Origin: Podospora anserina
Taxonomy: Eukaryota
Direction of reading: 5' to 3'
Length of the DNA stretch: 64,000 nt
NCBI GenBank assembly: GCA_017654855.1
Contig: CM030338.1
Coordinates: 930,001 to 994,000 of the forward strand
The position numbers and the translations under genes were made by a program. Of this stretch, positions 1 through 64,000 are shown in pieces; the stretch's first letter is position 1, and every line of letters begins with the position of its first letter. The notes beneath the pieces were generated by a model, which worked only from the letters and a program-made list of their open reading frames with translations, searched no databases and was not told where the DNA came from.

Positions 1-3000
1 TAAAAGGACTAGGGTAAGGAAGGGAAAAGGAAGCACTCCGAGATGTTTGTTACCACGTTTAATTTTCATTACTGTCTGTCTGGTGGTCATGACTGGAGTT
101 GTTACGAAACGCAACTACAACGAAACGCAGCTGTAGGTACCTAATGTTATCACACTGATGTAACAAACCTTCAGTAACCAGACTATCTGCTTCCCGCACT
201 ATCTCCATGTGTTGGATATCATTAGCTCTTCCGGTCCCGTCATCTCGAGATGATCTACACACACCAATGCAAGGCAAATCATCACCACATTCATGCCCAT
301 ATCCGCCTCTCGGCCGGGTACTCACTCCGCCCTACCTCCTACATCCCAGCCAATGTTTTGATCTTGGATGCTGTGTCAAGTGACACAACAACGGGGTCTC
401 TACTGCAGAAGAACAAGTTCGTCTCTCTGTGCGGGGGTAGTACTACATGATCAGTTTACAGCATATTCAGGCGTGGCAACATGAGATATAAAGTGCTTCT
501 AGAATAAAAATGTGAAGTGGCATGATTTGTAATTGTTGTACTGCAGGTGCTTTTTGAGAGAAAACACACCTACTTAGTCGCATACGGCTAATGTGTTGTG
601 CTTACCTTACTTGCAGATGGTCTGTTGATGGTCACGGTGACGGGCAGGACGCCGTGCGAGTACCGGTCAGTAGTGTAGATTTAATCTATTTGGTAGATCT
701 GCGGGAGTGAAAGAAGTGAGGGTGAAATCCGGTTTGGTGTTTTAGTTTGGGGTTACATGACAACACTACCAACAAAATGATGAGACCTGCCTGGTGGTTC
801 GTCTTTGTCGAAGAACTAGGAGTTTCAAGGAGTCAAAGGGGATGGTACCTTCCTCCCATCTCTTCCACGGAGAAGTTATTCCGGGCTTGTTTCTCCGTGG
901 AAACACCCAACCCGTCCCATCCATATATCGCGCAGATCAAAGGTATACAGGGCGAGACTCGAGGTAACCTCAAGCTTCCACCTCCACCTACCACAAAAGT
1001 CACGATATCTTCCTAAAATAATTGCCTGCCAGCAAAGCCTCACTCTGTTCACCTTTGGGCGTAGCTAGTGCAAGCTAGCCCGCCCTTCCGCCGATCAGGC
1101 TTGATTTTGCCACCACTGTGATACCCTTCCGTCGTGACCTCGCAGAAGAAGACGCATATGACACAGTACTATCTCTTAAACATGGTCCTCAATCAAGTCC
1201 TGTGATTGAGGACTTTGCAAAAGTGCACATTCAGGGCGCACAGAAACCGTGTCTTGGCCAAAGGCTTTAACCCAGCTGCGGATCACGTCGACGAAGTGTG
1301 GTGATTCACAGAACTGGCGGTCTGGGTGTATTAGACCTATCATGCTTCGAGTTCATCACTCCTTCTATTGAATCCTATCAAGACGAAGCAGAGGGGCATC
1401 AACACACCGCCCCTAAGCCGCCCTTTGTCACGAGGACACCAAAACGCCAAGACGTCGTGATGGCTTCAACTTTCTCCCTACCAAGAAAACTAACAGCAAG
1501 GTACCCACCCACATTTCTTCCCGTCCTAATAACATGACCTAGCTTGTCTACCGTCCCCCGAGAATACATTGCCGCCAACCAAGTGAGACACTCCTCGCCC
1601 TGCTACTACTACAACTACATGTCCCGTCTGTAGATCTATCACCTGCTTTCTTCACCAACCCAGCCGATAAAACTCGGGCAGCCAATATGCATGTTTAGGG
1701 GCGCCCACTCCCGACTGCACCCACACTCCCCGAACCCATACTCATCAGAGGTTCCAGGCGCCTATACGAACAATCCCTTTTTGGGAGACAGCGTTACCCA
1801 ATGATCTGACCCTGTTTCAGCACGGTATCTTTCCCTTACACCACGCCCCTTTTATCTCTTCTTCCCAGTTTCTAGACGTTAATGTCATCCAAAAAAAAAA
1901 AAGAAACCATGATTGCCCCTGCGTCCCCAGGTCGTCCAATGGTTTCCATGTTTGGCACCACCAACCACTTACACCATACATCGGGCACTTCACACCACTT
2001 AAACCTTTCACTTACACCACTCACTCACACCATTCTTCCACCTTTACCCGCACCACCAACAAAAGTACTTCCCACCATCACATCACCACAAATCTAACAC
2101 AGCACAAAACCAATGTGCTCAATAGCCGTTATCCGATCTACGTAAAAATCTTCCCCTTCCATCACGCCCATGATTGTAACCCCATTCCCGGATTCTCCCA
2201 CATAGCAGCCTCCCCAAAACCGGCAAGAATCTGCAACATTTCAAGGCTGACGGCAGCCTCGCGGGATGATCATCACACCCTAAACCAACGACTATCGTCT
2301 GAGCACGTCGTAGTAAAAAAAGAAAAAAAAAGAATGGAGACTGCAAACTACTGGGAATATGGGGCCTGAAAAAAAACAGTGAAGAGTATTCTTCAAAAGT
2401 GCCTTACCTAGTCAGTAAGCGTTCGAAAATGGCTGACCATGACCACCAATGTCATACGGCAACTCTATGAAACTGAGTTCCCTCTTCGGCGTTTCTCTCA
2501 CCTTGATAAGAAAACATCCTTCCTACATTTGAACAAGGGAACAAAATCTTCAGTATAACCAGCATATCTTCACACAGTCGGCGTCAACATCCCTTCTTCT
2601 CATTCATTAACACCAACTACCCATCACACCTATCTATATCCACAGCCCCCATCCCCTTTAACAACCTTTATACCCCCATCTCCCAACACCGAAAAAACCA
2701 AGGGAATCTTGCCACGTATAACCGCCAAACTTTCCAACTCGTCAAATACATCACGCCCCCCTTTCCCCATCTCTACAATCAAACAGTCATCATCCCTTTT
2801 ATATGAAAATAAAAAACGCCGTCCAAGATATGCTGGCTGTGCTGCTTCCTCGCTTTTTGTTTGTAAAAATATGTGTGTCTTTGTATGACCGCTCCCCCCA
2901 CCCAACACCAGAAACCATCTTGTAAAAAAGAGAAAAAAAAACCACGCTCCTATTAACCCCCTCCTGCACTCCCCCACCAACCTGTCTTATCCTTGTCCTT

Positions 3001-3016
3001 ACTCTACCTCGCCCGC

Positions 3017-6000
3017 TCAGTAGATTCCCTGTGTTCTATATTGAAAGGTATCATAACTATTTTGCACCTTTCGTGTCAGTATATTATAGACGATGTAAGG
3101 GTGGCAGCAAAACTCACAGCCTTGTGTAATAACTCCCCAACGACTTCCCAATCAAATCCGTCTCAACAAACTGCTCCGCCTCATCCGCGCTCAGCTGCAG
3201 CTGAAACCTCTGCCTCAATGCCGCCGTGACCTGCGTGACGCCCGCTCCATAACAAGGCATCTTGCTCTCCCGCCCCATCATGCTGACCAGGTCGATGATA
3301 TTATCCGCTGATCGTCGAAGAGCTATTGCCACTTGTTAACATCACCTATCGTCACGATATGCCGATAGGAAACTCACCCTGAAAAGCCTGCTTGCAAAGC
3401 TTCTTAAAATCCTCATAATCAGCCGACCCAACACCCCCCAGCACATCCACATACTCATACGTAAACTTGAAGGGCGCCGCCTCAAACCCAACTGACCCCG
3501 GCGAGTTCGACAGCATGAACCCAAAGTCGATGTGAATAATGTGCCCCTCGTTGTCAATCAGCACGTTCCCGTTGTGCCTGTCCTTGAGCTGGAGCACATA
3601 AGAAATAACGCTGTACGCCGCCAGCGATCTCTTGAAAGCGTCCACGCCAGCCCTGTACCCCTCGCTGTCAGGCTTGCCAAACACTTTCACGAAATGGTCC
3701 TTGAGCGTGGCGATCCTCCTCCTTGGGTTCTGCCCCGACTCGATCGACGCCATCGTCAGGCTGCGCTTGATGGAGTGAAGGGATACGCCGTTGGCAATCG
3801 TCTCGATCAAGCCAGATGATTCTCCCGTCACCAGAATCCGCATGAGCTTCACCCACACCGGCACCCCAGCATCCACCCAGATCTTGTGGCAGACTCGAAT
3901 CAACTGGCACGCAAACGCCTCCTGCCTCAAGTCAGAGCCTGTCTTGATAATGACGCTCATAAGGTCCCAGTTCTTCATCCATCCGTACGGCGAAGACTTG
4001 CGGATCCGCTCCTTCTTCACCTCCCACGCCTCTCCAAAGACCGCCGCGCTGGGATCGTCACGGTCACCCTTGCGCTGAAGACCACCCGTCTTGATGTCAT
4101 TTTCCATCCTGTCAATACCGGCATTGGCGTTGATATTTGCTGGTTCAGGGCCGGCACTGCCTTCGTTTTCCATGTCTGTTGTTCCATTGGCGTTATTATT
4201 GCTGGCCGCAGCAGCGGAGCCCACCTCGCTCTTGGCTATGATGGTGTCAAACGTTGGTCCATGGCCGTCATCCAGATCAAAGCTCTGCTCCTCCAGACTC
4301 TGCATGCTTGCAATGATCTTGGCGCGGATGGCCGCTACTTCTTGTTTTGGACGCTTCCCGCTGGTTGCGTCCAGCTGGGCCAGCATCTGAGATGCCGTTC
4401 GCATATGAATAGCCAGTGCCGAAAAGTCAGGCTGATCGACAGAGTTGTTTCGCGGGTTGCTGATAGTCAAAGTACGGCTTCTAGCCGGAGGACTAGGTGA
4501 CCCAGAGATACTAGTGTGGATAGAGTGTCGAGGCGTTGTCTTGTTGTCTACAGCCCCAGAAACAGCGATATTTGGGTTGCCAACCCGGAGCGATTGAGTT
4601 CTTGGCAATGGCGGTACAGGGCCAAATAGATCGTCATCTAAGGGCTTGAGCATAGGCGAAGCCCCCAGATCTCCAGAAGCTGGCTCGAAAACGCTATCCA
4701 CCACTGGCTCGGCCGGTGGTGTCCGGGAAACGGCAGGTATGCTAGGGGCATCAGATAAATCGAATATTCTTTTCCTCGTCCCCTGCTCGGCCAGTAGAGT
4801 TGTAAGCAGCCTCTGGTTATCCTGGGTGTCAGGATCAAAGGTAAAATCGTCCCTCAGAATTTCCACCATGAGTAGATACGGCACTTTTTCAGCACTGTTA
4901 AGAACTGTTGCCTCGGCCGGGTTCAACCGGACTATTCTGTGGTGGCGGCTTTTCGATGGTGAGCCGTCTACTAGAGTAGGCGGGCACAACACTGGGATAT
5001 CAACCTCGGCAGGCAAGTCCCTGGCGATCAAGGCAAGCTCGGCGCGCAGAGCACTTAGACGAGCCGGCTTAGGCACAATCACCAAGCGGTTCGAGATATC
5101 CTCCAATGCTGTCAAGAAAGCTGTCTGGCAGCGAAAGTAGTTTTGTCTCAAGAGCCGTATTTTTTGCTCATTGGTCATCTCAGCTTGGTTCAGCATGGTC
5201 TTGACGCTGTGCGAATGTTTCCTAGACATGTCGTGCGGTCGTAGGCCAGCTGTCAGGGGCGTGGTGGGTCTGGTAACGATACGAGGTCGAGAATCAGGTA
5301 GCGGTAAGGATGCCGAGCTGATGCGTGCTTCAAGGCTGAGATTTTCCAGACTTTCGACTGGAGCAGGTCGGCTTGGTTTTGGCAATGGCGCCTCTGCTAC
5401 GCTCCCAGACGTACCGGGTCTTGACGGTTTGGTCCTGTGTTTTTTGGGCGAGTTGTTCTGGGAAGTGGGCTGAACCTTGACGTCTGGGGCGCTTGCTATG
5501 CGACTCTCCTTTGCGCGTTTGGACCTGCTACTCCCGGCCGTCACAGTATGCGCTCTAGCAGGCACATTCTTATTCTGAGTCTGAGGAGCAGCGGCGACTG
5601 GCTCGGCGATGCTTTCGATAACAGGGCGTGGTCTTCTCGCTTGCGCAACAGCAAGGGGTCCCGCCCAGCCAGGCAACATGGGCAAAGCAATGCTCGCCAA
5701 CACGAAGCTCCCCAAGACAGTCACCGGCAGTGCATTTTCCACAATCTTTTCCTGTCTCCTAACGTCTGATACCCCAAACACTATGTGTTGCACCTTGTTG
5801 TAGACTCGGCGGCAAGTACTGAAAGCCTCGGTTTGCGGATTCGACGAGAGGTCATGGAGGTAAGTTTGAAACAACCAAAAGGTCTAGCCACGATGGTCAG
5901 TATACCGAGGTTTGCGGTGCATATGCTGAACTAAAGAAACGAACCAGGAGCGCTGCTGTCACCGACTCCTCGCATAGGTCCAGGAGGAATTCCTCCAGAG

Positions 6001-6307
6001 CCATGGACTCATTGTCGACGCTTATAATAAGATGGCACAGTTGCGGCAGGAAGAACTCGATGTCCTCGTAGGGAAATTGGCGAAGCTTGTTGCACAGCAC
6101 ATAGTGAATGCCTATGTGGTCGGCATATCGTCTGCAGAGGTGGGAGGCAAGCGGTCAGCGGTCCGTGACTTTTTTGTATTTGTAACAGCTGTCCTGTCCT
6201 ATGCGCTGGACGCTAGGAGTAACATACGAGAGGTACGACACCGAGAGGAAAGGATTCTGGTTAAAGACATCGCTCTCGAGGAACCGCTGAAGCAAGTCCC
6301 AAGACAT
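3017..6307 (-). CDS. PIK1: Phosphatidylinositol 4-kinase Pik1 (type III beta), 5 exons
   Basis: ATG at 6307 (MSWDLLQRFLESDVF). GT-AG introns 6132-6227, 5884-5944, 3323-3377 and 3057-3117 join in frame. Motifs FFLPQLCHL, LNSAEKVPYLL, KTGSDLRQE, KDRHNGN, IHIDFGF, FEAAPFK. Ends YDTFQYRTQGIY* at 3017. Confidence 0.95.
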
Positions 6308-7065
6308 TGGTTGGGTGGTGTGCGTGTGGTAGGTAAGGATGTTTGCGAAGGACCGGTTCACGCGTTTACGGCGCGGGGGACGAACAGCGGGCAGCGGGCA
6401 GCGGGCCTGGCACTCGGGCAACACGGGGAAACGGGGCGGCGGCGGGCACTCGGTTCGGTGGCAGAGGACGAGACGAGATCAGACGGCGGGGAGACAGCAT
6501 GCTCTGCTCTCGCTCAGTTAGAGTCGGGGTTTGACGTCACGTTGGGATAGAGGTATCAGTTGTAGCATGGCTGCCACACAAAAGAATAGGTAGCTAACTT
6601 GGCAAAAGATGGAGATGTCGGTGATGTCGAAGCTTTCCGACACGACGCTGAGGACAACCGATCCAAAAGCTCCAGTTGGCCAATTCCAGGGGCTCCAGGG
6701 AGCTGCCCCACCTGCCGACGCTCCGGCTCGGCATTTTCCCTGCACCTTCTTTATACGGAGGCTCAACCTTCCCGATGAAGACGGGAGTCGAAAACATATA
6801 AAGGCTTTCCCGGCCGTTCTAAAACTATAAACCGGGAGCATGGTTTCTATGAAATTTTCTTCTCATATAGTCTGGTTACTGCCTCCCTGAACACATCCAC
6901 TATCGACAACCCCAACCCTAACTTTCAATACTCTGTCTCCTACAACAATCTATCTACGCTACGTCACTGCTTCTCAAGGGGTGGGATCCATCGCTCGGCC
7001 TCTGCCGTATTCAACATTAAGAGTTATTTACAATCATCCTTATATACAATAAATACGTCAATGTA

Positions 7066-9158
7066 TCACCACACCGACTGCCTCCTCGGACGTTGCCATT
7101 GGCCTTGTCTTTTTCTCTTCTTTTTTGGTCTGACTCTCTGTAATAACTGTTAGCTCATGTTCACTTCTCAAGCAGTCCAGCCTCAAGCAACTCACCTTGT
7201 ACTTCACTCTCTCGCTACCGTCAGGCATCTGGACAATCTCATGCTGGATATGGTATCCAAACGCGGGCAGCACCTTTGCCCAAATCAGCCAGTATGCCGT
7301 CCCGATCGCCAACAGACTCGTACCCAACGTGGGTACGACGTAGTACGGCAATCTCTCCGTCGTGAACACCTGGTTCGGAATGAACGTCGCCGCCTGCACA
7401 AACAGCAACGACACCGTCCAGAAAATCGTCAACAAGGGCGAGCTCCGGAAGGTAGTCCTCTGCTCCGCCCAACGCTCCGAGGGCGTAAAGTTCAGGTACA
7501 CCAGCCCAACAGCAAGAAGGATCTTGATCCAGTTCGAGCTGTACACGAAGACGTTGGTGACAAAGGTGTACACGTCTGACGTCTGCGAGGCAAGGATGAA
7601 GACTGTTGTCACAATCCAGTGGAGAAAGATGGCACCGGATGGAGCATTGAACGGCCAGTCACTCGCCCAGAACCGTGACCATGGCAAGACACCCTCCTTG
7701 GCCAACTCCTGCTTCACACGAGGCATGGCGAACGACTGGGCAAACACGTTGCCCAGCGAGGAAAACCCGATAAACAACGGCAAAACCCTCTGAACGAAGA
7801 CGCTCTTCCCCCAGACGTTCTCGAAAAACTGAGCAGCGACTACCACTCTCGAATTGGCCATCTGATCTTTCGTCATGGCAGAAAACTGATTCAACCGTGT
7901 TAGTCCCCCTTTTTGATACAAAACAAACCAACAGGGAAATACTCACATAAGCAATATTCGCCAACACATACAACACCGTAACGATACTAATCGCAATGGG
8001 CGCCGCTCTCCTCAACGTGGTCGGCGCATTCCTCACCTCGGTCAACACATAGTTTGCATTCTCCCACCCTCCATACGAGTATAGCACCTGCAACAGCCCC
8101 AACGCATACCCCGCCGCTGTCTGCGCCATTGGCGGACCAGTATCCAGCGTCCTCGCATTCGCAGTCTCCATTTCCGGGCCATTGAAACTCGAAAAGTTAC
8201 TCGGCTCCGGCCTCGGACTGGCCGTCTTTCCCGCCAATGCCGCAAAACCAGTGCAGACTAACAGACTCAGCAACACCAACTTGAAGGCCCCCAACCCGTT
8301 GCTGAGCCAGATACCCCATCTCGGGGCAAAAGCGTGGATGAGACAGACGACCGTGATGGCTGCAACGGCGATGCCTCGGGTGAGCCATTGGCGCTCGTCT
8401 TCGGGGTCGTTGATGTTGGGCTGGAGCTGCTGGCTTCGGAGGTATTCCTCATTGCCGCTGCTGCCTTTGGCGGCGCGGAGAAGGTAGGAGCTGAAGGAAA
8501 TCGAGTTGGCGGTGGAGATGGCGAAGAAGACGAACTGCACGGCGAAGATGCAGGTTGCCAAGTATCTTGGCCGTTGGTAGACGCGCTCGAGGTAGACTTT
8601 TTCGCCGCCGGAGCGGGGGAGGGCGGTGCCGTATTCTAGGTAGACGAAGAGGCTGGGTTAGAGAGGGGTTAGTATTTGACTGCTGAGAGGAGAGGTAAGT
8701 GAGCTTTAGTGGTGTTTGATCATACCCGCTATAAAACATGTCAGTCATCGTCACAAAAAGGGGATCTATAAGAGGGCAGGCAATACACACCAAAAAGTCA
8801 TAATACCCCCCAGCACCCAAAACAGCAACGTCATCCCCACGCTGTTGATACTGAGAATGATACTACTTGGCGTGCTGAAGATGCCGGCGCCCACCACCCG
8901 GTTGATGATTAGGAAAGCGGTCGACCATGTCCCTAGCTTGCGTTCTTCTGGGTAAACGAAGTCGTGGTAATCATCGGAGGAATTGTCGTCGTTGGGACCA
9001 CCGCGGCTGCCGCCGTGACCGTTTCCACCGGGGGAGGAGAGGCCATTGCTGTAGATTGTGCCGCGGTAGGTGTCTAATTCGAGACCGTTGGGGGATTGGG
9101 AGCCGTCGATTCGGTCTTTGGAGGTGATGGGCTGGGTGAAGATCTCTGGTTCTTGCAT
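7066..9158 (-). CDS. APC-family amino acid permease (MUP1-like, high-affinity methionine permease type), includes a 3-nt microexon
   Basis: ATG 9158. Motifs INRVVGAGIFSTPS, YLEYGTALPRSGGEKVYLE, YSYGGWENANYV, ELAKEGVLPWS; many TM segments. Introns 8729-8790, 8653-8725, 7886-7946, 7138-7195. Stop TGA 7066-7068. Confidence 0.9.
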
Positions 9159-11609
9159 TGTGGTTGGACTGGCTGAATTCCTCACCACACACCGAGTGGT
9201 GATGTGGAAGGGAAAGGGGCTGAGCTGAGCCGAGCTGCTGGGGGATTAAGATTGGTGATAAGATTGGGGTGCGAGTAGTGCTCGGTGAACGAGTTGATAT
9301 ATTCGGTAGCCTGCCTGGCCTCTCACTCACTCCCACGTAGGGTGAGTGGTGATGAGGCTGGGTGGTTTAGTGGTTGGAAATGTGGGTTGGGTGAATCTGC
9401 CTGTGTGGTGGTGCTGTGTAGATATGAGCTGGGATCTGGGTCAAGTACACCGTGAGACAAGTGGGCTGAGACAGGTTGTGTCTATCGGCGCTTGTTTCTT
9501 TCTGCCTAGATCGCTAACAAAACTGACGTCAAGTTGCTGGTGTAGTTCGATCCGTCTCTTCTCAATTGAGTCCTCGGTCAAGCAACGAGCCTCACTTTCA
9601 ACATCCTCTGGCTGTGCTGTGGTGTGTGTGCCGGGTATCCGTACCCGCATTCAGTGGCGCGTCCTTCTTGCCCCGTCCTGCAGCAACAAAAGTACAAGAT
9701 GCGATAAGTCTTCGGTTCTTCAAATGGCGGTATCCAAAATGGAAATTATCTTGTTAAAATTCGCTGACAAGGCAGATTTTGTACATTGAAAAGAAAGACA
9801 GGTCGTTGAAAGTGAAAATGAAAATATAGGAGAGAGAGAGAGAAGGCGAATTGATTGATGAGAGGTTCAGCTAGACTAAACCCAGCTCCCCGGTCATGCT
9901 CGAAATCCAGCCAAGCCAAGCCTTCCCGCCTGGCTCCTCTTGTCGGTTTTTTATCACTATTATCATGCTTTTTGGGTTGGGTTGGTTGCAGCAGAGGGGA
10001 CTGCCAGCGAGACGCAGCCAATGATGGACCCTTGTCGACAATTTTTGGATTCTTACCTCTTGGGTGCTTGGTGCGACGCTGGCCTTCCCACGAGATGCAT
10101 GACTTTTTGGGACTTTGTGGAAATGGAACCCAGAGGTTTGGGCCGTGCCGTGCTTGTGATCTGACAGGAGTGTGGAATTTGACCTTGATTGCGGTGATAA
10201 GGTGAGTGAGTTTTGGAATTTGATGTTTTGTCAATGAGTGAGTGTGAATGGATTTCATTCAAAACTCCCAAGTGTAATTACAGCTGCTGCTAGACCCCTA
10301 CTGAAACATCCCAACGGCGTCCAAGCACGCTCGGGTCATCTCTCCCCGCCTCTCATCTCAGCTCCATCCTTATCTTCAACTTGCTCCTTTTTTCAAAATA
10401 TATTATCTTCAGTGTACATATAAAATCCCATGTCTCATGAAACAATCCATTCTTCCATCCCGGAAAATCAGTACCATTATTTGTGCCCCTCCACGCCACC
10501 ATGCCATCTCAAAACTCACCTCACCTCGACAGGGCCACCACATGGCTCGCTTAACATTTTCTTATTATTCGTCCCCTCCTCCCCAGCTGTTCAGATTGAT
10601 CGGCGCGCGCCTCCTCGCGATGGTGCTCCTCGCCCATAGTGGGGCCGCAGGAAAGGACCAGTAACCAGGAACCCAACAACGCTGGTGGCCTGAGACGAAA
10701 CTCATATCATCAAGCACAAGCACGTAGACGAAATTCATGAACTTCTGGATTTGGGCCAGGATCATGATCGACCAGAACTGCTGGTCAAAGAAGTTCCAGG
10801 CTGTGGAACGTCTGGTTATCGAAGAGGAAAGAAACACTTTGCTACCGTCGGGCGGGCAGGCGGGGCGCTCCCGGGCGGGACACTCGCCCGTAATCAGCCA
10901 GTTCAAAATCTGGGGAAGAACCGTTGCCCCGCTTTTCTCCTCTCACAGGCTTTTCGGCTGTTGTTGGTTTTGTTGACCGAGGAGTTTGAAATACTGCAGA
11001 ACACCGCCTCATCTTGTGGAAGTCGGTAACTGAGTTTGGTAAAGCTTTGATCTATCGTTCAGGTTTAGTGTAGGATTTCTTGACTCAGGTTTGGACATTT
11101 CCTGGAGTGCTGGGACGGAAAAGGCTGTGCCGCTTTTGCCTTTGACGGTGATTTTCGTCGGGGGGGGTTGTTGATGGGTAGGAGTTTTCGTCCCATGTGC
11201 AAAGATATTAGCAGGATCGCTATTGTCATTGCTCCTGTAAGCTGCTCCCATCGTTCGACTTGCTTCGGCTTGTACCCGATCATTCACACAGACATTGCTC
11301 CCGCCTGTAGTTATATACCTGAATCTTAGATTTCATAAGTAAATTGCAAAAAATGGTATAGTATGTTATGGTATCGTACCCCAACCTGACCTTATGAACC
11401 CCCGTCCCATCTGTGCCTATACAAGATAAGAGAAAATCCATCGCTATCTCTCGTCCGATGTATATATACCATCCCCTTGGATAGGCCGACTCTGTTCATA
11501 ATATATGACGTTTCACATGATGTATGTTCCTTCCGTCTCTCTGCTGCTTTGTACCTCACCGTGTTCATATACCCCCCCACGCTCGGACGATTTGTTGCCC
11601 CTAATCACA

Positions 11610-14316
11610 TCACCAAAACAACTCCCTGGCTTGTCGCCCGTGTAAACCACCCGTGCTCGTCATCTCTTCTTGTATTTGTTCTAATCGCTGGCGTTCTCGT
11701 CGCCGTTGGTGAAGGACTTCTCTCCATTTTTGGACAAAGTTGTCTTGACCTGCGTGCTCTCTTGTTAGTATTCGTCACCAGAAAGTGAGAAGGGACAAGA
11801 GACGTACTTGGCGAGTTCTCAAACTCAATCTCAAAGGTCTTGTACAAATCGTACTTTTCCACGTCTTCCTCCCCTTGTTGACCATGGATGTCTAATCCAG
11901 CGGGCTCGGAACCTATGCCTTTTTCCATATGTGCTGTTTATTGTCAACTTCATTGCCTTGCATTTCCAGACGAAAGAGGATAGGCATACCTTTCACCCCC
12001 GGCCACCGTGACACCCTCCTTGTAAACGGCCCCGGCCCCTTTCTTGGTTTCAACTTCACAATCGTCTGCCCTTCCAGCTTAATATCCAAATCATCGGTGA
12101 CTAATTCCCCAATCAGTCAGCACAACCCCCCCAAATTTCGTCCGAGCACAAACAGCAAACTTACTAAACAAAGTGATGTACTCCCCCGAACGTCCCAAAT
12201 AAACCATCAGCCTTGAACTGCTTGCTACCAATCTCTCCCTCAACGGTCCACTTAACGCCGTCCCAGCTGTTACAAAACTAGCCACTTCTGCTGATGGCCC
12301 CCCGCCACTTCTCCTTCCACCTTCGTTACTCTCGTGCCAGATCTGCAGCCTAACCCCAGAGTACTTCTCTATCTCCCTCGACCCGCTTTTGTTTAGCGTG
12401 ACCAACTTAACACTTTGGATATCAAGCACCACCTTCTGACTTGTCAGGCGAGCCTGAAAGTCGAATAACGCCGCCGGTTTGTCAAACTGATATATCCCGC
12501 TTGGTCTTCCTGTTCCTGCCTGCGAAGAAGATGACATATACCCGCTTCCCGGGCCCTGTTCTGATTCCCTATCACGGATGTAGACCACGTTTGGGAGTCG
12601 TTGATCATAGGCATATGCTGGGACGAGTTGGGCATTGATGGATTTCACTGTTGGTTCTTAGTCAGTATCTTCCGTCTGAACTACTGCCGGAAGAGGGGGG
12701 GCACAAACTCCAATATGTTTCTGACTCTTTTGGCGCTTTACAGTGGAACCGAAGGTCGTTGGTCAAGTTATTTCTAAAGACCTTCAAGACGCCCTCCTGC
12801 CATATTGGGTTGGTGAGAGAATGGGCGGATCTGACCGGGCTGTTCCACTTTATTAGCTTACTGGACACCTCATGTTTCGTTTGGCGGTTGGAGAAGCATA
12901 CCCATCAAACACCAGGTCCTCCCCTGGCAGCACATTGTCCCTCCCCGTGCTCCCCCCATCGCTCGACATCATCGACGGGGCCATTCCAGGGGTTCCCGCT
13001 ACATCGGTAGTGCTCTGCATCGGGTGCATCACCACCACCGGCGTCAAGGTGTCATATTCCCCTCCCCCGCCATATTCCTGCGTTGGTGTTGTCCCAAAAC
13101 TAGCATAACTCGGCTGTCTTGCCACAACAGACGGTGATGCTACGTAATCCGATGTAGGCACATGGTGATACAGCGGCGGGTAGTGATGGTGTCCTCGAAT
13201 CCCTGGTCCGTTGTAAAACTCCTTCTCTACTTCTGAGGGCGATGGCGTCGGGGGTGATAGAGGGTCTGATATCCTTCGTGGATGCGGGTGAGACTGGTTG
13301 TAATATTGGTGGAGATAGTTCGAGTTGGAGGACGAGTACGAAGATGACGTAGGCAGTGTTGCCAGAGTTGGTGAGAGTGATGACGCTGATGGGCTGCTCG
13401 ATACTATTGGTATTGACTCCCCTAGGAGTGATGGTAGGCCAGTCGTCGTCGGCAGTTGGCGGGAGGCGTTGACTGCTTGTTGCGTATAGCCGACGTAATC
13501 GGGGCTGGTCCAGCGTGTCTGATGTGGGTTCCCACTCCCAGACGACACGGATGACGTGCGAGCATGGTGGGCATGTTGGCTTGAAGGCTCCAAGTACTGC
13601 TGTGGTGACGACGGCGGGTGCTGCTGTGTTTGCGATATGGAACCCCTGGGTGAAGCCGTTGTACTTCGCGGGGTTGCCGGCGCCACTCCGGGGACGCCCA
13701 TGTAGGGATCCGTCAAGGCTTCGGCCGCTTGCACCCCGCCATCTGACTGTCCGTACAAAGGGTTGACCCCAAAATGGTTGCTGCCGACGCTGAGCTGGGC
13801 CATCATCGTGCTGGCTTCATGAATCGGGCTCTGGGGCGGTGGTGGTTGTGGTTGTGGTGGTGGTGGTGGTGGGTTATGCCTTCGAGGGGAGGAGTGCGAA
13901 TGCGAGTTGGCATTCGACGGCGACCTCCCCCATGTCGCAAATGTCTTAAAGGAGAGTGAGCTCGAAAGAGAACTGGCAACCGGCGGCGCGCGGCTTGCTA
14001 TCGGCGGCGTCCTCGCAGTCGGAGCGGCTTGATAACTTGGGGGACTGGCAGACGGAGGTGGTGTAAAAGGAGCCGAAGCGGAAGCAGACGCTGGGCTGGG
14101 GAGTTGTCCTGGTGCGGGATCGGGAAGCTCTTCTAACCGGTAGCGGCGGCCGTTTGGTGCGATGATGATGTTGCGATCAACAAACTGTAGGGTTGCGTCG
14201 ATGGTCGCGCGATCAAAACCGCTGTTGAAGAGGTCCGAGAAAGGCGTTGTAGCCTCGTTGTCCACGGGGGGAAGAAGGCTGGGGGCCACTGTGTTACGGC
14301 CCTGGGCTGGCATCAT
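11610..14316 (-). CDS. Conserved fungal hypothetical protein: disordered Ser/Pro-rich N-terminus, folded (possibly PH-like) C-terminal region, 6 exons
   Basis: ORF 12853-14316 splices in frame through five GT-AG introns (12840-12901, 12648-12708, 12101-12164, 11934-11989, donor at 11807) to ...QARELFW* at 11610. The fold guess is inference. Confidence 0.8.
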
Positions 14317-15675
14317 GGACGTGGATGACGCCGCGCAAGCCCCATTCGTTCTACCTGCCCTTCAACCTGCCATGGCCGTGTCGCTAGGACTGTTGTAAGA
14401 CGGCGGTGATCGACACGTCGCATATGTGTTGTGCCTCTTCAGGTGTCGGTTTCTGCTCAGCCAACACGGCAGCGGTAGCGGGCATAGGCACTGCTAGCCT
14501 GCAACGGTCAAAAGCGCACTAAGATAAGAAGAGACAGGGACAAGCGAAGCAGCTTTGGGGAAGACAGGGGCAGTGACGGGGAAGTGGGAGGGAAGGCAAA
14601 GGAAACGCGCGCGGGGGCGGGCAGGGCATGGCCAACCCTCCTCCAGATTCGAAAGCGAAAAGCCGAGAAATTTCACTGGGTGCTCATGCCGATGGATGCT
14701 GCTTCCTCTCAGCTCAGCTCCATGCACCGGACAAGTTGGAGGTGACGAGATGCTGCAACCAGGCAGCGCCACCCGTCTTCATTGGGCATTGGGCAAACAC
14801 AACCTCACAGTGTTGCTTCGTTAGCACCAAGCAGCAAAGTGTCGGGGACCAGGGGTCAAAAAGTGGTCTCGGTAAGGCTGAATGCCCACCTGTCGATCCG
14901 GCTCACGAGGACGGGCTTCCCGTTGTCACCTACCTATCGGCATCAGTCATGGTAGGTGTTGTAGTTACATGCATAGTTGCGAGCACATAGTTGCAAAGTG
15001 TAGGAGGGTTCCACTAGGGGCAGACTCCGGTTATCGGGAATGGCCGTAGTGTAGCAGATGCGGCCTAATGTCTAGCCGTTCGCATTTTTGAAGGTGAGGT
15101 GGGCGACTGGTACCCATTGTGAAATCTAGAAGGTCCAACCCGGCACATACTGAGGCGCCCTATCTGCAAGAGTGCCGAACCCACATACGAATGAGTTGGA
15201 CGAAATGGTAGGTAGGTGGTGTGCTGCGTTATCTTGGACCCGACGCCCCGGCTTATCCCGTCGCCCATCAGTAACAAGCCAGAGCAGTTCTCCGTCTCTG
15301 CCACAGACCGACATCTCCGGTCATCACCCACGATACTCGGTACAAAACACAATGCTTGCTTCGTATAAACACAAAATCTAACGCGTCCCCAGTGCCATGC
15401 TCGTGTAGCCTCAACTGGCATTGCCAGGTCAGAATACTCCGCTCCATCCCATGAAAACAAAGTGCCATCCATCTCTTTCAGACCGAGATCCTCTTTGATG
15501 CTAAAGCACAAACACCGGTATATCAATGCTCCTCTGAGAAATAGCAATAGTTTTCTCCCGCTTGTCCCAAACACGCCGCCCATCCCTGGTCCATTTCCCC
15601 GTAACGCCTGCTTTCCCGTCCTTGGTTTGCAACCAGTCATTATAAGTCTTGTATCGCCGATTCAAGACCGTGAGC

Positions 15676-16821
15676 TCAGGCTACCTTCTTCCTCCTGCCG
15701 GCTCTCTTCTTCTTCTCGGGTGCCTCGTCCTCGCTTTCCGTCTCGGCTGCGCTCTTGGATTTGCTAGGACCTCCCTTTTTCTCTTCTGTCGTCTCGACCC
15801 TACTAACGATTTCTCTCAGAAAGTCCCATTGCTCGTCCGCCTCGACGACTTGCTTCAGCATTTGTGCTGATACTCGCTTCGAGTTCTTCTCCCGGGCTAG
15901 ATCCGCGCTCTTAGTCACCATTTGCACCATAAAAAGCTCCAAAGCTTTCCCCACCGCGATAGGCGTCTGCTGTGCCACCTTGCCTACTTCTTCGTCAGCC
16001 TGCATGATGCGCTTGATCCGCGCTGTTGGGAACTTTGTCTTGACTGGGGAGGGCTCGATGGTGGGAGGTGGGGGTCGGGCAGCTGCCCCACGTTTGGGAG
16101 GCATCGTGCTTGCGGGGTTGCCGGAGTTGATGTTGTTGCTGTTGTGGTTCGCGTCGTGAGATTCCGGTGGACTGACTGTGCCGTCTAGACCGTGGGGAAA
16201 GCCAGCAGGTTGAGTTGTGAACGCGCCGGACGTGTAATGCTGCGCGTGAAGTGGTGTCTGTTGCTGCTGTTGCTGATGAATCGGCTTTTGTGGACGGTAC
16301 TGATAATTGTCTGCGCCGTACCACGATCGGTTTTGGTATGATTGCGGCGAAGGAGCTGTGTAACTGGACGCCGAAGCGGGTTGTGACGCGGGAGCAGCGG
16401 ACTGGGGGATATAAGTTGAGTAGGTCTGCGACTGCGGTGGGTATGCGGCTCCGCTAAAGCTGGTGTTTAGGGGCGGCTGATTGGTGATGTCGCTGAGGTT
16501 CTTGGATGGTCGTACGGTTTGCGCCAAGGCCTGAGGCGGTGTCGCGAGCTGTGGTTGCTGATGTGGCAATTGTGGTTGTGGTTGTGGTTGATGAAGTTGG
16601 TAATGGTGAGAGCTTTGGTTTGCTGCTGGCTGGCCTGAAAAATATGTACTTGAAGGCGGAAGCTTGTGTGGCCGTTGCGGAGAAAACTGTGACGGGGGTT
16701 GTGATTGTGATAACGGCGGCCAGTGCTGGGTTTGTGCTTGTTCCGCTGGCGGAGTGGGGCCCGATGAATAGAAGGAAGAGAGATCCGGACTCCGGGGAGC
16801 ATAAGTGCCCTCGTCAGACAT
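15676..16821 (-). CDS. BUR6: NC2 alpha subunit (Bur6/DRAP1), histone-fold protein with Q/P-rich N-terminus
   Basis: First ATG 16821 ([15 protein letters not shown]). C-terminal [37 protein letters not shown]...WDFLREIV is the NC2-alpha histone fold. Single exon. Confidence 0.88.
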
Positions 16822-18148
16822 TGTAGTAGGTAATGACAATAGAAAAATGTCTACCGGATGCCAGTGACCGGCGACACAATTTATGATAGGCCTGAGGCTG
16901 CCGCCCTTGCTGAGAATGGCGTCTCTTGGAATCGCTTCCGTGGACCGAGACAAGCTGGGTTTAGTGGGGTGGTTGGAGGTGGGATGCTACAAGTATTTGG
17001 GTTAATCGCTGTTCGAACAGGCCCGAGCTGTGGAAGCTGTGGCTGGACAAAGAGAGCTTCCCGTGCAGGGCGGGGCAATGGAGGGGTAGGATGGCGGGGC
17101 TAATGCAAGCTGTGCCTGCGTGAGGTGGACAGGTTGGAGACTTTTTTTATGTTGCATGCAGAGAATACCATGTGTCTGCCTTCAACAAGGCAGAAGCGGC
17201 CCAGGTTGACAGCTGGTGATATACCATAGGCAGGTATATGCTGGGGGTTGAACCAGATGAAGGAAGGTACAAGAAGAATGGAGCTAGTCCGTAGCTGACT
17301 TACATGAACTTGGAGGAGAGGTCCAGAATGAAATATGAATCCCCTCGGGTCGACTTCAGATCAGGCTCTACCGCCGAGCCAGGCCGTCCTTGGAGGGGGG
17401 ATCACCAGCGCGTTTATATGCATCCTGTCGCGCTTTCACGCCGCTTCTGCCCCACGGTCAGCAAATCACCAGGCGTGAGCTCTAACCCTATTAGGCTTAG
17501 CCCGAGCACAGCCCCAAGTCCATTTTTCCGAACATGCAGATCTTCGGTTTGCCCTGCATCACCGCTTGAGAATCTGCCATGCTCCCCTGGATCGTCGATC
17601 ATGGGAGCCTCTGTTTCTGAACGAGTTGCTGCTGTGGTCCGTCAGGAAGAAGAAGTCTTGCCATATATTCTTCTGAAACGAGGTGAGCCCTCTTTGCTCG
17701 ACATGTCAGGTGCTCGACGACTTCAGCAACTCCCTTTCGGGTTTATCCAGCCACTCACTCATCCCACCTTGCGTCCAACGACAAGGTAGGTTTCAGGTCC
17801 AGGTGGGACAGGTATCAGAACGGCATTTCTGAATTCGTTTCCACTTCTCGGGTTGACGTCTCTTTCATGCTCCGTCCAACTTTTGACTCTCAAACGGCGA
17901 GTTGCCATTACGACGCCAGCTTCTTGAAAGGTTAGTTATCTCTCCTCACCTTGTTCACACCTAGTCCCGGCGTTCATGATGACCATCAATGAGCAAACAC
18001 AATAGCCAAAGACGTTGAACGGGGCATCGAAGAAACCGAGTCTCTGGCTCTGGGGTCATCTTTGCTCAAGTCCATGATGGCCCAAAATAACTTGATCTAA
18101 TCTGACAGAACTTCCGCTCTAGCAACTGTTACAGCAACTGCTGCCTCC

Positions 18149-19500
18149 TCAAGGAATACACTGTCTAATCTCCTTGCTTATAGTTCTCAGTCCACCAAGT
18201 CGCTCATTTACATTGCTCGAAAGGAATAATGAGGCAACGGGCCAGGCGTGAATGCCGCCGACAGCAGCTTCGCTCTTGACAACGACCGTCTCCTGCACGG
18301 TACCGATGAAGTCTTCGATTTCCGAGGCAAACACCTCCTCGGTGCCATACGTTATATAAATCCCCTTTGACGGGGAAGACCGCTTCCACAAACCCATGTC
18401 TTTGCAACACCCCGGCGATACCAACGGCTCTTTCTCTGGCATTTTCCCGCCTGCAAACTGCATTCCGTACTGATGCAGTTGTTTCACGTCAAGATAGTCG
18501 CTGACGGTATTCCGGTGCCGTGTGGAAACGAGCGTCACCCACGGCGAAATGAGGACGGCCAAGGCAGGCACCGGGAGTCGACGCCCATACCCGATGCCGT
18601 TTGCCTCTTGGCTGCCTAGATGCAGCAGCAAACTGAGGATCAGAGTCGCACCTGCAGAATCACCACTGACACAGACGAGTGAGGGATCTTGCACCACCTT
18701 CAGCACATGCTCGTAGCCCCGTACAGCCTCGTTGAGCTGGGTTGGAAATGCAGCGTCTGGCACTAGTGTGTACTCCAACGCAAATATGGCCGGGTTACTG
18801 TAGCCCAGAGCCTCCAGCTCCGATAACCAGGTCAGGAGAAATTCGAGATAGAAGTACGACGACCCCATCGAAAATCCACCACCTAACGACATCAGTATGG
18901 TGTATCATCGACGAGTTTCACCATCACTGGGCCCTCACCATGAGCGTAGAATAGCACAAAGTCGGGCTTCTCTTCCGGATTTTTGATCAGCCAGATGCCA
19001 TGGAAGGACTCCTTCTTCACAGTCAGCCAGCCGCACAGGTAACCTAACATCTAGCCCGCAAGCTACTAACCTCGCGATGTTCCCTCCACGGAACAGGACA
19101 CCTAAAATAGCCATGTCGCAACAGCCGGAACTGCATAAACGGAAGCGCAACCTCCTTGGAGAAGAAGACCCTACCGATTTTTGCAGGGACATGTTCGAAT
19201 GCGTACCGGACACAGCGAATCACAAAATCCTCAAACGATGAGGCCTTCTGGACGAACAGAGACTGATTTTCAGGAGGTAAAAAGTATCTTTCTCTCATAA
19301 GCCCAACAGGTAGCTTCACCGCTTGTTCTATTCAGCAAATGACCTTGAAGTGAGAATTCGGCCAACTTACAAAAGAACGGCAGTGCTTGAAGCACGCACC
19401 AGACTGTCTCGAAGAATCCAACGTGCCATATCAGCTGGGGAGCCAAGAAGACGCAAAAGACCAAGCAGTCTAAATATGATACTGGTCCGAGGAGCAGCAT
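18149..19500 (-). CDS. Alpha/beta hydrolase (Say1/Mug180-like, HSL-type lipase/steryl deacetylase)
   Basis: ATG 19500 with an N-terminal hydrophobic segment. Spliced FYAH|GGGF oxyanion motif, GDSAG nucleophile, LISPWV, HAWP. Three introns, two with AAG acceptors. Confidence 0.85.
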
Positions 19501-19916
19501 CAGATCATGGCTTTCTGGACCGCGCGCCATGTTTTATGGGGATCTTGCTCAGGGGTTCGCTGCATTCCGGAAGGTCTGGTAGACAGTAAACTGAGTGGCA
19601 CTCCCCTGTCGAGCAACCCCGCGGTGGTGACGTCGGAGGTGAATAGTCCGCCGCATCCACTGCTTGGCGACGGTTGAACGTTGAAGAGGTTTCGTATGGT
19701 AGTGGCGTGTAGTTTGTTGAGAGGGCATTGAAGCTCACGAGAGTTATCAAGTTGGTTTAGTTTTCCAGCCAGTCATAATGAACGCATTCGTATAGAGAAC
19801 AAGCCACCATCACTGCGTTACCACAGCTCAATAGTTCCGTACCTGCATATGGCTTATCACCGACCAGCGGTATGAAAGAGGAACCATTTTAGTTTCTACC
19901 CATTCACCCAACCCTA

Positions 19917-21740
19917 CTACGTATTCTTCGCAACTTTCAAAATCTCCTCCTCCATCTTCTCAAAAGCTCCCAACACATTCCCATACTTTTCAAACACCCC
20001 CTTTTTGTAACCCTCATCCACCCTCTGAATCGCCCCCTCCTCCTTCCACCTCTTCCCAATCAACTCATCAAACGCCTCCCCATCCCCCCTCTCAAACGCC
20101 CAAACAGCCTTATACGCACCCCCCAACGCGCACGCATTCCCCCCGACATCCAACTTGTAAACCCCATCCGCTCCCCCCAGCGCATCCCCCAGCACCCGCG
20201 TAATAGCAGGGTTCAAACTCCCCCCTCCAACCAAATAAACCCTCCCTGGCTGCGCCGGCAACCCCTCCCTCGGCGCCGTCACCAACTTCTGACTCCTCAA
20301 CCTCATGCTCAAAGCCTGACTCTCAATAATCGCCCTCGCGTCCGTCTCCTTGGCCCAGGGCTCCCTCACCTCCTCCAACCCCTCCCCCGAGTTGGCGTCA
20401 CATGTATACCTCCACGTACCAGCCTTGATGTTCGGTACAATCTCGGGCAGGTAAAAGTACAACCCCAGCTTTGCCCTATCCCCCTCCTTTCGCACATCCA
20501 ACGGCGCTGTCTCGAGCGCGTGCTTGTTAAAGTTCTCCCAAACATCTCCAGACTCAGAACTAGGTAGTACGTCACGCACTTTTTCTCTAGCCAAACCCCC
20601 ATTCTTGTAGCACAACATAAACATGTACTGCCCCGGCGTGGTCGGGTGATTAAAAAAGTGATAGCTCGGATCCGGCTTGTAAACCGGCGTGCTCATCAAG
20701 AATGTCGTGCTAGTCCCCAGACTGACAATCGCATCCAGCGGCCTCAACGGCAGGGCCAGAATCGTGGCGGGGTTGTCACCCGTAAAAGGGGCCACCCCGC
20801 AGTCAGGGGAGAAGTTGTACTTGTTTACGAAATAAGAGGACACATTGCCCATGCTGCCGCCGCCGTCTTGTCTTACCTCGCCGAGTTTAGCTCTGAGGTC
20901 ATCGGGCGAGCCACCCGAGGCGAGGTCGAGAAGGGGCGATGACCAGTTGTTGGAGGGGATGTCCCAGAGGTTCATCCCGCAGACGTCGGAGATGTCCATG
21001 GGCGCGATGGAGCCGAGGAAGAGGGAGGCGAGGAAGGAGGAGACGAGGGAGATGCGGGAGGTGGAGGTGTACATTTGGGGGAGCTTGTGGCGGAGGCGCA
21101 TGATTTGGGTGCCGGTGAAGCGCTGTTTACATATATCACCATTAGCTAGATGTAAGAAAAGGGATTGGAGGGGGTGAACAAACATGATGCGCCGCGCTCC
21201 CCGTGGCCTGAGCCAACCTCTCTGCCGTCCCCATTGTCTCCTCAAACTTGTCGCACTCATGCTGGGTGCTGTGATCTTGCCAGTTGGGGGCGAAGGGGTG
21301 TGAGAAGGCTCCCGTGAGTTGGTCAACGAGGGACTTGTCCGCGGTTAAACCGCCGAGGAGCTGCTCGGCTTCATGGCTCCAGTAGACGCTACCGTGTTGT
21401 TGGCAGGAGCCGCTGATGCCCTTGATGCAGTTCAGGGGTGTGTTTTGCTCTTGGAGACGCTGGAGGACAAGGTCGAGGGACTCGAGCCAGAGGGCTACGG
21501 GGGCAAAGACCTCGCCTTCTTGTTCGTTGACGAGGACGCCCTTTTTGATCTTGTATTTGGCGCCAAAGTCCTGGTCGAAGTCGACTTTGGCGGAGGAGAC
21601 GATGGAGAGGTCGGATTGGATGACGATGGCTTTGGGAGGTTAGTTTTGGCCAGAGAAGAGGTCCTGGAAAGTTTGGGTGTACCTTTGAGCTGTTGGGTTG
21701 AGAGGTCAAACCCCAGGTAAAGGGGTCCGTTGTCGGTCAT
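19917..21740 (-). CDS. XKS1: D-xylulose kinase (FGGY family)
   Basis: MTDNGPLYLGFDLSTQQLK, GSCQQHGSVYW, PNWQDHST, AHH|RFTGTQI, TGDNPATI, SLGTSTT, MLCYKNGGLARE. Two introns. Confidence 0.95.
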
Positions 21741-22230
21741 GGTGTAAGTCGTCAAGCTCTATGTTCAACACCGCGGGGTAATTTGGACGCAGTTCACACA
21801 ATAATCACCCAATGTCTCTGAGAAACTAACAGCAGTAGGAGGAGAGAGGAAAACAACTGATCATGATTCTTTTATTTCTTCCCGGCAAAACAGATCGACG
21901 TGGGGCATGGTCGTCATGAGTGGTAGCTGATCTCGCGGGGACCTTTTCCCCCCAGAGCTTCCCTCGCGCCTGTAGCGGATGGCGGGGCAGCGCATCATGG
22001 GACAGGCGGCAGCCTCGTCTGATGGGGGAATTTAGCCTGATATCAGAGCTGGCGCGGCCGACCAATGCCAGCTCGCCGTTTTGGAGCTCTTGCTTTTTTG
22101 TTGTCGGGGAGGGCCTGTCCAAGCTGTCAAGTGGAGTGCTTGTTGAAGAGTGGGGGTAGGAGCAACTTCATTGTGCAGAGGAGCAGGAAGTTTTTGGAAA
22201 GAGACGAGTGAGAGCAAACTCTTCGTCGTA

Positions 22231-22312
22231 GATAGAGAAAATTCCGTCTGATAAAAGAAACTCCCGTCTGAGATAAAGAAACTTCCGTCTGATAGAGGAA
22301 GTTCCGTCTGAT
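22231..22312. repeat. Imperfect ~20-bp tandem repeat, 4 copies (GATA.AGAAA.TTCCGTCT)
   Basis: gatagagaaaattccgtct / gataaaagaaactcccgtctga / gataaagaaacttccgtct / gatagaggaagttccgtct. Confidence 0.85.
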
Positions 22313-22723
22313 TCCAAGTTTGGAAGTGCTCGGTATAAGAAGAGGATTTAACAGCACACTTCCAACCCGAACCCTCACTTTCACAACTCCCGGCCGGCAG
22401 ACCCCAGCCTGTCAGGGCCTCAGCCCCTGCAAGTGCAATGCTCCAGGCTGTTGTGTTTCCCTGCCCAGCGCCAGTGACGAAAGCCAACCTGGCAAGTGTC
22501 GAACCCGCCTCGCCCTTTTTTTCACGACATGGTAGACAAGTCCGAGCCTGCCAATTCACTGTTGACGGAATTGGGACCAATTGAGTGAGAAGCCACGAGA
22601 CAATACCGTATACCCAACAAAGACGCGCCAGCCACGTTTCCTCGAATTCATTTTCGAGTGCCATCACTGGACGCCATGGATAAGCGAGCTTCCGGCGCAT
22701 CGACCACTTGAAGGAAGCCCAGT

Positions 22724-25700
22724 ATGCGATCTTCACCAACACCTTGGAGAACTTCACCTGCACTGGGACTAGTGTTGCTGGGACTCTACGCAACAGCTGT
22801 TGTCTCCAGTGGATCTATTTCCGAAACGCCAGCCGTAACGGCCCCATCCGTAACGACGACGGCGATAGTCACGACACCCACGGCGCCCGCGACGGCAGCT
22901 CTATCTGTCACTTCCCCCGGAGTCTGCGAATTCAAGACTATCAACTACATCACACATACCCTCCCGCAACAATGCTTGCGCTCAGCATGGACGAGCCCAA
23001 GACCGGCCGCTACAGCCGCCGTCGAAAGCACAGCTGCCGAAACGGTCACTGTCAGTATCACATCAGTTGTCGATAATGCGACACAGCAAGAGCAGGCAGC
23101 CGGTACCGAACAAAAGGAGGAAGAGGAATCGGTGGCCTTCATGTCATTTGAAGAGTGGAAAGAGATGATGCTGCGCAAGTCAGGCCAGGATCCCGCCAAC
23201 ATCAAGAAGGCACAAAAACAACACCACGGAGATCACCACAAGCCCGACCGTGAACCGGGACTCAACAACGACAACATGGACAGCCTGGGCAACGATGGGG
23301 AAATACTGGACTTTGACGCCCTCACGGAGAAAGTCACCGAGATCACGTCCTCCTCTTCTGGGGATGCTGTGGCTGAAGCCAGCAAAGAGGTACAGGAAGA
23401 ACAAATCCTCTATGACGATAACAAAACACCATACTACCGGAGTAAGGACGCTGGAAAGACGTGCAAGGAGAGGTTCTCGTTCTCATCATTCGATGCGGGT
23501 GCTACTATCCTCAAAACAAGCCCTGGTGCTAAGAACGCTAAGGCCATCCTGGTGGAAAACAAGGACACATATATGCTACTCGAGTGCCATCGGAAAAACA
23601 AGTTTGTCATTGTCGAGCTGAGTGATGATATCCTTGTTGACACAGTCGTCTTGGCGAATTTTGAGTTCTTTTCCAGCATGATTCGAAAGTTCCGGGTCAG
23701 CGCCAGTGATCGATACCCCGTGAAGTTGGACAAGTGGGTGGACTTGGGTACCTTTGAGGCTCGAAATGCTCGAGATATTCAGCCTTTTCTGGTTGAGCAT
23801 CCTCAGATCTACACCAAGTACATCCGTATCGAGTTTCTGAGCCACTATGGAAACGAGTATTATTGCCCAGTCTCACTGCTACGTGTTCATGGAACGAGGA
23901 TGTTGGATAGTTGGAAAGAGCCCAGAGAGGATGATGAGCCGGAGCAGATTGAAGGGTCTTCCCCTCAGGAGGTTGTTCCCGAGATCCAAGAGCCCCCTTC
24001 AGAGCCGACTTCGGTCATGGAGAGTGAGCAGGCCAACGATACAAAGGAGGCTTCTCCAGATACAATAGCCATTGATACAGGCTCGTCTCCCTGGCAACCA
24101 TACGACAGCCACTTTGTGCTTGAGACCTGCGCAATGCGTTCGACTACGACAAGTGATCCGACACCTGCTTCGGGACCAGACGGTGCCGAAAAACACAGCA
24201 ACTCAACTTCCAAAGCTGACGCCGGGGCCGAAAAAGCAGTACCAGCAGACAAGGCCAAGGAGACACCAAAGGCCGAAAAGATCTTCCCCTCTCCGGTGAC
24301 AGGAGACACGGCCACTGGTCAAGGCCAACCAAACACTGCACCCCCAGCGTCCAACCCTCCACCTCAGCCAGATAGCGGTGACAATGCCCACACGGGAAAC
24401 CACCAGGATAACCAAAAGAAGCCGCCAAACCGTGCCAGTGACACCTCCCCCGACACCACCCCATCTCAAGGCTCAGCAAAAACCCCAGGCAAAGAAGGCG
24501 AAAAACCCTCCAACGCAACCCGCAGCAAGACAACTCCCACCTCAGGGCATCCCTCCTCCTCCCCCACCGTCCAAGAATCATTCTTCAAACAAGTCAACAA
24601 GCGCCTCCAACACCTCGAATCCAACACCTCCCTCTCCCTCCAGTACATAGAAGAGCAATCCCGCTTCCTCCAAGAAGTCCTCCGCACCATGGAGCGCAAA
24701 CAGCTCACCCGGGTGGACTCCTTTCTTAACACCCTCAACCAAACCGTCTTTTCCGAGCTCCGCCACGTCAGGACCCAGTACGACCAAATGTGGCAGTCGA
24801 CCGTCATCGCCCTGGAAACGCAGAGAGAACAATCCGACCGCCAAATCGTCGCCCTCACCACCCGCCTCAACGTCCTCGCCGATGAGGTGGTGTTTCAAAA
24901 GCGCATGGCGATCTTCCAGTCAGTGCTGATATTATCCTGTCTGGTTCTCGTAATCTTCACCAACCGCGGCGGTAGCGACTCATCCTTCCTGCCCCCATCC
25001 CTATCCCGTGACCCGTCGTCCGCGGCAGCGGCATATTACCGGCGATACGCAGCAGGGTTCATGTCCAACGGTGCCAGGTCCGAAACTGCCTCCCCACCAC
25101 CTATCTCCCCCGTGCCGGGGAGTAGTCATTTTGATTCTATTCACCACAGGATGAACCTTTCCCCTTCACCACCATCCGCCTCGTCGTCGTCTGCTGCTAC
25201 TCTTGCGGCGTCTGCGCTCCCGAGACAGATTTATTCCCCTACCGGCATTCATAAACGACCTGTTCCAGCTCATAGGGAGAAATCCCTCCCAATGATCCCG
25301 CCTTTAACTCCAGAGTCGAGTCGGGAAGGGACACCAGCTATTCACATCTCTAATCACGGCTCTCCCCCTGATGACCAGGATGAGCTGGGTAGTAATAACA
25401 ACAACAAGTTGCAGCCGCTGCTGGAGGGGATAAGGGAGGAGTCACCCTCTCCTTCACCGTCGCCCTCGCCGTCACCCGGAGAGACGGCCACGCAGCGGAG
25501 GAGGAGGCAGCAGCAGCTTCACCAGCCGTCTACCTCGTCGCTCTTGTCGCTGTCGTCGACGGACTACCATGAGGTCTCGTCCATCGAGACGAATGGGGAG
25601 GATGGTGGGAAGGAAAGGACGCCGTCGTCACCAGAGGTTGAAGGACAAGAATCGGAAGACGAAGAGGACGACCAAGAGAACGTGTCACAAGACACGAGGG

Positions 25701-25744
25701 GGGCTAGGAAGCCGCTTCCTGCGTTGCCAGACGGTCCAACTTGA
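22724..25744 (+). CDS. SLP1: Mid-SUN (Sad1/UNC-like) domain ER protein Slp1
   Basis: 1006-aa single-exon ORF: signal peptide, FMSFEEWK, SKDAGKTCKERFSFSSFDAGA, ILVENKDTYML, LANFEFFSS, YCPVSLLRVHG, coiled coil (QESFFK...LSLQYIEEQSR), C-terminal TM. Confidence 0.93.
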   Translation: MRSSPTPWRTSPALGLVLLGLYATAVVSSGSISETPAVTAPSVTTTAIVTTPTAPATAALSVTSPGVCEFKTINYITHTLPQQCLRSAWTSPRPAATAAVESTAAETVTVSITSVVDNATQQEQAAGTEQKEEEESVAFMSFEEWKEMMLRKSGQDPANIKKAQKQHHGDHHKPDREPGLNNDNMDSLGNDGEILDFDALTEKVTEITSSSSGDAVAEASKEVQEEQILYDDNKTPYYRSKDAGKTCKERFSFSSFDAGATILKTSPGAKNAKAILVENKDTYMLLECHRKNKFVIVELSDDILVDTVVLANFEFFSSMIRKFRVSASDRYPVKLDKWVDLGTFEARNARDIQPFLVEHPQIYTKYIRIEFLSHYGNEYYCPVSLLRVHGTRMLDSWKEPREDDEPEQIEGSSPQEVVPEIQEPPSEPTSVMESEQANDTKEASPDTIAIDTGSSPWQPYDSHFVLETCAMRSTTTSDPTPASGPDGAEKHSNSTSKADAGAEKAVPADKAKETPKAEKIFPSPVTGDTATGQGQPNTAPPASNPPPQPDSGDNAHTGNHQDNQKKPPNRASDTSPDTTPSQGSAKTPGKEGEKPSNATRSKTTPTSGHPSSSPTVQESFFKQVNKRLQHLESNTSLSLQYIEEQSRFLQEVLRTMERKQLTRVDSFLNTLNQTVFSELRHVRTQYDQMWQSTVIALETQREQSDRQIVALTTRLNVLADEVVFQKRMAIFQSVLILSCLVLVIFTNRGGSDSSFLPPSLSRDPSSAAAAYYRRYAAGFMSNGARSETASPPPISPVPGSSHFDSIHHRMNLSPSPPSASSSSAATLAASALPRQIYSPTGIHKRPVPAHREKSLPMIPPLTPESSREGTPAIHISNHGSPPDDQDELGSNNNNKLQPLLEGIREESPSPSPSPSPSPGETATQRRRRQQQLHQPSTSSLLSLSSTDYHEVSSIETNGEDGGKERTPSSPEVEGQESEDEEDDQENVSQDTRGARKPLPALPDGPT

Positions 25745-26419
25745 GCATGTACATAATAATGATTGTTACGAAAGTATTTTGTATCTAGCAGCATCGTAAT
25801 TACCCGTGATATCCTTTCGCACAAGAAGCAAAAATAACTCTTTTCTGCGTGGTATGAACATCCCGTCACCTGGATTCCACCAAGACTCAAGCACACCACG
25901 ACATCCACAGCGATAGCCAAGACATGAACAGCAGGAATCACGTAATAGAGTAAAGCAACACTGTTTAAAATCTATATGAACTTGGGCACAGCACAGTCCG
26001 TTCTTGATTCCGCTGCCAAAAGAAACAACACGCTGTGGTATCGGACGATCGACCTTTCCTAGACCACCAAGGTTTCAAGAAACCCTCTGTGACTAGCCCA
26101 ATCTTCCCGCTCAAACCATCGTGATTGCCTGTAAGGATGCACCGCCTCTTCAGAATGCCTATTACCCGTTCCCAGTTTCTCCTCCCAAGACACCACCCGC
26201 TAAAGATGATGACCGATTACCAGATACTGATCCCATTTCCTCGCCTCAGATCATCATCAACTTTGATGATTTGTCAAAGATGGCAAAGCAAAGCGAACCA
26301 AAATAAGAAGCAACTTCATGACATCATCAAAATAAGATGATCAAAGGAAGGATATCCGAGTGTCGCCAATCTTCGGTGACTGAAAGGTTGGTAGGTAATG
26401 ATGCCGAGTTGGTTCTTGA

Positions 26420-29100
26420 TTAGCCCATGTAGAGGCTAGGCTGCTGGATGTGGGAGTCATAGTCGTACTCCTCAAGCGCAGCAAGTCTGGTTCCACGGTC
26501 GTATTGAGAGCGGCGGCGGCGCTGCTCGTCACGAAAATGCTGGCCGGCATTGGGAGTGAAGAGGCCTGGTGGCGGACAAATGGTGTCAATATCAAACTTG
26601 CACCTGGTAGAATGACTCGAACTCACCAACATGCTCAGCGTTTTCACAGCTCCTCTTCATCTTGGATTGGTTGTCCGGGCCCGGGAAAGCCTCCTCCTCA
26701 CCAGCCAACTCAGGTCTGGGACCATTGAGCGTGAAGTAAAGCTGCTGATGGTCAATAAGAGCTCGAAACTCAAATGGGAGAGAGAGTCGACCGTACCTTG
26801 GGGCGATAGTGAGGGGCCTCCAGCATAACAGAGCTGTTGCGGAACTTCTGGACAAGGCAGTCCTTGCCCTGGATAGCTGCAAATTGTCAACAGCCGATCC
26901 ATCTCAGAAGAGTAATTCGAAAAGCTTACTGGCATATGAGATCTCGGCAACCTTGTCGCTCTTGAAGCAGTTCCAACGTTGGTTGCCACGGGCATTGACG
27001 AACTAGGGCACTGTCAGAAAATTTCAATATCCAGTTAATGGAGGATCACATACATCGATGATGTCGAGCGGCTACAAATTCGGTCAGTGTCAGGTTTGCC
27101 TCGGCATGGAAAAGAAAAACTTACGTCAACAAAGTTGATGAACGCATAGCCGACACTGTTATAGAACATCAGCAACTGGCTCACGCCGAAAGGAATGCTT
27201 GATGCACATACTTGCAGTCGTTGGCGAAGTCGATTCGCAAGTACATGAAGTCGTACTTGCCCCAGCTGGACTCATCCACAATCTTCTTCAACATCGCTTG
27301 GTCGACCTTGTTCGGAATGTTTCGCAGCATAATCTATGACGTGTTAGAAGACGATACTTTCTTTTTTCAAAGAGATAGATACTGACTGTGGTGCGGACAT
27401 CGATGCCATCCCGAATCTTGTTGACATCAACATGGTTGTGATGGCCGGCGGCATTGTAGTAAGGGGACCGATTGACCCGCATGGCGTTCTGACGACGCCC
27501 ATCCATACGATAGGGCTGCATGCCCCTGGGACTGGCGTAGTCGCCATGGTGAAACGCTAACGGAGTGCTAGGCGGAGTATACAACGGCGCCATGACCGGC
27601 ATGCCGCCAGTCATCGGGGTCATGGGACTCATGGGAGAAATGCCCTGGCTGCGTGTGGGAGTGTGGTCGAGAACGTAGCGAGTCGGCAAGCTGTGCTGAA
27701 TACCGTGATAGACTACAGTGGGATACATGGCCATCTGCTGATGGGGCAATTGCATCCCACTGGCCGGCGAATGGGCAAGATGCCCAGAGGGCACAATTTG
27801 TTGATGATGAGAAGGCTTCGAGATACCCATGCTCTGAAACAGGTTGGTCATGTCCTGAACCGGGCTTCTCGGAGCGCGGGGAGCATGCACATCAAAAGGC
27901 TGGTAGGCTCCGCAGGTGGCGTCGGGCAGGGCAGAAATCAAGTTCAGGTAAACGCCCTGAGATTAGATGTTAGTCACATATAGATCGGATGAGACGAGAG
28001 AGTGTAGACTTACATTGAAAGTGCGACCATTGAGGGCCTCTGCGGCAGTAATGGCGGCATCGCAGTCACAAAATTCAACCGTGGCGTGGAAAGGAATGTC
28101 TTTCGTCCCGGATAGCTGGCGAAAGGCAAGGACCTCACCATGAGATTCCATGAGAGTGCGGACCACAGTGTTGGTGTGGAAAACGTCAAAATTCGCGCTC
28201 TCTTGAGGGAACGCGATAGCCCGGAGCAAGCCATCCGAAACCTGCTGGTGATTCTCACCAGGATTGCGGGCCTGATATGAGGTTAGCACGTATATCCGAC
28301 CAGTGGCAGAAGCTTGACGCCATCACGTACCTGGTGAAACTCCCCCGCGGCAATATACTGGGCACGCCAGTCCTGGGAACCGAGCTGAACATTCTCGTGA
28401 ATGTTGGTGGCATCGCGAATGTTGGAGAGAAACAAATAGACTCTCCCATCCTTCGCGAAGATGACGCGCTTACCCTGGCAAGGTGAACCAAACTGACTCA
28501 GTTTCTACACATATTGTTAGATATCTACGACTCATCAGGCATAGTCAGCACGGGACAAACCTCAAGATACGTTTCGACCTCTGACAAGGTTACGGAAGCC
28601 GTGGAAGAGAAGATAGTGACATAATGAGTGATCCCTAGCTCAGTGCTGAAACGGCCAGAGAGAGGGCCGGTGGCGCTGGCCAGCGATCGAAAGTTCTGCT
28701 GAGGGCCATTGGAGGGACCCTGTTGTCCATTGAGGGAACCATGAGCGACCACTGGGACAGACAAGGGCCTGAAGGCGGAAGCGGTCGGAGAGAGCTTCTG
28801 GTCCAATGTCGACTTGGAGGGGGTCGCGTTGCTGGAAATGAACGGGTCCTTTTCGGCCACAGGAGCAACATTACCGAAGTGCTCCGTCGACTTCTGATGA
28901 AACAATGAGTGGTTGGTGGGACCGTTGAGGCTCATGCCGGTGATGCCGGCGTACAGTTTGTTCGATCTGGCCGAGCCGTCATCGGGCGAGAAGGCAGTCA
29001 AACGAGTATCGGGGGTACCATCGTGTTTGTACGAATCCGCCGCGCCGCTCGAAGAATGAGGGGAGGACGGATTGAACGTCCCGTCACGAGACTGTGCCAT
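26420..29100 (-). CDS. mei2: Mei2-like RRM RNA-binding protein, about 10 coding exons
   Basis: Spliced RRM3 DVRTT|IMLRNIPNK...YDFMYLRIDFANDCN|VGYAFINFVD|PLDIID|FVNARGNQRWNCFKSDKVAEISYA|TIQGKDCLVQKFRNSSVM is diagnostic. ATG 29100, TAA 26420. Includes short exons 27125-27155 (31 nt) and 27054-27071 (18 nt). Confidence 0.93.
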
Positions 29101-29307
29101 TGTAACGACCTGGAAAAATCAAAGGTCGTTGTCGAGGGAGGTGAGCGAGAGATCCGATGGTCCGAAGGACACGACAAAGCAGAGGGAACTGGCGGTGGAG
29201 GTCTTGAGCCAAAACCCTTTGCAGGAAGTGTCAAAGGGAGAAGAGTTGGAGGGCAGGAAGAATTCCTAAGGCACAGAGCAGGCAGGTAACCGGTGGAGAT
29301 AAAATCT

Positions 29308-30119
29308 CTGCAAGAGCAGTGTCAGTGGTGTCATTAGTTGGGATGAAGAAGGAACGAGTGGTCGGATCACCCTAAGGCAGAAAACACAGTTATGCTTGCA
29401 GACGGAAGGAGCGGCTGGGGGAAATAACGACTCGGCCCCAGACGATAAACAATCGGCCTCAAACGATTGTCCAAGATGACTTTATCGTTTGCGATCGCAG
29501 GATTGGGAACTGTGTTTCGTCCTCAGCCGGAGTGACTGCAGTCACTCTGGCGGCCGAAGACGGAACCACAACACAGCTCTGGCGGCTGAAGACGAAATCA
29601 CCACCCGAATTGTGGGGGCAGGATCATCGGGAAGGACCACTTGGTGCCTGATTACGTAGTGATTCCAGGCTGAAGGCTTGAGGGTGAAAGAACCTCGGAG
29701 GGAAAGGCCGCTCTTTCAACTAGAAAAAACGAAACAGCTCAATAGGAAGGAAGTAACGATTTGCCAAAGCAACAACACGTGACTGATGCATTGACTGCTT
29801 GTGTCAGGCAAATAGGGAAGTATGAAGGGGGGTTTTGATGGATGATTGTGAAGAAGGAAGACATTGTGGAGAAGGAAGATATTGTGAAGAAGGAAGAGAT
29901 CGTGAAGAAGAGAAGTGAGAGAAATAGGTGTTGTGGTGAAGAAGAGTAGTGAAATCTAAAAGATAACTTGAAGAATGTTACCGCGAAGAACGGTATTATG
30001 AGGAAGATAATAGCGAAGAAGGTAATGATGAAGAAGAGATATCGTGAACGATATCTTGATGAAGGAAACGCTACCTGCAAAGGAAGTGTGTATCCATGCA
30101 AGGCGCAATGTTTACTTAC
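29308..30119 (-). other. Probable 812-nt intron in the 5'UTR of the Mei2-like gene
   Basis: Minus strand has a strong donor CAAG|GTAAGT at 30119, and branch ACTGAC plus CTCTTGCAG acceptor at 29308, about 207 nt upstream of the ATG. Pairing of the two sites is inferred. Confidence 0.55.
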
Positions 30120-30380
30120 CTTGGTCGGCGACGTGGTCGACGTCGGGTAGGAGGCCGACTTTGTTGACTTTGGATGGAAAGCCCAAAGAATTTCAATGTA
30201 AGTTGAAGGACGACGAAGGCAGCTGAAACCTTATCCGTGGGCTCACAGATGTCTATGCGATGTCGATACTCAAGATTGCCACCCATGGGTTGTTGATATT
30301 GTTTTGAGGGAAGAGTCAAAGCCTAGCACTGAACTCCATGTTATATACTTGAGAGACTAGATCAACGCACGGTTCACGTA

Positions 30381-30800
30381 GATATGCCACGTCATGGCGA
30401 TTAGATAGAGCAGTGATGATTCTTTTAGTGTCTTCTTATCGTGAAATACTTTTCGGACGAAACTGCGAAGGTCATGGGAGTATTCCGCCTGTTGTGTTTG
30501 ATTATCAGTTGCTCCTGGATTCGAGAGGTTCGAGAGGATGTTTAGATGGAATATGCCATGTAATGCCGCTTAGATAGAGCAAGGTGTGATAAACAGCGCT
30601 TCTTATCGCGGAATATTTTTCGGACGAACCTGTAGAAGTTATTGGAACATTCGGGCTGCTCTCCTTGATTATCAGTTGCTCTTAGAATCAAGAAAGTACA
30701 AGGGGTTGCTCAAATGCAATATGCCACACTATGTTGGTCAGATAGATAAAATAATCTCCATGGTGTTTTCTTATCAGAACTCATGTTTGAGCAAAACCGT
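30381..30800. repeat. Diverged 168-169 bp tandem repeat, about 2.5 copies
   Basis: Units start atatgcca at 30382, 30551 and 30719. Shared blocks agataga and ttcttatc occur in all three copies; ttttcggacgaa and ttgattatcagttgctc occur in copies 1 and 2. Confidence 0.85.
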
Positions 30801-32335
30801 CCAGTCACAAAAATATGGTGAAGGATGAGGGGGGGGGAAGAGTCGAGAGAGTACCGGTGCCCTGAAGTTGGCTACATATTCATAGTAGGAGCCACAAAGG
30901 AAAAGTAGTCAGCACAGAAATCAAGGGAAAGAAAGGAAAGCAAAGGCCTAAGAAGGAAAGAAAGGACTGTGAAATCTCACAACAGACCATCAGGCTACCT
31001 TGTTACATTTCAGGTGCCCCTGAGGTTGGTGTGTGTGTTTACAACTTTCACTGGCCGGGCCACACTGTATCAACACTCGGGACCTACCAACATGGTAGCT
31101 ACGCAAGCTTTACTGCGTATCCGTGATGGTGGGATGTAAAGAAGCCTGATACCTGCCATCCCCTTGGCTTTGGGTCTACATGGTCAAGCCTTGCCCACAT
31201 CTCCCAAGGTACCTAAGGTATACTTGCAGCTATACTCTCTCCAAGATACTAGTCTCACAATGCTGGTAGATGGTAGTGTCACTAACCGGCGCCAGATAAC
31301 CTTTGAGGCACTGTATGGAAAAGAACCGATTTCCGAGAATTTCGATTTTATTCGTCTATCTGCTGACAGACAAGTGATGGTTTTCGGATAGATATGACAG
31401 GTACTTCGCAGGACCTCATCTAAGTTTGCCATAGAACAGTCGCCTTGTGGTCTAACTGAAACCGCCTATGGTCTCTTCTTTGTGATCATGGCCCCGGGAA
31501 TTAGAGCTTGGACATGGCACAGTCGCATTCAAATAGGCATTCCACTGGCAGCGCTTGCTTATCATCGACATACAGTTACACAACTTAGAGTTAGCTTTAC
31601 ACTATTATCTAAGACTTAAAAAACCGTCCAAGCCGCGCCATACTTGACTAGCCCGGGCGGACGGAAAACAGCTTTGGAATACGATATAGATCTGTTCTGC
31701 AAAGCTCCGACAAAAATCATACCAACGTCTTGTGTAGTTTGAAGCAAGAAGGGCAGTGAGGTCATTTATGTTCAGTACTAGTTATGTCAAAAATGACTTC
31801 TAAGCATAATATAATGACAGAAACGTGAGAAGCTTAATAGATTACATCCTAACATAATTTTGAAGAGAAAGAGGGAAGTGTAATCTTTGAATCCATCTTG
31901 GCGCCACAAAGGGGTTAATAGGGGTTGATGCTTGGCACCTAGCAACCAAGAGAGATTTGATCCCTCAGGACCACGACAAAGTCAGGTCTGAAATTTGTGG
32001 TAAAAGAATATCTCTTCCCATATTCTAAGTTCATACTTAGATTTTGAGGATGTGGCACTCCATCAGTGGTGCTATTTCGCCTGAAAAGCAATGAGTTTGG
32101 TGTTGCTCCTTCCTAGGAGTAGGCGCACGGGCCGTATCTGGAAGCAGCTCCCTGGCCAGCTGTCGCAGCACAGACCACTGGCGCCCCAACGAGGGGCACG
32201 CTGACCGAACAAAGCATGTATGTTGCTGCTGCGCAAGATGCCTTCAGCGCCGTGCCTTCATGACCAGTGATCAGCGAAGACCCAGGATATCATCGAAACT
32301 GATAGCTGGAGGAGCTTGATGCTCCATCATTCAAA

Positions 32336-35144
32336 ATGCCGAGAAAAGCCCAAACGTGGGATGATTACGACTCGGCTGTAGCTCAGGTCCGCCGCTTCCA
32401 GCAATCGGGAATCGCCAGCAGCATTAGAGCACTTTCGTAGACCGGAAATGCTGACTTCTTTTATAGATCATCCTCGCGCCCTCCGACTCGGATTTCCTCG
32501 ATCAACTGATACCAGTGTTGAAAGATGCGACAACGAGCAGCCGAATCGGATCCCTCGCCCAGAGCTTGTCGCAGTATGCCGAGGACCGCGAAGGCGACAT
32601 CGAGCAGATCGGGTTGACGAAGCATGAGGAGTTCCTGGGATCCGTCAATCAACTACAAAAGGTGCGCGAGGGTACTGTGGCTTTGACAGCCGAAATCTTG
32701 GACCTCAACCAGTCCATCCAGGCCAGCACCGAGAAGTTGGCCGAGCAAAAGCAGGCGCTGGTCAACACGCGCGGGGTCAGGCAGAATATCACGGATGTAT
32801 CAAACGCTCTGGAGGAATCGCTCAAGATATTGCGCGCTGTCAATAATGCGCACGAACTTATTCGGAAGAAGGAATATCATCGTGCCCTCAAGTCGTTGGA
32901 GGACCTGCAGAACGAACACTTGATCCCCACCATCCAGAACAAGTATGCGACCCAGTACAAGCTTGCCGACATGATTCAACGGTCTATCCCGGCATCTCAA
33001 AAGACGATTTCCGAGTCCGTCATGGCAGATTTGAACAAGTGGTTTCTGGAGGTTCGAGAAAAGTCCCAACTTCTTGGCGAGATTGCCTTCTTCGCGACAC
33101 AGCAGCGACGGGAGAGGCAAAAGAAGCGCGCCGAAGTCAATGAATATCTGAAGAATTTCAAGTTGAATTCTGCCATCGAGCTGGTCTTTGATGAAAGTAA
33201 TGAGTTTGACGTAATCGACAACGAGGAGAACCAGATTGACTTCACCCCGTTACACAAAGCCTTGCATACCCACGATGCCCTCGGTCAAGTCGACAAGTTC
33301 CGTGTAGAGTATGCAGCAACGAGACGACAACAAAAGGATCTGATAATGCCCTCAAGTTCCGAAAACATCTTTGCCGGGGGTGACGACGAGACCTTGATGG
33401 GACTTTTGGAGAACATTGCTGGATTTGCCATTATTGAGAAGGCGACCGTGATGCGAGCACCCTCAATAAGATCAACAATTGGTGTAAGTGACTTTTCCCA
33501 CAGCTTGGTAGTTTTTCTCTCTAACAGGACGGATAGGTCGATGAGCTCTGGGATTCCATGTGCCAAACCGCTATACGAGTGATCGCCAAGTCGTTACAGG
33601 AGGTCAACGATGCAGATTTGCTGGTCAAAATCAAGATGAACATTGCTCTTTTCATTGAGACCATGGAGGTATGTGGCTCCTTACATCTTGTATCTGAATA
33701 TTCGTTGACAAGCATTAGAGTTGGGGATACTCCGTCACCATGATGAACAACTTCCAGCTCACCCTATTCTACAAATACGCTGAGCTTCTCCGCCGTCGCT
33801 TCGGCGAGGACTTCCAAGAGGTAAGCCCGCTTTTCGTCGTAACTCGTCTCTAGTTGATACTGACAACTTTCACTAGATCGTGTCCACGGACGATTACATG
33901 CCTATGGCAATCAACACACGCGACGAATACCAAAAGGTCGTCGACGTGACCTGGTTTGTTGACGACAAACCAGAAGAAGAGCTTGTGTACGTATCCCGAC
34001 CGTTTTCTACAGGATGTGTTTGTAAGTCATCGCTTGTTCTAATTGGGCCAGCTTCCCTTGCGTGCTGCCATTCTCACAGATGTATCCCTTGTGCTGCATA
34101 GATATTAGGAATCTGTTGAATCAGTTCTTGATTTTTACATCGGAGCACTTTCACAACCCGAATGTGGTTGATGAGACGCTACGGAAGGTTTGTCATATTT
34201 CTTTCTGATCTCCATGGGTGGGCGTACTGACCATACCTCTAGTCTCTCGATGAGCTTTTGACCGATATCGTATGCCAGTCTCTTGTTGAACGGCTGAACT
34301 CGCAGTATCTAGGACAGATCGTGCAGATTTTGATCAACCTCGAGCACTTTGAGACAGCCTGCCAGGTACTGGAGCAGATCCTGATCCGGGAACGATCATC
34401 CACATCGGCTGGTGGACCGATCACACTCAAGGCGACTGAGGCGTTCAGAAGCAACAAGAAAGCCGCTGAAAAGCGCATCTTTGAGCTCGTCAACTCCAAA
34501 ATCGATGACTTGGTGGACACCTCGGACTATGACTGGACAGCCACAACCCCGCCCAAGGAGACGAGCAATTACATGCAGACATTGACTAGGTACCTGTCTA
34601 ACATTATGAACTCGACTTTGCTGGGTCTTCCGAGGGAGATCAAGGAGCTCATTTACTTTGATGCGTTGAGTCATGCGGCAAATAAGATCTTGGTAAGCCC
34701 TTGCCATATACACATCACTTCCCATCTAACACAGGTCTGACTTGGAATTGTCACCTAGGCCCTGCCATTATCTCCCGACGTCAAAAAGATCAACCCCAAT
34801 GGCGTGGCTGCCATGGCCTTGGACGTCCAGCACCTCTCAAAATTCGTCGGGGGCCTTGAGAACGCGTTCATGCTGGAGCAGAACCTGGACGAGCTGCAGC
34901 AGACGGTGGCGCTCATGCAGACGGAGAACCACGACGAGTTCTTTGATATTTCCATCCGCAACAAGAAGTTTGGTCGGGTGGATGCCATGAATGGACCTAT
35001 CTTGTTGGAGAAGTACGTTTCACCTCTCTTTTTTGTTTCTTAGCTTATGCTAACTTTTTCTCCTTCAGGCTCACCCAAACAGTCGACGCCCCAGCTCGCA
35101 CAGCGCCGCTTGCTAACTTCAGCTCGCGTTTCGGGCTGAGGTGA
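32336..35144 (+). CDS. SEC15: Exocyst complex component Sec15
   Basis: ATG 32336 (MPRKAQTWDDYDSAVAQ|IILAPSDSDFLDQLIP). Motifs IAGFAIIE, DELWDSMC, DDYMPM, FPCVLPFSQMYPLCC, QIVQILINLEHF, KIDDLVDTSDYDW. Multiple GT-AG introns; ends SRFGLR*. Confidence 0.95.
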
Positions 35145-35520
35145 TCAACAACCAAACAACCTCTTCTTGCTGGGTCACACAATCCCAAACTATCCTCAAC
35201 ACTTAGTTTCGTAGCTTACTCAGAATAATGCATAATGACATCATGAAACAATTCAAACCGGACTTGTATCAGTGAAAGAAGAAATAGTTATCATCAATTT
35301 TTTAGAGTGGTGTGTCGTAAAAGAGAGGAAACAAAATCAGAGAGATAAGATATATAGGATATATAAATAACCTTTCCCACCACCACAACCACAACCACCA
35401 CCACCGCAAAACAACCCAGTACCTAACCTTGACAACGTGTAGCCATCCATATATTTCAGGGGGTAAAAAAGAAAAAAAGAAAACAGCCCCAAACGCTCAT
35501 AACAAAAACAGCAAAACCCC

Positions 35521-35521
<1 letters not shown>

Positions 35522-35560
<39 letters not shown>
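35522..35560. repeat. Poly(A)39 tract between convergent SEC15 and HAP5
   Basis: 39 consecutive A residues. Confidence 0.95.
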
Positions 35561-35567
<7 letters not shown>

Positions 35568-36176
35568 CCACCATAACTACAACAAGCTCATTTTTTATGT
35601 GCGTGTGTGCAATGTGTGTGCGTGTGTGACATGATTCAAAAACAGATTCCTCCCCCCGTTAACCAACATCTCAACTGGTTCAAACCTAGAGGGAAGACGT
35701 CTCCCCTTCGTGAACATGATCATGTATTCCGTTTACTGTCCCAACTTCCCAAACTGGTCTCCCACATTATCCATCAGATTCTGGCTGCTGCTCAACGGCT
35801 CGTTCTTAATGACGGGAGATTGCGCCTGTGGTTGCTGCTGTTGCTGTTGCAAATGGTACTGCGGATGTTACAGAGCATAGGGGTACATGTTGTGATACTC
35901 CTGTGCCGTCCCAGCACCACCCAAGCCGCTTTGATGGTATTGTTGAGCCCCAGAGCAGTGTCCCTGATGAGGAGGATGAGAGTATTGACTTTGATGGCTG
36001 TTGCTGCTCGGTCCCGACCCGACCGCCCACTGCTGCCCTCCCGTTGTCGACATGGTATGATGGACCTGATCGGCAAGAAGCTGAGCGTACTTGGCATTCT
36101 CTCCGAGGTCCTGCTGCTGGCTTCCTTCCACCGCCACACCTTCTTCTTGCTCTTCCCTCTTCAGCTCAGGCGACTT

Positions 36177-37053
36177 CTAAGCGCTCTGCTGTGTGAGATT
36201 CACTTGTTAGCCATGAGTTGGGTCATGTTAGGATGGGAAATCAAAAACACACCTGTTGCTGTTGAATAGTACCGTAGTACATCTCATCGGCGTTGTACAT
36301 TTGGGCCTGCGGTTGACCATATGATGGCGCGCCAGGCATAACACCGCCTGGGTACATGGTCTGAGGATTGCGGTAGTCGCCCTCTTGGGCAATCTGATGA
36401 ACGCCGTAGTCGGCGGGGTTCATGGTGTGCTGACCGCCGGGGCCGGGACCAACACCAGGCACCTGGGGGGGTTGTTGGTTGGCAGCGGCGGCAGCAGCAG
36501 CAGCCTGGTTGGAAGTCCGCTTAGCGTGGGAGGAGGCTTCCTCGCGGGGAACGATGTCGATGAGGAAGTCAAACATGTCGGACTTGGCAAGGGCGGAGGC
36601 AATATCGGAGCGTTGGAGGGTGCGGCGCTTGTTCTCCTCAGCATGAATCCAGGCACGCATGGTGAGCTCAGTGATGAAGATGTCGCAACCCTTGGCGAAG
36701 AGAATGGGGGCTTCGGCTGAGATCATCTTGACTTCGGGATCGGCCTTCATCACCTTCTTGATGCGGGCAAGGGGTAATTGGTGTTGTTTGTAGTCATGCT
36801 GGTCCGTCTCGAGGTGGTTGATGGTTTGCTGCCAGTAGGCCGTCAGGATGTCTTTGTAAGACCCCGTGAGGCCTTGGTGGACATTCGCCCATGTCCCGGT
36901 GTAGAGCTCTGATGGAGCAAAGCCTTGCTGTGAAAGATGCACACTGGCACCATAGTGGCCGCCCTTGCTGAGATCATATTGTGGTTGTTGCTGTGGGGGC
37001 TGGGGATGTTGATGGCTGCCGTGAGGGGCTGAGGAGGGATTTTGGGGATCCAT
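36177..37053 (-). CDS. HAP5: CCAAT-binding complex subunit Hap5/HapE (NF-YC)
   Basis: [45 protein letters not shown]...[12 protein letters not shown]. Intron 36189-36252 (GTGTGT...CTAAC...CACAG). Last exon CAG AGC GCT TAG. Confidence 0.95.
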
Positions 37054-38190
37054 GATGGCTTGTTTGAGTCGTTGGTTTTGGTTTGTTCTTTCAACGGTGC
37101 ACTGCGTCGCTGTTTGCTTGCTTCGTAGCCTAGTCCGGATGCAAGCTCTTAAACAGCTGGGACAGATGAGGTTGTCGCGTCGGCGCGATGGCGCAGTCTT
37201 GACTTATACGCGGGGTAATTATCGTCGTTCTGTTACCGGCCACAGCTTTAGCATTTGCGCGCACGAGATGTAGGCTGTGAGTTTTCTGTCACGAACAATG
37301 TGATGCTTTCCCTGGGCGTTTGTTTACTTAAAGCTACCCTGATGTCACAGTCCAAGAACCTCTTTGGCCCCAGAACACTGTTCTTATTGGGCGGATTGAT
37401 TGGGTGGGCAGCGGCGCGTGTGATAAAAAAGGGACGAGTGGGAGCGAATGGGTGGAGTTCAAAATGGCCGTCTGGGAACGTCCACTCAATCAAAGCTCCA
37501 GTTGGGAGGGGTATGAGATGATTGGGTGAGATTTAGATGGGTGAAGGGAAACCTTATTGCTGGGTTGAAGAAAGATGCAGGCGTGGTATGATAGGAGGAA
37601 GCTTATAACGATTACGCACCTCGAGAGAGATATCGTCTCTTTTTCTGTCCACAACGCGGGCTTCTGCTTTGTCTGACGTTGCAGGAGAGAGAAAGGAGAG
37701 AACCTTGGACAGCGATGACAGCGATTGATGAATTGTGCAAGCGGTCAGTCAAGCCGGCGGGAAAGGTTGGGCATCAGTGAAGAAACACTCGGAACAACGC
37801 GCTGGGACAGCGCCGACAGGGGACTCTGTGTGGCGCAGGCGCGGGACTTCAGGTCTTCTCCAGCAGCAGAACTCCGGTGAGGCTGCCCAACCGCCTGCCA
37901 GCTGTCAATTGTACAGCGCACCAGCCTCAACTTGTCCGCCCTATGACGGAATCGGCGAATCAAAAACTTGGAACTGCATCAACTGTTTCTCCATCTGCCG
38001 GGACCAACGCACGGCCCATCTGGCGGCCCGCCCACACCATCCAGTCTCCGTCGCCAACATAGCAGCCCCACCATCGAAATTTTGACTGCAACAAGAGGCT
38101 CTCGATTTTTCTGTCGCGACTTTCAAACTTTTCTTCCCTCGAAGCACTTTCACTTCCCCAGTTCACGGACTGGCGCATATCGCGAACAAC

Positions 38191-39066
38191 ATGATGGCTT
38201 CCATCGCCAGCCTTTCGGAAGCTGACATTGATCGGCTTCTGTCAGAGGCCGAAGCTCGAATTGCAGCTAACAATACCTACAAAGCTGTAGCCGTCGCGGC
38301 ACCAACAAGCAGCAAGGCCATCGCCATCACCACAACCTCCGCGATGTCTCAGAACCAAGAGAAGAAGGACTCCTCAAAGCCTGAGAAGCTCTCTGTTCGC
38401 GTCCCATCGCTTCCTCAGGACAAGAAGAAGAAGGTATACTCGTCGCCCTCCCATTTCCCCTCAAGTGTTCCATGAAAAAAATATATCCCATATAAATGAC
38501 GCTGGTCAAGTTGCCGTCATGGCTTACTAGCTGGCACCAAAATGATTACTTTACATCATAGTTACTTTGATTGAACACATCATAATTTTCTTTTCATGTT
38601 TTCGGAGGTTGCCGTCGTCGAATGGTTGGCTAACTGAAAATGCAGGAAGAGAAGGACAATGCGGGAGATGGCTGGTTCAACATGCCCCGCACCGAGTTGA
38701 CCACAGAGTATGTACCTTTGTCAACTACTTGGATGGTTGTAACTGACGCCTGGCAGACTCAAGCGCGACCTTCAAGCATTGCGCATGCGTGATGTTATCG
38801 CGAATGGCAAGCAGTTTTTCAAGAAGGACAACCGAAAGGATTTTGTTCCTACCTACAGCCAGGTTGGCACCATCATTGCTGGCGCGACGGACGGTAGCAA
38901 CCAACGCTTGACCCGCAAGGAGAGGAAGCGCACGATTGTGGAGGAGGTCTTGTCCAGCTCCAACACGGCCAAGTACAAGAGCAAGTTCCACGAGATCCAG
39001 GAGAAGAAGATGTCGGGCAAGAAGGGTTTCTACAAGAAGCTGGTTGCTGGCCGCAAGAAGCGTTGA
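38191..39066 (+). CDS. FCF2: rRNA-processing protein Fcf2
   Basis: Introns 38434-38645 and 38708-38756 give DNAGDGWFNMPRTELTTELKRDLQALRMRDV...QVGTII...RLTRKERKRTIVEEVL, the Fcf2 domain. Confidence 0.92.
38465..38578 (+). ncRNA. Intronic box C/D snoRNA, U46/snR63-like (guide for LSU rRNA Am2256, yeast numbering)
   Basis: Lies in the enlarged 212-nt FCF2 intron 1. Terminal stem GTGTTC/GAACAC. Guide TCATAGTTACT (38556-38566) is complementary to LSU AGUAACUAUGA, directly upstream of D-like TTGA. C-like ATGAAAA at 38472. Internal stem ATGACG/CGTCAT. Confidence 0.82.
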
Positions 39067-39646
39067 TGATTGCGCTACTGGCAAAGTGGTGGCCGAGTTG
39101 GTGAACAGACCATCCACCTTCGACGCACCTTGCAAGATGAGAACAACAAAAGGCTTCGCCCACAATGGGCATTTACTTGGGGTTGACCGGCACCGTGGCA
39201 GTCGAAGCGACAGGAGCAGAGATTTGACTTGCGCTACAGAGGACGCCATGGTACCGAGGAGCTGGTCGGTAGCTCGAAGATTTGTGAGCAGACTGGAAAT
39301 GTTTGTAGCAATCACATGTGGACTGAGAATGTCTGCATCAAGCCGTCAGGGGAAGGGCGTAGCAGGTTGATACAGGTCATTATGATCTCTTGAAGAGGCC
39401 TCAATTCAATACGTCGAAATATCATTTATTCTGTTCATCCCGTGCTTGAAATTCCAACCTTGTGACCATCAGGTGATGCCTAGTACCATAGTTCATGACA
39501 TTCAAGATAATTTGCTGGGCTGTTCTTATCGATAAAAACCCTGAACCCTGAGGGCCAATTCGGCTCCAAAAAATTGGCTGAAGCGCGGGAGTGGGAGCTG
39601 GTTGCGTTCGAACATCCAACCGGTGTCAGTCGAGGGTCACGCAGAG

Positions 39647-41729
39647 ATGTATCCGCCACGGTTAATACGGCCACTACGGCCCTTATTGCAGGGGCGACTG
39701 GTATGATTCTTGGATGGCGGCTACAGAACAAGAGAGAGGACAGCAAACTGACTTTGTGGTGGTTGCGATATGTGACAGCCCTTCGCCCTGCGTCGACCGG
39801 TACAAGTCGGCATCCCGCGTGCCTCGACACAGCTCCGCACAAATTCTACGAAGTGAGCTTGCGCCAATTGGTTTTGTTTTGGGGGGGAGATATGTTGACG
39901 AGTTTTGTTTCTAGAGCTCCAGAGCCACCAGCGACAACGACGAGCAAGACGCCCTCACCTACCACCCCCGCTGCCGCCGCCGCCCCGACGACACCTGCTG
40001 CTGCCACTCCTGCCCCCGAGACCCCTGCTGTGAAGACTGCGCCAGAACCGACGGTTGTTGCGCCGGCGGATATTCCTGTTACAAAGACTGTTGAGGTTCC
40101 TCCTGTTGCTGAGGCCCCTGCTGCTGAGGTTGAAGCTGCTGCTGCTGTTGTACCAGAAACTCCGGTTGTTGCCCCGGCTGATGTGCCTGTGGCGAAGGAT
40201 GCCGAGACGGAGGTGCCAGTGGAGGAGGTGAAGGAGGTTGCTGTGCCCAAGGTTGAGGAGGTTCCTGTTGCGAAGGAGGAGGCGCGGAAGGTTGAGGTCA
40301 AGGAGACGGCTGCTCCTAAGGCCGAGGAGGTTGTTGCGCCTGTGGCTGAGGAGACCAAGGCTGCTGAGATTGAGACACCTGTTGTCGCTAAGGAGGAAGC
40401 GCCGGTTGCTGCTGCTGAGCCCCAGGTTGTGGAGACTCAGGCTGAGCCAGAGGCCGAAGCTGCTGCTGCTGCGCGGAAGGCTGAGGCTGTTTCTGAGGTC
40501 AAGGAGGAGACTCCGGTTGCTGCGAAGCAGGAGGCCCCAGTAGCTGCTAAGGAACAAGTTCCACCTGCCGTCAAGGAGGAGGTTCCCATCGTGGAAGAGG
40601 CTTTGGCTGCCGTTAAGGAAGAGGCTCCCGTTGTTGCCAAGGAGGAGGTGCTAGTCGCGGAGGAGGTCGATCCAGTTGCTTTTGTCACTGAGAAGCTTGC
40701 CGCCGCTGAGGCTGCCGCTGCTAAGGTTGCCGCTGTTAAGGCTGCCGCGGCTAAGGCTGCTGTTGCTGCTCCTGAGCCTGTTGCTACACCAGCACCCAAG
40801 GCCCCTGTTGCCGCTGAGCCAGTTGCTATCCCTGAGCCTGCTGCTGCCCCAGTGGCCGAGGCTCCTGCTACCCCCGCGGCTGGCGAGTCTGCTGTCGCCG
40901 CCACCCCCGCGGCTGAGACTCCCGCTCCGGTTGCCCCTGAGGCCAAGGCGGTTGCTTCCACGAGGTAAGATATCCTGTTGAAGGCTGGACAACCATGACA
41001 CACAAAGACTGACACTTGTCTCCACACAGCACCAAGCCCAAGAAGGCCAAGAAGCCCGCCGCCCCCAAGCCTTCCTCTCTCTACGTCCGTGACGACAAAC
41101 CCATCGGTACCACCGAGCTCTCCCGCATGCCCCGCGCCCTTGAGGCCCTCTACCTCGAGCCTCTCCGCCACGAGGCCGAGTGGGGCGTCCCCACATGCGA
41201 CCTCCAGCTCCGGTCGTACTCCCTCCGCAACCTCGAGTTCTTTTGTGACTTTGCCCTCCGTGCGGCGTACTACATTGGCCTGCCTGCCTTTGGCCCCGTG
41301 CCACTTCCCAGGATCACCGAGAGGTGGACCGTCCCCAAGTCTACTTTCGTGCACAAAAAGTCGCAGGAAAACTTTGAGAGAATCACCCTAAGGAGGTTGA
41401 TCCAGATCAAGGATGGGCACCCGGAGACGGTGCAATACTGGTTGGCGTTTTTGCAGAAGTATGCGTATTATGGGATTGGTATGAAGGCGAATGTGTGGGA
41501 GTTTAGCAGATTGGGTATGTTTTTTTCCTCTTGCGTTCGGAATATGTTTGACAGATGCTGACGTTGGTATTCAGATGTGGCTCAGGAGATGGACGATGGT
41601 CTCCCGAAGACAAAGAAACTGCTCGAGAGCAAGTGGAAGCATATGGGTGCTCACGACAAGATGCCCTTTATGGAGGATTTGGAGGAGTACCTTGCGAACG
41701 AGAGGAGAAAGATTCCCGGTGGGAGGTAG
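39647..41729 (+). CDS. RSM10: Mitochondrial small-subunit ribosomal protein uS10m (Rsm10) with a large Ala/Pro/Glu/Val-rich insert
   Basis: Arg-rich presequence MYPPRLIRPLRPLLQGRL. Introns 39701-39778, 39853-39914, 40965-41029, 41515-41574. S10 domain CDLQLRSYSLRNLEFFCDFALRAAYY...GPVPLPRITERWTVPKSTFVHKKSQENFERITLRRLIQI. Confidence 0.92.
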
Positions 41730-41927
41730 AAAAAAATAAATATAGACGGGAAAGAATTGTATGTCTAGGCTTAGGTGTACTGCTGTGTATTTACTGTACG
41801 AATATCAGAAATGTGTATGGCAATCTTGGGTGGGTGTGATTGATTTTGTCTATTCCAAATGATGTGAATATTCACAATGTAGCATTTCCTTCCCTATCAT
41901 ACACATTCCGTTACCATTTGCTGGCTC

Positions 41928-43253
41928 TTAATCAAGCCCAATCGCCTCCCTAACCGTCTCCATCGTCCTCTCGGCGCTCTCTTTCGCGCTTTGTGTGCCT
42001 ACCTCCTCGGTTTCCTTGACCCGCTTCCTATTCACCTCTGTATCCTCCCCAAGCAACAAGAACCTCTCCCTCACCTCCTCCAGCCCCGCAACAACAGCAT
42101 CGGCTGTCAGCATCTTCAGCTGCGCCAGCGTAACGTCTTTGCACTCCTCCGCCACCTTTTCCCCCGTCTTGCCCGTGAACCCGCCCAAGATCTCGAGCAG
42201 ATTCGCCACGCCCGGCCTGTTGACAGGATCGTACTCCCCCACTGTGGCACTTATGCTATCCGTCCGTGCAGAGTTGATCTTTTTCCTTATCGTCGCCTCG
42301 TCGTCGTTGATGAAGATTTTGGACTTGGGGTTGGGGTCGGACTTGGACATTTTTTTGGTGGGGTCCTGGAGGGACATGATGCGGGAGGAGGAGGAGTCGA
42401 GGGAGATTGTTTGGGGGGAGGGGAAGATGTGGGTGGACCAGGCGGAGTGGAAGTTTGTGACGCACTCTCGGGCGAACTCGAGGTGTTGCTTTTGGTCGGA
42501 GCCGACGGGGACGTGGGTTGAGCGGTGGAGGAGGATGTCGGCTGCTTGGAGGATTGGGTAGGAGAAGAGGCCGTGTTTGAGGGCTGGGGAGGAGATTGTT
42601 GGGTCTGGGGAGGAGGAGGAAAGAGGGGTGGAGGTGAGGGTGGAGAGTTTGGACTGGGAGGGGGGTTAGTGAGAGGGGTGGTAAAGGGGTATATAAGGCA
42701 AATGTACCTTCCACTGTGTCATACGGGATAGATAGCCTGTTGAAGCGGTGCAACTGAGGATCCATTGCAGCTCGGCATGCTGAGGTACACTCCCCTGATA
42801 GAAAATGGTGCTCCGTTCTGGGTTGAGGCCGATGGCAAGCAGGGAAGTGAGCATCTCACGCCTGTTTTGGCGGAGCTTGTCTGCGTTGCCTGGGATGGTG
42901 AGGGCGTGCAGGTCGACGATTGAGAAGAAGAGCTTGTCCGCCTCGCGGGCGTTGTCTTGCATGTCCTTCCATTGCTTCAACGCGCCGAGGTAGTTCCCTA
43001 GGTGTGGCACGCCGGTGGGTTGGATCCCGGAGAAGATGATTTTTGGCTTGGACGCATCCCCCTTGATGATCGACTTGATTGGGGGTGACTTCTTGAAGGA
43101 TAATTTCTTAGCGAGTGACTTCATAAAACGGAACTTCTTGGTGGGTGAGCTCACATCATGATGGATGAGTGTTGTTGACAAGGTTCTTGAGTTTCTTGGT
43201 AATTTGCGCGCCAATCGAGGGGCACTACGGCCCAATTTGACAGTGATATTCAT
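41928..43253 (-). CDS. MSW1: Mitochondrial tryptophanyl-tRNA synthetase
   Basis: FSGIQPTGVPHLGNYLGA (HIGH-type), RMTQWK|, GLFSYPILQAAD, VPVGSDQKQH, KMSKS. Presequence-like N-terminus; one intron. Confidence 0.95.
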
Positions 43254-43496
43254 TTTGAATGTTACTGGAGAAGAATTGTACTGGACGAACCTCTGCTACC
43301 CTCAAAGTTCATCCAATCTCACTTAGTCGTTGCTCAAAGCTTCAAATTCGGAGTTGCGGCTCAAACATCCTGGCAAGTATAGCGCACGGACCATATCGCC
43401 ATGTGATGCATAGCAACAAGTGACAGAATTTGATCTGATTCAACAGATTATCATTGATTATCAAATATCTAAAATCCCGAATGGAATATAGGAAGC

Positions 43497-45317
43497 TCAT
43501 CTCCTCCCTGCTCTTGTCCCCTGAGAATCCGCCGGCCACCCATCCACAGCCCCTTCGACCTCCTCCAAGAAAGTCGCCGCATTATGCACCGTCGTACCAC
43601 CCAAAACGACTCTGACCCCAGGACTGCTGGCATTGATACCCGCCACCATCTTCGCCTCTTCGTACGTAGCTCCTCCAATGATAAACACAATGATATCCTG
43701 CGGCTTATCTTTCACGCTTGGGCTGCCCTCCACAAAAGGATACTGCCCTTCTTTTAGTTTCCCCTTCATCAAATTTTGCAGCGTGGTTTCCAGCAGAGGG
43801 GAGTGTTGGGTGTAAACGTTTTCAACGCCCTTGAGGCCCTTGAATCGTGAGTTGGCTGCGCTGAACAGACCCGTCGACTCGAACAAGTCGGTAATACCGC
43901 CTGCTCCCGATGCCGAGGCGTGGAGGGATTGGTGGTAGGTAAGAAGTTTGTTTACAAGGGAGGCTTCCCGTACAGACACTCCACCAACAGTGATGAGGAG
44001 GTCGACGAGCAACGGGAGAGCGTTGGATGGGTGCCTGCTGTAACGAAGGCCATAGAGAGCTACCAGGGTAAGTTTGGAAGAAGGGAGAAGAGTGGGTGAT
44101 TGAATTTGTGTTTGTATATTCTATTGAAAGTCAGCAAGAGAGTCTGCGCTTCTATGTTTAAGGAAGAACCATACCTTGAGATCAGCTCCATGGTTGTCGT
44201 TACAAGCTATGCTTTGTTCCAACTCGCTGACTTCCATCAAATGTTCTGCGCCTATTCGCCTGCTCAGTTCAGAGACGAGGGCGACGTGCTTGCTGACATT
44301 TCCCGAGAGTTTCCGGAACTCGGGGTACTCTTCAATGAAACGCTTCATATCGGCTATTGACTCAATGTCGGCGTTGTTCTTCGTCTTCGATTGGTATTGC
44401 TCAACATAGTCTTTGATGTTACTGCCCAAGTCGCCAAAGTTGAGATACATATTCTTCTTGAAGAATGGGTCTTGATCTTGAGAGAGAACAATCTCTTTGA
44501 GCTCGGGACGGATGTCGGGTACACTGCTTAGGTCTACACGACCGTTGTGAATACCGAGAAGATGATGTACCATGGCCTGGTACGTCCACTGCATGAGCAA
44601 GGGGGTGATGGGGTCTTCTCTTCGGTCTAGGATGAGAAGGATTGGTGGTGTGTCAACCTTGCGGAAATCAAAGAGCTGGTCCTCTTGAGTGATGTGATAT
44701 CGCACTTCTGACGCCAATTTTTGAGCCAGGGGGCTAGACTTCTGGTACCTGATGAGGGGCTTCTTCTTGAGCGATAGCAGGACAGCAATGAGGCCTTCAG
44801 ATGCACGTTGAAGAGAGTCTCTATTCCACGTGTCCGGGTTCCCACCCCATAGGCGGTACAGGGGCTGAGACATGTTGAGAGAGAACAGGTCGGGATTGAT
44901 GATCACATAGTCCAGAAAATACTCTTGAACGAGCTTCACAACTTCGTGATCGTCGGCCTCGGCCAAACGTTCCAGTGTGGACTTTTTGGCAATATTGCTG
45001 AAGAAAAGATGGTATTCTCCGTATTTAGGCTCCCTCAGCTCATCAATAAGAAGGCCTATGGAATCCGGGTCTGGTCTCACGAAACACAGGCAACGTAGAT
45101 GGCGCATCTTTTCCCGGTTCGGCTTGTCTAGGCGATCTGTGAGGTACACCTCATGGTTGAGAAGCGTTGATTGCGTGACGGCGGTCGATATGAAAGCCAT
45201 AGTTTCCCTGTCCAGCAGTAGAATCTTCATCTTGGCCGATTGCGACGTCCCCGATGTGCTGTCGCCGGCTGACACCATCTTGGTGACGTAGCCCGTCACG
45301 GCCTGCACCACGTCCAT
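43497..45317 (-). CDS. VPS45: Sec1/Munc18-family protein Vps45
   Basis: MKILLLDRET, LILDRREDPITPLLMQWTYQAM, SGNVSKHV, ENVYTQHSP, IIGGATYEE, GGTTVHN. Intron 44121-44174. Confidence 0.95.
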
Positions 45318-45709
45318 CGTTCCTGGGGTTCGGAGTTGACCCTGGGTGAATTCGGTTCGACGGGAGCGTGGATTTTATGTGTTCCGAACAAAAGTCCTGA
45401 GAATGGATCGTAGAATTATCGCAGAACAAGTGGTCATCGACGTCGTGATACTGAATTAGTGTGTATAAGAGTGGTCCTAAAGGTTGAACCTGAAAGAGGT
45501 GAGCTGTGTTCCTTGGAGCTCCCCTGTGGTTGGCGCCAAGAGTGTCTAATCCGGGGTGCCTGCCGCAGCTGTTGGGCCCCTGCAGTCGGCACGCAGCGGG
45601 CTAGTGACACGCTACGATAAGATAAGAGCACTATCTTTCCAGCGCCTTGTCAAGTTGAAAGCTGCCGTCATCGCATTCTCGAATTTCTTGAGCAGCGTTC
45701 GAGTTCAAA

Positions 45710-47021
45710 ATGGCACAAGATGTTTGCCCAACAAGATCGGAGCCCTCGTGAGTACTTTTCAATTCTGTTTTCTTACTGTCAATTGTTTCCGAGGCTGACT
45801 GGCAATCGTCCTTTTTTCAGATTATCTTTTCTCCAGGGTCTCATCCTTGGGCAGCTGTCAGTAGTGCTGCTGATTGCTGCCTTTATTAAGTTCTTCATCT
45901 TTGGCGAAGCGCCATCGGCGGAAGAAACGGCGTCTATCCGAGCCACCGAACGAAGGTCACGAACTCTTGCCCACAAGAAATCTCTACTTAGTCTTCGGTC
46001 CGCAGCCACACAACGCCAGGGTTCGCAACCACCAGCCCTACCCGCCCTCAACAAGAAGAAATCGAGCATTCTCCGATCGAATCCGCCGACCCTGACCATT
46101 GGCTCGATTCTTGACAAGACTTACTACAAGGTGGACAGCCACCAACCTGAAAGTTTGGACTGGTTCAATGTCTTGATTGCCCAGACCATTGCGCAGTTCC
46201 GCAGTGATGCGCAGCATGACGACGCCATACTCACATCTCTGAGCAAGACCCTCAACGGGACTTCGAGGCCAGATTTTGTGGACGAGATACGGGTTTCGGA
46301 GTTGAGCCTGGGGGAGGATTTCCCGATTTTCAGCAACTGCCGCATCATACCGGTGGACGAGGATGGCCTCCAGTTTGGAGCAGGCAAGGCGTTTGATCCC
46401 AAACAGGCTGCCAGGGAAGGTGCTCGTCTGCAGGCGAGGATGGATGTCGACCTCAGCGATATGATTACTCTGGCTGTCGAGACAAAGCTCCTTCTCAACT
46501 TCCCCAAGCGACTGAGCGCAGTTCTTCCCGTGGCGTTGGCTGTGTCGGTTGTTCGTTTTAGCGGCACACTGTCCATCTCATTTAACCCAAGCAACCCTTC
46601 GGAAAACACGCCTACGAAAATGACTTTCACGTTTCTCGACGATTACCGACTGGATTTCTCGATTCGCAGTCTTCTGGGAAGTCGTTCAAGGTTGCAAGAT
46701 GTCCCCAAGATTGCACAGCTGGTTGAGTCTCGTCTTCATCGATGGTTTGATGAGCGATGCGTTGAGCCAAGGTTCCAGGAGATTGAGCTTCCCAGCATGT
46801 GGCCTCGGAAAAAAAACACGCGCGGGGGTGATGAGATTATCGCCAATATTGAGCAATCAATAAACAAAGCGCATGGCGGTGCTATTGCCAAGGAGGCTCG
46901 TCAAGAACTTGACACTGAGACGGACGGGCTCCGGTATAGACGGCGGCCAGTGGGAGACGATACTTACTCGGTATCAGGCTCCATGCCAGGTTCACTCCCA
47001 GGCATCGACATGCCTACATGA
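45710..47021 (+). CDS. MMM1: ERMES subunit Mmm1 (SMP domain)
   Basis: ATG 45710; intron 45748-45820 gives SLSFLQGLILGQLSVV...FIKFFIFG. Motifs HQPESLDWFNVLIAQ, LGEDFPIFSNC, SLLGSRSRLQDVPKI. Confidence 0.96.
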
Positions 47022-47742
47022 TGACGGTTACAATCTGGATCTTACAACACAATCTCATCTCCAAAGTCCCGCTCGCCCCTCTGCCTCTGAAGGTCCAACC
47101 AAAACAAAAACCGAGACACGGAAAACCGCATAACGAGGCGAAGCCGCGGTGTGTTAACGACCTGTCACCAGGTCAAAATACTATCAGTGGGTGTTGTACA
47201 CCTTACATGTATCATATCATACCATTCCACCACATGTCCATAGGTAGATCTTGATATAGGTTTAGGGGGCGCCAGAGTGGAGCCAATGAGCGATGCTCAG
47301 CACATGCCAAAAAGCGAGCGCCGCAGCGGTGCGGCTGTGGTCTGGTGATGTCACAGCAGTGGACCCACCAAAAATCCCCATCAGTCCCCAACGGTTCATG
47401 ACAGTAGTTGGCATCCTCAACGATCCGATGAAAAAAACGGCTGCCACTGCATCGTTAATCAAGCACTTTGGATGAAATTGTATACCAAAGAAACTCTCTC
47501 TTTATTTTCTTTGTCATCTGAACCTCAACACTAGTTGGTTGTCATTTACCTTCCTGCCACGTCCCTGTCGCATAAACCCACTCGCCGATCCGAGAGCAAA
47601 CGGCCATTGCCGTGATTTTCCTCAGCAACCATTTCAGTCCCCCCACTGATCGAAACCAACCTCGTGATGATATAACACTACTTCGAGACCGCCGCCTTCG
47701 TTACGCCTTTGCGCATTCGTTAAACCAGGACCACTGGTCACC

Positions 47743-49618
47743 ATGATACCCTTCATAAACGCGCGTATGGACGCCCCTCCAGATGAGTTGTGGGTGTCGG
47801 TTTGCTGACGTCGTCTGTCTCTTATAGCATTCGTTTGGTTAGCCGACAAGATCGGCGCTGGCCCAGATGAGTGTACGTTTGTTCTCTATAATAGTTCTGA
47901 GCTGCAAAATCGTATGATTGCTCTGGGTGCTAACGTCGTGCGGAACAGTAAAACTCGTCTTCTCCTTCCTCCTATCGTATCCTCTCGCCGGCCTCCTAAA
48001 AAGAGTTCCCGATGCGCGGCCCGAGTTCAAAAACCTCTTCTCGATTTCGATCTCGTTATTCTACCTCGTCGGACTGTTCGACCTCTGGGATGGCCTCCGG
48101 ACGATTTTGATCTCTGCGATCGGGACATATGCCATCGCGAAATACCTGCGGGGCTCGCCGTACATGCCATGGGTCGGCTTCGTTTTTTTGATGGGCCACA
48201 TGAGCGTCAACCACATTGCGCGCCAGCAAGCCAACAGCCCTCGTTCAGTCGACATCACGGGCGCCCAAATGGTCGCGGTCATGAAGCTCAGCGCCTTTTG
48301 CTGGAACGTGGCTGATGGCGTTCTTCCCGAGACCGACCTCTCCGACTTTCAGAAAGACAGACGCCTCGTGGAGCTCCCTAGTCTCCTCAACTATGCGGGC
48401 TATGTCTTCTTCTTCCCCAGCATGCTCATCGGTCCCGCATTTGATTTTGTTGAGTACCGCAGGTGGCTTGACACTACCATGTTTGAGGTGCCGGCCAATG
48501 TTGATCCGTCCAAGAAGCCGCCTACCCGTCGCAAGCGCAAAATCCCCCGCAGTGGGACTCCCGCCATGAAGAAGCTAGCCCTTGGTTTGATCTGGACCTT
48601 TTCGTTCCTCAAGCTATCCGCCCACTACTACCCCGAGGTGCTTTTGGAGGATAAGTTTGTGACGTATGGGTTCCTCCACCGGCTGGTGGTGCTGCACATG
48701 GTTGGCTTCACCGCGCGCTGCAAGTACTATGGTGTCTGGACCATGACAGAGGGCGCCTGCATTCTGGCTGGCCTGGGTTTTAAGGGTGTCGACCCCAAGA
48801 CTGGAAAAGTGTCTTGGGAGAGGCTCCGGAATATCGACCCTTGGGAGGTGGAGTTTGCACAGAACACGAGGGGGTACTTGGGGGCGTGGAACATCAATAC
48901 TAATCAGTGGTTGAGGAACTACGTCTACCTGCGGGTCACGCCTAGGGGGAAGAAGCCTGGGTTTAGGGCTAGTTTGGCTACTTTTACGACTTCGGCTTTC
49001 TGGCATGGGTTTTATCCTGGGTATTATCTGTCGTTTGTGCTGGCGAGTTTTATTCAGACTGTTGCGAAGAGTATGTTTTCTTGTTTCGCCTGTTTGTTTC
49101 ATTAACTCAAGCTAATTATTTTGTCTGCAGAACTCCGCCGTTTCTTCCGCCCCTTCTTCCTCGACCCCAAGACTCAACAGCCCCTTCCCTCCAAGAAGCT
49201 TTACGATTTCGCCTCTTGGATCACGACCCAGCTCACGTTTTCGTACGCGGCCGCTCCGTTTCTGATTCTGTCCTTTTCGGGCTCGGTTACGGTTTGGGCG
49301 AGGGTGTATTTCTACGCCGTGGTTGGGACACTGGTCTTGATGGGCTTCTTTGCTTCCCCCGGAGTCAAGGTTGTGAAGAAGGCGCTGGAGCAGCGAAATG
49401 CCAAGGCGGGGGTTGTGACTGATAAGAAGAGCGGGGATTTGAAGAGGACGGCGAGCACGGACAGTCTCAGCTCGAGCAGGGAGCCGGTGATGGGGATTTC
49501 GGCGGATATGGAGGAGGAGCTGGATGAGATGGTTAGGGAGGTGAAGAGGGAGGTTGAGGTTAGGAGGGCGAGGAGTAGGGAGAATAGTTTGGTGAAGGAT
49601 ATGAAGAAGGCGATGTAG
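47743..49618 (+). CDS. ALE1: MBOAT lysophospholipid acyltransferase Ale1
   Basis: PDE|LKLVFSFLLSYPL, DITGAQMV..MKL, KYYGVW, AWNINTNQWLRNYVYLRV, TSAFWHGFYPGYY (catalytic His). Three introns. Confidence 0.94.
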
Positions 49619-51086
49619 GTGGGGGGTTTGAAAGGGGGGAATATATTGGGGGAAGGAGGAGTGTGTAGATAGGAAAGGAGGACGGAGGTTGATATATCCA
49701 TTTTGTGTGATTTGTTGAAGCATGGCGATGGGACAGGGTCAATGGGTAGATTTTGTGCTTTGTCTATTCCTTTGCTGGCTACATGGTTAGGGGAGATTTT
49801 GCTGTTGAATATATGGGTTAGAAGAGACGTCAACTGGGTTATGAAGTATGTTCAAGAGTATTCTAGGTCTTCAAATGATCATTGAGTCCTTTGGCAGATG
49901 GGGAATGATAGTCACAAACCGCACACACTCGGTCGCTGGGCTGTTCTAGGTTTTTCGTGGACGATGTCGAGGAAGACAGCCCACAAGTCAGGCCACTGCC
50001 ATTGACACGATATAAACAACAAAAATCTCGACCACGTAATCTAGATATTTGTTGGGTAGAGAGATTTTCCATCGATCACTGGACACTTTCCAGAGCACAT
50101 CAGATAAAAAAATGACCCTGATAAAAAATGTTTTTGCATTACGTTTCGCACATGACTATCGTAATACCGCATAATCTTTCGCAGCTTCTTTCTTCCCCCT
50201 TTCCTCCAGCTGCCAAACCCGCCGCCGCCCCCTTTCCAACACCTCCTCCCTATCTTCCAAGGGAGGGGAAGGAGGGAGGTAGCTAACCAGAAAACAAGAT
50301 TTAAAAACTAAGTAATAAGTATAGGGTGCCGTTGTAAATAACTTTCTCCCCCAACAAATGATGATGGTAATACAGACGATAAGAAAGAAAAAACAGGCTT
50401 TGTGTGTAAAGTATGTGTATACTTCCCGTCTTTGCTCTCCAACCGCCAGAAATAATCCCTTTCGCCCCGACTCCCATAATGGCATTTGGAAATCCAAAAA
50501 AAAAAAAAGCAAACAAGGCAAAAAAAACGACGGGGTATCTCCGATTGTTCGTTGTTGTTCAAAAACGCCCGCCCGGTCTTCTCTTGGCTCTTCCACCTGT
50601 GCTGTAGCACGAGGATGTACATGATAAATAAATGATAGTAACGACACGTTTGAAAAAAGATATGAAGCGAAATCTTGAAAAAGAAAATTCGTTGGCTGCG
50701 AAAAAAAAAAAGGAAATGGGCTGCCAAAAAGGCATCTCATTAATCCGTCAAGATAAAGAAAGAAAAAACCCAATGCTCTATTTTGAGGTTGCAACGTCAA
50801 AAAAGAAACCGTCAGGCATTAAGTGTTTGTGCTGTCGTCGAAGCTGTCGTAGAAATTCGTTCCGGTAGATGTTTGTATATGTATTGAGATGGGCCTAGAA
50901 AATGCCCGAATCGTTGTGACCGTGTGTTTGGTCGAGGTTGGTCCAGTCCAGGTGAGTGGATGGATGTACAGCGCACGTGCGAGTGTATGTGGTAGGTTTG
51001 TAAAGATTGTGTAGTGGTCGGGGCCCTGGGTTGGGCATAGTGATATTTGTGTATGATTGTGAGTGAGTGATTAATGTGATGAGTTT

Positions 51087-53855
51087 CTATGGCGAGTTTT
51101 GTCCCCATCCTTGCTGAACACCAACAACGGCCAGGGCGATGATGGCGCCGATGATGAGAAGACCGACAACCGACATGATCCGGTTCAGGTTCCTCCACCA
51201 CCGCACAGCTTCAAATCTCCTCTCGTCTCCAGCTTGGGGCTGGTAACGGTATTCGGGTTGCTTCTCTCCCTTTTCGAGAGAGTACCGCTGGGGCAGTGGC
51301 AAGAGAGCTCCGGCCATCCAGGCGAATGGGAAGATGAAGCCAATGATGAAGAGCACCACCTGAATGTTCCGCTTGCCCATCAAACTGGTATCGGCCGACC
51401 AGTTGATGCTGGGTGGGTCCCACATGCTGTAGCGGCTGGCGCGTCGATCCTGACGAAGATGTGGGGACCAGATGCTGGATGTCTTCTGGCGCAATGTTCT
51501 GAATACGTTATAGTCTTGGGCAGGTGCTTGTGAGATACCCATCTCCGATTGTCCGAAAAAGGGATGGTCGCCGGGGACTTCTCTCGCGCGTTTCCTGGGG
51601 CTGTAGATATTAGGTGGGAACTGCTCGTCGGTGGGTGAATCCCCGTCGTTGTAGAATCTTGAGCTGCCCGGCCTGCTACCGCTTTCCGAGATAGACATGA
51701 AAGAAGGAGACCTTCCGAGCCAGCGTCTTTCGCCCGATCCATAGTAGACCTTGGCCCAGGCGGGAACCTCGGAAGTGAAGCTGTTTCCACGAGAACGGGA
51801 GCTACCGCTGGAGTGAAGGCCTCTACTGGAACTGTTGGTGGTGGTAAAGTAACTCGAGAGCGCTGCCCTGGAGGGTCTGTGCTCCAGGTCCGCAATTCCA
51901 TCTCCGTGCTCGTCCTGATCACGCACCATGCGGATCTGTGGACTCGCTCTTGACAAGCTCGGCTGCGGTCGGTGAAGAGAATCGCTCCCTGAGCTGGTAT
52001 TGGCGCCTTCTTCCAGTTGGCCAGCGATGGACGAGGAGACACTGGGCATCTGACGACTGTGCATGGAGCTGACCCATCCGGCGCTACTGCGACGACGGTG
52101 ATGGCCGCCGGAGGACTCGGATAATGGCGAAACAGATCGGGTAGGCATTGGGCTGCTTTCAACTTCGCTTTCCGACTGGACGGTGGAGAGCTGTGAACTC
52201 CATTGATGGGGAGTCGCGGTAATCATCGAAACCGATGGTCCTTGTGTGTTGGAACTCTCAGGCCTGGAGGAGGATCCTGTGGTTGGTGGCGCCAACCATG
52301 AGGGTAGCTGCGAAGAACTGCTCGATTCACCTCCACGCGCGGCCCGAGGGGACAGCAGCCCAAGGTTGACGGTAACTGGAGGCACCAACAACGCCGGCTC
52401 CGGCTTGCCAATAACAGAACCGACGCTCTTCAAGGAGTGGACAGAATTAGTGCGCGAGCGAAGGTTCTCACGAGACCGTTGCTTGTAGTATCCAAAGTTT
52501 TCGTACGACTTCTTCTTCGCTGGCCTGAGCGGCGCGACTCGCAAGCTCTCCTGGGAATAGCTTGGACGAGGCTTCTTGGCTACGACGATGACAGATCCGG
52601 ATGGCGACGGTGACGCCTCACCATGGACGACGTAGTTATCGTTCTCCCCTGTTGACGACGAGGCTGAGGATGCCAATGGGCTGTTCTTGAAAGCAGGGGC
52701 CGGGGAGGCTTCACCCAAGACCTCCCAGTTGGAGGTGCCGGGTCGGTTGAAAAGGAGACTGTCGTTGGACTCTTGAGCAGGCGATGAGCCGGGACCGTAG
52801 ACCTTGTAGTTCGTGCTCACGGAGACAGTATCGATGCTTTGGTCGGACACAGCAGACGTAAAAGACGTCTTCGACACGATAGTCTTGGGCGGCTTGGTGG
52901 GTGTCACCTCTTCCTCCTTGCCGGTAGGGTCTTCAATCAGTGGGGAGAGAGGTCTGTCGGAGGGCAGCGAGTCTGCTAGAGGCTCCTTGATGGCGGGGGG
53001 CTCGGGCGTCTGGGCTACCTTTCGCAGGCCACCGACCATGCGGTAGTTCCAAGGGGACGAAGAGGATGCAGGATTAGGATCTTCAGCTAAGTGTATGGTT
53101 GAAGAGCCCGGAGATGAGAGTGCAGGAGAGGGCGGCTCAGATGGTGTGTGATCCGGGATGAAGGTGCTTACACCCGTCATGGGGGTCTCTGAGCGACTCT
53201 CGGCCCACGAGAGGATCGAAGGCCGTTCATGCGTGCTCGATCTGGACGCATATGACAGGGTAGGGGAAATAAGGCTGTCGCGTGCTGGGAGCGGACTGGG
53301 CGTGACAGAGGACTCTGCTTCTGGGTCATTGCGGACAAGGGTGAAGGTCTTGTCAGGGTTGGTGATGATGATGGTGCGTCGTCTGGAAGGGGCCCTTGAC
53401 GAGGACCTGGACCTGGTGGTAGTTTGGGACGACCCAGCTGGGGATGGCGACTCGCTTACGCGGGAAGATCGAGTCGATGTAGGATATGTCGTGATGTTGG
53501 GCGAATCTTCAGACGCTTGGCCCACCCCCGAGGGGCTGACCAAGGGTTTCATGCCTGAAACCCTTTCACTCCTCCCCCGCTCCAATGGGGCACCCGCATT
53601 TGTCACCTCTGCAAGCCCGCTGCTCCTGCTCCTCGAGTGTCCAACAAGTCGGATGGTCTGGTCGCTGCTTCGGTTGGAATTGCGGCTTGGTGCATTGTCG
53701 CGCAGTGAGAGCTGGCTTGGCGCGCGCTCATCGCCATCGATTCTCGGCGGCGTATATGGGACGAGACGGATACCGGACTTGGTGGCGCTCTCTGATTTTG
53801 ATCGCTCATGGAGCGGTGTTGATGGCGGGCCATGTCGGCTATCGGGCGCCGACAT
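51087..53855 (-). CDS. Serine-rich, largely disordered protein with two C-terminal TM segments
   Basis: 922-aa single-exon ORF. Conserved-looking islands WNYRMVGGLRKV, PAWAKVYYGSGE, WSPHLRQDRR; TMs VVLFIIGFIFPFAW and IMSVVGLLIIGAIIALAVV. Confidence 0.85.
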   Translation of the reverse strand: MSAPDSRHGPPSTPLHERSKSESATKSGIRLVPYTPPRIDGDERAPSQLSLRDNAPSRNSNRSSDQTIRLVGHSRSRSSGLAEVTNAGAPLERGRSERVSGMKPLVSPSGVGQASEDSPNITTYPTSTRSSRVSESPSPAGSSQTTTRSRSSSRAPSRRRTIIITNPDKTFTLVRNDPEAESSVTPSPLPARDSLISPTLSYASRSSTHERPSILSWAESRSETPMTGVSTFIPDHTPSEPPSPALSSPGSSTIHLAEDPNPASSSSPWNYRMVGGLRKVAQTPEPPAIKEPLADSLPSDRPLSPLIEDPTGKEEEVTPTKPPKTIVSKTSFTSAVSDQSIDTVSVSTNYKVYGPGSSPAQESNDSLLFNRPGTSNWEVLGEASPAPAFKNSPLASSASSSTGENDNYVVHGEASPSPSGSVIVVAKKPRPSYSQESLRVAPLRPAKKKSYENFGYYKQRSRENLRSRTNSVHSLKSVGSVIGKPEPALLVPPVTVNLGLLSPRAARGGESSSSSQLPSWLAPPTTGSSSRPESSNTQGPSVSMITATPHQWSSQLSTVQSESEVESSPMPTRSVSPLSESSGGHHRRRSSAGWVSSMHSRQMPSVSSSIAGQLEEGANTSSGSDSLHRPQPSLSRASPQIRMVRDQDEHGDGIADLEHRPSRAALSSYFTTTNSSSRGLHSSGSSRSRGNSFTSEVPAWAKVYYGSGERRWLGRSPSFMSISESGSRPGSSRFYNDGDSPTDEQFPPNIYSPRKRAREVPGDHPFFGQSEMGISQAPAQDYNVFRTLRQKTSSIWSPHLRQDRRASRYSMWDPPSINWSADTSLMGKRNIQVVLFIIGFIFPFAWMAGALLPLPQRYSLEKGEKQPEYRYQPQAGDERRFEAVRWWRNLNRIMSVVGLLIIGAIIALAVVGVQQGWGQNSP

Positions 53856-56307
53856 GGCTCCGGAATGCTGGGTGAGACGGCCGGCGTGCGGGGCCGGGAG
53901 GCTCTCGATCCGTCGGGTCCGGTTGTGAATTCAGAAAGTGGACAGTCAGATCTCCATAACCGTTTCATACGCACAGTCCGGAATGGAAGGAGGCCAAAAA
54001 GAAGAAAAAAAATCAGACGTCGTCGCGAAAACGTGGTCGAGTGGCGTGTTTCTTTTGAAGATGAAGGGTACCCTGTCTTGAGATTGTGTTCGCGCGTGAG
54101 TGACGTACGCTGGGTTCCTGGTCGTGATGCGTTCAGGGAGTATACTGGGGAAAATGATTCAGCTCAGCAAGGCGGCTGATCAGGCGGGCGGGCGGGCGAA
54201 GGCGATGGAGCCTGTGTCGGTACGATAAAAATTAAATGTCAAAGTTGCAAAAAGAGTGCGTTGAAGAGAATCGAAGAAGAAACGACTGGCTAAGGTTGGA
54301 TTCAAAAGAGGGTGGGTGGTGGTAGGTAGAATATTCAGGCCGGAAGCTTAGAGCATTGTGAAGTGGTGGTGGGATGGCGAGACAGCGGCGTCTGGTCAGA
54401 AAAGCTTGAAGCACCGGGATCCAATAGGTGCAATGCTATCCCGAAGAGTTGAAGGCGGGAGTATGCGACCCAAAAGAAGGACGGCCGGACAAGGCGGCTA
54501 CGGCTACGGCTGCTCTCTCTCCTCCACGCGACACAAGAGGTCGCCACGGGCCGTGGGGGTGGGTGGTGAGAGGTTCGTGGGTGAGAGGGAAAAAAGGATG
54601 GAACGGGAGTTGGCCGGAATGGAGGGTACCTCCAAGATGAGAGAGAGTGTGTGTGTTGCGGAGTCGCGGAGGTGGATGGTGGTCGCAATTAGAGATTGGA
54701 TGATACGGAGTACTGAGGAGACAAAAAAAAAAAGCTCAGTATGCCGCCGATTGGTTCGCTGGCCAGCGTCTGTTTTGCTATGCAGCATTCAGGAGCTGCC
54801 ATCTCAACGAACAGCGGACGAGAACCAGAAATGCCCAAGACAGTGGGCGACACCGCTTGACCGCTGGAAAGTTTCCAGAACAAGGCTGAGAGTTTAATTT
54901 CGCGTACCCACTCTCTGCAGCGCTGTGATAGGGTGAAAGCCATCGCTACCGGTCGCTAACTGTCCCAATTCGACCTAGCCAGCGTCCGTCCGGCCTGGAG
55001 TTTCTTCCATTCTGGGGTCAACGGGGCTGTGTCACGCAACATCGAGGCTAGCGTTTCGACGTCTTGATCTTCAACCTCGCCAAAACGAGTTTCGTTGAAA
55101 CTTTGGCTTGGTCGGGAGGAACGATGATGCCCTCCCGCCGACACTTCTGGGCCGGTGATGTTGCAACCAAGCTCGGGGCGGCCGGCGAGTGGTGCCAACT
55201 CTCCGCTCTGTCCTCTGCAGCCATGTCCCCTGCATCATCCCTCGCCTGTTGTCATCAAAACATCAACAAGATGATGGCCGTCGATGGTGTTTGATAGTTG
55301 ACACAATGGCTGCACCTGTGCCCAAGAACATTCGCTGCAATTGCTCTGTGGCGCCGGCGAGTGCCACGGCAACACAGGCCGAATCCCTTCACTGACACCT
55401 GCAACACTGCAGCATCTGCAGTTTGTCACATTGCCTACTGCGGGCAGAATGGAGCCTGGGATACGTGTTCGACGGTGGTGAGCGACTGTGGAAAGCCCAG
55501 ATGCAATCGAGATGCGGCTGTCGAGCTCGGCAGGGGACGCGCCTACTACTGTGGATGTGTTAATTAAACTGTTATGCAAAACAGACGAGCGCGTACCTGA
55601 TTCGCGTCTAGTTCGCGTTCAATTTGTGCATTTATGCCGACTACGGCCTTTCATAAAGCTTTACAATGAGCAGCTCAATGCTTCAGAAGTTACAAACAAA
55701 AAAAAGATAGAAAGTGATGTGAAAGAACTGTCAGTCTTGCCATGCATAATCTAAGCATTGTTCCGAGGACACAATTAAAGCTAATGCAATAACATGTCGG
55801 CTTAAACAAAAGGAATGCAACGTAGAAAAAGGCAGCTAAACAAAATTCCGGTAGTCCCGCAACTGTGTCAAGCTTTGAGTATAGCACAACTCCAACCAAC
55901 AACAAACTCCCCGCCTTCCTAGTCCTGGGAGGAAGCATTGTGGGCAAATCCCAGATGCAACGTCGAATAAAGACCTCTAAAAATAAGAAGAAGAAGGCGG
56001 TTGTTGATCGATCGGGACACACACGGAACCCACCACACCCACGCGACGATTCGGTGGAGCAAAAAACGCGAGCATCTTCCTTCCCGTCCGTCTGGGAAAG
56101 TTTGACAGAAACCCAAGAGTTTGCTTGGCGATTGACGATTCTTGAAACGGGACCCGATTCGGCAGGCCCTCGTCTCACAAGCATTGATCAACAGCCGCAG
56201 CCGCGCGCTTTCCCCTGACGAGCGTCTAAGCAGGAGGCGCACTCTCACAGCCTGACGTTACTACTCAAACAGTCAGCAGGCTAGGCTTGTATAATCACAA
56301 AATCAAG

Positions 56308-57385
56308 ATGCCAGCTCTTGGAGAAGTGCTCAAAAAGTTCAACCCCTGGCACAAGGGTACTTACCACCCCCCCCAACCCATCTCACGTCACACAAGATAT
56401 CTGACACCGTCTCACAGAGGAAGAGCCCCTACCACCACCCTTCACAGCTTCGACAGCCTACCTGCTGTTGGCCCTCTACGCCCTCATCTACTTCATCCCC
56501 TTCTACCTCTCCCCCACCACCCGGCCATCGCCCACCCTCTCCCGCGATGCCCCCTCGGTGATCCGAGCCCGGATCCGTTCCGTCTCCCTGTCCTGTGCCA
56601 TCTGCACACTCACCACCTCCCTAATCCTCTCCCGCTATGCCTCCCTCTCACCATCAGCAATCTTCCATCTCCTAGGAGTCTACCCACTAGCCCTGATCCC
56701 AGCAGTCAAAATCCTCTTTTTGACCGCCCTCCTCTTCCTGGGCCCCTTGTACAGCTACTTCATAGTTGAAAAAGGCTACAAACAATGGTCCACCCTCCTC
56801 CCACTGCGAGAAACCGTAACAGAATGGACCGACTACCGTAATTACATCGCTGTACGTCTCCCCACCATTCTCCCACCCCCCCACCCCCCTAAATATTAAC
56901 AAAAGTTTCAGGGCCCAATAACAGAAGAAATCCTCTTCCGCTCCTCCTCCCTCCCCCCCCTCCTCCTCTCCCAGGCCCCCCTATCCAGCACCCTCTTCCT
57001 CTCCCCCCTCATCTTCGGCCTCTCCCACATCCACCACTTTTACGAATTCCGCCTCACCCACCCCGCCGTCCCCGTCTCTGCTTCCCTTTTGCGGTCCGTA
57101 TTCCAATTAGGGTACACCACCCTCTTCGGCTCCTACGCCAACTTCCTCTACCTCCGCACCGGCAGCCTCCTCGGCGTCTGCGCCGTCCACGCCTTCTGCA
57201 ACTGCATGGGCCTCCCCCAGGTCTGGGGACGGGTCACAGACGAGAACGGGGACAAGAAGATCAACCGGCTCTGGACGGTGGGGTACTATGTCTTGCTGGT
57301 GGCGGGGGCGTGGTCGTGGTACAGGAATCTGTGGGGGTTGAGCGAGAGTGTTGAGACGGGGTTGGTTGGGGTTGATCAGTGGTGA
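56308..57385 (+). CDS. RCE1: CAAX prenyl protease 2 (Rce1, CPBP family)
   Basis: RNYIA|GPITEEILFR, FGLSHIHH, FQLGYTTLFGSY, HAFCNCMGLP motifs. Two introns (56357-56417, about 56852-56911). Confidence 0.93.
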
Positions 57386-57834
57386 TATGATTTAAAAAAG
57401 AGAACAAAAAAAGCATGTTGGGGTTGGGTTGGGGGTTGGGTGGATAATGGCTGTTGGAAATCATGTTGTTGGTCAGGTGTTAAGTAGGTGGTGGGGGATT
57501 TATATCAATTTAATAGCATCAGATATGTAACCAAAATCACTGTTGAACACATTCAAATACGTTTTACATGGTCAATATCGCATTACACCACTCCCCGTCG
57601 TCCCCACCCCGCCTATTCTTGAGATACATTATATAACTCATACCCATTCCAAACCCGCCTCGCCCCTCATCGTCCCTCACGCCCAACCGAACACAAGAGC
57701 CCCAGCTCCCAGTCAGCCACGGTCTCATCATGCATCTTTGTTTGCTTGCGTCTGCCTCTGTCAACTTTCACAGCCCGCCCTCCAAAATAATACGCCCAGT
57801 CATGCAACGCATACGCGCGTTCGTACTTGCAAGT

Positions 57835-57936
<102 letters not shown>

Positions 57937-58315
57937 AGAGAACATGATGTTATGCAGGTTGTACGCCGTTTACAAAAACCAAAAACCTTGTCCGTCCCCC
58001 CGCCCTGCCTGCCTGCCTGCCCGCCCGCCTTGCCTTTGCCAAAACACACTTTCTATGCTTGTTTTGGAAATGAAAAAGAAAAATAGATCATCCACTAAAA
58101 TGGCTAAAGGCTAAAAAGGGGGTCCCGAGAACGCGAAAACGTCATGTACAGGAAAGAAAAGAAAAACAAAAAGTCTCGATTCTTACGCCTTCCGCCGAGA
58201 TCAGGACCAGGAGGGAGTTTCGGGTCGGATGGCGAAAGAATCATGCTTTGGAAGGGGGCACCGCCAGAGGTGCGCTGTGAATACTCAAGTTGGCCCTTTG
58301 TTGACTCATGAGTGC

Positions 58316-59674
58316 TCATGAGTTGGCAGCGTCCCTGTTGCTCTTGGCGCTGGCGCTCATGTTGGTGGTAGGAAGGGACAGAGCCTCCTGAGCCTTTTGG
58401 CGAACCTTGGCCCAGGCAAAGACAAGACCACTGACGAAACCCAGGAAGATGGCAGTAACACTGCCGAAGGTGACGGGAGCATCGAAGAAAATGAGACCGC
58501 TGACGGCGATGGGGAGCTTGTTGAGGGCACCGACCATGGAGTAGGTTGTCGAGGAGGTGATACGAATGCACCAGGACGAGCAGTACGAGATGAAGATGGC
58601 GGCCAAACCGGAGTACACCATTCCAATCATGAGCTTGTTCTTGGTCTCCTCGGGGAAGTTGCGGGCAAGGTTCTCAGACGACCAATCCTCAAACAGCAGG
58701 GAGAAGACAACCAAGACGGGGATGGTAAGGAGGTTGTTGTAGAACATGGCTATTGGGTGTCAGTCTACTGTACTTCGATCGTCGTAGTCTCGCCAGAAAC
58801 TTACTGTCATAATCCTTGAAGTTCATCTTCTTGATGACCTTGCGCATGCCAAGCACATACGCAGAAGTGCAGATGACGTTGATACCCATCCACGCGTAAC
58901 CGGCGTTCAGGGTCGACAAAGCATCCTGCTTGTCGGGGGAGATTCCCACACCATCAATGGCAGCCTGGATATCAGCCCAAGCAGCAACGACGGAACTGAG
59001 GACCATCAAGCCGAAAGACAACAGGGTGATAGGGGTGACGCTGCCACCGAACCAAAGAACCTCTCCATAGGCGATCACAATGATGGTCAAGTTCTTGAAG
59101 ATGGTGTAGACGGGAACGGAGAGGAACTGGAGGGCCTTGGCACCGGTATAGATCATGCCGACGAGGAGCAGAGAAATAGGGAACCCTGAAATTGTACGTC
59201 AGCCAAGAGTTCGAATATCTGAAACAACAAAAAAAAAAGCAACATACATTTCTTCGCCTTTGTCGAGTCGAAAGGAGCGAGGTTCTTGAGAATACCGGTT
59301 TGCTTGAAAGCCAGGATCGCTAATGTGCAGACGGCAGACTAGATCGCCATGTTAGCTTCCAACTGTTCATCCCATCCCTTGGAACACCGTCACCGCCACG
59401 AGAGAGAGTTGCACACCTGAATAGCAAGATAGAAAAAGTTCAGGTTCCATTCTGAGCCAGACACAACGTATTTGTTCACGACTGTCATGCTGATAGACGC
59501 CAGGCAGTATGCGAGAATGGAGGCGCCGGGGCTGTGATCCAACTTGTCGAGCAGGCCAGGCTCCTGGCGCACACGGAGGGTGGCAGGCGAGGCCCGGCCG
59601 AGGAAGGGATCCTTCTCCCCTCCAAAGTCATCGCCGCCCCTCATCTCGATATCTTCGTTCTTTTTATTTGACAT
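58316..59674 (-). CDS. VRG4: Golgi GDP-mannose transporter
   Basis: [53 protein letters not shown] (GALNK motif). Three introns. Confidence 0.96.
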
Positions 59675-60385
59675 TCTGGCGTTTGTAGGAAGCGGTTTTT
59701 CGTAGGATCGTCGCCGTCGAGATAGCGAGTGGTTGTGTTTCCGCGACGGAACGCCAGGGAACGAAGGGTATCAACGGGCGCCGGCTCAACTAGGGACCAA
59801 GCGAATGGCTGAAGGGCGCTGAAGTGAGAAGGCGTTCACCACTCTCCCAGCGTTCTGGTGGTGGTCTGTCTCGTCGCCGTGGGGGTCGTCGGGCAGAGGG
59901 CGGTATGGCGGGATGGCTATGTCGGACGCGTGGAAGGAGAGAAAACACAAATGCTGTTAAATTGGCAACGAATCAACCTCTCTGCCCCTGTCGAGCGGTC
60001 GCGGCTCTCCTTTGTTGGTTTCTTGGCGAATGGTTTGGTGTGGGACTGTGGGGCACAAGAGAAGTGGAAATCCAATGTTTCAGAGCCAGCCTAACCGATA
60101 GCTGCATAACTTCATCCGTCATTCCAGCAGTGCCAGCCATATGCAGCTATGCAGTAAGTATACAATCACGAGGCATCTGATGAAGACAGAATTACGCATG
60201 CCACTTGGAGTGTGGATGAACGTTATTTCCAGCCTCCCTGCTCTTTGGGAAGACTCGGTTGGGACCAACCCTGGAAGTGCTAGACTAGTTCCACGGCCAT
60301 TCATCTGAAGAGCTCCGACGGTCAAGTTAAGCTTCTGAGTCCATGCCAGACCCGAGTCCAAGTCAATAATACATATATGTCAGCC

Positions 60386-61611
60386 TCAGTTCTCCCCCCC
60401 ATCCGGACTCGTCCCCTCAACAACAATATTCCCCCCCTCCCCCTCCCCCGCCTGTCCATCCCCATCCTCCCCTCCCTCCCCTCCCTTCCCCCCATCCTCC
60501 CCCTCCGACGGCGCCACCGGAAAGTTCAAATGCTTCCAATCCTCCAACTCCTCCGTCACACTCCTCAACCTATCCCTAATACTCTCAATCGCATAACTCC
60601 CCAGCAGCAACCTCAACGGCGGATAAGAACAATGCCCCAACTGCCACACCAGCTCCGCACACTTCACCGCGCTCGTCGGCTGCCTATCCCCCAACCACTG
60701 CACCATCCTCTTCGCGTGCAACGCCGGGCTCGTCGCATGACTATACGCCTCACTCGCCGGCTTGATCAAAAAGTGCCCCCAAGTCGGCAGACTGTTTGTA
60801 ATCTCGGCCGGCTCGTCCCTCCTCACCAGCCCCGGCTCCACCAGCGTGGCCTTGATCCCGAAGCTGTCAACCTCGTACAGCATCGCCTCTATCAGCCCCT
60901 CCACCGCATACTTTGTCGCGCAGTACGGTCCTAACCCAGGCACACCCAGCGCGCCGGAGGTGGAGCTGAAAATCAGATACCGCCCCCCGTTTTGCTGCCG
61001 AAAATACGGCAGTGACGCCTGCAGGATATGCAAAGTACCCATGAAATTCGTCTCGAACTGGTTGCGCACTTCATATTCATCCTGGTCTTCACACGCGCCG
61101 ATGACGCCGTAGCCGGAGCAGTTGGCTATGCAGTCAATCCTCCCGAAGCGATCAAGCGTTTTCTCCATCACTTTCGACACGGAAGCATAGTCACGCACGT
61201 CGCAAAGAGTGCCGAGGCAGGAGTCGGAATTGAGAGTAGCGATCTGGGCCGGGGTCGTCTCAAAGACGCGGCCGACGGTGGTGACGAGGTCCGAGTGGGA
61301 GAGGATGGACTTGACGAGGGAGCGGCCCATGTGGCCTGTTCCGCCGAAGACCTTTGGGGGCAATCTGTCAGTCTTGATGTACTGTGGAAGGAAATGATAG
61401 GAAGGGAACATGCAATCCAAACAAGCTGTTTAGCAGGCGGCTGCCCAGGCTGGGGCGGCTCGCAGCTGGCTGGGAGCTGGAGCTTGGGTTTGTTGCTCCC
61501 TTCTCCTCTTCCTCCTCCATCTCGGCCTGTGGGTGTAGCTGTTGTTGGGGCTTCAGAGCCAGCGATGGAGCCCCCTCCTGCTGTTGTGTCGGCATTGCTG
61601 CGGATATCCAT
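60386..61611 (-). CDS. Classical short-chain dehydrogenase/reductase
   Basis: VWI|VFGGTGHMG Rossmann motif, CDV, FETNFMG, SSTSG, YCATK catalytic YxxxK, VEPG. Intron 61352-61413 with a GC donor. Confidence 0.9.
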
Positions 61612-62181
61612 CTTTGCTTCTTGCCCAATAATCCTTCACTACCCTCAAGCGGTGTGTGATGTCAGGTTTGTTATGCCCCAAAGTGCCCGTGAAAAAGTCC
61701 GTGATTGAGGGTATGAGCGCTCCTCCCACTCAAACTCGACAAAATCTCAAAAAAGGGGGGGGCAGCAATGCCAACCAATCATGAAAATATCACATATGCC
61801 TGCCTGCCCCAGCCAAGCAAAAACCTCAAGTCATTTCTCCGTTTAAATCTTCAGCAGAAACCTTTTGAGTCAAAAGAAAACACACACTCAATATCCTAAA
61901 CTCATAACCCGTCACGGCTGATGTCGTTGCTCTTGGACGACGTCGAAAAGTCTTGGCAAATGGCACTTGCTCAAAGAGCGAAACCCGAACCCTTCAAACC
62001 TCAACTGCCGAGGAGCCAATCACGTGATACGTCCGGATCAAAAACCCCCCTGAAGCCCCTGAGTTGGAGTGGAGTACATCTTCCATCATCACCAAAACCC
62101 AAGGTCAAACAAAGTCCAGAATTATCAGAAAACTGGGGTTCTACCTCTTTCATTACTATCTACCTCACATGTGCTCATTTC

Positions 62182-62184
<3 letters not shown>

Positions 62185-62266
<82 letters not shown>
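62185..62266. repeat. (TG)41 microsatellite
   Basis: Perfect TG run in intergenic DNA. Confidence 0.97.
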
Positions 62267-62269
<3 letters not shown>

Positions 62270-62895
62270 CTGTGTGCAAAAACAGGCCATCATCCATGGC
62301 CAGCTAGAACCCTTTGACTGCATCCAGCTTCAGGTCGTAGGTAGGTATGTTCAATCCCAAACAACAAAAACATCCCAAGTTAGTCCCCAAAACCAAAAAA
62401 AACCAACTCGCCATCCAAAACATTATTTGCCCACTCGTTGCTGTTGTTCTTCTTGTTGTTGTTTCCTACCCAGTTCATAAATACATCCCAACAAAAATAA
62501 GCAAAATGCAAAACTGACTGGGAAAAACCGCCCGCCAAACCCCCCAGAAAAACTCAATGCTATTTTGTGCCGCCCCGTTGCCCATTCGTTGTTTTTCTAA
62601 ACCAGACCAGAAGATGCTGCGTCCCAGAAACAAAAAAAGCCTAAACACCATACTCGTAAACATGCTTCGCTTGACGCCCTGGGAGTCTCCCTCCTATTTT
62701 CAGACGACGACCTTCCTTTTTTTTTCGGAGCAGAAAAAACCGTCCCAATGTTGATGACAAGGGGAAAAAATTGAATACATACGCCTCCCGCACTCGACTT
62801 GATACAGGAAAACAGAGAAACTATTACAAGAGTTAAAAGGTGCATACTGGATGTCGCATGTTGTGCTGAAATGAAGCAACATCAGTTCAAATATG

Positions 62896-63935
62896 TTACT
62901 GATAGATGAGTTGGCAATGGCCCCCGGGATGATATTGGCGGTCCAGCGCTGGCTGGACCACTTCACGCGCCATCTTGTAAAGGTTGACCCCTTCAGCAAC
63001 TCTGACGGGGCGATATGCGTACTCTAATGTTGGCTGAACAGCTGGGGATTTTGGCAGCATCTTGTACAGATGACTGCCTTCGGCAACCTTGAATCGATTC
63101 TCGATGGGTTCACAGCTGTCGATCCACGCGTCTGGGCGAGGGCCATATTGTTGGAGCCACCGCCATCTTTGTTCGTCTCTTTTCGAGGCTGCCATCACAT
63201 GTCAGCATGCAATTCGTTTGCAATCGGTATAATGACAAAGCAAACCAACTTACCAAGTTCCTGAGCGGCGTCAAGGTAATTTTTCGGAAGCCAGTCGTAC
63301 CGGTGTTCAACCAACTCCTCCGGCGATCTCTCAAGGAGGAGTCTCGGACGGCCATACGTCCGCACTTTGCTTTCTTCGAGTCGGTGAGGAACGCCCTTGT
63401 ACACTACGTACTCGGCGTAATCCTCATTGAGGACCAAGTCACTGTTCTTGGGGTCCGCCCCTGCGGGGTTGGTTGTCAAGAATGGTGGCGAGTCCAAGAC
63501 GAGTAGCTTCTCATCGGTGTTGTTCATGAGCGGAACCAGGAGATTCTGACGATAAAAAATGCATTGGACCCCAGTGATTTTGCGATTATCCTGCGGGTCC
63601 GCAGCTGGCCATTGGTGGATGTAGGCACGTTCGATGTCCTTCCACGCCTTCGTGAGATCTTCTCTGTGATAGATAATAAAGTCTTGTTGTTCAGTCGTGT
63701 ACTTCTGGTTGCTGCGCTTCCCCTTTTTGGCCTCGCCTGCAGTAGCAGGCGAGGACTCGACTGTGTCAGTGCCTCTTACACGTTTTGTAGAGTATGGCTC
63801 GGTTCTGGGGCTGTTTCTGCGCCCCGACCTGATGGGAAACTCGGGGGTTGACCGCCCGGAACTGGGAGTCATGGTTGTCGACCCGCCATCTGATGAGCCG
63901 CGGCGTGAGAGCGGTGGAGAGTACTGGCCAGACAT
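62896..63935 (-). CDS. Hypothetical protein with a possible HTH/Myb-like motif; may begin upstream of the window edge
   Basis: Exon 63254-63935, intron 63189-63253 (GTAAGT...CTGAC...CAG), exon to TAA 62896. Motif KYTTEQQDFIIYHREDLTKAWKDI. The frame is open from the ATG to position 64000. Confidence 0.75.
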
Positions 63936-64000
63936 CCAGGATCTCTCTACTGAGCTTGAGCGAGAGGTAGACCCATTCCAGGAAACCGCCGAGAAAAATG

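Follow-up and report, generated by a model that had tools for sequence, protein, structure and literature searches.

A conserved coding tail behind the HAP5 stop codon of Podospora anserina, probably opened by RNA editing or alternative splicing at the stop codon

Behind the TAG stop codon of HAP5 in Podospora anserina, the reading frame continues into a real, evolutionarily conserved coding tail that is untranslated in the main mRNA and is probably opened by RNA editing or alternative splicing at the stop codon. The gene was analysed in a stretch of 64,000 nucleotides, referred to as a whole as the window. According to the reading preferred here, to which a probability of about 0.5 is assigned, the 146 codons behind the stop represent a conditionally translated tail of Hap5, opened at the TAG most likely by editing, which would bring the protein under SUMO-type control.

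The gene encodes the HAP5/NF-YC/HapE/AAB-1 histone-fold subunit of the CCAAT-binding complex. Its product had 6,449 matches, the best named ones being HAP5, AAB-1-like and HapE proteins of 64-97% identity with PF00808 and PF00125. Exon 1 was 97% identical to a histone-fold protein of Cercophora samala, the closest named relative, in which both Pfam domains scored above cut-off; identities to the other listed HAP5/HapE/AAB-1 orthologues were 65-81%. Hap5 is a core subunit of a complex that controls fungal genes for respiration, iron, redox and development. The features of the locus are collected in Table 1.

Table 1. Features of the HAP5 gene and of the tail behind its stop codon, in window positions
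Feature	Position	Strand	Description and basis
HAP5/NF-YC exon 1, coding sequence	36253..37053	minus	ATG at 37053, frame to 36253, 267 codons for a histone-fold core and a C-terminal region rich in Q, P and Y; translation
HAP5 intron	36186..36252	minus	67 nt, GT..AG; the form removed from the dominant mRNA; RNA contigs
Exon 2 start	36177..36185	minus	AGC GCT TAG = Ser-Ala-stop; RNA contigs
Small G+C-rich hairpin (predicted)	36169..36185	minus	A of UAG (36178) in the apical loop; folds and covariation
Extension, part 1	35871..36176	minus	102 codons in the HAP5 frame; LKRE at 36153-36164; codon score 0.129, best of six frames
TAA inside the extension	35868..35870	minus	Read as TAA, without change, in RNA contigs (3 studies); Arg at this place in C. 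samala
Extension, part 2	35736..35867	minus	44 codons, coding-like; P-V-I-K-N-E-P, with IKNE at 35799-35810; codon score 0.17-0.175
3'UTR of the dominant mRNA	35574..36176	minus	Contains the whole extension; contigs of runs X1, X7 and X8

A single splice joint, from 36185 to 36253, was found in one RNA contig each of runs X1, X7 and X8 (three studies, three of the four runs; X2 gave no match), which shows that these runs contain mRNA-derived contigs. The intron ends in a tandem cag/cag, and the acceptor in use is the second AG. The original prediction had read the last exon as CAG AGC GCT TAG. Its TAG was indeed present at 36177-36179, but the spliced contigs placed the real acceptor 3 nt further downstream, with exon 2 starting at AGC (36185), and the stop at 9 nt from the acceptor in use instead of the 12 nt previously given. 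The short Hap5 has 269 aa and the C-terminal end ..QQQQSA. The same contigs matched the window gap-free from 36185 to 35574, with 0 differing letters and with both TAG and TAA unchanged; a T-run at 35500-35573 was skipped as a repeat in contig placement. As to whether the mRNA ends ahead of the extension, these contigs from three of the four runs and three studies showed that the transcript crosses all of it. Neither a distal junction nor an edited TAG was seen in the three window contigs, which keep only the dominant variant and come from runs for which no life stage is given.

The frame after the HAP5 TAG was found as originally described, with 102 open codons, a TAA, 44 further codons and a final TAA (35733-35735), beyond which the codon score dropped to about 0. 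Also recovered were the two psi-K-x-E motifs that had been pointed out, LKRE and IKNE, and the polyQ of mixed CAA/CAG codons. Openness alone is weak evidence because five of the six frames here run for over 100 codons without a stop. Codon usage was decisive: frame 0 scored 0.143 per codon, against 0.141 +/- 0.045 in real coding segments of the window and a mean of -0.067 (95th percentile 0.026) in non-coding windows, and it did so in the HAP5 frame only. The G+C content at codon positions 1/2/3 was 0.655/0.385/0.601 in the extension versus 0.644/0.431/0.655 in exon 1. A possible antisense gene, in a fully open plus-strand frame at 35577-36269, was rejected as non-coding (scores of -0.015 to -0.123). 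A Pfam search of the tail gave SUIM_assoc as sole match, at 14.7 bits and under the cut-off of 34.1 bits.

The distribution of the tail was analysed in a set made of the window and 16 HAP5 loci of Sordariomycetidae type from metagenomes, distinct and independent of one another, covering Chaetomium-like, Podospora-like, Schizothecium-like, Coniochaeta-like and Phialemonium-like lineages, with 20 further loci as outgroup. The HAP5 stop was TAG in 17/17 loci versus 5/20 in the outgroup (Fisher p = 3e-6), and the nonamer RGCGCY-TAG was kept throughout the 17. The frame behind the TAG was the longest of three in 14/17 (binomial p = 5e-5; medians of 61, 13 and 17 codons), tail lengths ranging from 19 to 148 codons, and it was the best by codon score in 16/17 (frame means of 0.188, 0.064 and -0.014). 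Post-stop frames of the outgroup had a median of 14 codons and were unbiased, frame 0 being the longest in 4/14, and none of the 20 loci displayed any of the tail signature. Past the tail stop, the next in-frame segment of at least 30 codons scored at most -0.03 in eight of nine other loci, and 0.09 in the remaining one (L011). The composition of the tails across lineages was A/P/G/E/S-rich and not Q-rich; the activation-like domain proposed at the outset is without support beyond this lineage, and a SUMO-type motif recurs instead. These observations suggest that, in Sordariales and neighbouring orders, it is the presence of a tail that has been conserved and not its sequence.

Conservation of the frame in relatives was borne out by C. 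samala, whose annotated 401-aa model carries the same tail in frame and stop-free. The alignment with the window stays in frame across nine small internal gaps, with identical residues at 60 of the 102 positions of part 1 and 22 of the 44 of part 2 (hand counts from the alignment). Further in-frame pairs of homologous tails were L001/C. globosum, L037/Staphylotrichum and Mycothermus/Remersonia, and C. fimeti has a long model of 395 aa. Searches for more distant homologues were negative within their scope: a profile built from the tails of the window and of C. samala, run against longer proteins, matched the C. samala model alone; no other protein of at least 259 aa with the window tail was present in a collection of 5.8 billion proteins; a metagenome scan with the tail profile gave 0 among 384 pattern matches; and the C. 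globosum tail used as query matched only itself. The sole match among 1.84 billion representatives, a 768-aa protein with 27% identity in eight stretches, was taken as a low-complexity match.

The recurrent element of this disordered tail appears to be the psi-K-x-E SUMO-acceptor consensus. In the 1,290 tail residues, [VILMF]KxE occurred 15 times versus 0.73 expected (per-sequence shuffles, of which 0/2,000 reached 15), with a distribution by frame of 15/0/0. The motif was found in 11 of the 17 tails, its strict form being absent from the other six. The window tail has LKRE and P-V-I-K-N-E-P; the synergy-control motif is defined as P-x(0-3)-[IV]-K-x-E-x(0-3)-P. Such an enrichment argues for a specific function and against a generic degron, and we infer that the tail would be SUMOylated in the long form. 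Taken with codon usage and in-frame conservation in relatives, the roughly 20-fold excess of psi-K-x-E bears out the initial view of the extension as a genuine coding tail of Hap5.

Two roles had been left open for the TAA inside the extension, a second gate or a recent nonsense change. That of a gate is made unlikely by the Arg of C. samala, by the effect of fungal editing on UAA, which yields UGA and is still a stop (PMC11156358), and by the coding signal, which ends at the tail's own stop in eight of the nine other loci in which the next segment could be read. A recent, lineage-specific nonsense change is what the TAA looks like. Two introns that would remove it were considered and discarded: a GT..AG candidate of 13 nt was too short, and another of 59 nt had a weak donor, broke the frame kept by C. 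samala and had no joint in the RNA contigs.

The HAP5 stop lies in the type of context that fungal A-to-I editing prefers. A hairpin is predicted with the hexamer before the TAG as its 5' arm and nucleotides +2 to +8 after the TAG as its 3' arm. In single-sequence folds of the spliced form, the A of UAG was unpaired with P >= 0.95 in 13/17 loci. In a fixed register, 70.6% of the cells paired, compared with 37-64% when the register was slid, and covariation was 0.253, which 1/500 shuffles reached, versus 0.187 in shuffles; the register had been picked by eye from single folds and its support is moderate. The 29% of cells that do not pair in this register count against the hairpin, and RNAalifold returned no consensus structure for the ungapped 27-nt alignment. 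Preferred flanks of fungal A-to-I sites are Y at -2, U at -1, R at +1, G at +2, R at +3 and R at +4 (PMC9600606). In the 17 loci, -2 Y, -1 U and +1 G were invariant, +2 G was found in 14, +3 R in 13 and +4 R in 16; nine loci had all six preferred flanks and the window five of them, its A at +2 being a depleted nucleotide and a point against editing. A hairpin-embedded TAG, a bias towards TAG and a disordered, poorly conserved extension are described as hallmarks of conserved stop-loss sites, and C. globosum, S. macrospora and N. crassa are among the species with reported editing (both PMC13123824).

If editing is the route, the following sequence of events can be proposed. In the dominant mRNA, the intron is spliced to ..cagcag/AGC GCT TAG and translation stops after ..QQSA, leaving the tail as 3'UTR. 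During the sexual stage, the tRNA deaminase Tad2/Tad3 would, as the most likely route, carry out A-to-I editing of an A lying in the loop of the conserved hairpin and in a Y-U-A-G-G/A-R-R context, and UAG would be read as UGG (Trp). The edited product would here comprise 269 + Trp + 102 = 372 aa, ended by the lineage-specific TAA, which seems to have recently removed the last 44 codons and with them a P-x-I-K-x-E-P motif. The long form may put SUMO-dependent, probably dampening, control or an altered stability on the CCAAT complex. Stop-loss editing of the TAG is given an even chance of being the route to long Hap5. Among the observations that weigh against it, the three RNA contigs carry the TAG with 0 differing letters, a weak argument as contigs keep the dominant variant only. 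The triplet just before the hexamer, at the acceptor, is itself TAG in 10/17 loci, and the spliced contig of L002 keeps this upstream TAG in frame, so that two edits would be required there. Finally, the TAG, the preceding pyrimidine and the following purines, which favour editing, all suit a 3' splice site too.

Alternative splicing is the other serious candidate, a possible route although a less probable one. The TAG is not only the stop of the short protein but also a YAG/A sequence that could serve as a distal 3' acceptor, 9 nt past the usual one (cag/cag/AGCGCTTAG/A). Distal splicing would remove Ser-Ala-stop in frame and join ..QQQQ to the tail, giving 267 + 102 = 369 aa, and the hairpin would then modulate the choice of acceptor. 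A YAG followed by a purine was present in 17/17 loci, at a constant distance of 6 nt behind the proximal acceptor; in the window, a ctaac branch-point candidate is about 30 nt away from it. Tandem acceptors are already in play at this site, since the window takes the second of cag/cag and L002 takes the AG before the upstream TAG. In the ten loci whose acceptor triplet is TAG, the distal acceptor would remove both stops at once. In at least three species (C. samala, C. globosum and C. fimeti), the annotated long model gets to the tail through a distal acceptor, which speaks for splicing and against editing; these models are, however, predictions. No such junction was found in the three window contigs or in the two spliced metagenome contigs (L002 and L011), from which minor forms drop out, and the collection of 5.8 billion proteins had only the C. 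samala model to offer. By itself, the distal acceptor accounts neither for the hairpin nor for the editing-type flanks. Of the routes considered, the two best candidates are still splicing to the distal TAG and UAG-to-UGG editing.

A near-cognate tRNA could also read through the UAG, possibly aided by the hairpin, in which case every stage would contain long Hap5 as a small and constant fraction. This explanation agrees with a coding tail whose frame is not interrupted other than by the stop, but it is very improbable on several grounds. In yeast, a G or A after the stop favours efficient termination, and leaky contexts have, for example, a C at +4 or a stimulatory structure downstream. The base after the HAP5 stop was G in 14/17 loci and A in 3/17, which is not a leaky context, and the stop lies inside the predicted hairpin loop and not upstream of the structure. 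Read-through gives no reason for a TAG in 17/17 loci, and its inefficiency would be squared in those transcripts (L002) that have another TAG in frame.

That no long isoform exists today, the long models being over-predicted and the tail either open by chance in a G+C-rich 3'UTR or a relic in decay, would agree with the many open frames, with the TAA inside the window tail, with a dominant mRNA that ends translation at the TAG and with profile and metagenome searches that found no homologue beyond the closest relative. This explanation has a very low probability and appears largely refuted by a codon usage like that of real genes, specific to one frame in 16/17 loci and ending at the tail stop, by the number of psi-K-x-E motifs and their restriction to that frame, by the contrast in TAG usage with an outgroup whose frames are short and unbiased, and by the distance between the lineages concerned (Chaetomium-like to Phialemonium-like), across which a relic could not have remained open and motif-rich.

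A tail gated at a stop codon can be compared with several known systems. Metazoan NF-YC has C-terminal splice isoforms that arise from exon choice within a Q-rich activation domain. This is the same family, with isoform variety likewise located C-terminal of the histone fold, but these isoforms are not known to be gated by a stop codon and are unrelated in sequence to the fungal tails. Cryptic peroxisomal targeting signals in C-terminal extensions, reached by read-through or alternative splicing, were reportedly described in fungi by Freitag et al. in 2012. They share with Hap5 a short functional motif that is missing from the main product and is conserved across fungi while the route can vary between species; what they carry is a PTS1 tripeptide, on metabolic enzymes, in contrast to the SUMO-type motifs on a long disordered tail of a DNA-binding complex subunit. 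Two further parallels come from stop-loss editing. White collar 1 (WC-1) of S. macrospora acquires by A-to-I editing a C-terminal extension of 131 aa with peptide proof (PMC6794485). It is, like Hap5, a transcription-factor subunit of Sordariales with a UAG stop and an extension of more than 100 aa in the 3'UTR, made only upon stop recoding. Editing and peptide were observed for WC-1, whereas the case of Hap5 is known here from sequence and dominant-form contigs; moreover, the Hap5 stop is two codons behind an intron and is a possible splice acceptor, and its recurrent element is a SUMO-type motif and not a predicted domain. Stop-loss editing of FgDBF2 was reported in Fusarium graminearum and other Sordariomycetes, with DBF2 editing signals in eight species (PMC13123824). 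A hairpin-embedded TAG, a clade-wide TAG bias and a disordered extension conserved little except among close relatives are common to both genes. The Dbf2 extension is, however, short (24 aa) and destabilising, while the median Hap5 tail has 61 codons and the tails carry an enriched motif, and for HAP5 editing signals have so far been found in no species.

If the preferred reading, a conditionally translated tail opened most likely by editing, is correct, the CCAAT complex would exist in two forms, one of them with SUMO-type sites. A more far-reaching proposal, tentative and rather unlikely in its entirety, is that one hairpin TAG serves as stop, as tRNA-deaminase target and as reserve 3' acceptor, gating a fast-evolving SUMO 'synergy-control' tail of Hap5 across Sordariomycetidae, and that the complex would be switched to a SUMO-regulated form in sexual development or under another specific condition, CCAAT-dependent transcription being rewired with no need of a second gene. 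Mutants of the N. crassa orthologue aab-1 (NCU00116) show reduced conidiation (PMC6468284). It is debated whether the stop-loss extensions of fungi have a function or are simply tolerated (PMC13123824 and a 2026 exchange), and the Hap5 tail would provide a concrete, testable case. In the literature on HAP5, aab-1, NCU00116 or CCAAT in connection with editing, stop-loss or alternative splicing, the tail was not reported; the supplementary tables of editing papers, outside this scope, may list the site. The findings also have a consequence for annotation, HAP5 gene models in Sordariales being inconsistent: those of the listed orthologues include short forms, intron-retaining forms and at least eight long forms.

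The HAP5 frame of Podospora anserina continues for 146 codons behind the TAG that ends the short Hap5 protein, with one further stop inside (see the table). One contig from each of three sequencing runs (X1, X7 and X8, from three studies) carried the same single joint. Since this joint removes the GT..AG intron, these contigs are mRNA-derived; none of the four runs sampled is recorded as RNA, and the fourth (X2) gave no matching contig. The acceptor in use was the second AG of a tandem cag-cag (NAGNAG), so exon 2 starts with AGC GCT TAG and the short protein has 269 aa, its end (..QQQQSA) agreeing with ..QQSA, ..QQNA or ..QQGA in most named Sordariales orthologues. The first AG, about 18 nt from a candidate ctaac branch point, would add one Gln, as in the QSA reading of the original prediction, yet the dominant mRNA takes the second; the frame, stops, codon counts and LKRE and IKNE motifs of that prediction were otherwise recovered. 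The contigs continued to 35574 without any difference from the window. The extension thus lies entirely in the 3'UTR of the dominant mRNA, with genuine stops at the TAG and at the internal TAA, but contigs retain the dominant variant only and minor edited or alternatively spliced forms could go unseen. They end at a T-run left out as a repeat in contig mapping. Within exon 1, one alanine run is a residue longer than in the Logan-derived protein P0002 (..NQ-Ala(n)-NQQ.., seven alanines), which is 100% identical over the aligned core; this reflects GCT/GCC repeat length between strains or assemblies.

Features of the HAP5 locus in the window (window coordinates)
Feature	Position	Strand	Remark
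HAP5 exon 1	ATG 37053 to 36253	minus	267 codons
Alanine run	36469-36500	minus	8 alanines
Intron skipped by the joint	36186-36252	minus	67 nt, GT..AG
Tandem acceptor	36186-36190	minus	cag-cag, intron end
TAG ending the short protein	36177-36179	minus	frame past intron reads QSA, TAG, then 102 codons
LKRE	36153-36164	minus	in extension
Internal TAA	35868-35870	minus	44 codons follow
IKNE	35799-35810	minus	within P-V-I-K-N-E-P of extension
Final TAA	35733-35735	minus	end of extension
Open antisense frame	35577-36269	plus	230 open codons over extension and intron
CA/CG-rich microsatellite	about 35600-35640	minus	within 35500-35640, near 3'UTR end
T-run	35500-35573	minus	about 55 nt, just past 3'UTR

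Openness of the extension frame is not convincing evidence of coding by itself, because five of the six frames here lack a stop for over 100 codons. Codon usage settles the question. Under a log-likelihood model contrasting 12 long ORFs of the window with its ORF-poor DNA, the HAP5 frame (frame 0) scored best of the six, with 0.143 per codon (0.129 before the internal TAA, 0.175 after it), as compared with 0.141 +/- 0.045 for 100 real coding windows and a mean of -0.067 (95th percentile 0.026) for non-coding windows in all frames; the stretch behind the final TAA scored -0.05. GC contents at codon positions 1/2/3 were 0.655/0.385/0.601, versus 0.644/0.431/0.655 in exon 1. The extension is thus more than a chance ORF. 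An antisense gene was also considered and rejected, its codon scores being non-coding (-0.015 or lower); that open frame apparently results from composition.

The best named match was a Cercophora samala protein, 97% identical in the core and annotated with 401 aa, in which ..QQQQ is joined straight to a tail homologous to that of the window. The two tails are 57-61% identical (60/102 positions before the TAA and 22/44 after it, counted from the alignment), and a single frame is maintained through nine small internal gaps, with Arg in place of the TAA. Long HAP5 models are also annotated in C. globosum (339 aa), C. fimeti (395 aa), Remersonia (403 aa), Mycothermus (422 aa), Staphylotrichum longicolle (298 aa), Cercophora sp. 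LCS_1 (364 aa) and two Cytospora species. In-frame homologous tails paired metagenome locus L001 with C. globosum, L037 with Staphylotrichum, and Mycothermus with Remersonia. Searches of protein collections and of metagenomes with the tail gave no homologue other than that of the closest relative.

With the HAP5 core as query, a scan of metagenomes gave 80 loci, 56 of which matched the C-terminal 70 residues encoded by exon 1. A Sordariomycetidae-type end (..QQ, intron, hexamer, TAG) was present in 20 of these, and dropping near-duplicates (L005, L016, L018, L020) left 16 distinct loci, or 17 with the window; truncated loci (L009, L027, L029) were excluded from the comparison. The nearest cores of the 16, taxonomy being assigned by nearest named core protein only, were from Chaetomium/Thermothelomyces, Cladorrhinum, Podospora, Lasiosphaeria, Schizothecium, Phialemonium and Coniochaeta. 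The outgroup consisted of 20 distinct loci whose tails were of Leotiomycete, Dothideomycete or Hypocreales type; 14 of them, each extending over 300 nt downstream, supplied the ORF lengths. The stop was TAG in 17/17 loci, against TAA in 11, TAG in 5 and TGA in 4 outgroup loci (Fisher p = 3e-6 for TAG use). Behind it, frame 0 was the longest of three in 14/17 (binomial p = 5e-5; exceptions L007, L011 and L037) versus 4/14, with a median open length of 61 codons (13 and 17 in the other frames) versus 14. Frame 0 also had the best codon score in 16/17 loci (means by frame 0.188, 0.064 and -0.014). The 1,290 residues of the tails contained the strict SUMO consensus [VILMF]KxE 15 times, whereas shuffling each sequence gave an expectation of 0.73 (0/2,000 reached 15); the motif was found in 11 tails, absent from six, and never seen in the other two frames. 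This comparison of stop, frame, codon usage and motif argues that the tail is a translated, selected sequence with fast turnover of primary structure, and the same four features contradict a chance ORF or relic, which is most improbable.

The internal TAA, for which a second gate or a recent nonsense change had been proposed, is best read as the latter: C. samala has Arg there, the 44 codons behind it still score as coding and are conserved about like the first part, and in other loci the coding signal stops at the tail's stop. Such a change would have shortened the tail and removed the P-x-I-K-x-E-P motif in P. anserina. A gate opened by editing is unlikely because UAA is edited to UGA, still a stop, as described in PMC11156358. 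A second in-frame segment of at least 30 codons past the tail stop was present in ten cases, the window (0.17) included, eight of them scoring -0.03 or lower. The remaining one, at L011:1063-2990 (594 further open codons behind a 47-codon tail and its TAG; 0.09), may be a neighbouring gene sharing the frame by chance.

Around the TAG, the 17-locus alignment shows DNA-level conservation of the nonamer RGCGCY-TAG. Single folds of the spliced form predicted a hairpin formed by the hexamer before TAG and nt +2 to +8 after it, with the A of UAG exposed in the small loop at its tip, unpaired at P of at least 0.95 in 13/17 folds. Of 119 cells, 70.6% pair when one register is kept, and 37-64% when the partner is slid by 1-3 columns; nine cells had changes on both sides (matched by 2/500 shuffles) and covariation was 0.253 versus 0.187 (reached by 1/500 shuffles). 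Support for a conserved hairpin is only moderate, since the register was picked by eye and RNAalifold gave no consensus structure for the region. The flanks match all six fungal A-to-I editing preferences (-2 C/U, -1 U, +1 A/G, +2 G, +3 A/G, +4 A/G; PMC9600606) in 9/17 loci and five in the window. In PMC13123824, where editing is also described for C. globosum, S. macrospora and N. crassa, an ancient DBF2 stop-loss site was argued from the combined presence of a TAG within a hairpin, a bias towards TAG and an extension that is disordered and little conserved; the same combination is found at HAP5. Fungal C-terminal extensions of the stop-loss or cryptic kind are known, WC-1 of S. macrospora having a 131-aa stop-loss extension with peptide proof (PMC6794485). 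No literature report of a HAP5 (aab-1, NCU00116) tail was found, and supplementary site lists, not covered, may contain the site.

Opening of the tail by A-to-I editing of the TAG, with a probability of about 0.5, accounts for hairpin, flanks and TAG. Splicing to the TAG as 3' acceptor is a tentative second candidate, accounting for the TAG, for its constant spacing of 6 nt from the proximal acceptor and for the observed use of tandem acceptors (the second cag in the window, the AG before an extra in-frame TAG in L002); it would also remove both stops in loci with two. Editing and splicing are not separable by sequence features, and both may operate. UAG read-through would reach the same tail, yet it agrees poorly with the purine that follows the stop and is very doubtful.

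The tail is presumably disordered and, in most lineages, A/P/G/E/S-rich; Q/H/Y/G richness is confined to the lineage of the window and C. samala. The one element that recurs in the tails is the SUMO consensus, in many cases with neighbouring Pro, as is typical of 'synergy control' motifs. This suggests that the CCAAT complex may be modulated in a SUMO-dependent way; the composition of most tails lends no support to the 'activation-like domain' predicted originally. Alternatively, the extension may act as a destabilising tail, as in the DBF2 work (PMC13123824).

The intron behind ..QQ is common to Pezizomycotina, and exon 2 varies by clade. Among Hypocreales/Glomerellales-type loci (e.g. L008, L010, L046), the Hypocreales-type exon starts with GCGCC.. 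and encodes A-P-M-S-S-E-E-F-E before the stop; that of the Leotiomycete type (e.g. L014, L033, L041) encodes a tail of about 45 aa ending in ..ERDYEVG. The two-codon exon with hidden tail was specific to Sordariomycetidae-type loci. The acceptor triplet just before the hexamer is itself TAG in ten loci (L001, L002, L007, L012, L013, L017, L019, L022, L023, L037). In L002, a spliced contig used an acceptor upstream of this extra TAG and kept it in frame, so that two in-frame TAGs lie 6 nt apart and the protein ends in ..QQ.
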